A stretch of 64,000 nucleotides of DNA, from the NCBI GenBank assembly GCA_036005805.1, contig DASYQE010000086.1, positions 14,014 through 78,013 on the forward strand, given 5' to 3'. The position numbers were made by a program, and so were the translations under genes. Positions 1-64,000 of the stretch are shown here, piece after piece (positions within the stretch are counted from its first letter, which is position 1; every line of letters begins with the position of its first letter). The stretch is from Candidatus Polarisedimenticolia bacterium. Its GTDB lineage: Bacteria > Acidobacteriota > Polarisedimenticolia > Gp22-AA2. The notes beneath the pieces are model-generated. The model ran no database searches. It saw only the letters and a list, made by a program, of their open reading frames with translations, and had not been told where the DNA came from.

Positions 1-1707
1 GCAGGCTCTTGCAGCCAGGGGGACGGTCGCCGGGTCCTGCGTGGACTCACCGGTCTGACGCAGCACGGCGAGATCGCCGCGGTAGAGGTTGAACGAGTCG
101 AACCCGCTCTCAGCCTGCCAGTAGACAAATGCCTGCGACGCCCGAATCAGGATCAAGCCGTCGTCGAGATCGCAGGCGTCCCCTTCGGCATCGTGGTCGA
201 GGTCATCCTGCTGGGAGTTGTCGGCGCTCGGACAGTTGTCGCAGGCGTCCCCGCGACCATCAGAATCCAGATCCCCCTGGGCGGGGTCATAGCTCGTCGG
301 GCAGTCGTCGCAGACTCCTGCCCGAAGGTCGTCATCCAGGTCGGCGACCGTGTCATCGAGGTCATCCACGAGCCCGTCGCAATCGTCGTCCAGGCCATTG
401 CAAATCTCGATCGACCGGGAGCGGGAGAACCGATCGTGATCGTTGCAGTCGATGTTGCAGGGGTTTCCATCCCCGTCGGCGTCCGCGGGATGGGGCACGT
501 CGTCCACGAGGCCGTTGCAGTCATTGTCGACACCGTCGCACGTCAGACCTTCGGGAGACGGTGAGCCCGGGACGCAGTTCTGCGGCGCGCCGTTGGTGCA
601 GCGGGGAACGGTCCTCGCGCAGGCACCCAGGCCGCAGCTCTCCATGCCGAGGAGCTCATCGGCGGCGCCGTCGCAGTCGTTGTCCATCCCGTCGCAGATC
701 TCCGGCCGACCAGGCCTGGTGTTGGGATCGGCATCGTTGCAGTCGCCGCCGCACGCGGTGAGGCCGTCGCCGTCAGCATCGGGGCAGTCGTTTCCGTGCT
801 TGATCTTGACGAACCCTCCAATGGCGGGTGTTTCCGTGCCTCCGAGACGGTAGGTCGCGCCGATGAAGGCGCATTCACTCAACGAGGTGGGTTCGGGGAA
901 AGAGATCGCCGCGTGCCCTTCGGAGTCGGGGGCGCCGGCGAGCGCCCAGGCTGAGGTGCGGATGTCGCCAACCCCCGCGTTGCACTCGGTGACGCGCGTG
1001 TAGAGGCGTCCGAGCCCTCGAGGTGGGATGCTGAGAGGTCCGTCGGGACAGCCTCCAAGCGCTGCTCCCACGGTTCCGGCGTCGCAATCGCTCCTGATGG
1101 TTGGGAGCGACAGGGTCAGGGCGACATGAACCTGTCCATTGTCCCGGGTGACACCATCGACGTGCAGGAGCGTCTGCTCCGCCGGCTGACATGAAAGTGG
1201 CAAGGCGACGTTGGATGTGGCATCGAGCTTCTGGGCCGCTTCCACCAGGAACATGGCGAAAGAGGTGGAGTAGCCGAGGCTCGTGAGGATCGACCAGCCG
1301 TTGCGATCCACGAGGTGGATCGCGATCCGGCCATCGCCGTCTCCGCCTGTTGGGGGAACGGGACAGCCCGGAGGGATACCGAACCCTCCCCAGTCGAACG
1401 CGATGGTGACGAGGCCATCGAAGTAGCGGCCAGCCTCTGGTTGGCAGTCTATGGATTGACTGGTCACGGTCCCGCTCTCCGCGCAGACGAAACCCACAAA
1501 AGAATCGGATGCGGAATTGAGCGCCGGGTTGGCCAGGACCCAGATGTAGCCCCCGACCGCCTGGCCATCACTGCAGGTGTCGAACCAGCCGCCGAAACTG
1601 TGCCTGACCGGCTGCGAATACGGACAGGTCGCTTCGGCTGCACCTCCCCCGATGGCAACCGCGAAAAGGACGAGCACACCGGCGGCGGAGCGACGCGACA
1701 CGGGCAT
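1..1707 (-). CDS. Secreted Cys-rich repeat protein, 3' end off the left edge. It has an N-terminal signal peptide and C-terminal MopE-type putative metal-binding repeats (C-x-G-x-D-[ND]-D-C-[DN]-G-x-x-D[DE]), together with thrombospondin type-3-like Asp-rich repeats.
   Basis: My own translation of the minus strand in the frame whose codons end at coordinates divisible by 3. The ATG is the reverse complement of the cat at 1705-1707. It reads MPVSRRSAAGVLVLFAVAIGG...CDGMDNDCDGAADE...CDGVDNDCNGLVDD...EICNGLDDDCDGLVDD...DACDNCPSADNSQQDDLDHDAEGDACD with no stop down to position 1. The six-frame track omits it, presumably because no in-window stop exists. The listed ORFs 129..761(+), 193..564(+) and 153..533(-) are other frames of the same DNA. 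Confidence 0.6.
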   Translation of the reverse strand, partial: MPVSRRSAAGVLVLFAVAIGGGAAEATCPYSQPVRHSFGGWFDTCSDGQAVGGYIWVLANPALNSASDSFVGFVCAESGTVTSQSIDCQPEAGRYFDGLVTIAFDWGGFGIPPGCPVPPTGGDGDGRIAIHLVDRNGWSILTSLGYSTSFAMFLVEAAQKLDATSNVALPLSCQPAEQTLLHVDGVTRDNGQVHVALTLSLPTIRSDCDAGTVGAALGGCPDGPLSIPPRGLGRLYTRVTECNAGVGDIRTSAWALAGAPDSEGHAAISFPEPTSLSECAFIGATYRLGGTETPAIGGFVKIKHGNDCPDADGDGLTACGGDCNDADPNTRPGRPEICDGMDNDCDGAADELLGMESCGLGACARTVPRCTNGAPQNCVPGSPSPEGLTCDGVDNDCNGLVDDVPHPADADGDGNPCNIDCNDHDRFSRSRSIEICNGLDDDCDGLVDDLDDTVADLDDDLRAGVCDDCPTSYDPAQGDLDSDGRGDACDNCPSADNSQQDDLDHDAEGDACDLDDGLILIRASQAFVYWQAESGFDSFNLYRGDLAVLRQTGESTQDPATVPLAARAC

Positions 1708-1713
1708 GAGTTC

Positions 1714-1741
1714 TTTATACGCGATTCGACGCGGGGGGCAA
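1714..1741 (-). promoter_or_regulatory. Candidate sigma70-like promoter for the MopE-like gene: TTGCCC-N16-TATAAA read on the minus strand. The -10 ends about 6 nt before the ATG, so the mRNA would be near-leaderless.
   Basis: The minus strand reads cgTTGCCCcccgcgtcgaatcgcgTATAAAgaactcATG. Confidence 0.3.
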
Positions 1742-1760
1742 CGAAAAAGATCGAGGGTGG

Positions 1761-4247
1761 TCAGCCCTGCTCTTCGCGCATCTGGTCGAGGCGGGCGAGG
1801 AAGTCGGGCTCGACCAGGACCTCGCGCGGCTTGCTGCCGTCGGCGGGGCCGACGATGCCGTTCTGCTCCATCATGTCGACGAGGCGCGCGGCGCGCGCGT
1901 AGCCGAGCTTGAGGCGGCGCTGGATGTGCGACACGGAGATCTGCCCCTGCTGCACGGCGAGGCGCACCGCCTGGTCGTAGACGGGATCCTGCTCCTCGCC
2001 GCCGCCGCCCGGACCACCGCCGGCCGCGCCGGCCTCGGCCTCGTCGCGCGTCACCGCCTCGTCGTACTGCGGCTTCGCCTGCTTCTTGAGGAAGGTGACG
2101 ATGCGGGTCGCCTCGACCTCGGTCACCAGCGGACCGTGCAGGCGCACCAGGCGCGCCGAGCCGGGGGGAATGAAGAGCATGTCGCCGTGCCCGAGCAGGT
2201 GCTCGGCGCCGTTGCTGTCGAGGATGGTGCGCGAGTCCACCTTCGACGACACGCGCATGGCGATGCGGCAGGGGAAGTTGGCCTTGATGACGCCGGTGAT
2301 GATGTCCACCGACGGCCGCTGCGTCGAGAGGATCAGGTGGATGCCGACGGCGCGCGCCATCTGCGCCAGGCGGGTGATGGCTTCCTCGACCTCGCGGCCG
2401 GTCGTCATCATGAGATCGGCCAGCTCGTCGATCAGGATGACGATGTAGGGGAGGATGGCCGGCTTCTCGCCGGGGAGGAAGTGCTTGCGCTCGGAGGCCG
2501 GCAGGTCCGCGGCCGCGGCCGCTGCGGCGGCGTCTGCCGCGGGCGGCGCCGGCCCGGCGGGGGCCGGCGCGTTGTCGGCGCGCCCCATGGCCCGGCGCAT
2601 GGCGGCGTTGTACTGGTCGATGCTGCGCACCCCCGCCTCGGCGAGCTGCTTGTAGCGCCGCTCCATCTCGACGACCGCCCAGCGCAGGGCGTTGCCGGCC
2701 TTCTTGGTCTCGGTGACCAGCGGCGTCAGCAGGTGCGGGATGTTCTCGTACAGCCCCAGCTCGAGGCGCTTCGGGTCGACCATGATGAACTTCACTTCCT
2801 CGGGGCTCGCCTTGTAGAGGATCGACGTCAAAAGCGTGTTGAGGCAGACGCTCTTGCCCGAGCCGGTGGAGCCGGCGACCAGCAGGTGCGGCATCTTCGC
2901 GAGGTCGGCGTAGTAGGGCTCGCCGTTGATTTCCTTCCCGAGGGCGAGCGTCAGCGACGCCGGGGCGCGCTGGAAGCGCTCGCTCGACAAAAGCTCGCGC
3001 AGCGAGATCACCTCGCGGGTGCGGTTCGGCACCTCGATCCCCACGGTGGATTTCCCCGGCAGGCGGTCGATGCGGATCGACTCCGCCTTGATCGCCAGGC
3101 ACAGGTCGTCGGCCATGCTGACGATGCGGCTGTACTTGATGCCGGCGTCCGGCTTGAACTCGAAGACCGTGACCACCGGCCCCGGCTGGATGGCGATCAC
3201 CTGGCCGTTCACCTCGAACTCGCGGCACTTCTCGGTGATGAGCCGGGCGGTCTCCACCAGCTCCGCCTCATCGACCTGGGACGCCTTGGTCATCGGCTCG
3301 AGGAGCGACAGCGGGGGCGCGGTGTAGTTCGGCATCGCCTCGATGAAGTCGAACTCGGGCTGCTTGTCGGCCGGCTTGCCGGCCTCGGCGGCGGCCCTGT
3401 CCGGCCGCCCCTTGCGCAGGGTCTTGAGCGGCTCGACCGCCGGGCGGACCTGGGGCTCGGGCGGGGCCTTTGCCGCGGGCTCCGGCAGCTCGGTCAGCAG
3501 CGGAATCGGCGCGGCGGCGCGCGGCTCGACGGCGGGCTCCGCCTTCTCGGCGCGTGCCGCCCGCTCCAGGCGCTCCCGCTGCCGGTCGGCGATGGCGCGG
3601 CGCTGCTCTTCGCGGCGGCGCGCCTCGCGCGTCCGGACCCACGCCAGCCAGGCGCCGCGCACCATCCCCGCCAGGCGGCGCATGAGGGCGCGCACCCCGT
3701 CCACGAGCGAAGACCGGCCGAGGATCAGGAGGCCGCCTCCCGCCAGCGCCAGCGCGACGACGAGCGCCCCCCAGCGGTTGAACAGCCCGGAGAGCGCCTG
3801 CGCGGTCAGATTGCCGATGAACCCGCCCGCCCGGTGCGCCGGCAGGGGGCCGCGCTCGCCGAGCGTCAGATCGAGGATCGCGGTGAACGCCAGGAGCACC
3901 ACCGAGCTGCCGGTCGCGCCGACGAACGGGTGCGAGGGCCGGTGCCAGAAGAAGCGCCAGCCGAGGAAGAGCATCAGCAGCGGCGCGCTCCAGGCCGCCC
4001 AGCCGAACGTCTGGTAGAGCAGCGCCGAGAGGAATGCGCCGACGATCCCGGCGATGTTGTGCACCGGCTGGCCGTCCCACGAGCCGAACCAGAAGACCGG
4101 GTCGGTCGGGTGGTGCGACACGAGGCTCAGGCACAGGAGCACGGCCGTCGCCATCAGGATGATGGCGAACCCTTCGGCGAGGATGCCGCGCGACGCCGTC
4201 GCGGCCTCGCGCCGCTTCGCCGGATGCTTGCGCCGCCGCCGGCTCAC
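1761..4247 (-). CDS. ftsK: DNA translocase FtsK/SpoIIIE. It has N-terminal membrane helices, a Pro/Ala/Arg-rich linker, a Walker A motif (GSTGSGKS) and a C-terminal gamma (winged-helix) domain.
   Basis: An 828-aa ORF with unmistakable FtsK motor motifs (VAGSTGSGKSVCLNTLL, ILIDELADLMM, STQRPSVDIITG). Confidence 0.95.
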   Translation of the reverse strand: MSRRRRKHPAKRREAATASRGILAEGFAIILMATAVLLCLSLVSHHPTDPVFWFGSWDGQPVHNIAGIVGAFLSALLYQTFGWAAWSAPLLMLFLGWRFFWHRPSHPFVGATGSSVVLLAFTAILDLTLGERGPLPAHRAGGFIGNLTAQALSGLFNRWGALVVALALAGGGLLILGRSSLVDGVRALMRRLAGMVRGAWLAWVRTREARRREEQRRAIADRQRERLERAARAEKAEPAVEPRAAAPIPLLTELPEPAAKAPPEPQVRPAVEPLKTLRKGRPDRAAAEAGKPADKQPEFDFIEAMPNYTAPPLSLLEPMTKASQVDEAELVETARLITEKCREFEVNGQVIAIQPGPVVTVFEFKPDAGIKYSRIVSMADDLCLAIKAESIRIDRLPGKSTVGIEVPNRTREVISLRELLSSERFQRAPASLTLALGKEINGEPYYADLAKMPHLLVAGSTGSGKSVCLNTLLTSILYKASPEEVKFIMVDPKRLELGLYENIPHLLTPLVTETKKAGNALRWAVVEMERRYKQLAEAGVRSIDQYNAAMRRAMGRADNAPAPAGPAPPAADAAAAAAAADLPASERKHFLPGEKPAILPYIVILIDELADLMMTTGREVEEAITRLAQMARAVGIHLILSTQRPSVDIITGVIKANFPCRIAMRVSSKVDSRTILDSNGAEHLLGHGDMLFIPPGSARLVRLHGPLVTEVEATRIVTFLKKQAKPQYDEAVTRDEAEAGAAGGGPGGGGEEQDPVYDQAVRLAVQQGQISVSHIQRRLKLGYARAARLVDMMEQNGIVGPADGSKPREVLVEPDFLARLDQMREEQG

Positions 4248-4275
4248 CGGCCCCTCCGTGCCGCCCGCATCGGGC

Positions 4276-5976
4276 TCATGTCTCCAGAACCATCGGGATG
4301 ATCATCGGCCGCTTGTCGAGGCGCTTGCGGAAGAAGCGCTTCAGCTCCTGCTGGATCATCGCCTTGAGCACGCCGCGATCGGCGCGCTCCTCGGGGGTGG
4401 CCGCCTCCACCGCGCGGCGCACGGTGCGCGTCGCCTCGCGCATCAGGTCGCCGCGCTCGGTCTCGATGACGAAGCCGCGGCTGAGGATCTCCGGATCCCC
4501 TTCCATCTGGCCGCTCTGCCTGTCGATGGCCACGACCGCCAGCACGATGCCTCCCTCGGAGATGTGGCGCCGGTCGCGCACCACGATCTCGTCCACTTCC
4601 TCGAGCGTCCCGTCGATGAACACCCGGCCGGCCCGCACCTTGCCGGTCACCGTCGCCGCGTCGCCGTTCAGCTCGATGACGTCGCCGCTCTCCGCCAGGA
4701 TGATGCGCTTGCGGTCGAGCCCGGTGCGCTCCGCCAGGCGCGCGTGACTGTACAGCTGCCGGATCTCCCCGTGGATCGGGATGAAGAATTTCGGCCGCAC
4801 GAGCGTCAGCAGCAGCTTCAGCTCCTCCTGGCTGGCGTGTCCCGAGACGTGGTACGGCGCCGAGCTGCCGAAAACGACCTCGGCCCCGCGCCGGTAGAGA
4901 TGATTGATCACCCGGTTGATGGCGCGCTCGTTCCCCGGGATGGCGCGTGCCGACACCAGCACCGTGTCGCCGGGATCGAGCGACACGTCGCGGTGATCAT
5001 CGAGGGCGATGCGCGACAAGGCCGACATCGGCTCGCCCTGCGACCCCGCGGCCAGGATCACCAGCTTGTTGGCCGGGATGCGGCGCGCCTCCGACGCCTC
5101 GGCCATCACCCCGGCGGGCACCTTGAGGTAGCCGAGGTCCTGCGCCACGGTCGCCGTCGAGCCCATGCTCGAGCCGCACATCACCACGCGCCGCTTGTGC
5201 CGCACCGCCTGGTCGATCACCTGCTGGATGCGGTGCACGTTGCTGGCGAAGGTGCTGAACAGGATGCGCCCGTGCGCCCGGCGGAACACGCCGTCGAGCG
5301 CCTCGCCGACCAGCCGCTCCGACCCGGTGAACCCCTCCACCTCGGCGTTGGTGCTGTCGGACAACAGGGCGAGCACCCCCTGGTCGCCATAGTAGGAGAA
5401 CGACTGGAAGTCGAAGGTGCGCCCGTCGATGGGCGTCTGGTCCATCTTGAAGTCGGCGGAGTGGATGATGGTGCCGGCGGGCGTGCGGATGGCGATGGCG
5501 AGCGTCCCCGGGATGCTGTGCGTCACCTGGAGGAACTCGACGACGTAGGGGCCGAGGGGAATCTCCGTCCCGGCCTGCACCGGCTTGAGGAGCTTCTCGG
5601 TCGGGAGCCCGTGCTCCTTGAGGCGGCGGGTCGCAAGGCCGAGGGTGAAATCGCTGCCGTAGACGGGGACGCGCACACGCTCGAACAGGTACGGCAGCGC
5701 CCCGACGTGATCCTCGTGACCGTGCGTCAGCAGGATGCCGTGCACGTTCTCGGCGTGCTCGAAGAGCCACGCGAACTCGGGGATGACGACGTTGACGCCG
5801 AGGATCTGCTCCTCGGGGAACATCACGCCGGCGTCGATCACCAGCAGATCCCGGCCGGAGCGCAGGACGGTGCAGTTCAGCCCGAATTCGCCGAGACCTC
5901 CGAGGGGGATGACTTCGAGGCGGTGCTGGGGCTGCCGCGCCCCTTCGCCGCGCAGGCGGGTCGTCACGGCGCGCAT
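4276..5976 (-). CDS. rnj: Ribonuclease J (metallo-beta-lactamase/beta-CASP RNase).
   Basis: A 566-aa ORF with the HGHEDH motif (LLTHGHEDHVGALPYL), a beta-CASP region and an RNase J C-terminal domain. Confidence 0.93.
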   Translation of the reverse strand: MRAVTTRLRGEGARQPQHRLEVIPLGGLGEFGLNCTVLRSGRDLLVIDAGVMFPEEQILGVNVVIPEFAWLFEHAENVHGILLTHGHEDHVGALPYLFERVRVPVYGSDFTLGLATRRLKEHGLPTEKLLKPVQAGTEIPLGPYVVEFLQVTHSIPGTLAIAIRTPAGTIIHSADFKMDQTPIDGRTFDFQSFSYYGDQGVLALLSDSTNAEVEGFTGSERLVGEALDGVFRRAHGRILFSTFASNVHRIQQVIDQAVRHKRRVVMCGSSMGSTATVAQDLGYLKVPAGVMAEASEARRIPANKLVILAAGSQGEPMSALSRIALDDHRDVSLDPGDTVLVSARAIPGNERAINRVINHLYRRGAEVVFGSSAPYHVSGHASQEELKLLLTLVRPKFFIPIHGEIRQLYSHARLAERTGLDRKRIILAESGDVIELNGDAATVTGKVRAGRVFIDGTLEEVDEIVVRDRRHISEGGIVLAVVAIDRQSGQMEGDPEILSRGFVIETERGDLMREATRTVRRAVEAATPEERADRGVLKAMIQQELKRFFRKRLDKRPMIIPMVLET

Positions 5977-6851
5977 TATACGGGGGAGGGCGGCGAGTCG
6001 ATCCGCTTCTCCGGCGGTGATTTCAGCCGCGCGTAGAGCCGCTCGAAACCCTCCGGCGGGACCTCCTCGGGACGGCCGCCCGGATCGATGGCCGCCGCGA
6101 CGAGCAGGGATCGCGCCCGCTCGTGCGCATCGTCTCCTTCAGAGGCGAGCACCCGTGCCAGGTTATTGAGGAAGGTCTTGCGCCGCTGCCCAAAGCACTC
6201 GTGGACGAAGCGCGCGTAGCCGTCCGGGTCGGCCCCGGCCGCCCCGCCGGGGTCGTGCAGCGCCAGGCGGATCACCTCCGATTCCACCTTGGGGCGGGGA
6301 CGGAACGACCCCGGCCGCAGCCGGCGGATCCGCTCGACCTTCGCGAAGGTGCGGCACAGGACCGTCAGGCTCCCGAATTCCTTCGTGTGCGTGGGGGCCA
6401 GGATGCGCTCCGCCACCTCGCGCTGCACCATTACCATCAGGTCCCGGACCAGGTCGTGCCGCGTCAGGTACCTGAGGATGATGACGGTGGCGATGTTGTA
6501 CGGCAGGTTGCCGAGGATCCGGACCGGGTGGCCGGGTCCCGCCCCGGCGTCGGCCAGGAGCCGCTCCGGCTCGAAGGAGAGCACGTCCCCCTCGAGGATC
6601 CGCACCCGCGCCGTCTCGAACTCCTCCCGCAGCGTCGCCGCCAGCTCGGGGTCGACCTCGACGGCCAGCAGCGCGGCGACCCGCGGCGCGATGCGGCGGG
6701 TGAGCGCCCCGTCGCCGGGCCCGATCTCGAGGACATGGTCGCCGGGGGAGGGTCGGAAGGCAGCGGCGATGGCGGCGAGCGCCCCGGGATCGATGAGGAA
6801 GTTCTGTCCCCAGCGTCGTTTGGGCTTGAATCCCGCGGGCCCCAGGCGCAT
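5976..6851 (-). CDS. rsmA: 16S rRNA (adenine1518/1519-N6)-dimethyltransferase RsmA/KsgA.
   Basis: The N-terminal KRRWGQNFL motif, a SAM-binding VLEIGPGDGALT and the NLPYNI motif. Its stop overlaps the rnj start codon. Confidence 0.9.
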   Translation of the reverse strand: MRLGPAGFKPKRRWGQNFLIDPGALAAIAAAFRPSPGDHVLEIGPGDGALTRRIAPRVAALLAVEVDPELAATLREEFETARVRILEGDVLSFEPERLLADAGAGPGHPVRILGNLPYNIATVIILRYLTRHDLVRDLMVMVQREVAERILAPTHTKEFGSLTVLCRTFAKVERIRRLRPGSFRPRPKVESEVIRLALHDPGGAAGADPDGYARFVHECFGQRRKTFLNNLARVLASEGDDAHERARSLLVAAAIDPGGRPEEVPPEGFERLYARLKSPPEKRIDSPPSPV

Positions 6852-6899
6852 CCAACCACCCTCCTGCCGCGGGCCCGGACGGTCACCCGCGGCGGAGTA

Positions 6900-6908
6900 T
6901 GGTATAAA
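6900..6908 (+). promoter_or_regulatory. Candidate extended -10 element (TGgTATAAA) upstream of trxA, in the divergent rsmA/trxA intergenic region.
   Basis: The sequence is ggagtaTGGTATAAAaactg. It lies 50 nt upstream of the trxA ATG, and an RBS (aaggagag) sits just before the ATG. Confidence 0.3.
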
Positions 6909-6958
6909 AACTGTCCCACAAGCGGTGCGGGGAACGAGAGAGGGAGGCGTAAGGAGAG

Positions 6959-7291
6959 ATGGCGAGCGAGCAGATTCTCACCTTGACGGCGGGGAACTTC
7001 GACGACGAGACCAAGAAGGCGGGTTCTCCGCTTTTGGTCGATTTCTGGGCGGAGTGGTGCGGCCCGTGCCGCATGCTGGCCCCGGTGCTCGACCAGCTGG
7101 CGAAGGATTACGACGGACGGGTGCGCGTCGGCAAGTTGAACGTCGACGACCACAGCAGCATCGCCACCCGCTACGGCGTCATGAGCATCCCCACGCTCCT
7201 CCTCTTCAAGGAAGGAAAGGTGGTCGAGCAGTACATCGGGTCCACCTCGCGCGACAACCTCGCCAAGATCCTCGACAAGCACCTCTCGTAA
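6959..7291 (+). CDS. trxA: Thioredoxin.
   Basis: A 110-aa ORF with the WCGPC active site and a canonical thioredoxin fold sequence. Confidence 0.95.
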   Translation: MASEQILTLTAGNFDDETKKAGSPLLVDFWAEWCGPCRMLAPVLDQLAKDYDGRVRVGKLNVDDHSSIATRYGVMSIPTLLLFKEGKVVEQYIGSTSRDNLAKILDKHLS

Positions 7292-7337
7292 GGACGGAGA
7301 CCCGTTTCCGCGCGTGGAGGCGCGCGGCACCACGGAC

Positions 7338-8629
7338 ATGTCACCCTCCCGCAGGTGGATCATCTCGATCCTGGCGCTCGCCGGCCTGGCCGCCGCCGGG
7401 ACGGCGGTCGTGCGTCATCGCGCCGCCAGGGACGACGGCGGCCTGCGAACCGAGGTGGTCGGCCGCGGCGCGGTGGCCGCCACCGTGACCTCCACCGGCA
7501 CCATCTCCGCCGTGCACACGGTGCAGGTCGGGAGCCAGGTCAGCGGCATCGTGTCCAGCCTGTCGGTGGACTACAACAGCCCGGTCACGAAGGGCATGCT
7601 CCTCGCCACCCTCGACCCGACCCCGCTCCAGGCGCAGGTGGAGCAGCGGCGCGCCGATCTCGCCCGCGCCGAAGTGGACATGCGCAACACCGAGATCGCC
7701 TTCAACCGCCAGCAGCGGCTGCTCGAGCAGGGACTGACGGCCCCGTCGGACTACGACACGGCCAAGGCGGCGTTCGACGCGGCGAAGGCGGGGGTGGCGC
7801 AGGCGCAGGCGACGCTGCGCCAGGCGCAGACGAATCTCTCGTACACGAAGATCTTTTCGCCGATCGACGGCGTGGTGGTGGCGCGCCAGTACGACATCGG
7901 GCAGACGGTGGCCGCGTCGTTCCAGGCGCCGACGCTGTTCACCATCGCCGAGGACCTGACGAAGATGCAGGTCTCGGCCGACGTCGATCAGTCGGACATC
8001 GGACGCGTGCAGGTCGGACAGACGGCCCGCTTCACGGTGGACGCCTACGCCGACGAGACCTTCAGCGGCACGATCTCGCAGATCCGGCTGAACGCCACGC
8101 AGAACCAGAACGTCGTCACGTACCCGGTGATCATCGACGTCGCGAATCCCGACAAGCGCCTGAAGCCCTTGATGACCGCCGACGTGACCATCGAGGTGGC
8201 GAAGGTGGGGGACGTGCTGCGGGTGCCGAACGCCGCGCTGCGCTTCAAGCCGGTCGAGACCGGCCGCGGCGGGGGCGGCGGCGCTCCCGGTGCGGACGGC
8301 GCGCGCGCCTCCGGATCCGAGGCGCCGCGCGGCGGTCCCGCCGGCGGCGGCGCGGGCGGTGGCCCCGCCGCGATGGCCGGCATGCTGAAGAGCACCCATC
8401 CGGCCGGGCGATCGGAGAACGTCTACGTCGTGGACGGCGAGGGCAAGCCGCACGAGGTGGCGGTGAAAACCGGCATCACCGACGGCCGCTACACCGCCAT
8501 CGTCGGGGGCGATCTCAAGGAAGGGGACCGGGTGGCGGTGGGGCTGGAGACGGCCAAATCCTCGTTGACCGGATCGTTCCCCGGGATGGCGCCGCAGGGC
8601 GGCGGCCGGCGCGGCGGAGGCCGCGGCAT

Positions 8630-8633
<4 letters not shown>
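7338..8633 (+). CDS. Efflux transporter periplasmic adaptor subunit (MacA/HlyD family). It has an N-terminal membrane anchor and a Gly-rich low-complexity segment near the C-terminus.
   Basis: The ORF track gives 7314..8633, but that first codon is GTG. The ATG at 7338 ([21 protein letters not shown]) gives a typical short N-terminus followed by a TM helix. The protein has the coiled-coil, lipoyl and beta-barrel adaptor regions. Its TGA stop overlaps the GTG of the next gene. Confidence 0.8.
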
Positions 8634-9345
<712 letters not shown>

Positions 9346-9349
<4 letters not shown>

Positions 9350-10575
9350 GGATCGCCACGCTGCGCGCCTGGAGCATCCTCAAGGTCGGGGTGCGCTCGA
9401 TCCTGCGCAACACCACGCGATCGATCCTGACGGTGCTCGGCATCGTCATCGGCGTCGCCTGCGTCATCGCCATGAACGCCGTCGGCAGCGGGGCGTCGAA
9501 GTCGATCCAGTCGAACATCAGCGCGCTCGGCACCAACTTCATCATGGTCTTCCCCGGCGCGGTGACGCAGGGAGGGGCGCGCATCCTCGCGGCGCAATCT
9601 TCGCTCACCCCCGAGGACGCCGTCGCCATCAAGAACGAGTGTCCGTCGGTCGCCTACGTCTCGGCCGGCATCCGTTCGGGCGGGCAGGTGGTGGCGGGGG
9701 AGAACAACTGGTCGACCGAGGTCTTCGGTTCCGACGTCGACTGGCCTTTCATCCGTGCCTGGAATGTCGAGCGAGGCGTGTTCTTCAGCGAGGCGGAGGT
9801 GAAGGCCGGCACCAAGGTGGCGGTGCTCGGCGCCACCGTGGTGCGCGAGCTCTTTCCGGACACCGATCCGGTCGGCTCCGTCATCCGCATCAAGAACGTC
9901 CCCTTCAAGGTGATCGGCGTCCTCGAGCGCAAGGGGGGGAACACCATGGGGCAGGACCAGGACGACCAGGTGGTCGTCCCGTACACCACGGTGATGAAGC
10001 GCCTCACCGGCGCGATCCGCCTCGGAATCATCCAGGTGGCCGCGTCGTCCCCCGACCGCATCGGCCAGGCGATGGACGAAATCCGCGTGCTCCTGCGCCA
10101 GCGCCACCGCCTCACCCAGTCGCAGGACGACGACTTCAGCATGCGCTCGCAGGAGGAGATCGCCGCCACCGCCAGCCAGACGGCGCGCACCTTCTCGGTC
10201 CTGCTCGCCTCGGTCGCCGCCATTTCGCTGCTCGTCGGCGGCATCGGCATCATGAACATCATGCTGGTCTCGGTGACAGAGAGGACGCGCGAGATCGGCC
10301 TGCGCATGGCCGTCGGCGCCAAGGCGCGCCACGTCCTCGGCCAGTTCCTGCTCGAGTCGGTGGCGCTTTCGATCGTCGGCGGCGCCCTGGGCGTCGCCCT
10401 CGGCATCGGCGCCTCGCTCCTGATCGCCCAATTCGCCGGCTGGCCCGTCGCCATCGACCCGAGCGCAATCGCCGTGGCCTTCTTCTTCTCCGGCTTCATC
10501 GGTGTCTTCTTCGGCTTCTATCCCGCCCGCAAAGCCGCCGCCCTCGACCCCATCGAGGCGCTGCGGTACGAGTAA
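9346..10575 (+). CDS. ABC transporter permease (MacB/FtsX-like; MacB periplasmic domain plus 4 TM helices).
   Basis: A 409-aa ORF whose GTG start overlaps the ATPase stop as GTGA. The FtsX-like permease topology is read from the sequence. Confidence 0.88.
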
Positions 10576-10595
10576 GCCGCCGGCGCTCTCTCCCG

Positions 10596-10630
10596 CCGCC
10601 GGCACCGGCGGGGGCCATTTTCATGTTCTC
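10596..10630 (+). terminator. Weak candidate intrinsic terminator after the permease gene: a short GC hairpin (CCGCCGG/CCGGCGG) followed by a cATTTTCaTgTTcTc stretch.
   Basis: Seen in the 115-nt gap between the permease stop and the FG-GAP gene start. Confidence 0.25.
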
Positions 10631-10690
10631 AACCGGCGATCGAAGTCGTATACTCTGCCCAACGCCGCTTTCACCACAGGAGGACAGACC

Positions 10691-13312
10691 ATGTTCGATA
10701 CGCCTCCCAGGCGGACGCCGCACGTCTTCTCTCCGACCATCCTTCTCGCCACGGGGCTCGTCGTCCTTCCGGCCGTGACGCCTCTTTTCGCGCGTCCGTT
10801 CCTGCCCACGCCGTCGTTCCAGGCGGGGGGCGGTGCGGCGCGCATCGTCGCCGGCGATTTCAACGGAGACGGGCGGGGTGACCTGGCCGTCGCGAACAAC
10901 GACAGCCCGGATGGCTTCGAGAGCGTCGGCCTGCTCCTCGGCCAGGGAGGCGGACTCTTCCGGTATTCCGGCGCCGTGTTCACCTCGACCGAGAGCGACG
11001 CGGTGGCCCTCTCCGGCGGTGATTTCAACCAGGACGGGAAGCCGGACCTGCTGCTCGAAGCGGGCTGCTGCGCCTCCTACCGGGTTCACGTCCTGCTGGG
11101 GCAGGGGAATGGGTCGTTCGTGCCGGTGAACCCCTTCGCCGTCGCGGGGCCCGCCTTCCTGGCGGACGGGAACGCCGACGGCCGCCCCGACCTCGTCGTC
11201 GCGAGCGGCAGCGGGGCGACCAGCCGGCTGCAGCTCTGGATCGGAGCGCTCAATGGCACTTTCACCCCTCTCGCCGCGTTTCCTCCGCCGGCCGGCGTCG
11301 ACTTCGGAATGCGGCCTCTCGCCGTCGGGGATCTGAATGGCGACCACCTCGCGGACGTCGTGGCGACCAACGCGGCCGGCAGCGCGAGCGTGGTGCTGCG
11401 CGGCGCCGCCAACGGCACCTATGCCGTCGTTCAGACGCTCGACAGCACGCCGAGGCGGACCGCTCACCTCGCCGACTACAACGGCGACGGGGCCGTCGAT
11501 CTCTTCCTCGAGAGCGAGACTCCCGGCTCCCTCATCGTTCTCAAGGCTTATCGAGGACACGGGGACGGCACCTTCGACACCTCTCCCTCCTGGACCGACC
11601 TGGCCGGCCTGGTCCCCAACGAAGCGGAGTGGATCACCGAGTTCTCGAGCGGGGATCTCGACGGCGATGGCGTGCTGGATCTCGCGACCGTGTCGCTCCA
11701 GGGAGTCCGGGTGTACCTCGGGGCCGGCGGGTGGCTGTTGTCGAAGGGACTGCTGGCGGTCGGCCTGCGGCCGAGCCAGGCCCTGTTCGGCGACTTCGAC
11801 GGGGCCGGACAGCGTGACATCGCGGTGGTGCACGGGACCGCGGTGTCGCTCGCCCTGGCCCGGCCGGACGGATCGTACGGGCCGAGCCCGCTGCCCCAGT
11901 CGGACGTCGTCTCCGCGGTGCCGCGCATCGTGACCGCCGATTTCACCGGGGACGGTCTCGCCGACGTGGCGGCCCTGCACGCCCAGGTCAACCCCTGCGC
12001 CGACGACGTTCCCTGCCCGTGGGGGGAGGTGGAGGCGTGGCCGGCGCTGGCGCAGGGCGGTTTCGGCGCTCCCGGTTTCTATCCGATCGACGTGGCGCCG
12101 GTCGACCTGCGCGCGGTCGATCTCGACCGGGATGGAAAGCTCGATCTGGTCGCGGTCAACCAGGGCGCCGCCGCGGCGAGCCTGTCCCTCCTGCGCGGCC
12201 GCGGCGACGGCACCTTCGAGGCGGAGGTGCGGCAGCCGCTGACGGTGCGCCCCTCGGCGGTGGCGGCGGGCGACCTCGATCGCGACGGCGACACCGATCT
12301 GGCCGTCGCGAACGGCAACGACAGCACCATCACCATCCTGCTGCGGACCGCGGCGGGCAGCTACGCGCCGCAGCCGGTCTTCGCGGCCGGACGGATCCCG
12401 ATCCGGATCGAAGTGGTCGATCTCGACGGGGACGGCCTGCTCGATCTGGCGGTGGCGAATCAGGGCAAGTACGAGCCGTCCGTGATCCCCGGAGACGTGT
12501 CCTGGTACCGCGGGCACGGGAACGGCACGTTCGACCCGCGCGCGGTGCTGTTCGGCGGAACGAAAAGGACCTCGGACCTGACGGTGGCCGACCTGGACGC
12601 CGACGGCGATCCGGACCTGGTCATCACCGACGAAGCCAGCGCGACCCACGAACTCAGTCTCCTGGTGGGGGACATCCACGTGATCCGCAACCAGGGGTTC
12701 GGAGCGTTCGTCGCGACCTCGTACTCGGCGCCGACGTTCCCGCTCCAGGTCCGCGCCGCCGACTTCAATGGCGACGGATCGGTCGACCTGCTGACCGAGA
12801 ACGGGACCGAGGATCTGGCGCTCTTCCCCGGGCTCGGGGACGGCACCTTCGGTCCCCCGGAGCGCTTCTCCGTCTGGGGCTGCCGGAACTTCGAGCCGAT
12901 CCGTCTCGCGGGGGACGGCGACATCGATCTCCTGACGTCGTGCGGCGACGTGGCCCGGATCGAGAACGAGGCCATCCCGGCGAATCCTGCCGTCCAGTTC
13001 TCCGACCCGGCGAAGCTCCGCTGGGACCCGGTCGATCTCGTCACCGGGTACGACGTGATCCGGGGGAGCCTCCCTCTCCTTCGCTCGAGCGGGGGCAACT
13101 TCGGCCAGGCCGTGCAGGCGTGCGTCCAGAACAACGGTCCCCTGAACACCGTCGATGTCTCCACGCCGATCCCGCCGGTCGGGAGCGGATTCTTCTATCT
13201 CGTCCGCCCGATCGGGTGGAACGGGACGCCCGGCTCGTACGACGGAGAGAATCCGGGACAGGCGGCCCCGCGCGACGCGTTGATCCGGTCCTCTCCCTCG
13301 GCCTGTCCGTAA
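10691..13312 (+). CDS. Large secreted FG-GAP/VCBS-repeat (integrin-alpha-like beta-propeller) protein, about 873 aa with a signal peptide.
   Basis: The start is moved to the internal ATG at 10691, which is preceded by the RBS aggagga. That gives MFDTPPRRTPHVFSPTILLATGLVVLPAVTPLFA. At least 14 repeats of the DFNGDGRGDL / DFNQDGKPDL / DLDGDGxxDL type are present. The listed upstream extension is Pro/Ser-rich and is preceded by a candidate promoter. Confidence 0.8.
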   Translation: MFDTPPRRTPHVFSPTILLATGLVVLPAVTPLFARPFLPTPSFQAGGGAARIVAGDFNGDGRGDLAVANNDSPDGFESVGLLLGQGGGLFRYSGAVFTSTESDAVALSGGDFNQDGKPDLLLEAGCCASYRVHVLLGQGNGSFVPVNPFAVAGPAFLADGNADGRPDLVVASGSGATSRLQLWIGALNGTFTPLAAFPPPAGVDFGMRPLAVGDLNGDHLADVVATNAAGSASVVLRGAANGTYAVVQTLDSTPRRTAHLADYNGDGAVDLFLESETPGSLIVLKAYRGHGDGTFDTSPSWTDLAGLVPNEAEWITEFSSGDLDGDGVLDLATVSLQGVRVYLGAGGWLLSKGLLAVGLRPSQALFGDFDGAGQRDIAVVHGTAVSLALARPDGSYGPSPLPQSDVVSAVPRIVTADFTGDGLADVAALHAQVNPCADDVPCPWGEVEAWPALAQGGFGAPGFYPIDVAPVDLRAVDLDRDGKLDLVAVNQGAAAASLSLLRGRGDGTFEAEVRQPLTVRPSAVAAGDLDRDGDTDLAVANGNDSTITILLRTAAGSYAPQPVFAAGRIPIRIEVVDLDGDGLLDLAVANQGKYEPSVIPGDVSWYRGHGNGTFDPRAVLFGGTKRTSDLTVADLDADGDPDLVITDEASATHELSLLVGDIHVIRNQGFGAFVATSYSAPTFPLQVRAADFNGDGSVDLLTENGTEDLALFPGLGDGTFGPPERFSVWGCRNFEPIRLAGDGDIDLLTSCGDVARIENEAIPANPAVQFSDPAKLRWDPVDLVTGYDVIRGSLPLLRSSGGNFGQAVQACVQNNGPLNTVDVSTPIPPVGSGFFYLVRPIGWNGTPGSYDGENPGQAAPRDALIRSSPSACP

Positions 13313-13345
13313 CCGCCGCAGTCGCCTGAAGTCGCGCCCGGGAAC

Positions 13346-13381
13346 GACCCCGCCGTCCCCGGCGGGGTCGATTCCTTTTCC
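13346..13381 (+). terminator. Rho-independent terminator after the FG-GAP gene: a perfect 10-bp GC stem (GACCCCGCCG ... CGGCGGGGTC) followed by gaTTccTTTTcc.
   Basis: The inverted repeat was read directly from the sequence. Confidence 0.6.
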
Positions 13382-13425
13382 CTCCGAGGCCGTGGCCGAG
13401 ACTCGTGTCTGTTGGCGGCGCCTCC

Positions 13426-13454
13426 TCGACACCGCCGGACCCGTGGTCTACAAT
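13426..13454 (+). promoter_or_regulatory. Near-consensus sigma70-type promoter for the moxR/bat operon: TCGACA-N17-TACAAT.
   Basis: The sequence is ctcGACAccgccggacccgtggtcTACAATttg, with an RBS aagagga 9 nt before the ATG at 13489. Confidence 0.5.
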
Positions 13455-13488
13455 TTGCGCCCTTTTTCGCTAAAGAGGATCCCATCGC

Positions 13489-14493
<1,005 letters not shown>

Positions 14494-14563
14494 GACCAGG
14501 GAGCCATTCGAGGCTCCCGACCAACGCGGCGCCGCCCGGGGCGGCGCCGGGGAGCCGCCCGCC

Positions 14564-15445
14564 ATGCTGCCCGCGGAGATCCTCAGGAAGGTCCGGCGCA
14601 TCGAGATCCGCACCAGCCGGCTCGTGAACGAGTCGCTGGCGGGGGAGTACCACTCCGTCTTCAAGGGCCGCGGCATGGAGTTCAGCGAGGTGCGCGAGTA
14701 CCAGTGGGGGGACGACGTCCGCACCCTCGACTGGAACGTCACGTCGCGCATGGGAGCCCCTTACGTCAAGAAGTTCGTCGAGGAGCGCGAGCTGACGGTG
14801 CTGCTCCTGGTGGATGTCTCGGCCTCGGGGGATTTCGGGACGCGGCGCCAGTTCAAGCGGGAGATCCAGGCGGAGATCTGCGCCCTGCTGGCGTTCTCGG
14901 CCATCCAGAACAGCGACCGCGTCGGCTTCATGGCCTTCACCGACCGGATCGAGACCTTCCTGCGCCCGCGCAAGGGGAAGGATCACGTCCTGCGGGTCAT
15001 CCGCGAGGTGCTCTACTTCACGCCGCAGGGGCGGACGACCGACCTCAAGATGGCGCTCGAGCACCTGAACCGCACCATCACCAAGCGCGGCGTGGTCTTC
15101 ATCATCTCGGACTTCCTCGCCGCCGATTTCGAGCGGCCGCTCCGGGTGGCGGCCCGCAAGCACGACGTGGTGGCCATCACCGTCACCGACCCGCGCGAGG
15201 AGGAGCTGCCGCCGGTCGGTCTTCTCGAGCTGGAGGACGCCGAGACGGGCGCGCGCGTGCTGGTGGATTCGCGCGACAAGTCCACCCGGCTCGCCTACGG
15301 GCGCTGGGCCGCCGAGAGGCGGCAGGCGCGCGAGTCCCTGTTCCGGCAGATCGGCATCGACGCGCTGGATCTGCGCACCGACCGGCCCTACGACCTGCCG
15401 CTGGTGCGCTTCTTCCACCGGCGCGCGCGGCGGTTGTCGCGATGA
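14564..15445 (+). CDS. DUF58 protein (MoxR partner with a vWA-like fold).
   Basis: A 293-aa ORF with the motif LLVDVSASGDFG, following moxR as in Bat-type operons. Confidence 0.9.
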   Translation: MLPAEILRKVRRIEIRTSRLVNESLAGEYHSVFKGRGMEFSEVREYQWGDDVRTLDWNVTSRMGAPYVKKFVEERELTVLLLVDVSASGDFGTRRQFKREIQAEICALLAFSAIQNSDRVGFMAFTDRIETFLRPRKGKDHVLRVIREVLYFTPQGRTTDLKMALEHLNRTITKRGVVFIISDFLAADFERPLRVAARKHDVVAITVTDPREEELPPVGLLELEDAETGARVLVDSRDKSTRLAYGRWAAERRQARESLFRQIGIDALDLRTDRPYDLPLVRFFHRRARRLSR

Positions 15446-16482
15446 GCCAGGCGGCCGACTCCGCCGCCGCGGCGCCCGCCGCCGGGGACGCGCCGGCCGC
15501 GGGCGCGACGGCGCCGGCGGCGGGGGGCGTGACGCTCGGCGCCCGCGCCGATCACCTGCAGGTCACCGTCGGGGATCCGATCGCGGTCACCTTCACGCTC
15601 CGGCACCCGGAGGGAACGACCCTCACCGAGTTCGACGCCGATCACGCGCTCAAGGATCTCGAGATCCTGAGCCAGATGACGCTGGCGCCGAAGCGCCTCG
15701 CCGACGGCACGGTGGAGGAAGGACGCGTCGTCACCCTCGCCGCCTACAAGACCGGGAGCCTGGAGATCCCCGCCGTGCGCGCCACCCTGCGCGACGCCGC
15801 CGGCAAGGAGACCGAGGCGCGATCGGCCGCGCTGCCGGTCACCGTCCAGTCGGTCCTGAAGGCAGGCGAAACCCAGCCGGCCGACCTCAAGCGGCCGGTG
15901 GAGATGAGCGAGCGGCTGCTGTGGCCGTGGTTCGTGGCCGGGGCCGTGCTGCTCGCGGTCGCGGCGTTGGTCTGGTGGCGCCGCCGCCGCAAGCGCCGCC
16001 CGGAGGCGGCGGTCCCGGTGAGGCCGGCCGCCCCACCGCGCCCGGAGCACGAGATCGCCTACGAAGAGCTGGAGCGCCTGCTCTCCTCGGGGCTCATCGA
16101 GCGCGGCGAGATGAAGGCCTTCTACATCGCCCTCGCCGAGATCATCCGCCGCTACCTCGGCCGGCGCTTCGACTTCGACGCCTTCGAGTCCACCACCTGG
16201 GAAATCCTCGAGTCGCTGCGCAGCGTGCGCCTCCCGGCCCCGACGACCACGCTCCTGTCCGAGCTCCTGGGCTTGTGCGACCTGGTGAAGTTCGCCAAGC
16301 ACCTGCCCGGGCGCGAGGAGACCAGGGCGAGCGTCGAGCGCGCCTACCGCCTGGTGGACGAGACGAAGCGGACCGCGCCCCCGCCGCTTCCGGCGGTGGG
16401 CGAAGGGAGCGCCGGTCCGGGGGCGGGGACCGGGACGGCCGCGGCGCCGCCGGGTCCGCTCACCTCGAGAGGCGTGGCATGA
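15442..16482 (+). CDS. Bat-operon hypothetical membrane protein: a BatD-N-like beta-rich N-terminal region, one TM helix followed by an RRRRKRR stop-transfer, and a DUF4381-like C-terminal region.
   Basis: The real start is the ATG at 15442, overlapping the DUF58 stop as ATGA. Only the C-terminal 346 codons of the listed 14704..16482 ORF are real. Confidence 0.7.
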   Translation: MSQAADSAAAAPAAGDAPAAGATAPAAGGVTLGARADHLQVTVGDPIAVTFTLRHPEGTTLTEFDADHALKDLEILSQMTLAPKRLADGTVEEGRVVTLAAYKTGSLEIPAVRATLRDAAGKETEARSAALPVTVQSVLKAGETQPADLKRPVEMSERLLWPWFVAGAVLLAVAALVWWRRRRKRRPEAAVPVRPAAPPRPEHEIAYEELERLLSSGLIERGEMKAFYIALAEIIRRYLGRRFDFDAFESTTWEILESLRSVRLPAPTTTLLSELLGLCDLVKFAKHLPGREETRASVERAYRLVDETKRTAPPPLPAVGEGSAGPGAGTGTAAAPPGPLTSRGVA

Positions 16483-17480
16483 GGGACCTGCACTTCGCCA
16501 ACCCGATCGGCGGCGCCATCCTGGTGTTCCTGCTGATGCTGCTGGTGTGGCGCGTGGTGCGGGCGCGCGGCCGGCACGCCAGCCTGGTGTTCTCGGAGAC
16601 GCGGCAGTTCCGCCTGATCCCGGCCGGGCGCGGCGTCCGCCTTCGCCACGTCCCGACCGCGCTGCGGATGCTCGGCCTGCTCCTGCTCGTCATCGCGTTC
16701 GCCCGGCCGCAGACCTGGTTCCACGAGGAGGAGGTCCTCACGGAGGGCATCGACATCCTGCTGGTGCTCGACGTCTCGGGCAGCATGCGCACCGAGGACT
16801 TCCGGCCGAAGAACCGCCTGGTCGTCGCCAAGGACGTCGTCAGCCAGTTCGTGCGCGGCCGCCGCAACGACGTCATCGGGCTGGTCGCCTTCGCCGCCAA
16901 CGCCTACACGCGCTGTCCCCTGACGCTCGACTACGACGTGCTGCTCGACCAGCTCGGGCACACCGACTTCGCGACGCGCGAGGAGGACGGGACCGCCATC
17001 GGGCTGGGGCTCGCCACCGGCGTGGCGCGGCTGGAGAAGGCCGCCGGCAAGAGCAAGGTGATCGTGCTTTTGACCGACGGGCGCAACAACCGCGGGCAGA
17101 TCGACCCGCTGACCGCCTCGCGCCTGGCGTCGTCGCTGGGGATCAAGGTCTACACCATCGGCGTCGGCCGCGAAGGCGAGGCGCCGTACCCGATCGACGA
17201 CCCGCTCATGGGCAAGCGCTACATCATGGTGTCGGCCGACATCGACGAGGACAGCCTGAAGCAGATCGCCGAGGCCACCGGCGGCCAGTACTTCCGCGCC
17301 ACCGACGCCGGCTCGCTCAAGTGGATCTTCGAGCGCATCGACGCGCTGGAGCGGACCGAGATCAAGGTGCGCGGCTACACCCGCAAGGCGGAGCGCTTCG
17401 CCTTCTTCCTGTACCCCGGGGCGCTGTGCATCGCCTTGGACCTGCTCCTCGGCGCCACCTTCCTGAGGCGGCTCCCATGA
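16479..17480 (+). CDS. batA: BatA-like vWA-domain membrane protein.
   Basis: The ATG at 16479 forms an ATGA overlap with the previous gene. It has an N-terminal TM pair and a vWA MIDAS motif (DVSGSM). Confidence 0.85.
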   Translation: MRDLHFANPIGGAILVFLLMLLVWRVVRARGRHASLVFSETRQFRLIPAGRGVRLRHVPTALRMLGLLLLVIAFARPQTWFHEEEVLTEGIDILLVLDVSGSMRTEDFRPKNRLVVAKDVVSQFVRGRRNDVIGLVAFAANAYTRCPLTLDYDVLLDQLGHTDFATREEDGTAIGLGLATGVARLEKAAGKSKVIVLLTDGRNNRGQIDPLTASRLASSLGIKVYTIGVGREGEAPYPIDDPLMGKRYIMVSADIDEDSLKQIAEATGGQYFRATDAGSLKWIFERIDALERTEIKVRGYTRKAERFAFFLYPGALCIALDLLLGATFLRRLP

Positions 17481-19180
17481 GGTTCGGCGCTTCGATCTAT
17501 CTCTGGTTCCTGTTCGCGGTGCCGGTCATCGCCGGGCTGCTGCTGCTCGACGGCTACCGCCGCCGGCGCCTGCTCGAGCGTCTCGGCGACCGGGTGCTCC
17601 TCGATCGCCTGTCGATGAGCCTCAGCGTCGAGAAGCGCATCATGAAGGGGCTCCTGGTCACGGTCGCGGCCGCCTTCCTGGTGCTGGCGCTGGCCCGGCC
17701 GCAGTGGGGGATGAAGACCGAGACGGTGAACCGGCGCGGCGTGGACGTGATGATCGCCGTGGACACGTCGATGAGCATGCTCTCCGAGGACATGAAGCCG
17801 AACCGGCTCGCCCAGGCGCAGTCGGCCATCATGGGCCTGTTCGACCTCCTGCAGGGCGATCGGGTGGGTCTCGTCGCCTTCGCGGGAACCGCCTACGTCG
17901 CCTGTCCGTTGACCCTGGACTACTCGGCGGCGGCGATGTTCGTGGACATCCTCGGAACCGACCTTCTGCCCGTCCAGGGGACGAACATCGCCGCGGCGAT
18001 CCGGGCGGCGACCGCCGCCTTTCCCGAGGAGGAGGGCCGGCACAAGGTGATCGTCCTCATCACGGACGGCGAGGACCACGAGGGGGAGGTCGACGCGGCG
18101 GTGAACGAGGCCATCGACCACGGCATCGTCATCCACACGGTCGGGGTGGGCGCGACCGGCGGGGTGCCGATCCCCCTCCGGAATGCGCGCGGCGACGTGA
18201 CGGGGTATAAAGAGGATCGGGAGCACCGCAAGGTGACCAGCCGCCTGGACGAAGGGGCCCTGCAGTCGATCGCCGGCGCGACCAAGGGGAAGTACTTCCG
18301 CTCCACGCCGGAGGGGATCGAGCTCAAGGGCGTGTACGCTGAGCTCGCCGCCATGGACCCGAAGAACATGACCGCGCGCCAGGTGACCCACTACGAAGAG
18401 CGCTACATCATTCCGCTCGGGGCGGCCCTGCTGCTCCTCGGGATCGAGACGGCGCTCGGCGACCGGAAGCGGGCGGTGAAGGCCGGGCGCGCCGCGGTCG
18501 CCGCCCGCGCCGCCACCGCCGCGCTTTTGGCGTGGCTGCTGCTCCTGCTGCCGTCAAAGGCCTTGGCCGATCCCGCCGCGAAGAACAACCAGGGCAACCG
18601 TCTTTACGAGCAGAAGAAGTACGACGAGGCGCTGAAGAACTACACCGACGCACAGGCGGAGCGCCCGGCCGCGCCCGAGCTGCACTACAACATCGGCAAC
18701 GTCCTGCTGCGCAAGGGCGACCTCGACAAGGCGATCGAGGAGTACCTGCGCGCGCAGAGCACCGGTCCCAGGAGCCTGGCCGAGGCGGCCCACTTCAACC
18801 GCGGCAACGCCCTGATGATGAAGGGCGAGCTGCAGCCGGCGGTCGACGAGTACGTGCAGGCGCTCAAGATGGAACCGCGCGACCAGGACGCCAAGCGCAA
18901 CCTCGAGCTGGCGCTGAAGCTCCTGGAACAGCAGCAGCAACAACAGCAGCAGAACCAGCCTCCGGACCAGAACCAGAAGCAGCCGCCGCAGCCGCAGCCG
19001 GACGACAAGCAGAAGCCGGACGACAAGAAGCAGCCGCAGCAGCAGAAGCCTGGGGAGATGAGCCAGGACGAGGCGAAGCAGATCCTCGATGCCCTGCGCG
19101 AGTCCGAGAAGGAGAGCCTGAAGAAGCACGCGCAGGCCTCCGCGCCGCCGCACCCGCACGAGCCGGAGAAGGACTGGTGA
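17477..19180 (+). CDS. batB/batC: BatB-BatC fusion: an N-terminal vWA domain (DTSMSM), a TM helix and C-terminal TPR repeats, followed by a poly-Gln/Pro/Lys low-complexity tail and an acidic C-terminus.
   Basis: The ATG at 17477 forms an ATGA overlap with batA. The TPR repeats include LYEQKKYDEALKNY and NIGNVLLRKGDLDKAIEEY. Confidence 0.85.
   Translation: MRFGASIYLWFLFAVPVIAGLLLLDGYRRRRLLERLGDRVLLDRLSMSLSVEKRIMKGLLVTVAAAFLVLALARPQWGMKTETVNRRGVDVMIAVDTSMSMLSEDMKPNRLAQAQSAIMGLFDLLQGDRVGLVAFAGTAYVACPLTLDYSAAAMFVDILGTDLLPVQGTNIAAAIRAATAAFPEEEGRHKVIVLITDGEDHEGEVDAAVNEAIDHGIVIHTVGVGATGGVPIPLRNARGDVTGYKEDREHRKVTSRLDEGALQSIAGATKGKYFRSTPEGIELKGVYAELAAMDPKNMTARQVTHYEERYIIPLGAALLLLGIETALGDRKRAVKAGRAAVAARAATAALLAWLLLLLPSKALADPAAKNNQGNRLYEQKKYDEALKNYTDAQAERPAAPELHYNIGNVLLRKGDLDKAIEEYLRAQSTGPRSLAEAAHFNRGNALMMKGELQPAVDEYVQALKMEPRDQDAKRNLELALKLLEQQQQQQQQNQPPDQNQKQPPQPQPDDKQKPDDKKQPQQQKPGEMSQDEAKQILDALRESEKESLKKHAQASAPPHPHEPEKDW
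18929..19060 (+). repeat. CAG/CAA-rich simple-sequence stretch ((CAG/CAA)x8, then CCG/CAG/AAG-rich) encoding the QQQQQQQQNQPPDQNQKQPPQPQPDDKQKPDDKKQPQQQKP tail of the BatB/C protein.
   Basis: Triplet repeats were read directly at 18929-18952, and low-complexity sequence continues to about 19060. Confidence 0.6.
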
Positions 19181-21045
19181 GCGCAGTGCGGGCGGCTTTC
19201 GTCGCGGTCCTTCTCGCCGCGGCCGCGGCGGTCCTTCCGGCGCGCGCGGCCGATGCGGTGCGCGTCCGCGCCATGGTGGACCGCTCCGAGATCGGCGAGG
19301 GCGAAGACGTCCGGCTGATCGTCGAGATCGCCGGCCCCGGGCTCGATCACGTCGGCCCGCCGGACGTGCACGACCTCGGCGATTTCGCCCTCTCGGGCGG
19401 GCCGTCGGTCAGCAGCCGCTTCCAGTGGGTCAACGGCGTCAGCACCTCGAGCAAGACCTACACGTACGCGCTGACGCCCAACAAGACCGGCAAGCTGACC
19501 ATCCCTTCGCTGGCGATCCTGGCGCAGGGGCAGACGTACCGCACCAACCCGGTGGAGGTGATGGTGCAGCCGCAGGGGACCGTGCGCAGCCCCTACCAGC
19601 CGTCGTCGCCGTCGTCGCCGTCGTCCCCCGGAGGCCCGGCGGGCAGTGCGTCCGGACCCGGCGGTCGCCCGCGGCCGGGCGCCGCGCCCGTCGCGCTCAA
19701 GGTGCGCTCGGAGCTGGACCGCAAGGAGGTCTACGTCGGCCAGCAGGTGACGCTCAAGGTGGTGCTCGACACGCAGTCGGAAATCCTCAGCCACGGTCCG
19801 GCGGAGAGCCCGTCCTTCCCCGGGTTCTGGGCGGAGGAGATCACCCTGCCGGAGCGCACGGAACTCCGGCGCATTTCGATCGACGGCGAGCCCTGGTACG
19901 AAATCACCCTGATGAAGCGGGCCCTGTTCCCGACGACGGCCGGGACGTTGACGATTCCGCCGATCGCCTGGCAGGTGCAGGTGCGGCGGCGCAGCGCCGA
20001 CCCGTTCGAGTCGTTCTTCTTCACGCCGACCGAGATGGTGACGCGCCGCAGCGACCCGCTCCCGCTCAAGGTGCAGGCGCTGCCGGCCGCGGGAAGGCCG
20101 GAGGGCTTCTCGGGCGCGGTCGGCAACTTCAGCCTGTCGGCCACCGCGGACCGCACCGAGTCGCGCGTCAACGACGCGGTCGGCCTGAAGATCCGCGTGG
20201 CGGGGGAGGGGAACCTGGGCGCCGCCGCGGCGCCGGGGCTCGGGGATCTCGTGGATTTCAAGACCTTCGATCCGAAGATCACCTCCAACACCAGTCTTCA
20301 GGTCGACAAGCTGCGCTCGGAGAAGATCTGGGACTACGTCGTCATCCCGCTCGCGCCGGGGAGCCAGGCGATTCCTCCCATCTCCTTCTCGTATTTCGAT
20401 CCCGAGGCGAAGGCGTACCGCACGGTCACGAGCAAGCCGCTGCCGATCCAGGTGGCGCGCGGCGAGGCGGTCGCCGGCGGCCCGGCGGTGGCCGGCCTGC
20501 CGCAGAGCGACATCCGGCTGCTGCGCCGCGACATCCACTACCTGCACGCGGCGCCCGAAGGACTGGAAGGGCGTCGGGTGCCGTTCCACCAGACCCCCTG
20601 GTTCGTGGCGCTGTGCCTCGCGCCGATGCTCGCGGACGTCGGTGTCCTGGCCTGGGCCCGCACGCGCGACCTGTCGCCGCAGGCGTCCCGGTCACGGCGC
20701 GAGCGGCGGGCCCGCGGCGCGGCGCGGCGCCGGCTGGCGCACGCCCGGCGGCTGCTGAAGCCTCAGAGCGCGCAACCGTTCTACGCCTCGGTGGCGCAGG
20801 CCCTCACCGGCTACGTCGGCGACAAGTTCCACACGGCCGGCACCGGCCTGACGCACGAGCGGATCGAAGCGCTCCTGGCCGAGCGGGGCGTCCCGGACGA
20901 CCGGCGCGCCGCCTTCCACCGCTGTCTCGAGGCGTGCGACTTCGCGCGCTTCGCGCCGGCCTCCTCCGACGACGCCGCCATGCGCACCACGCTCGCCGAC
21001 GCCGAGGAGACCATCGCCGGGATCGAGCGGAGCCTCGAAAGGTGA
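19177..21045 (+). CDS. batD: BatD-like protein (oxygen-tolerance protein; signal peptide plus Ig-like domains plus a C-terminal TM helix).
   Basis: The GTG at 19177 forms a GTGA overlap with batB/C. It has a signal peptide VSAVRAAFVAVLLAAAAAVLPARAADA and a C-terminal TM helix WFVALCLAPMLADVGVLAW followed by an RSRRERRARGAARRR stretch. Confidence 0.85.
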   Translation: MSAVRAAFVAVLLAAAAAVLPARAADAVRVRAMVDRSEIGEGEDVRLIVEIAGPGLDHVGPPDVHDLGDFALSGGPSVSSRFQWVNGVSTSSKTYTYALTPNKTGKLTIPSLAILAQGQTYRTNPVEVMVQPQGTVRSPYQPSSPSSPSSPGGPAGSASGPGGRPRPGAAPVALKVRSELDRKEVYVGQQVTLKVVLDTQSEILSHGPAESPSFPGFWAEEITLPERTELRRISIDGEPWYEITLMKRALFPTTAGTLTIPPIAWQVQVRRRSADPFESFFFTPTEMVTRRSDPLPLKVQALPAAGRPEGFSGAVGNFSLSATADRTESRVNDAVGLKIRVAGEGNLGAAAAPGLGDLVDFKTFDPKITSNTSLQVDKLRSEKIWDYVVIPLAPGSQAIPPISFSYFDPEAKAYRTVTSKPLPIQVARGEAVAGGPAVAGLPQSDIRLLRRDIHYLHAAPEGLEGRRVPFHQTPWFVALCLAPMLADVGVLAWARTRDLSPQASRSRRERRARGAARRRLAHARRLLKPQSAQPFYASVAQALTGYVGDKFHTAGTGLTHERIEALLAERGVPDDRRAAFHRCLEACDFARFAPASSDDAAMRTTLADAEETIAGIERSLER

Positions 21046-21836
21046 GCCGAGCCGCCCGGCTCCTCGTCGCGCTGATCGTGCTTTTCGCCGGCGGTGGTCT
21101 CGCGTCCAAAGGCGGCGTCGCGGCCGCAGCCCAGGCGGGCGACAGCCCGCAGGCGCTCTTCGACCGGGCCGGATCGGACTATCGCGAAGGCCGCTTCGAC
21201 GAGGCGTCGAAGCGCTACGAGGCGATCGTCGCGCAGGGAATCGACGACGCCCGCGTCCACTACAACCTCGCCAACGCCTACTTCAAGCTGGGCCGGCTCG
21301 GCCCGGCGATCCTCGAGTACGAGCGATCGCTGCGCCTCGACCCGACCGATGGCGAGGCGCGCGACAACCTGGTGCTGGCGCGTGGCCTGCTGCGCGACAA
21401 GGTCACCGAGCCGGAGATGCAGTATCCGGTGAGGGTGCTGAAGGAGACGCTCGAGACGGTCCCCGCGGGGGTGGTCGCGGTCGCCTTCCTGGTCTTCTGG
21501 ATCGCCGCCTGGGGGGTCGCCGGTTTCATCCCGGTGACCGCCTCGTGGGTGCGGCGCCGCCTGCTCGGCTACGGGGCCCTGGCGCTCGGCCTCGTCGCGG
21601 TGACGTTCGGCGCCGCGCTCCTCTACCAGATGCGGCAGGAGACCGCCGGCATCGGCATCGTCATGGCCGACCGCGTCGACGTCCGCAGCGGGCCGGGCGA
21701 GGAGAACACCGTGCTGTTCACCGTGCACGAGGGGACCCGCATGGAGCTGCGGCACACGCTCGAGGCCTGGACGCAGGTGAGCCTGCCGAACGGCCTGAGC
21801 GGCTGGGTGCCGAGAAGCGCGGTCGAGAAGGTGTGA
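21042..21836 (+). CDS. batE: BatE-like protein (TPR repeats plus a C-terminal TM helix and an SH3b-like domain).
   Basis: The GTG at 21042 forms a GTGA overlap with batD. The TPR motif is HYNLANAYFKLGRLGPAILEYERSLRLDP. Confidence 0.8.
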   Translation: MSRAARLLVALIVLFAGGGLASKGGVAAAAQAGDSPQALFDRAGSDYREGRFDEASKRYEAIVAQGIDDARVHYNLANAYFKLGRLGPAILEYERSLRLDPTDGEARDNLVLARGLLRDKVTEPEMQYPVRVLKETLETVPAGVVAVAFLVFWIAAWGVAGFIPVTASWVRRRLLGYGALALGLVAVTFGAALLYQMRQETAGIGIVMADRVDVRSGPGEENTVLFTVHEGTRMELRHTLEAWTQVSLPNGLSGWVPRSAVEKV

Positions 21837-22966
21837 TCGGGACCTACCTGCACGTTCCTTTCTGCACGCTCCGCTGTTCGTACTGCGACTTCTACCTCCT
21901 TCCGAAGACCGCGCGCGGGGCCGGCCCGGACGGGCGCGCCGCGTTCGTCGAGGCGCTCGTCGCCGAGATCGGGCAAGCCGCCGCCGGGCACGGGCCGCTC
22001 GTCGCCGACACGGCGCACTTCGGCGGCGGGACGCCGTCCCTGCTCGAGCCGCCGCAGATCGCCGCGATCCTCGCGGCGCTGCGAGCCGGGTTCGGCCTGG
22101 CGGCGGGATCCGAGATCGCGCTGGAGGCGAACCCCGAGGACCTGGCGCCGCGGACCTGCGAAGACCTGGTCGCCGTCGGCGTGACCCGCCTGGCGGTCGG
22201 CGTGCAGTCGCTCGATGACGCGCTCCTGGCGCGCCTGCGCCGGCCGCACGATCGCGGCGGAGCGCTGGCCGCGCTCACCGCCGCCCGGCGCGCCGGGATC
22301 GGCAGCCTCGCGGCAGACCTCATGCTCGGGCTGCCGGACCAGGACGCCGACGAGGCGATCGCGGGGCTGCGCACCATCCTCGAGCACGGCGTCGATCACG
22401 TCTCGCTGTACCTGCTGGAGGTGCACGAGCGCACGCGCCTCGGGCGCGCCGTCGCGCTCGGCCGTCTCGACCTCCCGCCCGCCGACGACACCGCCGATCT
22501 CTGGGAGCGGGCGGTGGAAACGCTCGAAGCCGCCGGGTTCGAGCAGTACGAGATCTCCAACTTCGCGCGCCCGGGCCACCGCAGCCGGCACAACCTCAAG
22601 TACTGGACCGACCGGCCTTACCTCGGCTTCGGCCCGGCGGCGCACTCGTATCTCGACGGGGCACGCTGGTCCAATGCGCCCGACCTCGCCGGGTACGTCG
22701 CTTCGGGAGGGCGGCCGCAGCGGAACCGGGAGCCGGCGACGACGGCACAGCGGGGGCGCGAGGCGCTCTACGCGGGATTGCGGCTGGCGGAGGGGATCGA
22801 TCTGGCGCGACTGCGCGACCGCTATGGCGCAGACATCCTTGCGTCCGGCGACCCGCGTCTCGACCCGTTGATCGGGGCGGGGCTCCTGGTCCGGGAGGGG
22901 ACGCGCCTCGCGCTGACGCGCCGCGGCCGCCTGGTGTCGAACGAGGTGCTCGAGCGTCTCAGTTGA
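21833..22966 (+). CDS. hemW: Radical SAM family heme chaperone HemW (oxygen-independent coproporphyrinogen-III oxidase-like).
   Basis: The GTG start overlaps the batE stop (GTGTGA). It carries the CxxxCxxC motif in HVPFCTLRCSYCDF and the HemW-type GGGTPS motif. My reading of the raw text near 21780 disagreed with the ORF track by 1 nt, so the frame was taken from the ORF track. Confidence 0.85.
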   Translation: MIGTYLHVPFCTLRCSYCDFYLLPKTARGAGPDGRAAFVEALVAEIGQAAAGHGPLVADTAHFGGGTPSLLEPPQIAAILAALRAGFGLAAGSEIALEANPEDLAPRTCEDLVAVGVTRLAVGVQSLDDALLARLRRPHDRGGALAALTAARRAGIGSLAADLMLGLPDQDADEAIAGLRTILEHGVDHVSLYLLEVHERTRLGRAVALGRLDLPPADDTADLWERAVETLEAAGFEQYEISNFARPGHRSRHNLKYWTDRPYLGFGPAAHSYLDGARWSNAPDLAGYVASGGRPQRNREPATTAQRGREALYAGLRLAEGIDLARLRDRYGADILASGDPRLDPLIGAGLLVREGTRLALTRRGRLVSNEVLERLS

Positions 22967-24305
22967 TGTAGCCGAGGGAGCGCAGGCGCTCCTCCTGCTC
23001 GGGCGTCAGCTCCTCGCTCCCGGGCGTCATCGCGCCGGAGCCGCAGTCGGCGAAGCGCTTCACCTCGAGGGAGAGCCGCTGGCGCACGTCGGCGAGCGCC
23101 GGATCGTCGATCCGGTTCGAGAGCTCGCCCGGGTCGGCCGGGAGATCGTAGAGCTCGAGGATCTCCTTGCCGGGAGTCGGGATCAGGATGAGCTTGTAGC
23201 GCCCGTCGCCCGCCGAGGTCCAGTGGCCGCACAGCCCGCGGATGTAGAAGCGCGGGTTCTCGGGATGGATGAGCTGGAAGTCGCTCTCCGCGTGGACGAA
23301 GGGGCGTCCCGCCGCGACCGGGACCATGACTCCCGCGTTCTTGTTCGCGCCCGCCGGGCCCGTGGTCACGAGCGGCCGCCCTTCCACGCCCTGCAGACGA
23401 TCCACTCCGGCGAGCGCCAGGATGGTCGGCGCGATGTCGATGTTCTCAGCCAGGACGGAGCTCCTCGATGCGGCGGCGAGCCTCCCCGGGAAGCGGAACA
23501 GGAGCGGGATGCGCAGTGATCCCTCGTAGAGGGTCTCGCCGTGCGCGAAGTGATAGCCATGCTCGCCGAGGCTCTCGCCGTGATCGGAGGTCACGACCGT
23601 GAGCAGGGGACCGGGAAGGCGGTCGAGCCGCTCGAGCAGGGGAGCCAGCGCGGCATCGGTGCGGGCGATCTCGCCGTCGTACAGGGCGACGATGTGCTGC
23701 TTCTGCCGCGCGTCGATCGGCGGATCGAAGATGAGCCGTCCCTTGGTGAACCGGTGCGCGTCGAGGTCGGCGTAGACGGTCAGCGGCCCGGTGAAGCCGG
23801 GATCGAAGGCGGTGTCCCACGGCGCCCCGGGCTCGTAGCGCCAGTGCGGGTCGAGGTAGTGCACCCACAGGAAGAAGGGCTGGTGCTGCGCCGTCAGAGA
23901 GTCGAGCAGCCGCACCGCCGACTCGGTCACCGCCGCGGCGGAATCGCCGTCCCAGCGCGCCTCCGGATTGTCGTAGCGGTCGAAGCCCTGCTCGAACCCC
24001 TGGCCGGGGCGCAGGAAGGTGTTGGAGACGGCGGCGGCGGTGGCGTATCCCGCGCTCTTCAGCGCTTCCGCCAGCGTCAGGTTGGTTTCGGGGAGACGCA
24101 TGAAAAGGCCGCGCGCCCCGTGCGATTTCGGATAGCGGCCGGTGAGGATCGAGCCGACCCCCTGCGTGGTGCGCGGCAGCGTCGTCGTGGCGCGCTCGAA
24201 GACCAGTCCCTGCTGCGCCAGCGCGTCGAGGTGGGGCGAGGTGGCGCGGGCATAGCCGTAGCAGCCGAGGTGGTCGGCGCGCAGGGTGTCGATGGTGATG
24301 AGCAC
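22959..24305 (-). CDS. Sulfatase-family protein (alkaline-phosphatase superfamily).
   Basis: A 448-aa ORF with sulfatase family motifs (TGRYPKSHG, LTVVTSDHGESLGEHG). It probably extends upstream, since an in-frame lipoprotein-like signal (PRIAAAAAAFLLLAGATAC) precedes the listed GTG with no canonical start before the upstream stop. Confidence 0.8.
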   Translation of the reverse strand: MLITIDTLRADHLGCYGYARATSPHLDALAQQGLVFERATTTLPRTTQGVGSILTGRYPKSHGARGLFMRLPETNLTLAEALKSAGYATAAAVSNTFLRPGQGFEQGFDRYDNPEARWDGDSAAAVTESAVRLLDSLTAQHQPFFLWVHYLDPHWRYEPGAPWDTAFDPGFTGPLTVYADLDAHRFTKGRLIFDPPIDARQKQHIVALYDGEIARTDAALAPLLERLDRLPGPLLTVVTSDHGESLGEHGYHFAHGETLYEGSLRIPLLFRFPGRLAAASRSSVLAENIDIAPTILALAGVDRLQGVEGRPLVTTGPAGANKNAGVMVPVAAGRPFVHAESDFQLIHPENPRFYIRGLCGHWTSAGDGRYKLILIPTPGKEILELYDLPADPGELSNRIDDPALADVRQRLSLEVKRFADCGSGAMTPGSEELTPEQEERLRSLGYIN

Positions 24306-24458
24306 GACGCTCGGGCGGGAGCCGCCGCGGCACGCGGTCGCGCCGGCGAGGAGCAGGAAGGCGGCCGCCGCCGCGGCGATCCGCGGCGTCGCGACCCTGT
24401 CAGTCCGCAGCGGCGCGCCTCATGGCGGCGGGATTATAGCGTCGTGTACGATGCCGCC

Positions 24459-25499
24459 ATGACCGGGTCCGTCATCGACCTGCGCAGCGACACCATCACC
24501 CGCCCCACCGCCGCGATGCGGCGGGCCATGGCGGAGGCGGAGGTCGGCGACGACGTTTATCGTGAAGACCCGACCGTCCGGCTCCTGGAAGAGCGGGCGG
24601 CGGAAAGGCTCGGCAAGCAGGCCGCCCTCTTCGTCCCCAGCGGCACCATGGGCAACCAGATCGCCATCAACCTCTGGACCCGCCCGGGACAGGAAGTCGT
24701 GCTCGAGGATCGCAGCCACATCCTGGACTACGAGATGGCGCAGATGGCCGCCTTCTCGGGAGTCCTGGCGCGGCCCATCCCTTCGCAGGACGGGATGCCG
24801 ACCGCCGGGCAGTATCGGGCGGCCATCCGGCCCCCGACCGCCTACGTCGCCCGGACCGGCCTCTTCGCCCTCGAGAACCCGCACAACTTCGCCGGCGGGA
24901 CGATCGCGTCGCAGACGGAGGTCGAGGCGATCGGGACCGTGGCGCGCGAGCACCGGCTGCGGGTGCACCTCGACGGCGCGCGTCTCTTCAACGCCGCGGT
25001 CGCGCTGTCAACGAGCGCCGCCGAGCTGGCGGGCCCGTGCGACTCGGTGATGGTGTGTCTCTCGAAGGGGCTGGGCGCGCCGATCGGATCCATCCTCGCC
25101 GGACCGGCCGATTTCATCGACGAGGCCTGGCGGGTGCGCAAGCGCCTCGGGGGAGGCATGCGGCAGGTCGGGGTGATCGCCGCGGCCGGGATCATCGCCC
25201 TGGAGAAGCAGGTGGACCGGCTCGCCGACGATCACGCGCTGGCGCAGCGTCTCGCGCAGCGGATAGCCGCCATCCCGGGACTGGTGGCCGATCCGGCGCG
25301 CGTGCACACCAACATCGTGATCTTCGAGGCGGCGCCGGGAGGCCCCGGGGGAGCGGAGATCGCCGGGCGTTGGCGGCAGTCCGGTGTGCTGTGCCTCGTG
25401 GCGGGCGAGCGCAAAGTCCGGGCGGTCACCTGCTACGAGGTCGGCCCCACCGAGATCGACGCCGCCGCCGACCGGCTGCGCGCCGCGATGGGCGCCTGA
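24459..25499 (+). CDS. ltaE: Low-specificity L-threonine aldolase (PLP-dependent).
   Basis: The ATG at 24459 is internal to the listed 23541..25499 ORF. It carries the LtaE-type motifs DLRSDTITRPT and VPSGTMGNQIAI. Confidence 0.9.
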   Translation: MTGSVIDLRSDTITRPTAAMRRAMAEAEVGDDVYREDPTVRLLEERAAERLGKQAALFVPSGTMGNQIAINLWTRPGQEVVLEDRSHILDYEMAQMAAFSGVLARPIPSQDGMPTAGQYRAAIRPPTAYVARTGLFALENPHNFAGGTIASQTEVEAIGTVAREHRLRVHLDGARLFNAAVALSTSAAELAGPCDSVMVCLSKGLGAPIGSILAGPADFIDEAWRVRKRLGGGMRQVGVIAAAGIIALEKQVDRLADDHALAQRLAQRIAAIPGLVADPARVHTNIVIFEAAPGGPGGAEIAGRWRQSGVLCLVAGERKVRAVTCYEVGPTEIDAAADRLRAAMGA

Positions 25500-25519
25500 G
25501 CCACGCGGCGGCTCGCCCG

Positions 25520-25553
25520 AAAAAAAAGACGCCGGACCCTGGCGGATCCGGCG
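25520..25553 (-). terminator. Rho-independent terminator for hsp20 on the minus strand: a GCCGGA...TCCGGC hairpin followed by T8. The same hairpin lies downstream of ltaE on the plus strand but has no T-run there.
   Basis: The minus strand reads GCCGGAtccgccagggTCCGGCgtcTTTTTTTTcggg. Confidence 0.55.
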
Positions 25554-25574
25554 CCTCGTCACGGTCTCCGGTCG

Positions 25575-26018
25575 TTACGACGCGACGATCTCGATCTTGC
25601 GGGGCTTCGCCACCTCGGCCTTCGGCAGCACCAGCTCCAGGACACCATCCTTGTAGCGCGCCTGGATCCTGCCGGCGTCGATGGTGGCGGGAAGCGCGAA
25701 GCTGCGCGTGAAGGAGCCGTAGAACCGCTCGACGCGGTGCGTCGTCTCCCCTTGAACCTCCTGCTCCATCTTCTTCTCGCCACGCAGGGTCAGCGTGCCG
25801 TTCTCCAGCTTGATGTCGATGTCCTCCTTGGACACCCCGGGGATCTCGGCGCGGAACACCAGCCGCTCCGGCTCCTCGACGACGTCCACCGGAGGAACCC
25901 ACGAGCCGACCCCTTCCGGGCTGTTCCAGGCCTGGACGGAGTCTCCGAGCAGGCGGTTGAGCCTGTTCTGGAAGGTCAGCATGTCGCGGTAGGGCTCCCA
26001 ACGGGACACAGTCAGCAT
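25575..26018 (-). CDS. Small heat-shock protein (Hsp20/alpha-crystallin family).
   Basis: A 147-aa ORF with an alpha-crystallin domain (PPVDVVEEPERLVFRAEIPGVSKEDIDIKLENGTLTLRGEK) and the strong RBS gaaggagg. Confidence 0.95.
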   Translation of the reverse strand: MLTVSRWEPYRDMLTFQNRLNRLLGDSVQAWNSPEGVGSWVPPVDVVEEPERLVFRAEIPGVSKEDIDIKLENGTLTLRGEKKMEQEVQGETTHRVERFYGSFTRSFALPATIDAGRIQARYKDGVLELVLPKAEVAKPRKIEIVAS

Positions 26019-26059
26019 TTGATTGAACCTCCTTCGAATGAGTCCTTCAAGCGATGAGG

Positions 26060-26088
26060 AAGATAAAACATGAGCGTAACGTTGTCAA
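26060..26088 (-). promoter_or_regulatory. Sigma70-like promoter for hsp20 inside an AT-rich island: TTGACA-N17-TATCTT on the minus strand. Overlapping ACTTGA direct repeats and a possible anti-SD hairpin sit in the roughly 35-nt leader.
   Basis: The minus strand reads acTTGACAacgttacgctcatgtttTATCTTcctcatcgcttgaaggactcattcGAAGGAGGttcaatcaATG. Confidence 0.45.
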
Positions 26089-26216
26089 GTAATCTCAAGT
26101 AAAAATATGACATAAATAAAACCTTAATTTACAGTCACTTATATGCCAGCCACAGAAACGGCCTGTCCGGGAAGCGCGAAGTCGAAGCCCGGCCGGAGGC
26201 GATCCGGCTCATCAAC

Positions 26217-26245
26217 TTGATCGCGCCATAGGCGTGCAATAGAAT
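26217..26245 (+). promoter_or_regulatory. Near-consensus sigma70-type promoter for the acyl-CoA dehydrogenase operon: TTGATC-N17-TAGAAT.
   Basis: The sequence is aacTTGATCgcgccataggcgtgcaaTAGAATtcgcc, about 45 nt upstream of the TTG start at 26290. Confidence 0.5.
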
Positions 26246-26289
26246 TCGCCTTCGCGGCCGGTTTCCCGCCTCTTTTTCAGGAGCTTCGG

Positions 26290-27450
26290 TTGGATTTCAG
26301 CCTCAGCGAAGAGCAGGAGCTGACCCGCCGCACCGTTCGTGAGTTCGCCGAACGGGAGATTGCCCCGCGCTCGCGCCGCCTCGACGAGACCCAGGAGTTC
26401 CCTCTCGACCTGATGCAGAGGCTCGGGGAGATGGGGCTGCTCGGCGTGGTCTTTCCCCCGGAATACGGTGGTGCCGGGCTGACCTATCCTGACTTCGCCC
26501 TCATCATCGAAGAGCTGGCGCGCGTCGACGGCGCCATCGCGCTTTCGGTCGCCGCCCACAATTCGCTCTGCAGCAATCACATCTACCTGGCCGGCAACGA
26601 AGAGCAGAAGAAGCGCTGGCTGGTGCCCCTGGCGCGCGGCGAGAAGATTGGCGCCTGGAGCCTCACCGAGCCGACCGCCGGCAGCGACGCCTCGGGCACG
26701 CGCACGACGGCGGTGAAGGACGGCGACCATTACGTCCTCAATGGCAGCAAGACCTTCGCGACGCACGGCTCGGTCTGCGATGTCGCCGTGGTCTTCGCGG
26801 TCACCGACAAGTCGAAGGGCAAGCACGGCATCTCCGCCTTCGCGCTGGAGAAGGGGCTTCCCGGATGGCGCCCCGGCCGCAAGGAAGACAAGATGGGCTG
26901 CCGCGCCTCCGATACGTCCGAGATCGTCATGGACAACTGCCGCGTCCCGGCGAGCCACCTGGTCGGCCGGGAGGGCGAGGGGTTCATCGATGCGCTGCGC
27001 ATCCTCGACGGCGGCCGCATCGGCATCGGATCGCTTGCGGTCGGCATCGCGCAGGGGGCGTTCGAGCAGGCCGTCGGGTATGCGCGCAAGCGACAGCAGT
27101 TCGGCCGGGCGATCGCCGAGTTCCAGGCGGTGCAGTGGATGCTCGCCGACAGCGCCACGGAGATCGACGCGGCGCGGCTGCTGGTGCAGCGGGCCGCCTC
27201 GCTGCGGGCGGCCGGACAGGACACCAATCTCGCGTCGGCGATGGCCAAGCTGTACGCCTCCGAGACCGCGGTGCGCGTCTGCGATCGGGCGGTGCAGATC
27301 CACGGCGGCTACGGCTACGTGAAGGACTATCCCGTCGAGCAGAAATACCGCGACGCGAAGATCACCACCATCGGTGAAGGCACCTCCGAGATCCAGCGCC
27401 TGGTCATCGCCCGCCACCTGATCGGCCGAGCCTCAGGCCAGACTCCGTGA
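26290..27450 (+). CDS. Acyl-CoA dehydrogenase (short or branched-chain type), with a TTG start.
   Basis: A 386-aa ORF with ACAD N, middle and C domains ([42 protein letters not shown]). Confidence 0.9.
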
Positions 27451-28799
27451 GCCAGGAGCTCCGGGAGCGCGTCGAGCGCGGCGAGCCGCTGGCGCTGGCG
27501 CGCGCCATCAGCCTGGTGGAGGCGGGCCGCTCCGAAGGCATCGCGCTCCTCCAGGAGATCTACGGCCGCACCGGCCGGGCGGCGATCCTCGGCGTCACCG
27601 GGCCTCCCGGCGCCGGCAAGAGCACCCTGGTCAACCGCCTCATCGCCCATCACCGCAAAGCCGGCCGCAAGGTCGGGGTGGTCGCCGTCGATCCGTCGAG
27701 CGCCTTCTCCGGCGGCGCCATCCTCGGCGACCGCATCAGGATGATGGAGCACACCCTCGACGAGGGCGTGTTCATCCGCTCGATGGCCAGCCGCGGCCAG
27801 TTCGGCGGCCTGTCGCGCGCCACGCGCGACGCCGTCGATCTGCTCGATGCCGGAGGCTTCGATCCGATCCTGATCGAGACGGTCGGCGTGGGCCAGGACG
27901 AGATCGACGTCGTGCGGGTGGCCGACACCGTGCTCGTCGTGCTGACGCCCGGGCAGGGGGACGAGGTGCAGGCGATCAAGGCGGGGCTCCTCGAGATCGC
28001 CGACGTCTTCGTCGTCAACAAGGCCGACCACGCCGGCGCCGACCGGCTCGCCTCCGATCTCGAGGGGATGCTGGCGCTCGGCGGGACGCGGCCGTGGAAG
28101 CCGCCGATCGTCCGCACGGTCGCGAGCGACGGGAGCGGGGTCGAGACGCTGCTCGCCGCGGTCGAGCGCCACACCGCGTGGCTGCAGAAAAGCGGCGAGC
28201 GCGCCACCCGCCGTCGCGAAGGTCTGCGCCTGCGGCTGCACGACATCCTCAAGGGGCGCGTGCTGGAGCGCCTGGCGGCCGACGCCCCGGCGCGCCGCGC
28301 CCTCCTGGAGTGGGAGGAGAAGGTGGCCGACCGGTCGGTCGATCCCTACACCGCGGCGTCGGCCCTCCTCGAGGGTCCGGGGGGCGCGGTGCTCGATCAC
28401 ATCGGCATCGCGGTGCGGCGTCTGGACGAGCGGCTGCCGTTCTATCGCGATCTCCTCGGACTCGAGCACGCGGGAACGGAAGAGGTTTCGACCGAAGGGG
28501 TGCGGGCCGCCTTCCTGCCGGCGGGACGGACGCGCCTCGAGCTGCTGGAGCCCTTGCGCGATGACGCGACCCTGGCGCGCCATCTCGAGAAGCGCGGCGA
28601 AGGAGTGCACCATCTCTGCTTCGAGGTGGACGATCTCGACGCCGCGCTGCACAGGCTCGAGGCGGCGGGGCACGAGATCGTCGGCGGCGGGGCGCGGCCG
28701 GGGGCGGAAGGTTCGCGGGTGGCCTTCCTGCATCCGAAGCGGACCGGCGGCGTCCTGGTCGAGCTGCGCACCCGTGGCCGGCAGAGCGAGGCGACATGA
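27447..28799 (+). CDS. meaB: Fusion protein: a MeaB/ArgK-type G-protein chaperone (methylmalonyl-CoA-mutase-associated GTPase) joined to a C-terminal methylmalonyl-CoA epimerase (VOC/glyoxalase fold).
   Basis: GTGA overlap with the preceding gene. The MeaB P-loop is GVTGPPGAGKST and the NKAD motif is present. The C-terminal roughly 130 aa (HIGIAVRRLDERLPFYRDLLGL...VHHLCFEVDDLDAAL) match the epimerase fold. Confidence 0.88.
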   Translation: MSQELRERVERGEPLALARAISLVEAGRSEGIALLQEIYGRTGRAAILGVTGPPGAGKSTLVNRLIAHHRKAGRKVGVVAVDPSSAFSGGAILGDRIRMMEHTLDEGVFIRSMASRGQFGGLSRATRDAVDLLDAGGFDPILIETVGVGQDEIDVVRVADTVLVVLTPGQGDEVQAIKAGLLEIADVFVVNKADHAGADRLASDLEGMLALGGTRPWKPPIVRTVASDGSGVETLLAAVERHTAWLQKSGERATRRREGLRLRLHDILKGRVLERLAADAPARRALLEWEEKVADRSVDPYTAASALLEGPGGAVLDHIGIAVRRLDERLPFYRDLLGLEHAGTEEVSTEGVRAAFLPAGRTRLELLEPLRDDATLARHLEKRGEGVHHLCFEVDDLDAALHRLEAAGHEIVGGGARPGAEGSRVAFLHPKRTGGVLVELRTRGRQSEAT

Positions 28800-29500
28800 A
28801 CAAGGTGGTGCGCGACGCGGACGAGGCGATCGCCGATGTGCGGAACGGCGCCTCCATCATGATGGGCGGGTTCGGGGTCTGCGGCATCCCGGAGCACCTC
28901 ATCGCGGCGCTGGTGCGCCGCGGCACGAGCGGGCTCACGGTGATGTCCAACAACGCGGGCGTCGGCGATTTCGGCATCGGCCTGCTGCTGCAGAAGCGGC
29001 AGGTGCGCAAGATGATCTCCACCTACGTCGGCGGGAACGAGCTGTTCGAGAAGCAGTTCCTCTCCGGCGAGCTGGAGGTGGAGCTGGTCCCGCAGGGGAC
29101 CTTCGCCGAGCGCATCCGCGCCGGAGGCGCCGGCATCCCCGCCTTCTTCACGCCGACCGGTTTCGGCACGCAGGTGGCCGAGGGGAAGGAGACGCGCGCA
29201 TTCGACGGTCGCCACTACGTCATGGAGCGCGGCCTGACCGCGGATTTCGCCTTCGTCAAGGCGTGGCGGGGCGACCGGCACGGCAACCTCGTCTACCGGA
29301 AGACGACGCGCAACTTTTCTCCCATGATGGCGACCGCCGGCCGGATCACCATCGCCGAGGTGGAGCAGCTCGTGGAGCCGGGAGCCATCGACCCGGACCA
29401 CGTCCACACGCCGGGGATCTTCGTGCAGCGCATCTTCCAGGGGACCCACTATGAAAAGCGGATCGAGCAGCGAACGACTCGTGACGCGGGCCGCCGCTGA
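28796..29500 (+). CDS. scoA: 3-oxoacid CoA-transferase subunit A.
   Basis: ATGA overlap with the preceding gene, and ScoA/AtoD family sequence ([29 protein letters not shown]). Confidence 0.9.
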
Positions 29501-30122
29501 GCTCCACGACGGCGACTACGTCAACCTCGGCATCGGCATGCCGACCCAGGTGGCCAACCACGTCCCGGAGGGCATGCAGGTCACCTTCCAGTCGGAAAAT
29601 GGCATGCTGGGCGTCGGGCCGTTCCCGCTCGATGCGGACGTCGATCCCGATCTCATCAACGCCGGCAAGCAGACGGTGAGCGAGACGCCCGGCTGCTCGT
29701 ACTTCAGCAGCGCCGACTCGTTCGGGATGATCCGCGGCGGTCACGTCGATGTCAGCATCCTCGGCGGCATGGAGGTGGACGAGGCGGGGAACCTGGCGAA
29801 CTGGATGGTGCCGGGCAAGATGGTGAAGGGGATGGGGGGCGCGATGGACCTCGTCGCCGGGGCGAAGCGCGTGGTGGTGATGATGACCCACACCACCAAG
29901 GAAGGGGAGCCGAAGATCCTCAAGACCTGTCGCCTGCCGCTGACCGGCGTGGCGGTGGTGCACCGCATCATCACCGAGCTGGCGGTGATCGATGTCACGC
30001 CGCAAGGGCTGGTCCTGCGCGAGATCGCGCCCGACACCACGATCGAGGCGGTGCAGGCGAAGACCGAGGCGCGGCTCATCCCCGATCCGCAGGGCGTGCG
30101 GCCGATGGCGGGGGTGTCGTGA
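29451..30122 (+). CDS. scoB: 3-oxoacid CoA-transferase subunit B.
   Basis: ScoB/AtoA family sequence ([19 protein letters not shown], active-site E in GGMEVDE). It overlaps scoA by 50 nt in a different frame. Confidence 0.88.
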
Positions 30123-30436
30123 CGCTCGTCCTGCCGTTCCTCAAGCCGCCGTCGGTCGTCATCGTCTACTTGCAGAACCCGCGCGAGCGCTACTGGGGCA
30201 TCGTCCAGGCGCTCGACGCGACGGGTCTCTTGCTGCGCGGGACCGACCTGAACTCGTTCGACGACTGGGTCCGGCAGGCGGGAACGGGCGAGCCGCAGGA
30301 GGCGAGCACGCTCTTCTTCCCGCTGGCGCGCGTCGAGAAGGTGCTGGTGGACGCGCCGGCCGGTCCCGCCCCCTCGCTGCAGCAGCAGTTCGAGGCGCGC
30401 GTCGGCCGCCCCCTGCTGAGCTTCCTCGAAGCCTAG
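30119..30436 (+). CDS. Hypothetical small protein (105 aa) translationally coupled to scoB by a GTGA overlap.
   Basis: Its position in the operon and its protein-like composition. No family was recognised. Confidence 0.4.
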
Positions 30437-30440
30437 GCTC

Positions 30441-32249
30441 CTAGGCGGCTTTTCCGGGACGCGGCGGCAGCTCGTCGGCGACGACGATGCGATCGCGTCC
30501 CGCCTGCTTCGCCGCGTACAGCGCCTTGTCGGCCCGCTCGAGCAGCACGTCGAGCGAGCCGTCCACGGTGTCCTGGGGGTAGCAGGCGATGCCGACGCTG
30601 ACGGTGGTCTGGACGACGGAGTCGCCGATCATCGTGCGCAGGCCGCCGATGCGCGCCTGCAGCCTCTCGGCGATGGAGCGGGCGCCGTCCCGGTCGGTCT
30701 CGGGGAGCAGCACGGCGAACTCCTCGCCGCCCCAGCGGCAGGGAATGTCGGCGGCCCGCATCGTGTCGCGCACCACCGCCCCGACCTTGTTCAGGTAGCG
30801 ATCCCCCGCGAGGTGGCCGAGCCGGTCGTTGATCTGCTTGAAGCGGTCGAGGTCCACCATCACCACGGCGAAGCCGCTGCCGTAGCGCAGGGCGCGCGCC
30901 TGCTCCTCCCGGAGCTTGCGGCGGAAGAAGTCGCGCAGGTAGAGATGCGTGAGCTGGTCCACGGTCGCGAGCTGGTAGTTGCGCGCGTTGTCGATCGCCA
31001 CCGCCGCCTGCTGCGCCACGGTGGTCAGCACCGAGACGTGCTCCACGCCGTAGGCGCCGATGCGCGGGCTCTGCACGCACAGCACGCCGATCGCCTCGTT
31101 GCCGTGCTCCACCGGCAGGGGCGCCGCGAGGATGGCGCGCACCTCGGGGTCGAGGACCACGGGCGCGCAGGGCAGCGAGTCCTTCTCCGCGTGCAGATCG
31201 GTGAGCATCAGCGGACGCCTCGCCTCGACCACCCAGTGGGTGAACCCTTCGCCGAGCGGCCGCTCCTGGCGCGGCTGCACGCGCCCGTCGCGCGCCACGA
31301 ACTCGACGTAGGTCTCGATCGCCCCGCGCTGCCGCAGCGACAGGATCAGGTACGGCGCGTCGAGGATGCGCGTCAGGTGGAAGGCGATGCGCGAAAAAAC
31401 CACCTGAGGGTCGAGGCTGCTGCTGATCTCCCGGCCGATGGTGTTGACGGTCTTCAGCTCGCGGGTGCGTGACTGCACCTGCTCGAGGGCGCGGCTCAGC
31501 TCGGTGCGGGCGCGCGTGAGCTTCTTGAGCAGCGCCGCGGCGAACAGGATGGTGCCCCCGAGCGGCGCGAAGCCGCCGACGCCGGAGGCCGCGTACAGCA
31601 GGGCCAGCCCGAGGGCCAGCGGGATGGCGTAGATCTCGAGCGTCGGCAGGAGGCGCAGGTAGTGCCCGATGTACGGGAAGACCGGCTCGCCCTTGAGGGC
31701 GACCGCGGTCACCATCACCGCGAGGTTGGCCAGGCTATAGGCGGCGTAGAGGGTCGCGATGGTGCCGACCGTGCCCCAGGTCGCCTCGTTCACCGGCCAC
31801 TCGGTCGCGAGCGTGCGCGCCGCCCACTGGCCCGCCCAGGCCGCCATCACCAGGCTGCCGGTGTTGAGCGCCGCCCCGGCCCAGTACGAGTGGCGAGTGC
31901 ACTCGGGGTCGAGGCGCCGCAGCAGCGCCCCGGCGATGCCGCCGATCAGGGCCACCGCCAGCGGCAGCGGCGGCGGCAGGACGGCGAGCGCCGTCAGCAT
32001 GTAGGTCATGTCGAGCGAGATCGACAGCGTGGCGCGCGGGAAGAGCGAGAACGAGAAGAACCACGACAGGGCGATGAACAGGCCGAAGCAGGTGAGCGGC
32101 ATCACCGAGGCGGCGAGCAGGTGCCGCGCCGGGATGAGAAAAGGCAAAGAGACGCCGATCGCCGCGACGCTCAGCGCGATCGCGAAGATCGTGAAGCGCC
32201 GTTCCCCCGGGTCCAGAAACGGCACACCCTTTCCCGCGGCTCGTCCCAT
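30441..32249 (-). CDS. Diguanylate cyclase: a multi-TM N-terminal sensor region, a GAF-like domain and a C-terminal GGDEF domain (GGEEF).
   Basis: A GGDEF domain with the RWGGEEF motif. The start is moved to the internal ATG (MGRAAGKGVPFLDPGE...) because the listed first 61 codons are Arg-rich and would overlap the divergent promoter and small ORF. Confidence 0.8.
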   Translation of the reverse strand: MGRAAGKGVPFLDPGERRFTIFAIALSVAAIGVSLPFLIPARHLLAASVMPLTCFGLFIALSWFFSFSLFPRATLSISLDMTYMLTALAVLPPPLPLAVALIGGIAGALLRRLDPECTRHSYWAGAALNTGSLVMAAWAGQWAARTLATEWPVNEATWGTVGTIATLYAAYSLANLAVMVTAVALKGEPVFPYIGHYLRLLPTLEIYAIPLALGLALLYAASGVGGFAPLGGTILFAAALLKKLTRARTELSRALEQVQSRTRELKTVNTIGREISSSLDPQVVFSRIAFHLTRILDAPYLILSLRQRGAIETYVEFVARDGRVQPRQERPLGEGFTHWVVEARRPLMLTDLHAEKDSLPCAPVVLDPEVRAILAAPLPVEHGNEAIGVLCVQSPRIGAYGVEHVSVLTTVAQQAAVAIDNARNYQLATVDQLTHLYLRDFFRRKLREEQARALRYGSGFAVVMVDLDRFKQINDRLGHLAGDRYLNKVGAVVRDTMRAADIPCRWGGEEFAVLLPETDRDGARSIAERLQARIGGLRTMIGDSVVQTTVSVGIACYPQDTVDGSLDVLLERADKALYAAKQAGRDRIVVADELPPRPGKAA

Positions 32250-32308
32250 CAGGGCGAATCTAGGGACCGCCCGGGAGAGCCGCAACCCGCCGAGGCGCTG
32301 TCGGATGG

Positions 32309-32338
32309 TTGACAGTGCCGCGAAGGGCGCACTAGGAT
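32309..32338 (+). promoter_or_regulatory. Near-consensus sigma70-type promoter: TTGACA-N18-TAGGAT, about 10 nt upstream of the GTG at 32349. This would give a near-leaderless transcript for the small ORF and MTAP operon.
   Basis: The sequence is ggTTGACAgtgccgcgaagggcgcacTAGGATtcggcctcccGTG. Confidence 0.45.
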
Positions 32339-32348
32339 TCGGCCTCCC

Positions 32349-32651
32349 GTGAGTGCGCGCCCGGAACGCCTCATCCTGACCCTGCCTCCCGACCCCGCGT
32401 TCGCGCGTCTGGCGCGGCTGGCGGCGCTGCATTTCCTCCGGCAGCAGGGAGCGCGAGCCTTGGAGGCGCGGCGCCGCGCCCGGCAGGTCGAAGCCCGCTG
32501 CAAGGCCGCCCTGAAGACGGCCGCACGGGCCGCGGGGTCGCTCAAGCCCCTGGCGATTACGTTTTCGGCCGGGGCCCAGTCGCTGCTGGTCGTGGACAAG
32601 GGCGGACCGCGCGGCCGGCTGCTGGTGGTCCCGCGGCGGAAGACGGTATGA
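32349..32651 (+). CDS. Hypothetical small protein (100 aa) whose stop overlaps the MTAP start (ATGA).
   Basis: The ORF sits exactly between a strong promoter and mtnP. No family was recognised. Confidence 0.35.
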   Translation: MSARPERLILTLPPDPAFARLARLAALHFLRQQGARALEARRRARQVEARCKAALKTAARAAGSLKPLAITFSAGAQSLLVVDKGGPRGRLLVVPRRKTV

Positions 32652-33508
32652 GCGCGCCGCTCGGAGTCATCGGGGGCAGCGGCCTCTATTCCATGGCCGT
32701 TCTCGAAAAGGTGGAGGAGATCCGCGTCGACACCCCGTTCGGAGAGCCGTCCGACGCCTACATCAAGGGCGTCATCGGCGGCCGGCCCATCGTGTTCCTG
32801 GCGAGGCACGGTCGGGGCCACCGCCTGCTGCCGACCGAGCTGAATTTCCGCGCCAACATCGCCGGCTTCAAGATGCTCGGGGTCGAGCGGCTGGTCTCGG
32901 TCTCCGCCGTCGGCAGCATGAAGGAGAACCTGCACCCGCTGGACGTGGTGCTGCCGGACCAGTTCATCGACTGGACGCGCCACCGCACCGCCACCTTCTT
33001 CGGCGGCGGCGTCGTGGCGCACGTCTCCTTCGCCGATCCGGTGTGCTCCGAGCTGCGCGGCGTGATGCGGCGGTCGGCCGAGGGTGTGAAGGTGCGCCTG
33101 CACGACGGCGGCACCTACCTGTGCGTCGAGGGGCCGCAGTTCTCGACGCGCGCCGAGTCACACCTGTACCGCTCCTGGAACGTGGACGTCATCGGCATGA
33201 CCAACGTGCAGGAGGCGAAGCTGGCGCGCGAGGCGGAGATCTGCTACGCGACGATGGCCATGGTCACCGATTTCGACTGCTGGAAGGAGGACGAGGCGGC
33301 GGTCACCGTGGAGGAGATCGTCGCCCGCCTGCACGACAACGCCAAGAACGCCGAGGCGATCGTCACGCGCACGCTGGCGTCCCTGCCGGACAGGCGCACC
33401 TGTCCGTGCGGCAGCGCCCTGGCGCAGGCCATCCTCACCGATCGCGCCCGTATCCCCGCCGCGGCGAAGGAGCGCCTGCGCCCGATCGCGGGAACGCGGC
33501 TCGACTGA
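32648..33508 (+). CDS. mtnP: S-methyl-5'-thioadenosine phosphorylase (PNP/MTAP family).
   Basis: MTAP motifs (GVIGGSGLY, FLARHGRGH, GMTNVQEAKLAREAEICYATMAMVTDFDCW). Confidence 0.9.
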   Translation: MSAPLGVIGGSGLYSMAVLEKVEEIRVDTPFGEPSDAYIKGVIGGRPIVFLARHGRGHRLLPTELNFRANIAGFKMLGVERLVSVSAVGSMKENLHPLDVVLPDQFIDWTRHRTATFFGGGVVAHVSFADPVCSELRGVMRRSAEGVKVRLHDGGTYLCVEGPQFSTRAESHLYRSWNVDVIGMTNVQEAKLAREAEICYATMAMVTDFDCWKEDEAAVTVEEIVARLHDNAKNAEAIVTRTLASLPDRRTCPCGSALAQAILTDRARIPAAAKERLRPIAGTRLD

Positions 33509-33534
33509 CCTTTTCACCCGGAGATTCTCAAGAC

Positions 33535-34452
33535 ATGTCCCTGCTCGTCGTCGGCTCGGTCGCGTTCGACACCGTCAAGACTCCCTACGGCAAGGTGGAC
33601 GAGGTGCTCGGCGGCTCGGCCACGTACTTCTCGGTCGCCGCGTCGTACTTCACGCCGGTGCGCCTGGTGGCGGTCGTGGGGAAGGACTTCGGCGACGAGC
33701 CGATCCGGCTCTTCAAGTCGCGCGGCGTGGACGTCTCGGGCCTGGAGGTGGCGGACGGCGAGACCTTCCGCTGGAGCGGCGAGTATTCCGACGACCTCAA
33801 CGACCGCACGACCCACGCCACGCACCTGAACGTCTTCGAGTCGTTCCGCCCGAAGATACGCCGGCAGGACAAGGGCGCGCCCTTCCTGTTCCTCGGCAAC
33901 ATCGATCCCGATCTGCAGCAGCAGGTCCTGGGCGAGGTGAAGCCGGAGTTCGTCGCCTGCGACACGATGAACTTCTGGATCGAGAGGAAGAGCGACAGCC
34001 TGAAGCGGCTCCTGGGCTCCGTGCACGGGCTGGTCATCAACGATTCCGAGGCGCGGCTGCTCGCCGGAGAGCTGAACACGGTGGCCGCGGCCCGTCGCCT
34101 CATGGATCTCGGCCTCAAGTTCCTGGTCATCAAGCGGGGCGAGTTCGGCGCCGCGCTGTTCCAGGGGGGACACTACTTCGCGGTCCCCGCCTACCCGGTG
34201 GAGCGCCCGGTCGATCCGACCGGGGCGGGGGATTCCTTCGCCGGCGGCTTCATGGGCTTCCTGGCGCGCGAGAAGAAAGTCGGCGGCCCGGCGATGCGCC
34301 AGGCGATGCTCTACGGCACGGCCATGGCCTCGTTCTGCGTCGAGGACTTCAGCCTCCGCCGCCTGGCCGCGCTGAGCGAGAAGGCGATCGAGGCGCGCGT
34401 CGCCGAGCTCCGCGACTTCCTCGACGTCGACGGACCGCCGCGCAAGCGATGA
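33535..34452 (+). CDS. PfkB-family carbohydrate/nucleoside kinase (ribokinase-like; possibly adenosine kinase or a related salvage kinase).
   Basis: The ATG at 33535 is internal to the listed 33043..34452 ORF. The PfkB signature is PVDPTGAGDSFAGGFM. Confidence 0.85.
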   Translation: MSLLVVGSVAFDTVKTPYGKVDEVLGGSATYFSVAASYFTPVRLVAVVGKDFGDEPIRLFKSRGVDVSGLEVADGETFRWSGEYSDDLNDRTTHATHLNVFESFRPKIRRQDKGAPFLFLGNIDPDLQQQVLGEVKPEFVACDTMNFWIERKSDSLKRLLGSVHGLVINDSEARLLAGELNTVAAARRLMDLGLKFLVIKRGEFGAALFQGGHYFAVPAYPVERPVDPTGAGDSFAGGFMGFLAREKKVGGPAMRQAMLYGTAMASFCVEDFSLRRLAALSEKAIEARVAELRDFLDVDGPPRKR

Positions 34453-35228
34453 CCCGGGGGGACGCCTCCGGGCACGCCGTCCGCCGCCCGCCCCGGCTCC
34501 TGCCGCTGGTCCTGCCGGCGCTGCTCGCGCCGGTCGCCGTCTTCCTGGCGTTCGCCCTCGCCGCCGCGTCGCCCGCGGCCGGACGCATCGCCCTCCCGGT
34601 CCTGGCGACGCTCGCCGTCTACCCGGTCTTCGCCCGCTGCGTGGCGCAGGGACGCCGCGCCGCGGCGATCACCGCGGCGCTCTTGTGGGCCGCGAGCCTC
34701 TCCGCCTCGCTCATCACCCACACCGCCCGCGATCCAGCGACGGCGGGAGCGGGCGTGGTGATGGGCCCCGCGTATCGCGACGAGATGTTCGCCTTCATCT
34801 TTTCGGGACAGGGGCGCGAGTCGGACCCGGCCCGCTTCGTCCCGCAGCACCTGCTGCACGCCGGGATCTTCGCTGTCGCCACGCTCGCGAGCGGCGGGCT
34901 CCTCGGCCTGCTCATGGGCGCGGTGCTCGTCGGCTACATGTCGTACTACGTCGGGGCGCTCGCCTCGGGGCCGCACCCGATGACCGCCGGGCTCCTCGGC
35001 TGGCCGCCGTATGCCATCGTCCGCGTCGTCGCCTTCGTGATCCTCGGCGCGGTGCTGGCGCGCCCGCTCCTGGTGCGCCTGCGCGGACGGCCGGAGCGGC
35101 TGTTCTCCGAGCCGGCCGACCGGCGGCTCCTCGGTGTCGCGCTCGCGCTGCTGCTCGCCGACATCGTCCTGAAGGCGACCTTCGCCCCCGCCTGGTCGGA
35201 GATCCTCCGGCCCTGCCTGCCGTCCTGA
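34449..35228 (+). CDS. Hypothetical integral membrane protein (about 6 TM helices), ATGA-coupled to the kinase gene.
   Basis: Hydrophobic segments were read from the translation. No family was recognised. Confidence 0.55.
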   Translation: MTRGDASGHAVRRPPRLLPLVLPALLAPVAVFLAFALAAASPAAGRIALPVLATLAVYPVFARCVAQGRRAAAITAALLWAASLSASLITHTARDPATAGAGVVMGPAYRDEMFAFIFSGQGRESDPARFVPQHLLHAGIFAVATLASGGLLGLLMGAVLVGYMSYYVGALASGPHPMTAGLLGWPPYAIVRVVAFVILGAVLARPLLVRLRGRPERLFSEPADRRLLGVALALLLADIVLKATFAPAWSEILRPCLPS

Positions 35229-35240
35229 ACCCCCGTCTCC

Positions 35241-35269
35241 TTGACACCCCCGGGAGCGCTCACTACGAT
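35241..35269 (+). promoter_or_regulatory. Near-consensus sigma70-type promoter for ribH-nusB: TTGACA-N17-TACGAT.
   Basis: The sequence is ccTTGACAcccccgggagcgctcacTACGATggcgc, with the RBS ggagaa before the ATG at 35290. Confidence 0.5.
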
Positions 35270-35289
35270 GGCGCTCCCTCGGAGAATCC

Positions 35290-35823
35290 ATGTCCCCGAA
35301 CGAGATCAGCGGCCACTTCGACGGCGCCGGCATGCGCCTCGGCGTGGTCGCCGCCCGGTTCAACGACTACATGGTCGAGCGCCTCGTCGCGGCGGCGCTC
35401 GACGCGCTGCGCCGGCACGGCGTGCGCGATGCCGACGTCACGCTCGTGCGCGTGCCGGGAGCGCTGGAGATCCCGATCGCGGCGCGGCGTCTGGCCGCCT
35501 CCGGCACGGTCGAGGCGGTCGTGGCGCTCGGCTGCGTCATCCGGGGCGACACCGTCCACTTCGACCAGGTCGTCGCGGACGCCTCCCGCGGCGTGTCGCT
35601 CGCGGCGCTCGACACCGGGGTGCCCGTCACCTGGGGGGTGATCGCCGCCGAGAACCTCGAGCAGGCGATCGATCGGGCCGGCGGGAAGGCGGGCAACCGC
35701 GGCTGGGACGCGGCGGTGGCCGCCATCGAGATGGCCAGCCTGCTGCGGCGCCTCCCCGCGGCCGCGGCGCCCGCTTCGCCGGCGGCGACACCCACCACCG
35801 CTTCCGCCGCGCGGAAGGATTAG
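35290..35823 (+). CDS. ribH: 6,7-dimethyl-8-ribityllumazine synthase.
   Basis: RibH sequence (RLGVVAARFNDYMVERL, a GALEIP-like motif) with a Pro/Ala-rich C-terminal tail. Confidence 0.93.
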   Translation: MSPNEISGHFDGAGMRLGVVAARFNDYMVERLVAAALDALRRHGVRDADVTLVRVPGALEIPIAARRLAASGTVEAVVALGCVIRGDTVHFDQVVADASRGVSLAALDTGVPVTWGVIAAENLEQAIDRAGGKAGNRGWDAAVAAIEMASLLRRLPAAAAPASPAATPTTASAARKD

Positions 35824-35830
35824 GACCGCC

Positions 35831-36310
35831 ATGGCGTCGCGCCACCAGGCCCGCGAGTTCGCCCTGCAGATGCTCTACCAGGCGGAGGTCGGCGGCATGC
35901 CGATGCCCGAGGTCATCGACGGCTTCTGGCGCCACGAGGAGCCGGTGCCCGACGACGTGCGCCGCTTCGCGACCCGCCTGGCGCTCGGCGCGACCGACTC
36001 GAAAGACGAGGTGGACGCGCTGTTGCGCGAAGGCATCGAGAACTGGCGCCTGGAGCGTCTCGGCACGGTGGACCGGGCGGTCCTGCGCCTCGCCGTCTTC
36101 GAGTTCCTGCACGAGCCGGAGACCCCCCGGATCGTCGTCATCGACGAGGCGATCGAGGTCGCGAAGCGCTATGGCGGCGAGGAGTCGGGACAGTTCGTCA
36201 ACGGCATCCTCGACGCCATCCGCAAGCGCCTCGACGAAGCCGCGCCGAAAGGCGATCACGAAAGCGTCATCGCCCCTCCCGCCGCTGGCGGTCCCCCCGC
36301 AAAAGAATAG
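35831..36310 (+). CDS. nusB: Transcription antitermination factor NusB.
   Basis: NusB sequence (AREFALQMLYQAE, the RL.R motifs) in the classic ribH-nusB gene pair. Confidence 0.93.
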   Translation: MASRHQAREFALQMLYQAEVGGMPMPEVIDGFWRHEEPVPDDVRRFATRLALGATDSKDEVDALLREGIENWRLERLGTVDRAVLRLAVFEFLHEPETPRIVVIDEAIEVAKRYGGEESGQFVNGILDAIRKRLDEAAPKGDHESVIAPPAAGGPPAKE

Positions 36311-36411
36311 ATTGGTCCAAGGCCGCGTCCCCGCCGCGCGGCCCGATTGCGCCGTTTTGGGGCGGGCCGCGACCCTCCGCGCGCGCGCGGCGGGCAAGGA
36401 GACGAGTTCTC

Positions 36412-37914
36412 TTGAGCGTCGTCGGCAGTCTCGAAGATCTCTCCTTTCCGGATATCCTGCAGGTCGTCCACCTGAGCCGCCAGTCGGGCACGCTCATCCT
36501 CAGCGACCAGGAGGGCGAGCGACGCGTCCGCTTCCGCCACGGTCTCGTCTGCGACGCGAGCCTGGGTGCCGGACGGCCCCCGCTCGACGAGCTGCTGATC
36601 GCCCGTGGCCTCGTCGCCCCGGCCGCCGTCGAGCCGGCGCGCGCGCTGGTCGCGAGGACGGGCGAGTCGCTGGCGGCCGCGCTCGTCGGACTCGGCGCGC
36701 TGTCGCAGGAAACACTCGATCGCATCGTCCGCGAAGAGCTGCGCGACCTGGTCCGCTCCTTCGTGCTGCTCCAGGAGGGAGAGTTCCGCTTCGAGGTGGA
36801 CGAGTCGGACCCGCCTCCCGAGGAGGCGGCCGGGCTCGAGCCGGAGGCCATCCTCGGCGGCCTGCCGCAGGCGGCGCCGCGCTGGACCGAGGGGACCGCG
36901 CCGGGCGTGCCGCGCCAGGTGCTCCTGGTGAGCGAGCGATCGTTCCTGACCCTGGCGCTGCGTGAAGAGCTGCAGCACGTGGGCTTCGAAGTCCTGACCT
37001 GTGAGTCGGCGGCCCGCGGCGAAGCGGCCGGGCGCGATCTCGCGGCGCGCGGCACCGCCTTCTTCCTGGTCTGCGACCTGGTGCTGCCCGACTCGACGAA
37101 GACCGGGTGGGGCGGAGCCATCGAGCTGGTGCGCAACCTGCGCGGCGCCGTCCCCGGGCTTCTCGCGGTGATGATCGGCGAGCTGCGGCACCCGAGCGCC
37201 GCCGTCATGGCTCAAAGCGCCGGCGCGACCGGCTACCTGGCGCTGCCGGACCTGGCGCTCACACCGTTCGAGGACGTGGGAGTCCGGGTGCGCGACTTCT
37301 GCGTGCAGCTCGGCTCGACCCTGTGCCTGTCGGACCAGCTGGCGCAGATCGACTGGTCCGCCGGCGGCCGGACGGTGCGGGTCGCCGATCCACTGCAGCT
37401 CCTGCGCGGCCTCATCGGCGAGCTGCAGGCGGAGCCGGCCGGGGACGTGTCGCTGCTGGTGCTGCGGCTGGCCTCCGAGTATTTCGAGCGGGCGGCCCTG
37501 TTCGGCGTGGCCGACGGGCGCGCCGTCTGCCGCGGCGCGTTCGGGAAGCCGGTGGACGAGCGGATGCGCGGCGCCACCTTCCCGCTCGAGGCCGGCTCGA
37601 TCCTCAAGGCCGCGGTCGATCGCGGCGAATCCTCGGTGGCCCCGGTCCCCGACGACGCCGCGAACGGGGCGCTGCGCGCCCGGCTCGGCCCGCCTGAGCC
37701 GAAGAGCGCCGCGGTGCTGCCGGTGCACGGCGGACAGGAAGTCTTCGGCATCCTCTACGGCGACAACGCGGTCAGCGGCGAGCCGTTCGACGACCTGCGG
37801 CCGCTGGAGATCTTCCTGTCGCAGGCCGGGCTGACGCTGCAGAACGCCCTGCTGCGGCGCCGGATCGCCAGCCTCGAATCGCGCCCCGCGGCGCCCCGGG
37901 AGCGTGCGGCATGA
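36412..37914 (+). CDS. DUF4388 (PATAN-like) domain protein with a receiver-like middle domain showing atypical active-site residues and a GAF-like C-terminal region. It has a TTG start.
   Basis: The N-terminal LEDLSFPDILQVVHLSRQSGTL motif is typical of DUF4388. The receiver-like segment has LVCDLVLPD but lacks the conserved Lys. Confidence 0.7.
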   Translation: MSVVGSLEDLSFPDILQVVHLSRQSGTLILSDQEGERRVRFRHGLVCDASLGAGRPPLDELLIARGLVAPAAVEPARALVARTGESLAAALVGLGALSQETLDRIVREELRDLVRSFVLLQEGEFRFEVDESDPPPEEAAGLEPEAILGGLPQAAPRWTEGTAPGVPRQVLLVSERSFLTLALREELQHVGFEVLTCESAARGEAAGRDLAARGTAFFLVCDLVLPDSTKTGWGGAIELVRNLRGAVPGLLAVMIGELRHPSAAVMAQSAGATGYLALPDLALTPFEDVGVRVRDFCVQLGSTLCLSDQLAQIDWSAGGRTVRVADPLQLLRGLIGELQAEPAGDVSLLVLRLASEYFERAALFGVADGRAVCRGAFGKPVDERMRGATFPLEAGSILKAAVDRGESSVAPVPDDAANGALRARLGPPEPKSAAVLPVHGGQEVFGILYGDNAVSGEPFDDLRPLEIFLSQAGLTLQNALLRRRIASLESRPAAPRERAA

Positions 37915-38849
37915 TCGTCGGCTGCCCGTCCTGCCGACGGCAGTTCCGCGTGGACGACACCCGCGTCCGCCCCGGGTCGAAGATGCGCTGCGCCCGCTGC
38001 GGCCACACGTTCGCCTCCGCCGAAAGCGGCGGGCCGCCCGACGCCGATCGCCCGACTCCGAGGGCAACTGGTTCGCGGCCGTCGGCCGCCGCGGCGGTGC
38101 GTCCCGCCGGGACGCCGTTCGCCCCGGTGGGCGGCGATGCGCCGCTGGTCCTCCTGGCCGACGCCGGACGTCCGGTCCGCAGCCTCCTCCGGCCGATCCT
38201 GGCGGAGCTCGGCTGCCGCGTGGAGACGGCCGACGACGGCACCGCCGCCTTCAAGGCGGTGGTGGCGCGCCACCCGATCGCCATCGTGGCCAGCGTGCAC
38301 CTCGGAGGCCTGTCGGGCGTGGCGATCTGCGAAGGCGTGAAAGGCAGCCCGCATCTCAAGGACACGAAGGTCGCGCTCCTCGGCTCGGATCTCTCGGCCG
38401 ACCTGTTCAACCGCGATACCGCGATGGCCTACGGCGCCGACGTCTTCCTCGAGGAGGGGATGGCGGAGGAAGCGCTGCGCGCGTCGCTGCGCGACATGCT
38501 GCCGGCGCTTCCGGAGCCCGAGTCCGACGATGCGGAGGCCGCGACCGGGAAGGACTGGGAGGGCTCCGACTTCGGCCTCGACGCGCTGCATCAGCAGGCT
38601 GCGCCGCGCGGCGGTCGGCCGGAGGAGGAGATCGCCCGCCTCGCCCGCCTGATGCTCTCCGATCTGAAGCTCTACAACCCCGATCGCTTCGCCCAGGCGC
38701 TGCGCAGCGGCCAGGTGCTGGAGATCTTCAAGGCCGAGCTTTCACGGGGCCGCGACCTGGTGGACCAGCGCTTCCCGCAGACGACCTCACGCCAGGAGAT
38801 GCTCGCCGCCGCCCTGAAAGAGGGGATCGCGCGCGAAGGCGCTCACTGA
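37911..38849 (+). CDS. MJ0042-type zinc-ribbon protein fused to a receiver-like (probably pseudo-receiver) domain, ATGA-coupled to the preceding gene.
   Basis: The N-terminus is CPSCRRQFRVDD...MRCARCGHTF. The receiver-like region (PLVLLADAG...AIVASVHLGG) has Ser/His where the phospho-acceptor Asp is expected. Confidence 0.7.
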   Translation: MIVGCPSCRRQFRVDDTRVRPGSKMRCARCGHTFASAESGGPPDADRPTPRATGSRPSAAAAVRPAGTPFAPVGGDAPLVLLADAGRPVRSLLRPILAELGCRVETADDGTAAFKAVVARHPIAIVASVHLGGLSGVAICEGVKGSPHLKDTKVALLGSDLSADLFNRDTAMAYGADVFLEEGMAEEALRASLRDMLPALPEPESDDAEAATGKDWEGSDFGLDALHQQAAPRGGRPEEEIARLARLMLSDLKLYNPDRFAQALRSGQVLEIFKAELSRGRDLVDQRFPQTTSRQEMLAAALKEGIAREGAH

Positions 38850-39391
38850 GTCACGTAAGCGAACAGGTTGACGTTCACCGTCTTGTCGGTGGTGTTGAAC
38901 AGGCGCACCCGGTAACGAGGGAAGGCGAGCGTCTGGCGCGCCTGCTGTGAGGCGTGCATCCGGTCGGTGCCCTGGGTCAGGGCGGCGCGGATTTCGAGCG
39001 GGAACTGCAGCAGGCCGTCCTCCTCGTAGGCCCGCGTGACCGTCTCCTCGTCGGGAATGAGATACGCCCCGACCTCTCCGGCCTTGAGGGCCCGGCCGGC
39101 GGCGCGGCCGCTCAGGCTCAGGACGATGCCGGTGTAGCCCTCGGCCGTCACCACGCCGCCGTCGATGAGGCGGCCGCGCTCGGAGGGCTCGACCGGCGGC
39201 ACGGTCAGATCCTTCAGGCTGATGAGCTGGGAGTGCGGGATCGCCAAAGGCACCGTGACCTCCCCCTGCACCCGCTGCACCTGCGGAAAGTTCATCACCC
39301 GCACCGGACGGACCGCCTCGTCGGCGGCCCCACGGGCCGGGAGCGCCAGGAGAACCAGAGCCAGGGCCAGGACGACGAACACGCCGCGCAT
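38843..39391 (-). CDS. Hypothetical secreted protein (signal peptide MRGVFVVLALALVLLALPARGAADE).
   Basis: A 182-aa ORF with the RBS gggagg and a clean signal peptide. No family was recognised. Confidence 0.6.
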   Translation of the reverse strand: MRGVFVVLALALVLLALPARGAADEAVRPVRVMNFPQVQRVQGEVTVPLAIPHSQLISLKDLTVPPVEPSERGRLIDGGVVTAEGYTGIVLSLSGRAAGRALKAGEVGAYLIPDEETVTRAYEEDGLLQFPLEIRAALTQGTDRMHASQQARQTLAFPRYRVRLFNTTDKTVNVNLFAYVTQ

Positions 39392-39469
39392 CGGAAACCT
39401 CCCGCGAAAGGGCCGGTCCGCGGGCGCGGCCGGCGGGGTTTCACGCGGGACCGCTCCCGCGCGAAGGCG

Positions 39470-41440
39470 TCAGGATAGCGCGGCGCCGGAGACCAATCCC
39501 AGCCGGGGCACGGTGTCGATCCGGCGCGTCTTCTGCTGGCCCGGGCGGATCACCCGGTGCCAGTGGCACAGGACGTACAGCGCCCACAGGATGCGGCCGT
39601 GGTCGGCGCGCCGCGCCGAGTGCTCGGTCATCCAGCGCTCGACCGCGGGCGCGGCGATGCCGCCCGCCTCCTCCAGCGCCGGGCGGCTCACCACCTCGCG
39701 GAAATGCGCCGCCAGCGGGCCGGTCATCCAGTCGCCCACCGGCACCTCGAAGCCGCGCTTGGGCGCGTCGAGGATGCGGTCGGGGACGATCCCCCGCAGC
39801 GAGCGGCGCAGGAGACGCTTGCCGGACGAGGGGGAGAAGTGATCGGACGCCGGGCGCGACAGCGCCAGCTCGACGAGCGCCGGATCCAGGAAGGGGGCCC
39901 GCACCTCGAGCGCGTGGCGCATGCTGGTGCGATCGACCTTGGCGAGCATGTCGTCCGGCAGCGGCAGATCGACCTCGACCGCGAGCACGCCGTCGAGACC
40001 GCGCCCGAAGCGGCGGTGGCGTTCCTCGACGAGGGAGCGGCCGAGATCGCGGTCGGCCACACCCGGCCGCAGCGCGCGCCGCGCCTCGGCGGGCAGGATC
40101 GCCATCCAGGCGGCGTGCGTCGCCGCGAGATCCGAACCGAGCCCGGCGAGGAGCTTGCGCGCCCGGTGCACCGTGCCGCCGACGCCGCCGCCATGGCGCG
40201 CCGGGAGCGGGCGCAGGACCGCGGCGATCAACGCGCGCGCCGCCGGCGGCAGGCGCGCCACGTGCCGCGACGCGGCGAGGGCCCGGTAGAGCCTGTAGCC
40301 GCCGAAGAGCTCGTCGCCGCCGTCCCCCGAGAGCGCCACGGTCAGCCCGGTGCGCGCCACGCGGGCGATGGCCGAGCACGGCAGGGCGCTCGAATCGGCG
40401 AACGGCTCGCCGAAAGAGCCCAGGGCCGTCGGGATCTCGTCCCGCAGCCGCGCCACGTCGAGGACCACCTCGGTGTGATGCGTCGCCAGCTCTCCCGCCA
40501 GGCGCCGCGCCTCCGGTCCCTCGTCGAACCAGCCGCAGCCGGGGAGCGCGATCGAATAGGTCCGGGGCGACTCCGGCAGGAAGCGCGACATGAAGGTGAC
40601 GACCGCCGACGAGTCGATGCCCCCCGAGAGGTAGGCGCCCAGCGGCACGTCCGACTCCAGCCGTGCCTTCACGGCCGCGGCGAGGGTCTCGCGCACGGCT
40701 TCCTCCGGAGGGCTCGCGGGGGCCGACTGCAGGCGCTCCTCGAGGCGGTAGTAGCGCCGCAGCCGCGAGCCTCCCTCGGTGTCGGCGCTGAGGTACGCCG
40801 CGTGCGGCAGCTTGCGCACGCCCCGGTAAATGGTCCACGGCGCCGGGATCCATCCGAACGTCAGGTACAGCTCCACCGCCTCGGGGTCGATGTCCGTCTC
40901 CACGCCTCCGTGCGCCAGGAGCGCGTCGATCTCCGACGCGAACAGGAGCCGGCCGTCGCTTTCGGCGTAGAAGAGCGGCTTCTCGCCGAAGCGGTCGCGC
41001 GCCAGGACGATGCGGCGTTCGCGGTTGTCCCAGAAGGCCAGTGCGAACATGCCGTTGAAGCGGGACAGCGCCTCCTCCGGTCCCCAGTGGAGCAGGGCGT
41101 GCAGCACCACCTCGGTGTCGGATCGGGAGCGGAAGGTGCGCCCGGCGTCGAGCAGCTCGCGCCGCAGCGCCGCAGTGTTGTACAGCTCGCCGTTGTAGAC
41201 GAGGCAGCCGTTGTCCTGCGCATCGCGCATCGGTTGCGCCGCCGCCGAGGACAGGTCGATCACCTTGAGGCGCCGATGGCCGAGCGCCGCGGCGGCGCGG
41301 CCGAACCCGGCCCCCGCCCCGAGCAGGCGCACCGCCCCCTCGTCCGGGCCGCGATGGGAGAGCGCGTCGGTCATGGCGCGCACCGCGTCATGGCCGATCG
41401 GCTGTCCGTCGAGGCTTAAGGCGCCGGCGATGCCGCACAT
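39470..41440 (-). CDS. asnB: Asparagine synthase (glutamine-hydrolysing) family amidotransferase, of the AsnB/WbpS-like type common in polysaccharide loci.
   Basis: The start is moved to the internal ATG, giving MCGIAG... (the class-II GATase Cys2 nucleophile). Motifs SGGIDSS and the AsnB C-terminal domain are present. The listed upstream 311 codons are Arg-rich antisense and overlapping sequence. Confidence 0.88.
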   Translation of the reverse strand: MCGIAGALSLDGQPIGHDAVRAMTDALSHRGPDEGAVRLLGAGAGFGRAAAALGHRRLKVIDLSSAAAQPMRDAQDNGCLVYNGELYNTAALRRELLDAGRTFRSRSDTEVVLHALLHWGPEEALSRFNGMFALAFWDNRERRIVLARDRFGEKPLFYAESDGRLLFASEIDALLAHGGVETDIDPEAVELYLTFGWIPAPWTIYRGVRKLPHAAYLSADTEGGSRLRRYYRLEERLQSAPASPPEEAVRETLAAAVKARLESDVPLGAYLSGGIDSSAVVTFMSRFLPESPRTYSIALPGCGWFDEGPEARRLAGELATHHTEVVLDVARLRDEIPTALGSFGEPFADSSALPCSAIARVARTGLTVALSGDGGDELFGGYRLYRALAASRHVARLPPAARALIAAVLRPLPARHGGGVGGTVHRARKLLAGLGSDLAATHAAWMAILPAEARRALRPGVADRDLGRSLVEERHRRFGRGLDGVLAVEVDLPLPDDMLAKVDRTSMRHALEVRAPFLDPALVELALSRPASDHFSPSSGKRLLRRSLRGIVPDRILDAPKRGFEVPVGDWMTGPLAAHFREVVSRPALEEAGGIAAPAVERWMTEHSARRADHGRILWALYVLCHWHRVIRPGQQKTRRIDTVPRLGLVSGAALS

Positions 41441-42678
41441 CGCTCCGCCCTCCCTCCGACGACCGCCGCGGCCTCCGGCCGCTCCGGCGTCGTCTCCTCG
41501 TCCAAAGGTGAGTGCCACAGCGCCCGCACGGCCGCGGCGGTGCGCTTCCAGGCATGCTCCGCCGCGAAGCGGCGGCCGTACTCTCCCAGGCGGCGGCGCC
41601 GGTGGGGGTCGTCGAGCAGCGCCGTGATCGCCTCCGCCAGCGCCGCGGGATCCTCGGCCGGCAGGATGAGCCCGCTGCCGCCGTCGCGCACCGCTTCGGG
41701 GATGCCTCCGGTGCGGCCGCCGATCACCGGCAGGCCGTGGCTGCTGGCTTCGAGAAGCGCCAGGCCGAAGCCTTCGAGACCGTCGTAGCGTCCGGTGCTG
41801 CGGCTGAGCAGGACGAAGATCGTGCCGAGTCCGTAGTGCGCCGCGCGCTCGTGATCGGGGACGCGGCCGGCGAAAACCACGGCGTCGGCGACGCCGGCGC
41901 GCGCGGCCCTGGCCGCGAGGGCCTCGCGGTGCGGGCCGTCCCCGACGATGAGATAGCGCAGGCCGGGATGCCGGCGCAGCATGGCGGGCAGCGCCGCGAT
42001 CACCATGTCGTGCCCCTTGGCCTCGACCAGCCGCGCCACGGTCAGGAGGACCGGTCCGTCTCCGAGCCCGTAACGCTGCCGCAGCGACGCCACGTCGCTC
42101 GCGGACGAGGCTTTCGGCACGTCGACGCCCATCGGCAGGATGACGATGCGGCTCGCCGCCCCCGGGTAGTGGCGCGACAGGAGCCCGGAGGTGAACCGGC
42201 TGTTGACGATCACCGCGTCGGCTCCCGCCAGAACCCAGCGGATGAGTCCCGCCCAGACGGGACGGTCGTGGAAATCGAAGACATCGGCCCCGTGGACGAA
42301 GACGGCGTAGGGCAGGTGGAACGCGGAGGCGAGCAGCCGCATCGGCACGCCGAGCGACAGCACCTGGCCGCACAGGAGATAGCGCACCCGGTGTCGCAGC
42401 AGCAGGCGCGTGAGATGCGCCCCGGCCAGGAGACCGCGCGCCATGCGCCGGCCGGTCCCGCCGTGCGCCGGCACCCGCCCGCGCTCGACGCGGCAGAGCA
42501 GGGACGCGTCGATGTCCCGGTCGCCCGCGAGCCGCGGCGCCCAGACGACGACCTCTCCGGGCGGCAGGTGGCGCGCGAGGCCGTGGTAAAGCGTCGCCTC
42601 GCCCCCGATGATCGGCGGGAAGTCGAACGCCGCGAGCAGTGCTTTGCCCGTCCCGCGGCGGTGGTCGGGTGCGCTCAT
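41416..42678 (-). CDS. Glycosyltransferase family 4 (GT-B, EX7E motif).
   Basis: Internal start MSAPDHRRGTGKALLAAFDFPPIIGGEA.... The C-terminus carries a GT4 signature (EGFGLALLEASSHGLPVIGGRTGGIPE). It overlaps the asnB start by 25 nt. Confidence 0.8.
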   Translation of the reverse strand: MSAPDHRRGTGKALLAAFDFPPIIGGEATLYHGLARHLPPGEVVVWAPRLAGDRDIDASLLCRVERGRVPAHGGTGRRMARGLLAGAHLTRLLLRHRVRYLLCGQVLSLGVPMRLLASAFHLPYAVFVHGADVFDFHDRPVWAGLIRWVLAGADAVIVNSRFTSGLLSRHYPGAASRIVILPMGVDVPKASSASDVASLRQRYGLGDGPVLLTVARLVEAKGHDMVIAALPAMLRRHPGLRYLIVGDGPHREALAARAARAGVADAVVFAGRVPDHERAAHYGLGTIFVLLSRSTGRYDGLEGFGLALLEASSHGLPVIGGRTGGIPEAVRDGGSGLILPAEDPAALAEAITALLDDPHRRRRLGEYGRRFAAEHAWKRTAAAVRALWHSPLDEETTPERPEAAAVVGGRAERCAASPAP

Positions 42679-43805
42679 CCGCGCTCCTCGCCGAGCGCGG
42701 CCGCGGGCGGCGCCAGCGGAGCGTGCCGGCGGCGGGCCGCCCCGACGAGGATCTCGACCACGAGCAGCACCAGCACCGCGTGGAGGATCAGGATGACCGC
42801 GAGGCCGCTGCCGGCGTGCCTCAGCCCCAGCGCCGACAGCCCGACCCCCAGCGCCAGCGTCAGGATGAGGGCGAGCGCCCGGCGCGAACCACCCAGCACC
42901 TCGGCGAAGCGGTGGTGGATGTGATCGCGGCCGGTGTAGTCGATCCACTGGCGGAAGGTGCGCACCCGCCCCGAGACGATGCGCGCGAGCGTCGTCTGCA
43001 CCATGTCGTAGATGAGGACGCTGAAGATGAGGATCGGCGTGGCCAGGGCCGCCAGCGGATCCTTCTCGGCCCAGTCCTCCTTGATCGCCAGGGCCGCGAG
43101 CAGGAAGCCGACGCTGGCGCTGCCCGAGTCGCCCAGGAAGATCGACGCCGGGCGACCGTGCGGGCGCAGGTTGTGCGGCAGGAAGCCGAGGAGCGCCCCG
43201 GCGAGTGCGGCCGCCGCCGGCAGCAGCACCACCTGGCCGCCGGCCGCGGCGGAGATCCCGAGGAGGACGGCGATGAGGGCGCCGAGCCCCGCGGCGAGCC
43301 CGTCGATGCCGTCGATGAAGTTGTAGGCGTTGGTGAGCCCGACGATCCACAGGAGGGTCAGGATCGCGTCGATGGCCGTCCCGGCCGCGCCCGGCACCAG
43401 GTGCAGCCGCACCCCGGCCGCCATGACGAAGAGGCCGCAGCCGATCTGGAGCACCAGCCGCAGGCGCGCCGACAGCCCGCGCGTGTCGTCGATCGCGCCG
43501 GCGGTCATCAGCGCGAGGGCGGCGAGCGCGATGGCGAGCAGCTCGCGATCGTCGAGCGCCCGGCGGCCGAGCACGAGCAGGAAGGCGGTGACCACGGCGA
43601 CGCCGCCGAGACGCGGGGTCGGGATGAGATGCGGCTTGCGCGCCTCCGGGTGGTCGAGCGCGCCGGCGCCGATGGCCATGAGCCGCGCTCCTGGCGTCAG
43701 GCCGTAGGCGGCGAGAAAGGCGGCGGCGGCGATCTCCGCCGGGCCGGCGGCGGGAGGGCGAAGCAGGAACCAGACGGCCGCGGTCAGGAGCGCGACGACA
43801 GGCAC
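42675..43805 (-). CDS. wecA: Polyprenyl-phosphate N-acetylhexosamine-1-phosphate transferase (MraY/WecA family, glycosyltransferase family 4), the initiating enzyme.
   Basis: About 10 TM helices. The motifs NAYNFIDGIDGLA and FLGDSGS are typical of WecA/TagO/WbpL. Confidence 0.85.
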   Translation of the reverse strand: MPVVALLTAAVWFLLRPPAAGPAEIAAAAFLAAYGLTPGARLMAIGAGALDHPEARKPHLIPTPRLGGVAVVTAFLLVLGRRALDDRELLAIALAALALMTAGAIDDTRGLSARLRLVLQIGCGLFVMAAGVRLHLVPGAAGTAIDAILTLLWIVGLTNAYNFIDGIDGLAAGLGALIAVLLGISAAAGGQVVLLPAAAALAGALLGFLPHNLRPHGRPASIFLGDSGSASVGFLLAALAIKEDWAEKDPLAALATPILIFSVLIYDMVQTTLARIVSGRVRTFRQWIDYTGRDHIHHRFAEVLGGSRRALALILTLALGVGLSALGLRHAGSGLAVILILHAVLVLLVVEILVGAARRRHAPLAPPAAALGEERG

Positions 43806-44920
43806 GCCGTCACCTCGCCGATCACGCGATCCACCTCCGCGCTGCTGAAGGCCGCCGAGAGCGGCAGCGAGACCCAGCGGCCCTGCGCCTCGTCGGCTCC
43901 GGGACAGGGAGCGCTGCCGCCGACCAGGCGGTGCAGCGGCCGGTGCACGGGGAGGCGGGCCTGGATCCCCGCCTTGCGCAGGCGATCGATCAGTTCGCCG
44001 GCGCGCCCCGGCAGGCCGAGCAGGTAGCGATGGAAGACCGGCTGGGCGGTCGGGTGCAGCCGCGGCCGCGAGCCGAGGCCCTGGAAAGCCTCTTCGTAGC
44101 GCTCCACGATGGCGCGGCGGCGGGTCACGACGACGGCGAGCCGGCCGACCTGCACGGCCGCGACCGCGGCGTGCAGGTCGCCCATCAGGCCGTTGAGACG
44201 CAGCACGGCGTCATCCTTCTCGTCGTGGCCGGCGAGATCGCGCGCGGTGCGCACGATCGACGGATCGCCGCTGGCGAGCCCGCCTCCCGGGCCCCCGCAC
44301 GTCAGGAGCTTCGTGGGGCCGAAGGAGAACACCGACGCGTCTCCCGCGCTGCCGACCGGCCGCCCCTGCAGGCGGGCGCCGGGGGACTGGGCGCAGTCCT
44401 CGATGACGGCCCGCCCCGCCGCGCGGTACGGCTCGACCGGAATCGGAAGACCAAACGGGTGCACCAGCACGACGGCGCGGGCCGCGGCCGCGGGTCCTTT
44501 CCGCAGGCTGTCGGGGTCCAGCGCCAGCGTGTCGGGATCGACGTCGCAGACGATGGGTCGTCCCCCCGCTCCCGCCACGGCGTGCAGGAGCGCGGCGCAG
44601 GTCCAGGAAGGGACGACGACGCCGTCCCCGTCGCGCACCCCGAGGGCGCGCAGCGCCAGCGTCAGCGCGGTCGTCCCGGAGTTGAGCGCCACGGCATCGG
44701 CCGCGCCGGCCAGGCGGCTCAGGAGTCCCTCGAACCGCGCCGCCTCGGCTCCGGGAGCGAGGCGGGCCGATCGGAGGACGCGCAGGGCCGCCGCCTCCTC
44801 GTCCACCCCGAGGAACGGGCGGGCATGCGGCACCACGAGCGCGGGCCGTCTCAGGGCCGGCCAGGGCTCCGCGGCGGCGGGCCGCTCGGCGCTCTTGGGA
44901 CGCAGGGCGGGGGATTTCAC
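43784..44920 (-). CDS. DegT/DnrJ/EryC1/StrS-family PLP-dependent sugar aminotransferase.
   Basis: Fold and motifs (SGTTALTLAL, FSFGPTKLLTCGG, in which K is the PLP lysine). Confidence 0.83.
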   Translation of the reverse strand: MKSPALRPKSAERPAAAEPWPALRRPALVVPHARPFLGVDEEAAALRVLRSARLAPGAEAARFEGLLSRLAGAADAVALNSGTTALTLALRALGVRDGDGVVVPSWTCAALLHAVAGAGGRPIVCDVDPDTLALDPDSLRKGPAAAARAVVLVHPFGLPIPVEPYRAAGRAVIEDCAQSPGARLQGRPVGSAGDASVFSFGPTKLLTCGGPGGGLASGDPSIVRTARDLAGHDEKDDAVLRLNGLMGDLHAAVAAVQVGRLAVVVTRRRAIVERYEEAFQGLGSRPRLHPTAQPVFHRYLLGLPGRAGELIDRLRKAGIQARLPVHRPLHRLVGGSAPCPGADEAQGRWVSLPLSAAFSSAEVDRVIGEVTACLSSRS

Positions 44921-45576
44921 GCCGCCTCCTCCTCGGGCTCCGAGCGCGTCTCCGGGTGGCCGGTGACGTTGATGAACAGGCGCAGCGGCGCGAACCCCTC
45001 GGCCCAGCGGACCCGTCCCTGCACGCCGCGGAAGTGCGCCGAGGCCTGGGCGATCTCGCTGATCGGCGTCCCCTCGATGCGGGTCTTGCCGATCTGGCTC
45101 TGGTGGCGGTGCAGCGCCTCGATCTTGCGATCCATCTCGCCGCCGATGTCGATGAAGACGGTCGGGGTGAAGTTGACCGTCGTCGGCCCCTCGTAGAACA
45201 GCACGTTGCGCGCCCAGCGGGTGGCGGAGATGGCGGCGCGCGCCACCAGGCGGTGATCCTGGTGCGTGTCCTCGGGGTAGTTGACGAAGATGAAGTCGGG
45301 GCGGGACTTTTTCAGGATGGACTCCATCCGGTCGATCAGGTGCCGCACGGAGGGGAGGAGCGTGTCGCGGTAGCCGCCCCAGTGGACGTGCTTCGCCCCG
45401 AGCACCTGCGCCGCGTCGTTCTGCTCGCGGCGGCGCACCTTGGGGGAGCCGCCGCGCGCCCCGTCGGTCATGACCAGAAGCTCGATGTGCGCGTTCTTGC
45501 GGCCGTACTTGATGAGCGTCCCGCCGCAGCCGAACTCGATGTCGTCCGGGTGCGCCCCGATCGCCAGGATGCTCAT
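44917..45576 (-). CDS. PIG-L/LmbE-family N-acetylglucosaminyl deacetylase.
   Basis: Internal start MSILAIGAHPDDIEFGCGGTL (the LmbE signature), preceded by the RBS ggcggagg. The listed upstream 186 codons are spurious. Confidence 0.85.
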   Translation of the reverse strand: MSILAIGAHPDDIEFGCGGTLIKYGRKNAHIELLVMTDGARGGSPKVRRREQNDAAQVLGAKHVHWGGYRDTLLPSVRHLIDRMESILKKSRPDFIFVNYPEDTHQDHRLVARAAISATRWARNVLFYEGPTTVNFTPTVFIDIGGEMDRKIEALHRHQSQIGKTRIEGTPISEIAQASAHFRGVQGRVRWAEGFAPLRLFINVTGHPETRSEPEEEAA

Positions 45577-45593
45577 GCGGCCTCCGCCCGGGT

Positions 45594-46349
45594 TCACGCG
45601 GCCTCCCGCAGCGGGGCGGCGGCGCGCAGGATCGGCCCCGGCCCGCAGTGGACGAGGTAGTCGACCGCCGACAGGTTCGCCTCGAACCCGGGATGGCACT
45701 GCGCGTACACCGGTCCGTGGAAGTCCTGGAACGTGACGGTGATGCCGGCGCGCTGCCAGGCGGCGAGGTCCATGTAGTCGCGTCCGCCGGCGCCGGCGAG
45801 GTACTGGTCGGCGCCGAAGCGGCGGCACAGCGCGATGAGGCGCGCGTCCGGCCCGTCGGGAATGCCCGCGAGCGTCGACGCGAGGATGGTCTCGGTGCGC
45901 ACCTCGAAGAGGTCGGCGAGGAGCCGGATGCCCTCGATGTTCAGCTCGGCGAGACGCCGGAGCGGCCGCTGCAGCAGACGCTCCAGGGCCGGCAGGATGG
46001 TCTCCCTGTGCGGAGCCCGGGCGTACGCCTGGCGCAGCGTGGCGAGGTGCTTGCGGCGCCACGGGGCCGTCTCGTCGGCCTCCACCTCGTGGAAGCGGGC
46101 GGGGAAACGGGCGTGCACCGGGACGGTGAGCCACTGCCAGCCGGAGGCCCTGCGGATGCGATTACGATTCTGCCATTCGTTCTTCTTGTACTGCACCGTG
46201 TCGAGCAGCACGAACCGGTCGGCGCGGGCCATTTTGTCGAAATAGCCGAGCCACGGCAGGTACTGGGGCTGGTGCGCCGCGAGAATCAAACGTCCCTCCG
46301 CACGGGAAGACCCACCTCGCAACATAGGGATCGGATCACGCGCCCGCAA
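45594..46349 (-). CDS. WbqC-like family protein (polysaccharide biosynthesis; function unknown). The start is uncertain and may be the internal ATG near 46325.
   Basis: The motif LILAAHQPQYLPWLGYFDK is typical of the WbqC family. Confidence 0.72.
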   Translation of the reverse strand: MRARDPIPMLRGGSSRAEGRLILAAHQPQYLPWLGYFDKMARADRFVLLDTVQYKKNEWQNRNRIRRASGWQWLTVPVHARFPARFHEVEADETAPWRRKHLATLRQAYARAPHRETILPALERLLQRPLRRLAELNIEGIRLLADLFEVRTETILASTLAGIPDGPDARLIALCRRFGADQYLAGAGGRDYMDLAAWQRAGITVTFQDFHGPVYAQCHPGFEANLSAVDYLVHCGPGPILRAAAPLREAA

Positions 46350-46422
46350 CGTTGACCTCGCCGCCGTAGAGCCTCATGGGCGCCGCCGGCCGAACCGAAG
46401 CGATCGCAGGCTCCGTCCGTGC

Positions 46423-47568
46423 TCATGCGGCGATTTCCCGGTAGAGATTCAGCACGCGGTGCACCATCCTCCCTGCGCCGTATTCGACGGCGCGGGCCCG
46501 GCCGCGCCGGCCCAGCTCGCTCCTCGAGGCCTGGTCGTCGGCCAGGCGGGCGAGGGCTGCGGCGAGAGCCAGCTCGTCGTCGGGAGGGACGAGGACGCCG
46601 GACGCGCCTTCCTGCAGCACCTCGGGGAGGCCGCCGACGCTCGTGGCGATGACCGGGACGCCGAGGGCGAGGGCTTCGACGACGGCGCGGCCCATGCCTT
46701 CGTTGCGCGGCGCGAGGACGAAGAGGTCGGCGGCGGGAAGGAGATCGTGCGGAGAGCCCCACCGACCGTCGAGACGGACGCGGGAGCCTATGCCCAGCGC
46801 CGCCGCTTCGGCGCGCAGCGCCTCGAGCAGCGGTCCGTCCCCGGCCAGGTGCAGGCGCAGCGCCGGGCGGTCGGTGGCGGCGCGCGCGAAGGCGCGCAGC
46901 GTCAGCGGGGCGCCCTTGATCGGCTCGAGGCGGGCGAGCGACATCACCACCAGGTCGCCCGGGGCGTACCCGAGACGCCGGCGGGCGGCGTCGCGCCCAC
47001 GCGCCGCGTCGCGCAGCGGGCGCATCTCGACGCCGGAAGGGATGACGCGGAACTGCTGCTCGCGGCCGACGCCGCGGGCCAGGTGCTCGCGCGCCCCGCG
47101 CGCCGTGAGGGCGAGCTGGCGCGCCGCGAGCGGCGCCAGCAGACGTTCCGCGAAGAGCACCAGCGCATCCCCGAGGCGTCCGTAGTAGCCGTAGAACAGG
47201 TGCCCGTGCGGCTGGTGCACGACGCGGCGGCGCTGCCCGAGAAGCGCGGCCGCGAGCCGGCCGAGCGCTCCGGCTTTCGAGGTGTGCAGGTGGATGACGT
47301 CGTACCGGCGACGGTGCAGGAGCGCCAGGATGTCGAAGAAGGCTCGCAGATCGGCCCCGGGACGGACGGGACGCCCCAGCGTCGGCAGCGTCATGAAGTC
47401 GATTCCCGGTTCTCGCCGGGCCCTCGCGAGAAGCGGCGCTTCGGCGCTCGACGGTCCGCACGCGAGGGTCACGTGATGTCCGCGGCGGGCCGCGCCGATC
47501 GCCTGCCAGAGCGTGCAGTCGGAGGATCCGCCGCGCTCCAGCCGCGTGATCACGTGCAGGACGGCCAT
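46423..47568 (-). CDS. Glycosyltransferase family 4.
   Basis: Internal start MAVLHVITRLERGG. The GT4 C-terminal motif is EGMGRAVVEALALGVPVIATSVGGLPE. The listed upstream 380 codons are spurious. Confidence 0.8.
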   Translation of the reverse strand: MAVLHVITRLERGGSSDCTLWQAIGAARRGHHVTLACGPSSAEAPLLARARREPGIDFMTLPTLGRPVRPGADLRAFFDILALLHRRRYDVIHLHTSKAGALGRLAAALLGQRRRVVHQPHGHLFYGYYGRLGDALVLFAERLLAPLAARQLALTARGAREHLARGVGREQQFRVIPSGVEMRPLRDAARGRDAARRRLGYAPGDLVVMSLARLEPIKGAPLTLRAFARAATDRPALRLHLAGDGPLLEALRAEAAALGIGSRVRLDGRWGSPHDLLPAADLFVLAPRNEGMGRAVVEALALGVPVIATSVGGLPEVLQEGASGVLVPPDDELALAAALARLADDQASRSELGRRGRARAVEYGAGRMVHRVLNLYREIAA

Positions 47569-47621
47569 CGGCCGCCTGGGTTCCGCCGCGCGGAAGCCGG
47601 GTCCGGTCATCGCCAGGCCGT

Positions 47622-48773
47622 TCACGCGGCCTGTTCGAGTGTCGTCTGCAGCAGGGCCTGCGCGCGCGCCGCGACCGCGTCCGCGGGGATGCCGGCGAGG
47701 CAGGTCTGATGCCAGCAGCGCCCCCGGTTGCACGGCGAGCAGGGCAGGTCGAGACGCAGGACGAGATCCTCCGGCCGCCGCGGCGCGAAGCGGCGCGGAT
47801 CGGTCGGACCCGAGAGGGACAGCGTCGGCACCCCCAGCGCCGCCGCGATGTGCAGCGGCCCCGAGTTGTTGCCGAGGAAGAGGTCGGCGACGGCGATCAC
47901 GCCCATCAACCCGCGCACGTCGAGCGGGCCGGTGAGGAGCGCGTCGGGGGTGGCGGCGCCGATCGCCTCGGCGAGGGCCTCCTCGCCGGGGCCGGCGACG
48001 ACGAGGCATGCGGCGCCGATGCGCTCGGTGAGCCGGGCAATCACCTCGGCGAAGCGCTCCGCGGCCCAGCGCTGCGACTCGTAGTGCGCCCCGGGATGGA
48101 CGACGACGCGCGGGGCGGCCGCGCCGAGCGCGGCGATCCGCGCCTGGGCCGCCGCCTGCTCCGCCGCCTGCAGGTAGAGCCGCGGCTCCGAGACCGGCGC
48201 GGGCACCCCGAGGGCGAAAAGGAGGTCGCGGTTCAGATCGACGATGTGCCGATCCCTTCGCGCCGGGGCCGTCGGCAGGGTGAAGAACGCCTGGCGGCCG
48301 GCGGCCGCGAAACCCGCGCGCCAGGGCGCCTTCGTCGCCGCCGCGAGGCGCGCCCCGAGCAGCCGCTCGTCCGGCGTCAGGTCGATCGCCAGGTCCACCT
48401 TGCCGATGAGCTCGTGGGGCAGCGCACCGCCCCGCAGCGGCACGAGCGCGTCCACGGCCGGGTGGCCGTGCAGGACTTGCAGCGGCCCCTCGGGGGCGAG
48501 CACCGTGAGCCGCGCGTGCCGGAAGTGTCCCTTGAGATCGGCCAGCGCGCCGGTGCTGAGCACCATGTCGCCGATCCGATCGGTGCGCAGCACCAGCAGG
48601 CGGTGCACCAGCGTCGTGGCCGGCGGCGTCACGCGCCGGCGCAGGAGAGCCGCCGCGAGCAGGAAGGGGGCGCGCGCCGCGAGCACGGTGCCGCGCGCCG
48701 CCGCCCACAGGCGATCGGCGATGAACGAATCGGGGGGCGGCGTGACGGTCGGCAGCTCCAGGAGCGGGTTCAT
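47622..48773 (-). CDS. Glycosyltransferase family 9 (ADP-heptose:LPS heptosyltransferase-like).
   Basis: Internal start MNPLLELP.... The motifs LLVLRTDRIGDMVLST and GNNSGPLHIAAALGVPTLSLSGPTDP are typical of GT9. Confidence 0.8.
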   Translation of the reverse strand: MNPLLELPTVTPPPDSFIADRLWAAARGTVLAARAPFLLAAALLRRRVTPPATTLVHRLLVLRTDRIGDMVLSTGALADLKGHFRHARLTVLAPEGPLQVLHGHPAVDALVPLRGGALPHELIGKVDLAIDLTPDERLLGARLAAATKAPWRAGFAAAGRQAFFTLPTAPARRDRHIVDLNRDLLFALGVPAPVSEPRLYLQAAEQAAAQARIAALGAAAPRVVVHPGAHYESQRWAAERFAEVIARLTERIGAACLVVAGPGEEALAEAIGAATPDALLTGPLDVRGLMGVIAVADLFLGNNSGPLHIAAALGVPTLSLSGPTDPRRFAPRRPEDLVLRLDLPCSPCNRGRCWHQTCLAGIPADAVAARAQALLQTTLEQAA

Positions 48774-49633
48774 GCGGGCCTCCGGGCGAAGGCGGCGATG
48801 GCGTCGGTCAGAAGCGTGCCGCCGAGAGAAGACAGGATGGCGGCCGCGGCATCGATCAGCCGCTTGGCCGGGGTCAGGGCGCAGCGGTCGGGTTCGACCG
48901 CGAGGATCTCGAAACCGGCGCGGGCCAGGATGGCGCGCAGCGTCGCCGGAGTGAAATGGCTGACGTGCGGCTCCCGCGCTCCCGGCTCCCACAGCGGGAG
49001 CGGGCGTCCGCGCGCCACCCGGTAGGCGGCGCGCATCGGCAGGTTGTCGGTGTTCGGCACCGCCACGACCAGCGTCCCGCCGGGACGCAGGCGACGGCGA
49101 GCCGCCTCCAGCATCGGGCGCGGCTCGGGCAGGTGCTCGAGGACGTGCCAGAGGGTCACGACGTCGTACGGCCCGGGAAGGAGCGCGCGCGTCGCCAGGT
49201 CACCGACGGCGATCGGGCGCCGCAGGCGGGCCGCGGCGCGGCGCGCGCCCTCGGGAGAGAACTCGATCCCGTCGCCCCGCCATCCCTGCTGCTGGGCCGT
49301 TTCGAGGAACAGGCCGTCGCCGCAGCCGACGTCGAGCAGCGTGCCGCGCGCCCCGCGGCGCGAGAGCGCCTCGAGGCGCCGGCGCCACATCCGGCGGCGG
49401 GCCTGCTCTTCGCGTCCCTGCCAGGGAGCGTAGTAGTCGGATCCATAGGCCCCCGTCTCGTAGGCTTCGGCCGGGACCGGGTCGAGGAAGACGAGCCCGC
49501 ACCCGCGGCACCGCAGGGCGCGCGGATCTCCCACGGCCGTGTGCGCCGTGCTGCGTGGCACGGCCGGGTCGCGCCGGGCGCACAGGGGGCAGGGGCGGGC
49601 CGGAACCAGGAGCTGCGCGTCGAGCCGGGTCAT
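48770..49633 (-). CDS. Class I SAM-dependent methyltransferase with an N-terminal CxxC...CxxC zinc-ribbon-like segment.
   Basis: Internal start MTRLDAQLL... The SAM motif is LLDVGCGDGLF. A 4-nt overlap with the GT9 start. The position was fixed by codon count, because my text reading was 1 nt off. Confidence 0.78.
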   Translation of the reverse strand: MTRLDAQLLVPARPCPLCARRDPAVPRSTAHTAVGDPRALRCRGCGLVFLDPVPAEAYETGAYGSDYYAPWQGREEQARRRMWRRRLEALSRRGARGTLLDVGCGDGLFLETAQQQGWRGDGIEFSPEGARRAAARLRRPIAVGDLATRALLPGPYDVVTLWHVLEHLPEPRPMLEAARRRLRPGGTLVVAVPNTDNLPMRAAYRVARGRPLPLWEPGAREPHVSHFTPATLRAILARAGFEILAVEPDRCALTPAKRLIDAAAAILSSLGGTLLTDAIAAFARRPA

Positions 49634-50811
49634 GCGGCCTCCCGGTGTCCTGTGGAGTCGGCCTCGCCGAGCAGCTCGTCGTAGATCCCCGTGACGGCTC
49701 CGGTCATGTGTTCCAGGGAGAAGAGCGATCGCGCCCTCGCGCGCCCGGCGGCGGCGAGCGCCGCCGCGAGCCGAGGATCCCGGGCGAGGCGGACGGCCGC
49801 TTCGCCGAGGCGCGCGGCGTCCCGCGGAGGCACCAGCAGACCGCTCCGGCCATCCTCGATCGCTTCGGGGACGCCGCCGACGGCCGCCGCGATGATCGGG
49901 GTTCCCGCGTGCAGCGCTTCGAGAACCGCGCGCGGCAGGGCCTCGTGCCGCGATGGGTGGAGCAGCACGTCGAAAGCGGACAGGAGCGTCGCCGCGTCGT
50001 CGTGACCGCCGGCCAGGTGCACCGCGGGGCCGACCCCGTGCTTCTCGGCGAAGCGCCGCAGCTCGCGTGCCGGGGCCGAGGCTTCGTCCACCGGACCGAC
50101 GAAGACCAGGTGCGCGTCCGGGCGGAGCGTCCGGAGGACGGGAAGCGCCGCCACGGCTTCTTCGATTCCCTTGTCGGCTTCGACGCGCCCCACCACGCCG
50201 GCCACGTAAGCGTCTTGCGGCACGCGCAGGAGGGCGCGCGCCTCGGACCTCGGCCGGCACGCCGGGGGCATGAGGCCGGTCGGGACGACGCGAACCCGCG
50301 GCGAGCTCGAGAGCGCCGCGCTGCGGCGGGCCGCGGCGCGCGACACCGCGACCACCTGGTCCGACAGCGCCAGAAGCGCCGCGTCGGCGAACTCCGACGA
50401 GGGTCGCGAGGCGCGCACGTGCCAGAGGTGAGGCCGATCGAGCAGTCCGGCCGCCGTCCCGGCGTACAGGGCGGTGCGCGGCGAATCGCTGTGGAGCAGG
50501 GCGACGTCGTGCCGGTGCGCCAGCCGCGCCAGCGAGGCCAGGGCGCGCGGCGCCGCGAAGAGCAGGCCCCCCGCGACGGGGGGCAGGGGCAGGAAGGTGG
50601 TCGCGATCCCGGCCCGTGAGCACGCGGCCGCGAGGGGTCCGTCGCCGGGGAGGAGCACCAGCGGCTCGTAGCGGAAGATGGCGTTGGTGCCGGCGGTCCG
50701 ATCGGGCGCGGACCGCAGGGCGTGGGCCAGGTCGAAGAGGCTGCGCTGGCCGCCGCCGAAAAAATCGGCGCGCTCGCTCACGAAGAGGACGACGCGCCGC
50801 TCACGCCGCAC
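49630..50811 (-). CDS. Glycosyltransferase family 4.
   Basis: A 393-aa ORF with GT4 N- and C-terminal domains (HEALPRAVLEALHAGTPIIAAAVGGVPE). Confidence 0.8.
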   Translation of the reverse strand: MRRERRVVLFVSERADFFGGGQRSLFDLAHALRSAPDRTAGTNAIFRYEPLVLLPGDGPLAAACSRAGIATTFLPLPPVAGGLLFAAPRALASLARLAHRHDVALLHSDSPRTALYAGTAAGLLDRPHLWHVRASRPSSEFADAALLALSDQVVAVSRAAARRSAALSSSPRVRVVPTGLMPPACRPRSEARALLRVPQDAYVAGVVGRVEADKGIEEAVAALPVLRTLRPDAHLVFVGPVDEASAPARELRRFAEKHGVGPAVHLAGGHDDAATLLSAFDVLLHPSRHEALPRAVLEALHAGTPIIAAAVGGVPEAIEDGRSGLLVPPRDAARLGEAAVRLARDPRLAAALAAAGRARARSLFSLEHMTGAVTGIYDELLGEADSTGHREAA

Positions 50812-51916
50812 GGGTCACCTGTCCGAGGACGGCTTCGTATTCCGCTTCGACCCGCGTCGTCATGTCGGCGGCGCGGAACTCGCGCGCGACGCGCCGGCGC
50901 CCCGCCTCCCCCCACGCCCGGGCCCGGGCCGGATCGCCGAGCAGGGAGGCGATCGCCGCCGCGAGCGCGGCCGGATCCCCCTCGGGCACGAGCTGTCCGG
51001 TGACGCCGTCCTCGACCACCTCCGGCAGTCCGCCGAGGCGGCTGGCCACGATCGGCAGGCCGGCGTCCATGCCTTCGAGCACCGACAACCCGAGACCTTC
51101 CCGTCCGAGCGACGGCGCCGCCAGCAGCGTGAACGCCGGAAGGAGCGCGCGCGCATCGTGACGCAGCCCGAGCCAGTGGACCCGAGGCGCGATCCCGAGC
51201 TCGCTTGCCAGCGCCTCGAGGGCGGGACGCTCGGGCCCCTCGCCGACGCAGACGAGGGAGGGGCCGTCGGCGGAAGCGCCGAGCGAGGCCACGGCGCGCA
51301 GCAGGACCGCCTGTCCCTTGTGCGGAGCGAGACCGCCGACACACCCGACGATCGGGTCGCGGATCGCGGAGGCGAGCAGGGCGCGCGCCTGGTCCCTGTC
51401 CACGGGCGCAGCGGGGTCGATGCCGTTCCTGATGACGACGGTCCGATCCTCCGGAAGACCGAGATCGTTCCGCGCGTGGCGCGCCACCGCGGCGGAGCAG
51501 CACAGGATCCTCCCGGTGCCTCTGGCCAGCAGCCGTTCGAGGCGGCGATGGCGCGGCCGGAGCGTCGTGTCCGAGGTGTGCAGATGGTGCACGAGGCCCC
51601 GCAGCCCGGCGAGGCGCGCCGCGAGGCGTCCCGCGGTTCCGGCGAAGTGGCCGTGGGTGTGCAGGATGTCGGGCTGCGCCGCCCGCACCGCCCGCGCCAC
51701 CCGCCAGACGCTCCCGGGGTAGTAGTCGCGCAGCGCCAGCCGGCGCACCCGCGCCCCGGCCGCTTCGATCTCGCGCTGCAGGGGACCTCCCGAAACCAGG
51801 GCCAGGACCTCGGTGCGGATGCCGGGCGAGGCGTGGCGCACGAGGGACGCGACCACCTGTTCGAGGCCTCCGAGGCCGAGCGCTTCGACGACGTGCAGCA
51901 CCCGGATCGGTCTCAC
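50801..51916 (-). CDS. Glycosyltransferase family 4.
   Basis: Internal GTG start preceded by the RBS gcaggaggg, giving MRPIRVLHVVEALGLGGLEQ.... The GT4 C-terminal motif is EGLGLSVLEGMDAGLPIVASRLGGLPE. Confidence 0.8.
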   Translation of the reverse strand: MRPIRVLHVVEALGLGGLEQVVASLVRHASPGIRTEVLALVSGGPLQREIEAAGARVRRLALRDYYPGSVWRVARAVRAAQPDILHTHGHFAGTAGRLAARLAGLRGLVHHLHTSDTTLRPRHRRLERLLARGTGRILCCSAAVARHARNDLGLPEDRTVVIRNGIDPAAPVDRDQARALLASAIRDPIVGCVGGLAPHKGQAVLLRAVASLGASADGPSLVCVGEGPERPALEALASELGIAPRVHWLGLRHDARALLPAFTLLAAPSLGREGLGLSVLEGMDAGLPIVASRLGGLPEVVEDGVTGQLVPEGDPAALAAAIASLLGDPARARAWGEAGRRRVAREFRAADMTTRVEAEYEAVLGQVTRAA

Positions 51917-52989
51917 GCCACCCTCCTGCTCCCACGGAACGACTCCACCGGGGAGGACCAGGCGGTCGGAACCGGCAGGGCGAACGCCTCCGCCTCTCCG
52001 AGGAGGACGCGCGCCCGGTCGGCATAGGTGTGCCCGTTCAGGACGGCGCGCCGGCCCGCGGCGGCGATGCGCCGCGCCAGCGACTCGTCGGTGAGCGCGG
52101 TCTCGATCACGGCGCGCAGCTCCTCGCCGCTCGAGAACCCGAGCCAGTGCTCGCCCTCGCGGAAGAGCGCCTGGAGATCGCGGCGGCGGTCGGCGATCTG
52201 CAGCGCGCCGCACGCCGGGATTTCGAAGGCGCGGGTGTTGGCCATCTCGCCCGACACGCTCGCAGGTCCGAGCGCGCCATAGTGGATGTTCAGAACGGCC
52301 GCGGCCTCGCTGTAGAGGCGCCGCCACGCCTCGGGCCGCAGCGCCCCGCCGCGCAGCATCGGGACCAGGTGATCGTCGTGACGCGCCGCCTCCCAGCCCG
52401 GGCCGTAGACGTCCACGGGAAGCCCCCGCAGGTGTCGCAGCAGCACCTGGCGCTCGGGATAGTGGGAGCCTGTGAAGACGATGCGGCGGCCCTGGTCACA
52501 GCGCTGCGGCGGCGGGCCGGCGGGGTGATGCGTCTCCGGATCGCAGGCGAACGGCAGCCACGCCGCGTGACGGTGACCCGCCGCCCGGTGCCGCTCGACG
52601 GCCCAGGAGGACCCGAGGTGGAAGGCGTCATAGGCCGGCGCGGTGCGCATCCCGAGATCGAACTCGGCGGGGAAATCGGAGAACCAGTTGACCACGCGCA
52701 CGCCGGCGTCGCGCAGCCGGAGGATGCCGGCGGGCTCGAGATTCATCCCCTGGTTGACGATGACCAGCGCCGCGCCGTGACGCCGCGCCGCCGCGAGGAA
52801 CGCCCGGTTGAGCCGCGCGCGGTCGAGGCGTTCGAGGAGCGCGACACGGCGGCGCAGTCGTCCCGGCACCAGGAACCGCCGATGGTCGAAGAGGGCCACG
52901 TCGTGGCCAAGACTTCGCAGGGCCGAAGCGAGGTATTCCGGCAGCGCCTCGAAGGCCGGGTTGAAGGCGCGCGACAGGAGCACCTTCAC
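51913..52989 (-). CDS. CgeB-like glycosyltransferase-family protein (DUF3880-like N-terminus plus a GT1-type C-terminus).
   Basis: Internal GTG start MKVLLSRAFNPAFE.... Motifs IVFTGSHYPERQ, VDVYGPGW and NGHTYADRARVLL are present. The listed upstream 506 codons are Arg-rich spurious sequence. Confidence 0.68.
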   Translation of the reverse strand: MKVLLSRAFNPAFEALPEYLASALRSLGHDVALFDHRRFLVPGRLRRRVALLERLDRARLNRAFLAAARRHGAALVIVNQGMNLEPAGILRLRDAGVRVVNWFSDFPAEFDLGMRTAPAYDAFHLGSSWAVERHRAAGHRHAAWLPFACDPETHHPAGPPPQRCDQGRRIVFTGSHYPERQVLLRHLRGLPVDVYGPGWEAARHDDHLVPMLRGGALRPEAWRRLYSEAAAVLNIHYGALGPASVSGEMANTRAFEIPACGALQIADRRRDLQALFREGEHWLGFSSGEELRAVIETALTDESLARRIAAAGRRAVLNGHTYADRARVLLGEAEAFALPVPTAWSSPVESFRGSRRVA

Positions 52990-54575
52990 GGCGTCCCCCG
53001 GCTGGAAGGAGCGGGGCGGCGCACCGCGTCGCGCAGGAGCAGCATGTCGTCGGAGCAGGCGGCCCGACCCCACCAGGCCAGCCCGGCAAAGACCACGCCC
53101 GAAGGCAGCAGACGCAGGACCAGCTCCGCGAAAGCGTCGGCGCGTCCGGCGGCGACCGGCGCCGGCAGGAGCAGCGCCGCGAGCCATCCGACCAGCAGCG
53201 CTCCGAGGCCCGCGGCGAGCGGGGGAGCGGCGGCGCGGGCCGCGTCGACGGTCGTGAGGGCGAGGGAGCGCGAGCGCCGCCCTCCGCACGCGACGAGCCC
53301 GAGGCCGACGAGCGACCCGGTGAGCGTTGCCAGGCCGACGCCGGGTGCGCCGAAGCGCCGCGCCAGCCCGGCCGCCGCAGCGAGCTGGACCAGCGCCCCG
53401 GCCGCGGTCGCCGCCGCTTCGAGCCCGGCGCGCCCGCTGGCGCGCAGGAGCAGCCGCAGGGGGGAGACGACGACCATCGCCGCCACCGCCAGGACGACGA
53501 GACGCGCCGTCGCCACCGTTCCCGCGGGGGCGACGCGCCCGGTCCAGGCGAGGACGAGCAGATCGGGAAACAGCAGGAGCGCGATCACGGGCGGCAGCGC
53601 GAGAAGCGTGACGTAGCGCGTCGACCGGGCCAGCAGATCGCGCAGGCGCCGCAGGTCGTCCCGCACCTCGAGATGTCCCGCGAGCGGCATCAGCACCTTG
53701 AGGGGCAGCGACGCCGCCGTGCCGGCCAGTCCGCCGAGCCGCGCGGCGATCTCGTACGCTCCCGCGGCCGCGAGCCCCGGTCCCGCGACCAGGATGAGCC
53801 GCGGCGCGTGCCCGCCCAGGACCTCGAAGGCGCGCGTGACCTGCACCTGTCCGCCGAAGGCGAGGACGCGCGCGTAGTGATCGCGCGACGCCTGGAAAGG
53901 ACGCACCGCGAGCCCGGCGCAGAGCTTGTGCGCCGCGACCGCCTCCATCAGCGTGACCGAGACCGCCCCGAAGACGGCGGCCATCGCCGGACCGCGCAGG
54001 CCGTACCCGAGGAGCAGGAGCGTCGCCGACAGCAGCCCTTCGCCGATCGCCCCGACGGCGCCGATGCGCGCCAGGAGATCGAGACGCTGCGCCCCGGCGA
54101 CCACGCCGCGATAGGCCGAGAAGGTGCCGCGCAGGAGCACGGTGAGAAGCGTCGCACCCAGCACGAACCCGGACGCGGCCGGGCGCTCCGCGGGGGGGAG
54201 GATGCGATCGAGGAGGGACGGTCCGAGGAAGGCCGCGAGCGTGAGGATCAGCAGCGACACGCCCCCCTGGAAGCCGACGCCGACGGCGAGGGTGGCGTTG
54301 AGATCGCGGTGGTCGCCGCGCGCCAGCGCCTGGGCCGCGAAGCGGCCGTAGGCCGATCCGACCCCGAGATCGAGAAGCCCCGCGGTGTGGGCCACCGACC
54401 AGGCGGCTCCCCACATCCCGAGCCCTTCGATGCCGCAGGTGCGCAGGACGAGGGGCGTCATCAGCAGCGCGACGCAGGCCGAGGCGGCCGCCTCGACGCC
54501 GCTCCACGCCACGCCGCGCGCGGCGGCGCGGCGCTCGCCCGCCCCCGGGGCCGGGATCGACACGCCAGGGCTCAT
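52986..54575 (-). CDS. wzx: Polysaccharide biosynthesis protein/flippase (Wzx-like, MOP superfamily, about 12-14 TM helices).
   Basis: Internal ATG start MSPGVSIPAPG.... The multi-TM profile is typical of O-unit flippases. The listed upstream 271 codons are spurious. Confidence 0.78.
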   Translation of the reverse strand: MSPGVSIPAPGAGERRAAARGVAWSGVEAAASACVALLMTPLVLRTCGIEGLGMWGAAWSVAHTAGLLDLGVGSAYGRFAAQALARGDHRDLNATLAVGVGFQGGVSLLILTLAAFLGPSLLDRILPPAERPAASGFVLGATLLTVLLRGTFSAYRGVVAGAQRLDLLARIGAVGAIGEGLLSATLLLLGYGLRGPAMAAVFGAVSVTLMEAVAAHKLCAGLAVRPFQASRDHYARVLAFGGQVQVTRAFEVLGGHAPRLILVAGPGLAAAGAYEIAARLGGLAGTAASLPLKVLMPLAGHLEVRDDLRRLRDLLARSTRYVTLLALPPVIALLLFPDLLVLAWTGRVAPAGTVATARLVVLAVAAMVVVSPLRLLLRASGRAGLEAAATAAGALVQLAAAAGLARRFGAPGVGLATLTGSLVGLGLVACGGRRSRSLALTTVDAARAAAPPLAAGLGALLVGWLAALLLPAPVAAGRADAFAELVLRLLPSGVVFAGLAWWGRAACSDDMLLLRDAVRRPAPSSRGTP

Positions 54576-55978
54576 GCCGCCACCCGCAGCAGAGGCTTCG
54601 CGTCGGTCTCCCGGGCGGTCCGCTCCAGCTCGAGCGCTGCCGCGGCGAGCGCGGTGAACATCCAGAAGGGCTCCATGATGCGGATGAGCAGGAAGGTGTT
54701 GGTCCCGACGGCGTGGGCGCACAGGCCCGCGAACCCGGCGAGGAGGCCGAGTCCGAGCGCCCGGTGCAGCGGATCGGCCGCCTCCCGCCGCAGCGCCACG
54801 AACAGGCGGCCGCAGCCGGAGAGCAGCGCCAGGAAGCACAGCATCCCGACCGCGCCGATCTCGACCAGGACGCGGAAGTACTGCGCGTCGAGGAAGCCGT
54901 AGCCGGTGACCCCCCAGCCGAGGATGGGGTGGCGCTCGAAGCCGGTGAGCGCCGATTCCCAGGAGTGCAGCCGCGCCGACGACGAGGGGTCGAGGTGCAC
55001 CCGGCCGACCTGGACCGCCTCGGTGCCTTCGGGCGTGAAGGTGTAGCGCAACCGATCCTCGACGCGCGACGGCAGGAGGAGGAAGAGCACCGCCGCGCCG
55101 ACCGCGCCGCAGGCCGCGAGGCGCCCGCGCCGCGGCGACAGGCCCAGCAGCACGGCGAAGGCGGCCAGAAGTCCCAGCCACGAGGAGCGTGACAGCGTCA
55201 GCACCAGCGGCGGGACGGCGAGGAGGGCCAGAACGCCCGCGGCGCGGCGCCACGGCACGGCCGGGGCGTGCAGCGCCAGCGCCGAGGCGATCGCCGTGAT
55301 CAGGACGAGATACCCGCCGAGGGTGTTCGGCTCCCCCTGCCCCCCTTCGAACGGGGCCGAGGGCCGGAGGCCGCGCGGGACCTGCCACCAGGCGTAGACC
55401 ACGATGATCGCCGCCGTCGCGAGCAGCGCCGTGAGGATCCGCCGCAGCCGCTCCGGGGTGCGGACGTGGTTGAGCGTCATGAAGAAGATGAAGAAGTACT
55501 CGACGTACTTGGCGACGTAGCAGAGCCCGACGAGGGGCTTCACGCGTCCGGCCTCGATCCCGAGGAGGGTCGAGCCGAGGCAGCAGGCGACGTACAGCGC
55601 GATGGCGGTGTTGAGGCGCGAGCGGCGGATGGCGCCGAGGTCCTTGTGGATCGCCATGCGCGCCAGCCAGCCGAGGCCGACGAGCAGCAGCACCAGGTCC
55701 TCGGTGCGCAGGATGACGTTGCGCGACGCCTCGAGCCCGCCGCCGGAGCCGGCGGCGCCGAGGGGGATCTCGGGGGACAGGAGCATCGACGCGACCAGGA
55801 TGACGAGCCCCGCCTCGGCATGCGCGAACGCGGCGGCGAACAGCAGCACGGCCGCCGCGGCGAGAAGCGGCTGCGACAGCGGCGCGCGGCCGATGTAGAC
55901 AGCCAGCGGCACCGCCAGCGCCAGGGTGGCGAGCGGCGCCAGCAGCCGGGCGAGCGGGCGGAGGGGCGCGGAGGGCAT
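54572..55978 (-). CDS. wzy: O-antigen ligase/polymerase-family membrane protein (Wzy-like).
   Basis: Internal ATG start MPSAPLRPLARLLAPLATLALAV, preceded by the RBS aggagagg. About 10-12 TM helices with a large periplasmic loop containing HxxxxxxR-type motifs. Confidence 0.72.
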   Translation of the reverse strand: MPSAPLRPLARLLAPLATLALAVPLAVYIGRAPLSQPLLAAAAVLLFAAAFAHAEAGLVILVASMLLSPEIPLGAAGSGGGLEASRNVILRTEDLVLLLVGLGWLARMAIHKDLGAIRRSRLNTAIALYVACCLGSTLLGIEAGRVKPLVGLCYVAKYVEYFFIFFMTLNHVRTPERLRRILTALLATAAIIVVYAWWQVPRGLRPSAPFEGGQGEPNTLGGYLVLITAIASALALHAPAVPWRRAAGVLALLAVPPLVLTLSRSSWLGLLAAFAVLLGLSPRRGRLAACGAVGAAVLFLLLPSRVEDRLRYTFTPEGTEAVQVGRVHLDPSSSARLHSWESALTGFERHPILGWGVTGYGFLDAQYFRVLVEIGAVGMLCFLALLSGCGRLFVALRREAADPLHRALGLGLLAGFAGLCAHAVGTNTFLLIRIMEPFWMFTALAAAALELERTARETDAKPLLRVAA

Positions 55979-55994
55979 CGCGTTCCTCTCCTGT

Positions 55995-58181
55995 CTAGGC
56001 GCTCGAGCCGCGCCTCCCGAAGGCGGCGATCGACGGGGGACCGCTGCGGGCCGCGGCGGCGGGACGCCGCGGCGCGTCGGGAGCGTACGCCGCGTTGAGA
56101 TAGGCCATCTCGGGCGTGTACGAGGAGACCTCCGCACGGACGTCGTTCAGCACGATGCCGCGGATGGTGGCGCGCACCGTGTCGAGGTGCACCTTGGCGC
56201 GCTTCAGCGCCGCGCGGCTGATCCGCCCGAGCTGGTAGACCAGCACCACGCCGTCCACGCGCGTCGACAGGATGGCCGCGTCGGTCACCGGCAGCACCGG
56301 CGGCGCGTCGATCAGGATGACGTCGAAGCGCGAGGCCACTTCCACCACGAAGTCGTTGAACAGCGGCGACGACAGCAGCTCCGAGGGGTTCGGCGGCAGC
56401 GCCCCGGCGGTGAGCACGTGCAGGTTCTCGAGCCCGGCGGAGGTCTGCAGCGCCTTCATGTCGATGCGCCCGAGGAAGACGTCCGAGAAGCGGTGCAGCA
56501 CGTCGTCGAGCCGCGCCATGCCGAGCACGACGTGGGTGAACCCCGGCTCGCGCGCCACGCCGAACATGCGGTTGAGCGTCGGACTCCGGAGATCGCAGTC
56601 CCACACGAGGGTCCGCATCCCCATCTGCGCCATCGCCACGCCGAGGTTGGCGACCGTGGTGGATTTCCCCTCGCCGGGCGAAGCGGAGGTGAACAGGAAC
56701 GTCCGTCCCGCCTTGCCGAGCCGCGAGAACTCCAGGTTGGTCCGCAGCGACCGGAAGGCCTCCGCCACCGGCGACTGCGGCGCGAACTGGGTGACGAGGC
56801 TGGTGAAGCCCTCGAGCCCGGGGTCGGAGGCCAGCGCCGGCTGGCGCTGCACGATGTCCTTGCGCAGGCTGTCGCCGTCCATGTGCGGCACGACGCCGAT
56901 GACCGACAGCCCCAGGTACTGCTCGACGTCCTCGATGCTGCCGATGGAGGTGTCGAGGCTCTCGACGGCGAACGCCGCGACCAGACCGAGCAGCAGCCCG
57001 ACCACGAGGCCGACGAGGGACCGCAGCAGCCGCCCCGGAGCGTGGCGCGCCTCGGCGCGCGTCGCGGTCTCGACGACCGACAGCTCGGTCACCTTGTCCG
57101 CCTCGCGGATGAGCGCCTCCTGGCGCTTGCGGCTGAGCATCTCGTACGCCTCGGCGTTCACCTGCACCTCGCGCTGCAGCTGCAGCAGGCGCTGCTCGGT
57201 GCGCGGGAAGCGGGACAGCTTGTCGTCGAGGAGGGTCTTGCGCGCGTTCGCCAGGTCGAGGGCGGAGCGCGCCTCGCGGCGCAGCCGGTCGTAGAGGCGG
57301 GTGATCTGATCGCCGACCTTCGCCACCTCGGGCGCGTCCGATTTCATGAAGGCCTCGAGCTGGTGGCGGCGGTCCTGGAGCTTGAGGATCTCCTGGCGCA
57401 GCGACTCGAGACCGTCCTCCTGGAGATCGACGAGGAGGAGATCCGGGCTGCCGTCGTCGCCTCCCGCCGACAGGCTCTGCAGCAGGGTCTGGAGCGCGAC
57501 GATGCGCGCCTCGCTCTTGCCCGCCTCGTCCTGGAAGAACTGCACCTCCTTCGCGTCGGGGTTCTTCGCGCCGACGTTCTGCTCCTTGAAGGCGGCGAGC
57601 CGCTCCTCCGCCTCGGAGAGCCGCCGCCCGACCTCGTCCACCTGCGTCTCGACGAACTGGCGTGCGTCGATGGCCTGGCGGTTGCGCTCGAGGGTGTGCA
57701 GGGTGATGTACTCCTGCATGACGGCATTGGCGATGGCGACCGCCTCGTCGGGCGAGCCGCAGGCGGAGCGGATCTCGATGAGGCTGGTGTTCTCGATCGG
57801 CCGCGCCGTGTAGGAGGCGATCACCCCGTCGAGCCGCGCCGACAGCACGCGGTCGGCGAGGACCTCGGGCAGGGCGACGCCGGGATCGATGCGGCCGAGC
57901 CGCTGTGCCGCCTGCAGCGCCACCGGCTTGCTGGCGATGATCTGCGCCTGGGTCGCGAGGTCGTCCCCCGGGCTCCACGAGAAGGTCTCGAGGAACAGTC
58001 CCGCGACGTTGTCGGTGCGGGTCCACTTGACCCGCGCCGCCGCCTCGTAGCTGGTCTGCGCCCGCGGGGTCAGCAGGAGCGTCAGCAGACCCATGAGGAG
58101 GCAGCACCCGGCCACGACGCGCGCGCGCCGCCTCAGGATGCGCAGGTAGTCCTGCAGGTTCAGGTTGTCGCCGGCGCTCAC
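55995..58181 (-). CDS. wzc: Polysaccharide co-polymerase / tyrosine autokinase (Wzc/GumC-like). It has an N-terminal Wzz-type periplasmic coiled-coil domain between two TM helices and a C-terminal CpsD/BY-kinase P-loop ATPase.
   Basis: A 728-aa ORF. Walker A is SASPGEGKSTT, Walker A' is VLIDAPP, and the chain-length-determinant N-terminus is present. Confidence 0.88.
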   Translation of the reverse strand: MSAGDNLNLQDYLRILRRRARVVAGCCLLMGLLTLLLTPRAQTSYEAAARVKWTRTDNVAGLFLETFSWSPGDDLATQAQIIASKPVALQAAQRLGRIDPGVALPEVLADRVLSARLDGVIASYTARPIENTSLIEIRSACGSPDEAVAIANAVMQEYITLHTLERNRQAIDARQFVETQVDEVGRRLSEAEERLAAFKEQNVGAKNPDAKEVQFFQDEAGKSEARIVALQTLLQSLSAGGDDGSPDLLLVDLQEDGLESLRQEILKLQDRRHQLEAFMKSDAPEVAKVGDQITRLYDRLRREARSALDLANARKTLLDDKLSRFPRTEQRLLQLQREVQVNAEAYEMLSRKRQEALIREADKVTELSVVETATRAEARHAPGRLLRSLVGLVVGLLLGLVAAFAVESLDTSIGSIEDVEQYLGLSVIGVVPHMDGDSLRKDIVQRQPALASDPGLEGFTSLVTQFAPQSPVAEAFRSLRTNLEFSRLGKAGRTFLFTSASPGEGKSTTVANLGVAMAQMGMRTLVWDCDLRSPTLNRMFGVAREPGFTHVVLGMARLDDVLHRFSDVFLGRIDMKALQTSAGLENLHVLTAGALPPNPSELLSSPLFNDFVVEVASRFDVILIDAPPVLPVTDAAILSTRVDGVVLVYQLGRISRAALKRAKVHLDTVRATIRGIVLNDVRAEVSSYTPEMAYLNAAYAPDAPRRPAAAARSGPPSIAAFGRRGSSA

Positions 58182-58182
58182 G

Positions 58183-59610
58183 TCAGTCCCCGTTCTTGAA
58201 GTCGTCGATGATGTAGAGCGATTCGATGGTGTCGAGAGCCGGCGCGATGATCGAGAAGACGTCGTGCAGGTGCGCCAGGAAGCCCTTCGAGACGTAGATG
58301 ATGTCGCCGGGCTCGAGCTCGAAGTCGTCCTTCAGGTCCCCGGTCTTGAACAGCTCCTTGAGGTTCGCCGCCTTGAGATCCGGCTTGCCGTCGGCGCGCC
58401 GCTTGATGAGGACGACCTCCTTCGGGTTCGAGCGCAGGCTGAGGCCCCCGGCGCGCGCGATCGCCTCGATCAGCGTCATGCGGTCGAAGATGGTCACGAC
58501 CCCCGGCTGGTTGACCTCGCCCAGGACGTACACCTTGCGCATCCCCATCTGCAGCGACGGCAGGAAGACGAAGTCGCCGTCCTCGAGGGCCGGGTTGTCC
58601 GCGTCGCTGTGGTGGAACACCGCCTTGAAGAGGTTGACGTCCTGCTGGGTCCCGTCGCGCTTGACGATCTGCACGCGCATCAGGTCGGCCTCCGGCGAGG
58701 GGCCGCCGTGCTCCGCCAGGAACGACACCAGGCGGGTCGGACCCTCGAGCGCCCAGTCGCCGGGGCCGCTGTCGGTGCGCGCCGTCGTCTTCACCTCGCC
58801 CATGAGGTGAACCCGGTGGCCCGCGTAACGCAGGACCAGGAGCTCCGTGTAGATTTCCTTGTAGATGCGCGAGAGACGCCCTTCGATGTCCTTCTTGGCG
58901 TCGATGGCGGTCTTGCCGCCGACGGCGATCGACCCGAGCCCGAGGATCGGCAGGAAGGCGGTGCCGTCGCTCTGCACGGTGAGCTGCTGCTCGTCGATCT
59001 TCTCGCCGTCCCAGATGCGCAGGGACAGGACGTCGCCGGGGGCGAAGCGGTAGTCGGGAGCCGGGGCGAAGGTGGTCACCGCCTGCGCGAACGGGCCGAC
59101 GGCGGCGCGCGCCTCGGCGGTGGCGGCGCCCCCGAGCAGGGCCAGCGTGGCGAGGACGGCGGCCCGGCGCAGCAGGCGCGGGCGGCGCCGGCGGATGGCC
59201 AGGCGGAACAGGGCGCGGCGGCGCGCGGCGGCGGAATCGTCGATGGGCAGGGTGCGCCCCTCGCGGAGGACCGCCACCACGCGGCCGAGCAGCTCCTCGC
59301 GCCGGCAGCCGGCGTCGAGGCCCGGCTCGTTGTCCCCCTGCGTGCGGTAGAGGCGTCGCCCGTCCTCCAGGACCACGGTGACCAGGCGGTGCGCGACGAT
59401 CCCCGCGGCGTCGCGGCGCACCAGGATCTCGCCGGGGCGGGGGAGACCGAGACAGGGGGCGACGACGATCCGGTCGCCCGGGACGAGCGTCGGCCGCATG
59501 CTGTCGCCGCGCACCGGCAGCGACACGTCGAGGCCGCCCTGCAGGAGCGCCTCGAGGACCGGTTCGGTCTCGAGCGCGCCGGGCGCCTCGGGCCGCGGCG
59601 ATCCCGGCAT
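58183..59610 (-). CDS. Unusual single-ORF fusion: an N-terminal S24/S26 (LexA/signal-peptidase-like) peptidase domain, then a signal-anchor/TM segment, then a C-terminal Wza-type polysaccharide export domain (Poly_export plus SLBB).
   Basis: It shares a reading frame with the listed 58183..60384 ORF. ATG at 59610 (MPGSPRPEAPG...). The S24-like motifs are VRGDSMRPTLVPGDRIVV, GEILVRRDAAGIVAHRLV and YRTQGDNEPGLD. A signal-like segment RRRRPRLLRRAAVLATLALLGGAATAEA follows. The Wza motifs are PDYRFAPGDVLSLRIW and the tandem SLBB-like region. No canonical start exists for a separate wza. Confidence 0.7.
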   Translation of the reverse strand: MPGSPRPEAPGALETEPVLEALLQGGLDVSLPVRGDSMRPTLVPGDRIVVAPCLGLPRPGEILVRRDAAGIVAHRLVTVVLEDGRRLYRTQGDNEPGLDAGCRREELLGRVVAVLREGRTLPIDDSAAARRRALFRLAIRRRRPRLLRRAAVLATLALLGGAATAEARAAVGPFAQAVTTFAPAPDYRFAPGDVLSLRIWDGEKIDEQQLTVQSDGTAFLPILGLGSIAVGGKTAIDAKKDIEGRLSRIYKEIYTELLVLRYAGHRVHLMGEVKTTARTDSGPGDWALEGPTRLVSFLAEHGGPSPEADLMRVQIVKRDGTQQDVNLFKAVFHHSDADNPALEDGDFVFLPSLQMGMRKVYVLGEVNQPGVVTIFDRMTLIEAIARAGGLSLRSNPKEVVLIKRRADGKPDLKAANLKELFKTGDLKDDFELEPGDIIYVSKGFLAHLHDVFSIIAPALDTIESLYIIDDFKNGD

Positions 59611-59636
59611 GGCTTCGCGATCCAGGCGCGCGGCGC

Positions 59637-61829
59637 TCACGATCGCTCCGTGGGTGTGACGCGGTGGCGGATGTGCAGGAACGGCGCGCGCGCCAGGTCG
59701 ACGAAGCGGCGCTCGGCGCCGACGGCGCCGGAGGCGATCTCGACGCGCGGGCGGAAGTGGTTTTCCTCGTTCTGGGTGACGACGCGGGCCACGTCGCCGC
59801 TCGACAGCTCCACGAGGCAGCCGATCGGGTAGATCGGCACGGCACGCAAAAGCGCCCGGAACAGCAGCGGGCTGAAGCGCTGACCGTGCTGCGCCATCAC
59901 CAGCGACGTCACGTCGTGCAGGTCGAGCCCGCGCTCCCGTCCGCCCTGCTGCAGGCGCTCGGCGAGTGACGCGAGGGCGACCGCCTGGATGCGGAGGTCG
60001 GCGCGGCTGCGTTCGGTCGCCGGGGCGCCCGGGTCGAGCAGGGCGCGCACCTCGTCGATGCGTCCGCGCATCTCCGCTCCTCCCACGCCCAGCCGCTCGA
60101 GCGTGGCGGGAGCGAGCTCCGCGTCGTGCACCAGCGCCAGCAGCGCCGTGGCGGGGCCGTCCTCCCCGGCGCCGAGGCCCGCTGCAAGCCCGCCGGCGAT
60201 GAGGGCGCAGTTGATGGCGTGGCGGGCCGCGTCGCTGGCGCGCGACGAGGCGATGAGGAGCGACGGCAGCGCGGCCTGCGGCGCTTCGGGTCGCTGCGCT
60301 CCCGGGGCGGAGCGCCCCGCGAGGGTGCGCGCGAGATCGGACAGCTCCCGGCCCCGGTTCGTTCCCTGCGCCGCGTCGCGCCACAGCGCGTCGAGCCGCA
60401 GGGCTTCCTCCTCGGTCGGGACCGCGGCCGCGGCGGCGGCCGCTTCCGAGGCGGGCCCTTCGGCGCGCGGCTCGAGGACGGCCGCCACGATGGGCGGGCG
60501 GACGCCGCGCGGTGCGCCCGCGAGGGCGGACACTTCGCGCAGCGATCGCATCGAGCCGGCATCCCCGGGAAGGACCAGGACATCCTCGAACAGCACGTTC
60601 CCGTCCATGACCCGCCGCCAGCCTTCTTCACGCAGGGTCGGCAGGCCGCGATCGAGGCCGTCGAGGCCGGACCAGGCGAAGACACCGGTGACACCCTCGG
60701 CGCCGGTCCGGGCGCAGGCGTCGCAGCCGGCGCCGCGCGGCACGGCGAGGCCGCCGCGTCTTTCGATGTCCTCCATGTCGCGGCGGTGGAAGCCCAGGCG
60801 CAGCGCCCGCTCGGGCGAGAGCGTCGTGGTCGTCCGGCAGGCGCGGCACACGGTGCGGACGAGCCCCTGCGACAGGACCGCCACCGGCACGCCGGGGAGT
60901 GCCGCCGACTCGAACAGGCTGCGCACCCGGCGCGCGCTGGCTTCCGGCTCTCCCGGCGGCAGGCCCGCGAGCACCAGCGCTCCGCCGGCGGCGAGCCGGG
61001 CGGCGAGCGCGGCATCGCGTCCGTCATGAAGCGTTTCGATCAGCACGAAATCGGGGGCCACGGCGCGCAGGCTTTCCGGGAAAGGCCAGTCGGAGAGCCG
61101 CTCGCCGAGCCACGGCAGCGGCCCGGCGGCGCGGGCGCCGATGCGGCCGCCGCGCCGGCCGCCCGCGACCAGGAGCTCCGCCATACGGTCGAGCGTCAGG
61201 GTGCATCCTGACGCGGACCCGGCGGCTACGCCGACGAAGCCCGACGGGCGGTCGAGCGCTTCGGCGACCACTTCGAGCAGCGACGCCGAGAAGCCGAGAT
61301 CGGGCAGCTCGCGGGGTGCTTCGCCGACCGTCCCGGCGATGCGCAGCCGGAACTCGTGGGGCCGCGGTCCGGGCCGGACCGACAGCAGCAGCCGTGCCGC
61401 CCGCTGCGCCCCGGCGAGAGGCACGACGCCCCGGGGGGCGCAGCGGAACAGGGCCGCCATCAGGCCCAGCGCGTCGCGCGGCGCCACCGGGAACGGATGC
61501 TTCTGGCCGTCGGAGCCGATGAGGATTCCCTTCACCCCGTCGCGCCCGCGCAGCAGCACCATCTCGTCGTACTCGCCGTGCAGCAGGCGGGAGAGCGCGG
61601 GCGCGAGCAGGTCGGGGCGCGGAATCGCCTGCGGCCACGAGTCCGGATCGTCCGGCGGGTGCAGCTCCGCCGCGCGCACCTCGTCCTCGGTGGCGGGCAG
61701 GACCACGATCGCCGTGCCGTCCGGCAGCCGGCGTGGCAGCGGGGCGCCGCCGAGGCCGCGCGGCGCCGCGACGAAGACGACCCCCTGGCGCTCCGCCAGC
61801 AGGACGACTTCGGGAGGTCTCTCGCTCAA
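59637..61829 (-). CDS. GspE/PilB-family (type II secretion/T4P ATPase-like) pseudo-ATPase. It has an N2-like domain, a degenerate Walker A, a conserved tetracysteine Zn motif (CRAC...CDAC) and a C-terminal degenerate HD-like domain.
   Basis: TTG start at 61829, preceded by the RBS ggggagg. GspE-like motifs are PDFVLIETLHDGRDAALAARLAAGGALVLAGL (compare the family motif pattern IxVGEIRDxETAxxAxxAAxTGHLV), VGVAAGSASGCTLTL (degenerate P-loop with no Lys), RTVCRACR...GCDACARTG and GVTGVFAWSGLD. The C-terminus has HAINCALIAGGLAAGLG...LVHD but no HHE/GYP. Confidence 0.65.
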   Translation of the reverse strand: MSERPPEVVLLAERQGVVFVAAPRGLGGAPLPRRLPDGTAIVVLPATEDEVRAAELHPPDDPDSWPQAIPRPDLLAPALSRLLHGEYDEMVLLRGRDGVKGILIGSDGQKHPFPVAPRDALGLMAALFRCAPRGVVPLAGAQRAARLLLSVRPGPRPHEFRLRIAGTVGEAPRELPDLGFSASLLEVVAEALDRPSGFVGVAAGSASGCTLTLDRMAELLVAGGRRGGRIGARAAGPLPWLGERLSDWPFPESLRAVAPDFVLIETLHDGRDAALAARLAAGGALVLAGLPPGEPEASARRVRSLFESAALPGVPVAVLSQGLVRTVCRACRTTTTLSPERALRLGFHRRDMEDIERRGGLAVPRGAGCDACARTGAEGVTGVFAWSGLDGLDRGLPTLREEGWRRVMDGNVLFEDVLVLPGDAGSMRSLREVSALAGAPRGVRPPIVAAVLEPRAEGPASEAAAAAAAVPTEEEALRLDALWRDAAQGTNRGRELSDLARTLAGRSAPGAQRPEAPQAALPSLLIASSRASDAARHAINCALIAGGLAAGLGAGEDGPATALLALVHDAELAPATLERLGVGGAEMRGRIDEVRALLDPGAPATERSRADLRIQAVALASLAERLQQGGRERGLDLHDVTSLVMAQHGQRFSPLLFRALLRAVPIYPIGCLVELSSGDVARVVTQNEENHFRPRVEIASGAVGAERRFVDLARAPFLHIRHRVTPTERS

Positions 61830-62869
61830 GACGCCTCCCCGGTGTCCGCGGCCGGGCCGCCGAGCGAGGCCAGCACGCAGTCGACCGCCGAGGCATCGGG
61901 GAGAAACTGCAGGCGTCGCACCGGCACCTGCTCGGCGAGATGCGACAGGAAGCGGACCGCGAACTCCAGGCCCTCGCGCTCCCACAGGGCCGGGAAGGCG
62001 CGCACCATCATCTGCGCCACCGCCGCCGAGGGCGGCAGATCGATCACCCGGTTGCGCGGGGCCTGTTCGAGGATGAAGACCGCGTCGAGCGGCGCCGAGC
62101 CGGGCGACTCGATCCCGGCCTCGCCGTGCCACGGGGTGCCGTAGATGCGCGGACCCGCCGCGTCGGCGCGGATCACGATGCGATCGTCCGACAGGAGGGT
62201 CGTGGCGGGGCGTCCGGACCACAGGCGCGCCGAGGTGCTCTTGCCGGAGCCGCTCGTGCCGAGCAGCAGGATGCCGCGGCCGCGGTGCACGAGGCCGCAC
62301 GCGTGCACCAGCACGCCGCGCCCGCGCGCCAGGCGCGCCAGGAAGACCACCTCATCGAACGGGTAGACGAACGGGTGCATGGTGTCGCCGGCCAGGTGCG
62401 GACCGCCGTCCACCGTCTCGCCGTGTCCCACCGCGTAGTCGTGGTCGAACTCCACCGCGAGATAGGGATTGTGGCCGTAGATCGGCGAGCGCAGCGTCAG
62501 GAGATGCCCGGCGTGCGTCTCCTCGAGACGCCACACCGAGCCGGTGTCGAACACCGTGCGCGCCGCCTTCTTCGGCGGCCGCGGCGACGGCAAGGGCGCG
62601 AGCACGACCGAGGCGCAGTCGAGACCGGCGTCGCGCGACAGGAACGGCTCGTGGGCCGCGTCGGTGACGAGACGGATCCCGGGCTCGGCCGGCGTCACCT
62701 CGAGTCCGAGGCCGGCGATCTGCAGAACCAGCGGGCCCGACGCGTCAGGAGCCACTGTGCGAGCAGAGCGCCGGGGTGCCGGTGCACTTCTCGGACGCGC
62801 CGAGAGGTCCCTGGGTGGTGACTGTCTTGCACGAGGCGAGGACCGCCTCGTCGGGCACCAGGTGGACAC
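61826..62869 (-). CDS. HprK-related P-loop kinase (HPr kinase/phosphorylase C-terminal-domain-like). The start is uncertain: the first 38 listed codons are Ser/Pro/Arg-rich, and an internal GTG near 62755 is an alternative.
   Basis: A P-loop LLLGTSGSGKSTSARL followed by LSDDRIVI, the arrangement diagnostic of the HprK C-terminal kinase fold. The stop overlaps the TTG of the downstream gene. Confidence 0.68.
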   Translation of the reverse strand: MSTWCPTRRSSPRARQSPPRDLSARPRSAPAPRRSARTVAPDASGPLVLQIAGLGLEVTPAEPGIRLVTDAAHEPFLSRDAGLDCASVVLAPLPSPRPPKKAARTVFDTGSVWRLEETHAGHLLTLRSPIYGHNPYLAVEFDHDYAVGHGETVDGGPHLAGDTMHPFVYPFDEVVFLARLARGRGVLVHACGLVHRGRGILLLGTSGSGKSTSARLWSGRPATTLLSDDRIVIRADAAGPRIYGTPWHGEAGIESPGSAPLDAVFILEQAPRNRVIDLPPSAAVAQMMVRAFPALWEREGLEFAVRFLSHLAEQVPVRRLQFLPDASAVDCVLASLGGPAADTGEAS

Positions 62870-62929
62870 GGGTCAGGCGCGGCGGCTGGTAGGCGCGGCG
62901 CGACGAAGGATCGGACGGCTTCCTCGGGA

Positions 62930-64000
62930 TCATCGGGCGGTCTCCGCAGGGGACGGGCGTTCGATGCTGAGCAGGTTCGGGGACTGGGAGGCGGACGGAC
63001 GAGCCGTCTTGCTGCAGCCGGTGGCGCACCCTCCGGCGGCGCACGCCGTACCGGCGCCGGACGGAGCGGGCCGCCGGCTGGCACGGGGCAGGGTCACGCC
63101 CTCGGGCGTCCAGCCGGAGGCGACCTTGTCGGCGTGCGCGAGAAAGCGCGCCGCCCGGGCCGGGTCGCCCGCTTCTCCTTCGAGGAGCGCGGCACGCCGG
63201 TGCGTCAGCTCGCAGAAGTGGGGGATCCACCCGTCGGGGCTGCCGGTCTCCAGGATCGCCGTCGCGGGACAGCGATCGCACAGGGATTTGAGCTCGCAGC
63301 GGACGCAGACGTTCTCCGGGGCGGCGGGGCGCTCGCGCACGGCGCCGACAACCCCGTTCCAGCCTTCGAGGAAGGAGCCGTTGCGCAGATCGTAGCCGTC
63401 CAGCGGCAGCGCCTCGCACGACCACAGCCAGCCGCGCGGATCCACGTGGAACGACTGCAGTCCGGCGCCGCACGAAAGCAGCCGGTCGGTCTTCGGCGTG
63501 GTCCGGACGAACCGGTCGTAGAACCGCTGCCAGTGCGCGCGGCGCTCCGGATCGGCCGCGTCGAGCCCGACGATGTCCGAGGGTGTGGCCCGCGCCGCGA
63601 CCGGCTGCATCGAGCCGTCGAGGCGACCGTGGATGGTGCCGTCGTAGCGGAAGGGCAGCCCGAGCGAGTCGGCCCAGGCGCGCATGGTCGGCAGCTCTTC
63701 GACCAGCCCCTGCATGGCGACCGCCTTGAGCGTCAGCTTCACCCGCCGGGCGTGCAGCCGCTCCACGGCCTCCCGCACCCGGCGGAAGCGCCCCGGCATG
63801 CCGGTCGTCCGCAAGTAGGTGTCGTCCGACATCCCGTAGAGGGTGATCTCGACGCCGAGGGGCGGGTACTCCGCGAACAGGTCGGCGATGCGATCGTCGA
63901 GGAGCGTGCCGTTGGTGAAGACGGTCAGGAGCATGCCGCGCCCCTTGGCGTGGCGGTAGATCTCCGGGAAATCCGCGCGGCTCAGGACCTCGCCGCCGGT
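62930..64000 (-). CDS. Radical SAM / SPASM-domain protein (C-terminal two-thirds). The N-terminus with the CxxxCxxC motif lies beyond the right edge of the window.
   Basis: The reading frame continues open to 64000 (…GGEVLSRADFPEIYRHAKGRGMLLTVFTNGTLL, the core rSAM motif). The SPASM cysteines are SCGAGLQSFHVDPRGWLWSCEALPLD and CVRCELKSLCDRCP. The listed ORF 62930..63934 merely starts at the first internal Met. Confidence 0.8.
   Translation of the reverse strand, partial: TGGEVLSRADFPEIYRHAKGRGMLLTVFTNGTLLDDRIADLFAEYPPLGVEITLYGMSDDTYLRTTGMPGRFRRVREAVERLHARRVKLTLKAVAMQGLVEELPTMRAWADSLGLPFRYDGTIHGRLDGSMQPVAARATPSDIVGLDAADPERRAHWQRFYDRFVRTTPKTDRLLSCGAGLQSFHVDPRGWLWSCEALPLDGYDLRNGSFLEGWNGVVGAVRERPAAPENVCVRCELKSLCDRCPATAILETGSPDGWIPHFCELTHRRAALLEGEAGDPARAARFLAHADKVASGWTPEGVTLPRASRRPAPSGAGTACAAGGCATGCSKTARPSASQSPNLLSIERPSPAETAR

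Follow-up and report, generated by a model that had tools for sequence, protein, structure and literature searches.

An in-frame fusion of an S26B-type peptidase domain to a Wza-like polysaccharide export protein in Candidatus Polarisedimenticolia

The genome region studied, a window of 64,000 nucleotides from a Candidatus Polarisedimenticolia bacterium (Acidobacteriota), contains a gene that encodes in one frame a 135-residue domain of the S24/S26 peptidase fold, an Arg-rich helix, a Sec-type hydrophobic segment and a Wza-like export protein (Table 1). Its product is rather probably a two-part precursor, consisting of a cytoplasmic leader peptidase and a Wza exporter which signal peptidase I would separate. 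The peptidase would act on a small peptide that is encoded, together with its modification enzymes, upstream.

Table 1. Features of the fusion gene and of its neighbours in the window.
Feature	Position	Strand	Details and evidence
Radical SAM/SPASM maturase	62930..64000	minus	ORF; 5' end cut by window end
Precursor peptide, 62 aa, MIPRKPSDPSSRRAYQPPRLTRVHLVPDEAVLASCKTVTTQGPLGASEKCTGTPALCSHSGS	62745..62933	minus	Conserved in 14 loci
HprK-like kinase (ScmC/HprK_rel_B-like), LppK counterpart	61826..62755	minus	HprK_rel_B 9e-10, ScmC 3e-8
GspE/PilB-like ATPase core + HD domain	59637..61829	minus	T2SSE 8e-7; PilF, PilB, GspE structures
Fusion gene	58183..59640	minus	485 aa from GTG at 59640; stop codon 58183-58185
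N-terminal alpha-helix, ETEPVLEALLQGG	59533..59571	minus	AF2 helix; V, L, L invariant
S26B-type (SEC11/SipW/LppS-like) peptidase core	59236..59529	minus	Profile, fold, LppS alignment
Catalytic codons (predicted)	Ser 59500-59502, His 59389-59391, Asp 59314-59316	minus	Alignment
Arg-rich amphipathic helix, SAAARRRALFRLAIRRRRPRLLRR	59164..59235	minus	AF2 long helix 137-172; doubles as signal n-region
Internal Sec-type hydrophobic + c-region, AAVLATLALLGGAATAEA	59110..59163	minus	Hydropathy, conserved pattern
Wza-like export (OPX) part	58186..59109	minus	Pfam, NCBIfam, Foldseek
Linker of the OPX part	59068-59109	minus	Variable, 14-25 residues (predicted disordered)
Poly_export	58855-59064	minus	Pfam; then middle domain
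SLBB	58291-58536	minus	Pfam
C-terminal helix	58216-58269	minus	AF2
Wzc-type co-polymerase/tyrosine autokinase	55995..58181	minus	GNVR, Wzz, CbiA; eps_fam 5e-49, Wzc 1e-53
Wzy_C/O-antigen-ligase-like polymerase	54572..56137	minus	Wzy_C 1.8e-14, synteny; maximum ORF, real start further downstream

The fusion gene and its conservation

Translation of the minus strand from 59610 to 58183 gave 475 codons free of stops in one frame, and all the motifs quoted in the original prediction (RGDSMRPTL, GEILV, AHRL, QGDNEPGLD, RRRRPRLLRR and AAVLATLALLGGAATAEA) were recovered. The ATG at 59610, initially taken as the start, is in frame, but a likelier start is the GTG located ten codons upstream. This GTG overlaps the stop of the preceding gene (GTGA) and occupies the position at which the fusion homologues begin with MSAxR and, as a consequence, it was adopted as the probable start of the gene.

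The fusion is genuine. The full-length architecture was found in about 88 protein clusters (P0001-P0088; 51-100% identity). In addition, 17 of the 18 related loci that contain the junction, which are independent assemblies from many samples, showed an unbroken frame from the SM and HR motifs to the Wza part. The one exception, locus L028, is a MAG carrying a frameshift just after the peptidase fold. This locus and a few short database entries (P0040 and P0089-P0093) could be taken as signs that an assembly or sequencing error had created the fusion. However, P0040 is short because its contig ends there, the short entries are either contig-edge truncations or derive from one frameshifted MAG, and an error as the source was discarded on the basis of the full-length clusters and the continuous frames.

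It had also been stated that no ATG, GTG or TTG precedes the signal-like segment from which Wza could be made separately. This holds for codons 113-177 (numbered from the ATG), but not for codons 111 and 112, which are GTG, lie inside the peptidase fold and follow a GAGGAG sequence that could favor initiation at this point. Against this, GAGGAG encodes a conserved Arg-Glu-Glu/Asp. Moreover, among 19 related sequences, the 30 codons that precede the hydrophobic segment contained start-type codons only sporadically; no conserved internal start for Wza was identified in them and several loci had no candidate at all. Both the artefact and a separate Wza from an internal start are thus largely refuted, and we give them hardly any credence.

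Conservation was 0.61 in the peptidase, 0.61 in SLBB and 0.68 in Poly_export, falling to 0.37 in the h/c-region and 0.25 in the linker, two segments which vary in the manner of signal peptides and linkers. The fusing of neighbouring genes can be selectively neutral and, therefore, the fusion in itself is no proof of a functional link between peptide and polysaccharide. No published description of a Wza-peptidase fusion was found, in agreement with the original prediction, and in the accessible parts of the literature nothing matched either the combination of SLBB with Peptidase_S24 or peptidase fusions in OPX surveys.

The peptidase domain and its predicted catalytic residues

The assignment of the N-domain to the S24/S26 fold was confirmed by profile and structure comparisons. 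Among the NCBIfam models it matched TIGR02228 (4e-7) and SipW (2e-4), while the best matches of a PDB profile search were the human SEC11C (5.7e-7) and SEC11A (1.5e-5), with Ser, His and Asp aligned. Human SEC11A/C were the best matches by fold as well, the top Foldseek entries being 7p2p and 7p2q. LexA proteins gave weaker matches than SEC11 in the PDB profile search (0.02-0.03 versus 6e-7), so that of the initial label "LexA/signal-peptidase-type" only the signal-peptidase half should be retained. The presence of His in place of the general-base Lys, already pointed out in the original prediction, was true of all 88 homologues covering the position, and these likewise kept the Ser and the Asp. 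A self-cleaving domain of the LexA/UmuD type was consequently rejected, given the His for Lys replacement and the better matches to SEC11 and LppS.

LppS is an RRE-dependent, SipW-like (archaeal-type SPase I) RiPP leader peptidase of the linear polyphosphorylated peptide (LPP) clusters of Bacillota; leader peptidases of the SipW-like kind have been known only since 2026 (Popov et al., 2026; PMC13381572). BLASTP aligned it with the N-domain at 2e-14 (29% identity over 99 aa) and hhalign gave 97.5%. Residues S47, H84 and D109 of the fusion (GTG numbering) align with S29, H68 and D93 of LppS, whose mutation abolishes leader cleavage (PMC13381572). The His-Asp distance is 25 residues in both proteins and that between Ser and His is 37 in the fusion versus 39 in LppS. 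In both, the N-terminus lacks a membrane segment and forms a helix, and the C-terminal tail is hydrophobic or basic. From these alignments, the N-domain is assigned to the SipW-like RiPP leader peptidases of the LppS family, and its residues from about 24 to 135 would form a cytoplasmic, SipW/SEC11-like Ser-His-Asp peptidase of the LppS kind. Of the two options originally proposed, a Ser/His enzyme as in archaeal and ER signal peptidases or an inactive module, the first is favored by the complete conservation of the triad and its alignment with SEC11A/C and LppS; catalytic activity of the domain is inferred from this conservation and from LppS homology. The AF2 helix at the N-terminus, in which V18, L19 and L22 are invariant, is the counterpart of LppS alpha1. 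As the latter contacts the RRE (PMC13381572), the helix could by analogy bind the RRE as well.

The members of MEROPS S26B, among them SEC11A/C, SipW and archaeal signal peptidase I, share with the domain the SM...HR...GDx5D motifs and the use of Ser-His-Asp where bacterial enzymes have a Ser-Lys dyad. S26B enzymes are held in the membrane by an N-terminal anchor and process signal peptides on the trans side (periplasmic or lumenal). Unlike them, the N-domain of the fusion has no such anchor, is predicted to face the cytoplasm and scored below the TIGR02228 cut-off. Its active site is therefore predicted to be cytoplasmic, on the membrane side opposite to the cleavage site, and a bona fide signal peptidase cutting the Wza signal in cis was discarded on this predicted topology.

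The curated cut-offs were missed by the N-domain for TIGR02228 (29.9 bits versus 51.85) and SipW (20.8 versus 190), and the Pfam match to Peptidase_S24 was weak (1e-3) and below threshold (19.2 versus 23.3). The low TIGR02228 and Peptidase_S24 scores count against an active leader peptidase, and such sub-threshold values would fit a non-catalytic module whose only role is to dock a partner, such as the RRE-precursor complex, at the membrane. Among relatives that stand alone, the closest (P0123 and P0125-P0131) have lost the Ser and/or the His, with Arg or Phe at the His position and Ala, Thr or Cys at that of Ser, so that catalysis is dispensable for at least some members of the clade. Inactive signal-peptidase homologues are known and one of them, SipA of S. 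pyogenes, was found among the fold matches. However, the motifs G-x-S-M-x-P, H-R and G-D-x5-D were present in every member of the fusion family covering them, despite about 50% divergence, and the degenerate relatives show that these positions drift once the constraint is lifted. A pseudo-peptidase in the fusion is for these reasons regarded as very unlikely.

The peptide cassette upstream of the fusion

The window includes the kinase, the precursor peptide and a part of the radical SAM gene alone, because it ends at this point; the PqqD and NTP_transf_5 genes lie beyond its end and are known from orthologous loci alone. In the 12 loci with enough flanking sequence, genes for NTP_transf_5, PqqD, radical SAM, peptide and ScmC were found upstream of the fusion in every case. 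The precursor gene overlaps the stop of the radical SAM gene (ATGA). In the 14 loci in which it is conserved, the peptide presents YxxPxL (14/14), which conforms to the RRE-binding leader motif [Y/W]xxPx[L/V/I], as well as LVPDEAVLASCK and three Cys, and it invariably ends in Ser. The maturase orthologue of locus L001 matched Radical_SAM and SPASM-type maturases. For the maturase gene, tblastn gave 61% identity. For the HprK-like kinase, homologues of which match Pfam ScmC in the related loci, a candidate GTG start was identified at 62755. The following gene, encoding the GspE/PilB-like ATPase, has a TTG start with a GGAGG site, an HD domain (6e-4 to 2e-5 in orthologues) and is translationally coupled to the fusion gene.

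The Pfam and TIGR families of the cassette are those that define LPP clusters. Both systems have a PqqD RRE, an HprK-like kinase and an NTP_transf_5 protein, the cassette PqqD of an orthologous locus aligns over its full length with LppB, both precursors carry a YxxPx[L/V] leader and both gene sets are embedded in a polysaccharide locus. LPP and paeninodin clusters were reported inside capsule loci, their role being left open with the remark that it is "tempting to speculate" about biofilm (PMC13381572). The presence of an LppS-family domain at the end of an LPP-like cassette gives this domain a probable substrate, the Cys-rich precursor of 62 residues, whose gene is the third one upstream of the fusion. 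The cassette's PqqD-type RRE would present the precursor through its YxxPxL leader, and cleavage would take place inside or next to the invariant LVPDEAVLA/SCK block.

The fusion also differs from LPP systems in several aspects. An internal signal links its peptidase in frame with a Wza-like protein, it comes from Acidobacteriota (Ca. Polarisedimenticolia) and not from Bacillota, and its cassette adds a radical SAM/SPASM enzyme and a three-Cys core. The cassette lacks an MsbA-like exporter; no ABC exporter was detected within 10 kb in L001 or L003, which counts against the explanation that we favor. So do the leader, where the junction is PDEAVLA/SCK instead of the FET/xxS of Bacillota LPPs, the FET motif is absent and the Tyr-Ser distance is one residue off that of LPPs, and the GspE-HD gene, placed between cassette and fusion in most loci.

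An active peptidase with another substrate could also be envisaged, in which a regulatory cleavage of Wzc, the GspE-HD protein or a regulator took place and the peptide cassette was incidental. The peptidase domain is indeed fused to a polysaccharide protein, the neighbours coupled to it in translation are polysaccharide or regulatory proteins, S24-family domains are often regulatory, and in L022 the fusion is kept while the radical SAM gene is missing. However, every locus with sufficient flanking sequence has the cassette upstream, with precursor and PqqD, and the domain shares homology with LppS, for which RRE-dependent leader cleavage has been proven. Locus L019 has no GspE-HD gene, and there the kinase gene is immediately followed by the fusion. 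In addition, relatives of the domain occur in the same cassette without polysaccharide partners: a stand-alone one directly after ScmC in L005 and, in other lineages, two fused to the N-terminus of an ABC exporter (P0165 and P0264) inside PqqD-ScmC-...-NTP_transf_5 cassettes. We consequently consider such a different substrate to be unlikely.

The ABC-exporter fusions, by analogy, support a cytoplasmic and export-coupled placement of the peptidase. Like PCATs, which have a C39 domain, P0165 and P0264 bear a cytoplasmic leader peptidase at the N-terminus of an export component of the same pathway, and their S26B-like domain and PqqD-ScmC-NTP_transf_5 cassette are those of the fusion. Unlike in PCATs, the partner in the fusion is a periplasmic/outer-membrane polysaccharide export protein and not an inner-membrane ABC pump, the two halves are predicted to lie on opposite sides of the inner membrane, and the enzyme is serine-type rather than a C39 cysteine enzyme.

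Finally, the SynChlorMet (Scm) and HPr-rel-A cassettes (TIGR04248-04251 and TIGR04352-04355) likewise combine a PqqD-like chaperone, an HprK-like protein and radical SAM/SPASM enzymes. ScmC, ScmD, ScmE and HprK_rel_B were the best named matches for the neighbours of the fusion, all of them far below the equivalog cut-offs. Unlike at the fusion locus, neither an S26-like peptidase nor an OPX fusion is described for these cassettes. A literature search on SynChlorMet retrieved nothing, and one for PqqD, HPr kinase and polysaccharide together yielded a rumen lasso-peptide survey alone.

The internal signal, the export part and the predicted topology

The export part carries the Poly_export and SLBB domains that had been proposed. 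Above threshold, Pfam identified SLBB_2 (8e-22; 77.5 bits, cut-off 27), SLBB (2e-17) and Poly_export (1e-12; 48.1 bits, cut-off 28), and Foldseek aligned the OPX part with E. coli Wza (2j58) at 6e-20 over 300 columns, almost the whole of Wza. The NCBIfam models EpsE, pepcterm_export and EpsY also matched, all below cut-off. AF2 predicted with low confidence a helix at residues 458-475, and no Pfam match was obtained in the OPX part to Wza_C, the helix that spans the outer membrane in Class 1, so that this part may belong to Class 1 or to Class 3. The fusion shares the Poly_export-SLBB organization of E. coli Wza and the OPX proteins of Classes 1-3 (Saidi et al., 2022; PMC9603273) and, like theirs, its gene adjoins genes for a Wzc-type kinase, which starts 1 nt after the fusion stop, a Wzy-like polymerase and a flippase. 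In contrast to these proteins, it has neither a lipoprotein signal nor an ordinary one at its N-terminus, its signal being internal and located after about 150 residues of an enzyme predicted to be cytoplasmic.

The signal-like segment begins at residue 160. A single strong hydropathy peak was observed in the whole protein (residues 161-175) and none before the catalytic domain, and the 25 residues that precede the h-region hold 11 positive charges and one negative. This single peak and the charge bias on its N-terminal side support the topology originally predicted, with the peptidase in the cytoplasm, a signal or anchor, and Wza in the periplasm. In stand-alone homologues, the Arg-rich helix has its counterpart in the basic tail at the C-terminus. 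At the joint, this basic helix of the peptidase would run straight into a former Wza signal peptide. The internal signal would insert N-in/C-out during synthesis, so that the Wza part crosses the inner membrane via Sec and is freed, probably by signal peptidase I, after a candidate A-x-A site, while the peptidase remains at the membrane on its cytoplasmic side, made where the exporter is made and in equal amount.

Alternatively, the fusion might remain uncleaved. The hydrophobic segment would then be a permanent signal-anchor from which the Wza ring hangs at the inner membrane through the N-terminal linker, with the cytoplasmic peptidases beside the Wzc kinase ring, resulting in a single assembly across the membrane in which peptide maturation is tied directly to the machinery of export. 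Poly_export (D1) of Wza faces the inner membrane and Wzc, and in the fusion it is found only about 14-25 disordered residues after the hydrophobic segment. Furthermore, no lipobox is present to hold the protein in the outer membrane, wzc begins 1 nt past the fusion gene, and the fusion has been retained over about 50% sequence divergence. A lipoprotein Wza was itself discarded, since the Cys that many homologues have in their h-region is preceded at -1 by Leu and does not belong to a lipobox.

Nevertheless, several data point to a cleavable signal rather than a stable anchor. The uncharged run is short (16 residues here; 14-22 across homologues, with a mode of 19, c-region included, and always ending in small-x-small), and the segment is weakly hydrophobic (mean Kyte-Doolittle 1.87 over 15 residues), Ala/Gly-rich and interrupted by Gly-Gly. 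Gly at about -5 was conserved in 64 of 89 sequences and Ala at -1 in 68 of 89, within a conserved small -3/-1 pattern. In addition, the export part resembles a full-length outer-membrane Wza, the predicted C-terminal helix included, and the unfused relatives have ordinary N-terminal signals. Judged on these sequence features, cleavage by signal peptidase I is probable, and an uncleaved fusion is possible but doubtful.

With respect to the peptide itself, HprK-like kinases and PsmN-type transferases install phospho-hexose on lasso peptides. The fusion could be speculatively read as a "Rosetta stone" which places the peptide within the polysaccharide pathway. The leader would be removed at the export machine, and the Cys-cross-linked peptide, bearing a phospho-hexose on its invariant C-terminal Ser, would prime, anchor or cap the polymer that is exported by way of Wzc/Wza. 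In another version, the uncleaved fusion would form a single trans-envelope complex whose ring of cytoplasmic peptidases gates export. We consider these proposals improbable but, if true, either of them would mean a peptide-linked exopolysaccharide system of an undescribed kind.

With this fusion, the range of the SipW-like peptidase family is seen to include Acidobacteriota, as is that of LPP-like cassettes, which here contain an additional radical SAM/SPASM enzyme. It also shows that a folded enzyme, predicted to be cytoplasmic, can precede the secretion signal of an OPX protein, an organization absent from the accessible parts of the published OPX surveys, and the signal peptide may at the same time tether a second enzyme to the membrane. 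The link between peptide cassettes and polysaccharide export recurs across phyla and in this bacterium it is hard-wired in one polypeptide, which makes the fusion a concrete handle on the role of these peptides.

Reading frame and conservation of the fusion gene

Translation of positions 58183..59610 on the minus strand gave 475 codons with zero stops, and every motif quoted in the original prediction was present in it. The true start is probably a GTG at 59640, since this codon and the stop codon of the gene before it overlap (GTGA) and the homologues begin there with MSAxR; the gene would therefore be 58183..59640 (-) and encode 485 aa. Two numberings, offset by ten codons, are consequently used (ATG, from 59610, and GTG). 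Besides the export domains (see table), Pfam gave a weak Peptidase_S24 match at residues 14-73.

A survey of public genomes for the same fusion, which had been proposed as a check, recovered the full-length architecture in 88 clusters of 51-100% identity (search of 5.8 billion proteins), labelled mostly Acidobacteriota or Ca. Polarisedimenticolia where a label was given, and yielded 18 family loci from a scan of species-representative genomes. In 17 of the 18 loci containing the junction, the G-x-S-M-x-P and H-R motifs lie in a single uninterrupted frame with the Wza part, the only break seen being a frameshift directly after the peptidase fold in locus L028, and the homologue P0040 was short only because its contig ends. 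The in-frame fusion that had been predicted is thus genuine and conserved. Mean pairwise identity was 0.61 in the peptidase core, 0.68 in Poly_export and 0.61 in SLBB, whereas at the joint it fell to 0.37 (hydrophobic segment and c-region) and 0.25 (linker). Therefore, purifying selection acts on both halves, and the joint varies as a signal peptide plus linker would.

The L028 frameshift (5480-6120, at GRVT/G...) comes from a single soil MAG of 2016 and may reflect either misassembly or a genuine split. Five loci from SMAG bins (L007, L009, L010, L014 and L018) were 55-95% identical to the window and labelled Verrucomicrobiia, Cryosericum, Dongiaceae, Binatia and Patescibacteria; they are probably mis-binned Acidobacteriota contigs.

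Features of the fusion protein, its neighbours and its ABC-fused relatives
Feature	Position	Basis or remark
Peptidase fold	residues 25-132	AF2 model, whole protein
One long helix	residues 137-172	AF2 model, whole protein
Disordered linker	residues 174-188	AF2 model, whole protein; before Wza domains
Poly_export	residues 183-252	Pfam, above threshold
SLBB/SLBB_2	residues 359-440	Pfam, above threshold
C-terminal helix	residues 458-475	AF2 model, whole protein; low confidence
GspE/PilB-like + HD protein, about 730-740 aa	window 59637-61829 (-); L001 7779-10004	translationally coupled to fusion gene
62-aa precursor-like peptide	window 62745..62933 (-); L001 6149-6337; 12 further loci	conserved in 14 loci
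S26B-like domain N-terminal to ABC exporter (ABC_membrane + ABC_tran)	P0165 = L029 8001-10217; P0264 = L030 1860-4121	

Predicted catalytic type and relatives of the N-terminal domain

The best named models for the N-domain were TIGR02228 (archaeal-type signal peptidase I, 4e-7) and SipW (2e-4), both under cut-off. Among solved structures, a profile of 20 family members retrieved human SEC11C (5.7e-7) and SEC11A (1.5e-5) at the top, LexA being far weaker (about 0.02), and the SEC11 motifs SM, HR and GDNNxxDD aligned with the Ser, His and Asp of the fusion family. Invariant or near-invariant positions in an 89-sequence alignment include G35, S37, M38, P40, D46, H74, R75, G92 and D99 (ATG numbering), the triad being S47, H84 and D109 in GTG numbering. 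The N-domain is thus an S26B-type Ser-His-Asp fold, and the Ser-Lys LexA/LepB type was discarded. Of the LexA/signal-peptidase-type label first given to it, only the second half stood, and the option of a Ser/His enzyme of the archaeal/ER kind is favoured. The AF2 model (mean pLDDT 85, core >90) had its best fold matches in 7p2p and 7p2q, with LexA and lambda cI next.

At E <= 1e-10, a profile search detected 2111 N-domain relatives among 1.84 billion representative proteins. Most stand alone, with 140-200 residues and SM...HR...GD...D motifs; they lack a membrane segment at the N-terminus and end in a basic or hydrophobic tail. In P0165 and P0264, encoded in PqqD-ScmC-[fusion]-NTP_transf_5 cassettes, the domain precedes an ABC exporter as in PCAT proteins, but with a serine peptidase in place of the C39 cysteine peptidase; this speaks for a cytoplasmic location and also for a tendency of the domain to join an export component. 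In the closest stand-alone relatives (P0123, P0125-P0131), the Ser (by Ala, Thr or Cys) and/or the His (by Arg or Phe) has been replaced; these proteins possibly represent pseudo-peptidases of a second, reduced cassette. They were observed at L005 1418-1852, L006 546-983 and L004 97-561; an ScmC-like gene directly precedes them in L005 and L006, and the short L004 contig has no upstream gene. Domains of this type also occurred with a Propeptide_C25 region (P0198, 655 aa), with a GNAT acetyltransferase (P0218, 310 aa) and at a C-terminus (P0214, 551 aa).

Internal signal and topology

Hydropathy of the whole protein showed one strong peak, at residues 161-175 (GTG numbering), and no hydrophobic segment ahead of the catalytic domain. 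Of the residues flanking the peak, the 25 on its N-terminal side include 11 with a positive and 1 with a negative charge, and the 25 on its C-terminal side 2 of each. The positive-inside rule is well established, and by it the peptidase is predicted to be cytoplasmic and the Wza part periplasmic, in agreement with the location originally proposed for the peptidase-like part.

The uncharged run is short, Ala- and Gly-rich, and spans 16 residues in the window (mode 19 when the c-region is counted). Its end has the pattern small-x-small; 64/89 sequences have Gly at about -5, and 68/89 have Ala at -1. The run resembles a cleavable type-I signal more than a stable anchor, and Wza is probably released by signal peptidase I; permanent tethering of an uncut fusion protein is the less likely alternative. 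The export part matched 2j58, the Wza of E. coli, across 300 columns (E = 6e-20), and unfused distant relatives begin with ordinary signal peptides or lipoboxes. Midway along the hydrophobic segment (ALLCALG), many homologues (e.g., P0042-P0084) conserve a Cys that is outside any lipobox.

Separate synthesis of Wza had been considered impossible from ATG, GTG or TTG upstream of this segment. This held for codons 113-177 (ATG numbering) and failed for GTG codons 111 and 112, inside the peptidase fold. Across the family loci, no start-type codon was found at a conserved position within the 30 codons that lead up to the hydrophobic segment, and several loci had none.

Gene neighbourhood and relationship to LPP clusters

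In orthologous loci with called genes the order is NTP_transf_5, PqqD, radical SAM, 62-aa ORF, ScmC (HprK-like), an optional response regulator, the 740-aa T2SSE-like protein (PilB/GspE-like ATPase core about residues 107-390, HD domain about 505-550), the fusion, Wzc, Wzy_C, flippase and glycosyltransferases. By tblastn it was the same in 12/12 loci whose flanks were long enough, and in the part of it that the window covers. L019 lacks the T2SSE-like gene, so that the fusion comes immediately after the kinase gene, and L022 lacks the radical SAM gene. In the latter (1247-1868, between PqqD and the precursor), the first core Cys of the precursor is also replaced by Arg (ASRKND...).

The precursor gene overlaps the radical SAM stop codon through ATGA. 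Its consensus, ...RRxYxxPxLxRVxLVPDEAVLASCKxxxTxGPxGxxxKCxGxPxxC(S/F/W)xxxS, comprises the leader motif YxxPxL of lasso/LPP type, the LVPDEAVLASCK block, which is invariant, and three Cys; the Ser at the C-terminus is invariant too.

Linear polyphosphorylated peptides (LPPs) were described in Bacillota by Popov et al. (Nat Commun 2026, PMC13381572), with clusters harboured in capsular polysaccharide loci. Their core genes encode the SipW-like "SpI" leader peptidase LppS (TIGR02228), the discrete PqqD-type RRE LppB, an HprK-like kinase, an NTP_transf_5 transferase and an MsbA-like exporter, and their leaders carry YxxPx[V/L]. Cleavage by LppS needs LppB, is abolished by each of S29A, H68A and D93A, and the N-terminal alpha1 helix of LppS touches the RRE-leader sheet (PMC13381572). 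LppS (Supplementary Data 1 of PMC13381572) was 29% identical to the window N-domain over 99 residues (E = 2e-14) and matched the fusion-family profile with 97.5% hhalign probability, its S29, H68 and D93 coinciding with the family's Ser, His and Asp. In addition, LppB aligned end to end with the PqqD protein of the locus, and an Acidobacteria stand-alone homologue from SSN cluster 3 of that study was 36% identical to the N-domain.

The following mechanism, which goes further than fold, motifs, homology and context, is inferred. An ancestral LppS-like gene with a terminal basic helix would have preceded a wza with its own signal peptide, and loss of the stop and start codons would have merged the helix with the signal n-region; this joining of neighbouring genes may have been neutral. 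The product would insert N-in/C-out, with the Wza part exported and the peptidase kept at the membrane on its cytoplasmic face. In that position, together with the PqqD RRE, it would remove the leader near the invariant PDEAVLA/SCK block, and the core would be modified by the radical SAM/SPASM, HprK-like kinase and NTP_transf_5 enzymes. HprK-like kinases add phosphate to Ser, and pseudomycoidin needs the PsmN transferase for the attachment of hexose to its phospho-Ser (PMC6993621); an obvious candidate acceptor is the invariant Ser at the C-terminus. A peptide that forms part of the exported polymer, or an uncleaved fusion protein that forms a trans-envelope complex, has a low probability.

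The supplementary files of PMC13381572 do not mention Poly_export or SLBB, the OPX survey (PMC9603273) does not mention peptidases, and a literature search for SLBB together with Peptidase_S24 found no paper. The overall interpretation advanced at the outset is supported and the finding is genuine. The N-domain is a member of an already known family; what is new is that an internal signal joins it in frame to an OPX protein, that LPP-like cassettes, here including a radical SAM enzyme, extend to Acidobacteriota, and that such cassettes are tied to polysaccharide export in a second, independent phylum.

Follow-up and report, generated by a model that had tools for sequence, protein, structure and literature searches.

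A gene on the minus strand of the window (the whole 64,000-nucleotide stretch of DNA that we analysed, from a Candidatus Polarisedimenticolia bacterium) encodes a 730-amino-acid protein which descends from the fusion of a GspE/PilB-type ATPase (N2 and ATPase domains, with the tetracysteine), an HD-GYP domain and an SH3-like beta domain. Our alignments show that both the GspE-like and the HD-GYP-like parts have lost most of their catalytic motifs, in agreement with the doubly degenerate fusion that the original prediction had proposed. We estimate at roughly 55% the probability that this protein acts as a non-catalytic regulator or adaptor of Wzx/Wzy-dependent exopolysaccharide (EPS) assembly or export (Wza-Wzc-Wzy-Wzx). 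The gene, the parts of its product and its closest neighbours are the following:

59637 to 61829, minus strand: whole gene, 730 aa plus stop (ORF call and orthologue alignment)
61620 to 61829, minus strand: N-terminal extension (aa 1-70) made of three strands plus one short helix (AF2 secondary structure)
61320 to 61619, minus strand: N2-like domain of GspE/PilB-type ATPases, aa ~71-170 (Foldseek matches to PilF/PilB/GspE and secondary structure)
60495 to 61319, minus strand: ATPase-like C-terminal domain (T2SSE fold), aa ~171-445, catalytically degenerate (Pfam, profile, Foldseek)
61194 to 61232, minus strand: degenerate Walker A, GVAAGSASGCTLT, aa 200-212 (PDB profile and family alignment)
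61032 to 61058, minus strand: Walker-B-like APDFVLIET, aa 258-266 (alignment)
60714 to 60848, minus strand: tetracysteine CxxC...CxxC zinc motif, C328, C331, C369 and C372 (alignment)
59835 to 60419, minus strand: degenerate HD-GYP-type helical domain, aa ~471-665 (alignment, fold search)
59655 to 59834, minus strand: C-terminal five-stranded SH3/Tudor/KOW-like beta domain, aa ~666-725 (alignment, model, fold search)
58183 to 59640, minus strand: Wza-like OPX exporter (Poly_export and SLBB) with a weak N-terminal Peptidase_S24-like segment, downstream partner
55995 to 58181, minus strand: Wzc-like PCP/tyrosine autokinase, downstream partner
61826 to 62755, minus strand: ScmC/HprK-related P-loop protein with an intact GTSGSGKST, upstream, start approximate

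The gene begins with a TTG codon at position 61829, which has a GGAGG 5 nt upstream and overlaps the TGA of the ScmC/HprK-like gene (TTGA), and at the other end its stop codon and the GTG with which the Wza-like gene starts overlap. A longer ORF of 887 aa was rejected as a high-GC artefact because the orthologues begin at the position of the 730-aa start. The alignment contained 69 full-length orthologues, mostly from Acidobacteriota/Polarisedimenticolia MAGs (all members of the family come from uncultured MAGs), and 58 of its columns are invariant. The 730-aa reading frame of the window gene is intact, and comparison with an 89%-identical orthologue yielded a dN/dS ratio of 0.22 overall and of 0.10–0.32 for the individual folded domains. 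Such values, around 0.2, reveal purifying selection on this conserved gene.

The first half of the protein has the N2 and RecA-like C-terminal domain fold of the T2SSE family. Pfam T2SSE matched it with 28–29 bits (gathering threshold 24.9), covering only aa 258–384; the family profile retrieved PilF, GspE and PilB from the PDB with E-values ranging from 8e-23 (PilF) to 1e-10 over aa ~170–434; and Foldseek aligned the AF2 model (pLDDT 88) with PilF, PilB and GspE, at E 2.7e-19 for PilF (5oiu) and over ~390 aligned columns. The GspE/PilB-family pseudo-ATPase core originally proposed is thus borne out, also by a structural comparison of the kind that had been suggested as a check. The Walker A position reads GVAAGSASGCTLT, with GSASGCTLT as core and Cys209 in the place of the Lys. 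The absence of this Lys, predicted from the window sequence, extends to all 69 full-length family sequences, which have Arg (64), Cys (3), Ile (1) or Leu (1) instead; the codon is TGC (Cys) in the window and CGC (Arg) in orthologues of 88–89% identity. An intact Walker A elsewhere would have made the protein a normal ATPase, but K100 and K110 are its only lysines and neither G....GK[ST] nor GK[ST] occurs anywhere in the 730 aa, so that none exists. In place of the Asp box (TIEDPVEY in PilF) there is RGRRGGRIG, a loop rich in Arg and Gly and specific to the family; the His box (GHLVIATLHTND in PilF) is replaced by GALVLAGLPPGE, given also as LVLAGAPAAD. In the Walker B region the acidic D260 and E265 are kept (DFVLIE), the Gly of hhhhGE is missing and the catalytic context is gone. 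The four cysteines C328, C331, C369 and C372, described as an intact tetracysteine in the original prediction, are invariant in the 69 sequences. The GxxGxFE-like C-terminal strand reported with them stands only in part: the family consensus keeps the Glu, whereas the window protein reads GAEGVTGVFAW and has lost it. The conserved P-loop Arg and Walker-B acids hint at a phosphate-bearing ligand in most members, something that a pure scaffold model leaves unexplained. Neither the operon of the window nor 13 related loci contain genes for the GspF/PilC or GspL/PilM platform proteins. Genome matches at 24–28% identity were considered as possible stand-alone pseudo-GspE relatives and rejected: 18 of the 19 inspected have a canonical GPTGSGK[TS] (the remaining one, L040, gave no pattern match), and these low-identity matches are therefore ordinary PilB/GspE proteins.

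The C-terminal half adopts the HD superfamily fold with the C-terminal helices specific to HD-GYP domains (defined by PROSITE PS51832 as summarised in 10.1101/2021.11.05.467447). HD_5 gave no match among 23 family members at E<=0.1, and a PDB sequence-profile search with this domain gave YfbR alone (E 0.3, in the H...HD region), which made a fold search necessary. The window protein keeps the first His (H537) and the HD dipeptide (H568-D569), which are found in 62, 62 and 55 of the 69 family sequences, respectively, and are lost in some members (e.g., P0009 and P0067). The second metal site is missing, as predicted: HHE, GYP, the third His and the final Asp are all gone. Where ordinary HD-GYP proteins show QEHERxDGSGYPxGL, corresponding to the HHExh(D/N)GxGYP motif, the window protein reads EVRALLDPGAPATER and the family VHxLL...P...ER. 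Alignment with true HD-GYP proteins also showed that the third-His region is deleted or replaced and that GLAD has become ALAS and HDVGK has become HDAEL, the segment following HD being HDAGL or HDAEL, without Lys, across the window's family. EVRALLDPGAP occupies the GYP position of the window protein; another segment, QHGQRFSP, was discarded as a GYP remnant, as its counterpart in true HD-GYP proteins is NHGDDFDRRIF, in the C-terminal helices that follow GYP. The HD-GYP domain has lost most metal ligands and the GYP loop in this Acidobacteriota family. The window copy has in addition a ~28-aa deletion 3' of the HD motif relative to most orthologues, and the VH remnant has turned into VR, with loss of the His; together with R209C, these changes make it the most degenerate member of the family. 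Judging from the residues left, hydrolysis of c-di-GMP by the window protein would be impossible.

The N-terminal extension (aa 1–70) has no Pfam or NCBIfam matches and is specific to the window's family, being missing from the deeper fusions described below. We rejected its interpretation as a degenerate REC domain, as members with a separate upstream REC gene still carry it, and as a degenerate MshEN, as it is predicted to be beta-rich and does not match the motif. Conservation within the family is highest in the terminal beta domain (FPVGSxVxLSxGxxARVV...RPxVE), which is the same as that present in thousands of ordinary HD-GYP proteins.

A rarer and deeper clade of GspE-like/HD-GYP fusions combines the same Arg P-loop with a near-intact HD-GYP domain. 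A word-indexed profile search recovered at least nine of them, full or partial (P0091 included). The deeper fusions keep QVHERxSGxG[F/E/S/G]PDGL and GLAD and score 39–89 bits on HD_5; those of L009, L010, L012 and L091 were set outside the window's family on the basis of a drop in bit score and of their HD_5 matches. Every GspE-like/HD-GYP fusion examined has already exchanged the Walker A Lys for Arg and lacks both the Asp box and the His box; the window copy has in addition lost this Arg (R209C). Since the HD-GYP domain of the deeper relatives is near-canonical and their genes stand first in Wza-Wzc operons of the same kind, an ancestral link with c-di-GMP signalling is well grounded.

The Wza-like and Wzc-like genes follow the fusion gene directly, which places it inside an EPS export locus, and the expected association of the orthologues with wza/wzc was also found: the fusion gene lies directly 5' of Wza-Wzc-Wzy-Wzx in nearly all loci. 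On the other side, the ScmC/HprK-related gene closes a RiPP-like cassette (NTP_transf_5, PqqD, radical SAM/SPASM, a 62-aa Cys peptide and ScmC/HprK-like). The family loci with enough flanking sequence have the radical SAM, peptide and ScmC genes upstream and Wza, Wzc and Wzy downstream, with the exception of L031, a divergent member (38% identity) with REC alone upstream, without cassette and without Wza/Wzc nearby; the export link is therefore not obligatory. The flanking leuS, lptE, holA, guaA and dnaE genes are syntenic among family loci as well, so that shared ancestry within a single lineage accounts for much of the synteny seen in the family. Within the deep clade, the fusions of L009, L010, L012 and L091 are directly 5' of Wza-Wzc-Wzy-Wzx with no RiPP-like cassette adjacent (at L091, none within 10 kb upstream), and that of L011 has NTP_transf_5 and PqqD immediately 3', which keeps the cassette neighbourhood in a different gene order. 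Of the 16 species-representative family loci with their upstream flank preserved (L013–L030 minus L017 and L024), 9 encode a single-domain response regulator (REC) immediately 5' of the fusion; REC is present also at L003, L011, L012 and L031. Roughly half of the family loci have this gene inserted between ScmC and the fusion; the window has none.

As a regulator or adaptor of EPS export, the window protein could not power anything by ATP hydrolysis. It would act by binding proteins on the cytoplasmic side of the export machinery, the Wzc kinase domain or Wzx/Wzy being the most plausible partners; surface conservation is highest in the zinc subdomain, the DWPFPE and REEGWR motifs and the terminal beta domain. 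The fusion of many relatives probably relays the state of the adjacent single-domain response regulator and, in the deep clade, probably c-di-GMP levels as well. Catalytically inactive HD-GYP proteins that regulate by protein-protein interaction offer a precedent (10.1101/2021.11.05.467447).

This reading has to be weighed against several others. The accumulated changes of the window copy (R209C, the deletion and VH to VR) are what one would expect of a decaying, functionless relic, but the intact frame, the low dN/dS (<0.33 in each folded domain), the 58 invariant columns, the confident AF2 models and the start and stop overlapping the neighbouring genes make such a decay very improbable. An active NTPase or phosphohydrolase with a non-canonical catalytic site might exploit the Walker-B-like D260 and E265 and the H...HD kept in the window copy; we find it hardly credible, as Walker A Lys, Asp box and His box are all missing and H...HD is the sole surviving HD-GYP metal-ligand motif, with the VH-remnant His also gone in the window. 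The protein might instead work with the RiPP-like cassette that lies upstream, perhaps assisting the modified peptide as a chaperone or in its export as an adaptor, the EPS link being secondary. The overlap of its start with the ScmC-like stop, the upstream cassette in all family loci with enough flank other than L031 and the NTP_transf_5 and PqqD genes immediately downstream of the L011 fusion agree with this idea. However, the fusions of L009, L010, L012 and L091 precede Wza-Wzc with no cassette adjacent, about half of the family loci have REC separating ScmC from the fusion, and L031 has neither cassette nor EPS genes, all of which makes a primary role in the cassette rather improbable.

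The original prediction was that of a nucleotide-second-messenger sensor, and a receptor for c-di-GMP or another such messenger, gating polysaccharide polymerisation or export through a ligand bound by the degenerate HD-GYP pocket, by the Arg-type P-loop or by the two together, is conceivable but doubtful. The helical domain is of HD-GYP ancestry, with near-intact motifs in the deeper fusions, and the Arg that takes the place of the Walker A Lys in all deep fusions and in 64 of 69 family sequences, with the Walker-B acids kept, fits binding without hydrolysis; the RGRRGGRIG loop in place of the Asp box and a GAF-GGDEF cyclase encoded in the genome point in the same direction. The idea that degenerate domains of these types can be c-di-GMP receptors does hold for HD-GYP: DvhD of Desulfovibrio vulgaris, a dead, metal-free HD-GYP protein, is a structurally solved, high-affinity c-di-GMP receptor controlling adhesin release, which holds the ligand by residues including R650, Y652 and K582 (PMC13090378). 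The window's family, however, lacks the GYP loop and reads HDAGL/HDAEL. From their numbering, R650, Y652 and K582 presumably lie in the GYP loop and at the position of the Lys after HD. The analogy with MshE-type receptors fails, as these bind c-di-GMP via the N-terminal MshEN of an active ATPase and not via a dead P-loop. No MshEN motif, RLGxx(L/V/I)(L/V/I)xxG(L/V/I)(L/V/I)xxxxLxxxLxxQ, was detected in the window protein with strict or loose regular expressions, T2SSE_N had no match among 23 family members at E<=0.1, and PilZ was found neither by regular expression in the window protein (RxxxR ... (D/N)xSxxG) nor by Pfam. Moreover, H and HD are gone in some members (P0009 and P0067) and Cys replaces the P-loop Arg in the window copy. 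The GGDEF gene that had been invoked (30441–32249) is real, with 150 bits, but at 27 kb from the fusion gene it is no evidence of linkage and is unrelated to the operon. The part of the sensor claim that stands is the ancestral c-di-GMP link; sensing by the window copy itself is disfavoured because the known binding residues appear to be lost.

More tentatively, the regulator or adaptor reading may be extended to the fusions as a whole, which might represent a previously unrecognised class of cytoplasmic gatekeepers for Wzx/Wzy polysaccharide export. A ring-forming pseudo-ATPase derived from type II secretion/type IV pilus machines would dock on Wzc/Wzx/Wzy and convert a signal into the opening or closing of polymerisation and export, the Arg-type P-loop serving as a non-hydrolysing ligand sensor. 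The deep clade would respond to c-di-GMP, many members to the phosphorylation of a response regulator, and those of Acidobacteriota possibly to the product of the adjacent RiPP-like cassette.

Post-translational control of Wzx/Wzy-type export is known mainly via Wzc tyrosine phosphorylation; the systems with established dedicated c-di-GMP receptors, by contrast, are of the synthase type, such as those for cellulose, alginate, Pel and PNAG. That a conserved, dead GspE-like/HD-GYP protein is encoded right before Wza-Wzc in two clades which diverged deeply suggests that this pathway has a regulatory subunit not recognised so far, in which a secretion-ATPase fold is re-used as a pseudo-enzyme. The GspE-like/HD-GYP architecture is absent from the text of the HD-GYP domain census, the architecture table of which is an unsearchable image (10.1101/2021.11.05.467447), and it was not found in literature searches on GspE and HD-domain pseudo-ATPases, HprK/PqqD/rSAM cassettes with EPS, and HD-GYP with Wza/Wzc.

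Compared with GspE/PilB/PilF (T2SSE, PF00437), the window family shares the N2 and ATPase fold, the tetracysteine zinc subdomain, a Walker-B-like hhhhE and a REEGW-type C-terminal helix, but it lacks the Walker A Lys, the Asp and His boxes and MshEN/T2SSE_N, and the window protein is fused to an HD-GYP-type domain and has Wza/Wzc, not GspF/PilC/GspL, as partners. With HD-GYP phosphodiesterases (PmGH 4MCW, PA4781 and Bd1817) it has in common the first His and the HD dipeptide, whereas it has neither HHExh(D/N)GxGYP nor the third His, the final Asp or the Lys that follows HDxG. The genetic pairing with REC in many loci recalls a split version of the RpfG-family REC-HD-GYP regulators, which include inactive members (10.1101/2021.11.05.467447); in contrast to them, REC is a separate gene in the related loci, it is absent in the window, and the N-terminus is a GspE-like module. 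DvhD has followed the opposite path to that of the window's family, having lost the HD and HH motifs where the latter has kept H...HD and lost the GYP loop and the post-HD Lys; it is, in addition, a dCache-PAS transmembrane receptor and not a GspE-like fusion. PelD, LapD and FimX are degenerate c-di-GMP-domain receptors gating polysaccharide or adhesin secretion. They have GGDEF or EAL folds and demonstrated ligand binding, whereas the window protein joins HD-GYP and GspE-like modules in a Wzx/Wzy-Wza-Wzc pathway; the concept is nevertheless alike, namely a dead signalling enzyme domain as regulatory module beside a secretion machine.

The gene for the GspE-like/HD-GYP-like fusion has the coordinates given in the original prediction (59637-61829), as a minus-strand ORF running from 61829 to 59637 and encoding 730 aa. 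The TTG start codon shares bases with the TGA that ends the upstream gene (TTGA) and is preceded, 5 bases away, by a GGAGG; at the other end, the stop codon overlaps the GTG with which the downstream Wza-like gene begins. A longer frame of 887 aa was discarded as a high-GC artefact (the window has ~72% G+C) because 69 orthologues start at the equivalent position. The other features considered are:

Window 61203-61205, minus strand: codon 209 of the fusion gene, equivalent to the Walker A Lys; TGC (Cys) versus CGC (Arg) in loci L005 and L013, 88-89% identical
Window 58183-59640, minus strand: Wza-like OPX exporter with an extra N-terminal segment weakly similar to Peptidase_S24/signal peptidase I
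Window 61826-64000, minus strand: RiPP-like maturation cassette, in one operon with the Wzx/Wzy EPS locus
Window 62745-62933, minus strand: conserved 62-64-aa ORF between the radical SAM/SPASM and ScmC/HprK-like genes
L001:8906-9094, L004:3261-3452, L005:8894-9079, L006:8851-9039, L007:224-412 and L008:8814-9002: the same ORF in related loci
L031:2449-4752: diverged member of the family (38% identity) from an Acidobacteriota MAG, flanked by a response regulator (REC) gene on one side and by unrelated genes, for amidohydrolase and cytochrome, on the other

The Pfam T2SSE model covered only aa 258-384 of the window fusion, at 28-29 bits (gathering score 24.9), and the NCBIfam GspE and PilB models also weakly matched this stretch. 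The profile of the family (Acidobacteriota orthologues, 69 aligned at full length) matched solved PilF, GspE/EpsE and PilB chains over aa ~170-434 (E 8e-23 to 1e-10), and an AlphaFold2 model predicted from an input of 69 sequences (mean pLDDT 88.4) superposed on PilF, PilB and GspE over ~390 columns spanning both the N2 and ATPase domains (Foldseek E 2.7e-19 to 1e-16). The dead P-loop noticed earlier extends to the whole family, the Walker A Lys being absent in 69/69 full-length members (Arg in 64, Cys in 3, Ile in 1, Leu in 1), and no intact Walker A lies elsewhere, as the window fusion has just two lysines in all and GK[ST] occurs nowhere in it. In a residue-level alignment with PilF, whose Walker A is GPTGSGKS, the window fusion reads GSASGCTL and the family GGPxSGRST; a conserved RGRRGGRIG takes the place of the Asp box and LVLAGAPAAD that of the His box, and the acidic Walker B residues D260 and E265 are still present. 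The tetracysteine is indeed intact, with all four zinc cysteines invariant in the 69 aligned sequences. Codon 209, a P-loop position otherwise kept as Arg by nearly the whole family (64/69), owes its TGC to a recent single C-to-T transition in the window copy.

The window sequence alone did not reach Pfam HD, which was reached by 13 of 23 relatives (best E 8e-7); 10 of the 23 touched HDOD. A search of 1.84 billion representatives with a profile spanning the entire C-terminal module gave 6117 proteins at E<=1e-3. Of the best 150, most aligned over almost all of the module, and a Pfam scan of ten matches included 5 non-fusions, all ordinary HD-GYP (HD_5) proteins. Therefore, the helical domain and the beta barrel form a common HD-GYP module. 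Using motif definitions from the HD-GYP domain census, we recovered in an alignment to HD-GYP proteins the predicted HD dipeptide (H568-D569) and the first His (H537), whereas the third His is missing because a ~28-aa stretch has been deleted in the subclade of the window. In place of the ordinary HHE/GYP segment (QEHERxDGSGYPxGL) the window fusion has EVRALLDPGAPATER, GLAD has become ALAS with loss of the Asp, and there is no Lys after HDxG. On sequence grounds, we infer that this protein cannot be a conventional ATPase or c-di-GMP phosphodiesterase. Against an 89%-identical orthologue, dN/dS was 0.22 overall and low by region (N2 0.10, ATPase-like 0.27, HD-GYP-like 0.16, beta barrel 0.22), so the degenerate domains are maintained and not decaying.

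A word-indexed search yielded 79 relatives, all metagenomic and either unnamed or labelled hypothetical protein. Carriers among GTDB species representatives were ~20 MAGs, mostly labelled Acidobacteriota or Candidatus Polarisedimenticolia, and all family members come from uncultured MAGs. The closest genomic matches, L013 (DASRAU010000014.1), L022, L025 and L027, belong to SMAG assemblies that their submitters labelled, for example, Verrucomicrobiia, Cryosericum, Binatia and Dongiaceae; they are syntenic with Acidobacteriota/Polarisedimenticolia-labelled loci and share 88–96% (L013) or 45–77% (the other three) protein identity with them, and their labels look unreliable. The representative search also retrieved rarer, far more distant proteins (P0091, P0093, P0096, P0097 and P0102; 672-748 aa) built from the same three parts; close relatives of P0091 are annotated by JGI as HD-GYP domain-containing proteins. 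This deep clade, as recovered from the 150 top-ranking representatives and a single word-indexed search, scores 39-89 bits with HD_5 and retains QVHERxSGxG(F/E/S/G)PDGL and GLAD, with Arg already at the Walker A Lys position and the Asp and His boxes absent. Such a combination of an Arg P-loop with a near-intact HD-GYP argues that P-loop loss preceded HD-GYP erosion: a GspE-like pseudo-ATPase with a largely intact HD-GYP appears to have come first, followed by erosion of the HD-GYP site in the Acidobacteriota family.

Every family locus with enough flank showed the upstream order NTP_transf_5, PqqD, radical SAM/SPASM, 62-64-aa peptide, ScmC/HprK-like, fusion, and the downstream order fusion, Wza-like, Wzc-like, Wzy_C, Wzx, glycosyltransferases. 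Much of this synteny is shared ancestry, because the leuS, lptE, holA, guaA and dnaE flanks are syntenic too; the deep clade is the informative comparison. In its loci L009, L010, L012 and L091 the fusion is followed by FG-GAP-Wza, Wzc, Wzy_C and Wzx, either directly or, in some cases, after a single small ORF. The N-terminal FG-GAP repeats of this Wza homologue stand in place of the extra segment of the window exporter, which spans aa 22-83, scores 19 bits and also resembles SipW in NCBIfam. The sole synteny exception among the loci examined is L031, where Wza/Wzc and the cassette are absent around the fusion. Among the 16 species-representative family loci retaining upstream flank, 9 (L014, L015, L018, L019, L021, L025, L026, L028 and L029) have a single-domain response regulator gene immediately before the fusion. 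The same holds for L003/L004, the deep-clade loci L011 and L012, and L031, but not for the window or for L005 and L013, which are closest to it. In L091 a divergent hybrid histidine kinase is encoded upstream. The family may have its most faithful partner in REC.

Within the window, the cassette encodes the small peptide, an ScmC/HprK-related P-loop protein whose GTSGSGKST is intact, and a radical SAM/SPASM protein whose gene runs past the window end, with PqqD and NTP_transf_5 added further upstream in orthologous loci; its combination with EPS genes is kept in family loci with enough flank (not L031). The peptide, without any Pfam match, has the consensus Y.PP.L.RV.LVPDEAVLASCK..T.GP.G...KC...P..C with 3 invariant Cys, and looks like a RiPP precursor for the adjacent PqqD and rSAM/SPASM (plus NTP_transf_5 and HprK-like) cassette. 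The fusion protein might serve this cassette, an explanation favoured by the short deep-clade contig L011, which has the cassette as a neighbour in another order (REC, fusion, NTP_transf_5, PqqD). However, this explanation is weakened by L009, L010, L012 and L091, where no cassette adjoins the fusion.

On the best-supported reading, the fusion would regulate the Wza-Wzc-Wzy-Wzx machine, or serve it as an adaptor, without any catalysis of its own. In this role it would rely on protein contacts with the export machine and would be coupled to the response regulator in many relatives and to c-di-GMP in deep-clade fusions; what we say of its oligomeric state, ligand and partners, we infer. The original prediction of a second-messenger sensor was a reasonable extrapolation from the HD-GYP ancestry of the C-terminal part and from DvhD, a dead HD-GYP protein that binds c-di-GMP through residues including R650, Y652 and K582 (PMC13090378). 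For the window copy it is nevertheless unlikely, since its P-loop lacks even the Arg of the family and neither an MshEN nor a PilZ motif occurs in the protein. The GYP loop and the Lys after the HD position, where we presume the three DvhD residues to lie, are missing as well. The GGDEF gene invoked in its support (window 30441-32249, minus strand) does encode a GAF-GGDEF protein (GGDEF 150 bits) but is unlinked to the EPS operon. Within the regulator or adaptor reading, a pure scaffold does not explain the conserved Arg P-loop and the Walker B acids retained in most members, and these features leave open a role for a ligand that is bound but not hydrolysed.

Regulation of secretion by dead signalling domains is already a familiar theme. 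In the literature searched we found no description of a GspE-like and HD-GYP-like fusion, and the running text of the HD-GYP domain census mentions neither GspE nor T2SSE (10.1101/2021.11.05.467447). The theme gains a new form here in a GspE-fold pseudo-ATPase fused to HD-GYP, whose gene immediately precedes Wza-Wzc in operons of the Wzx/Wzy type.
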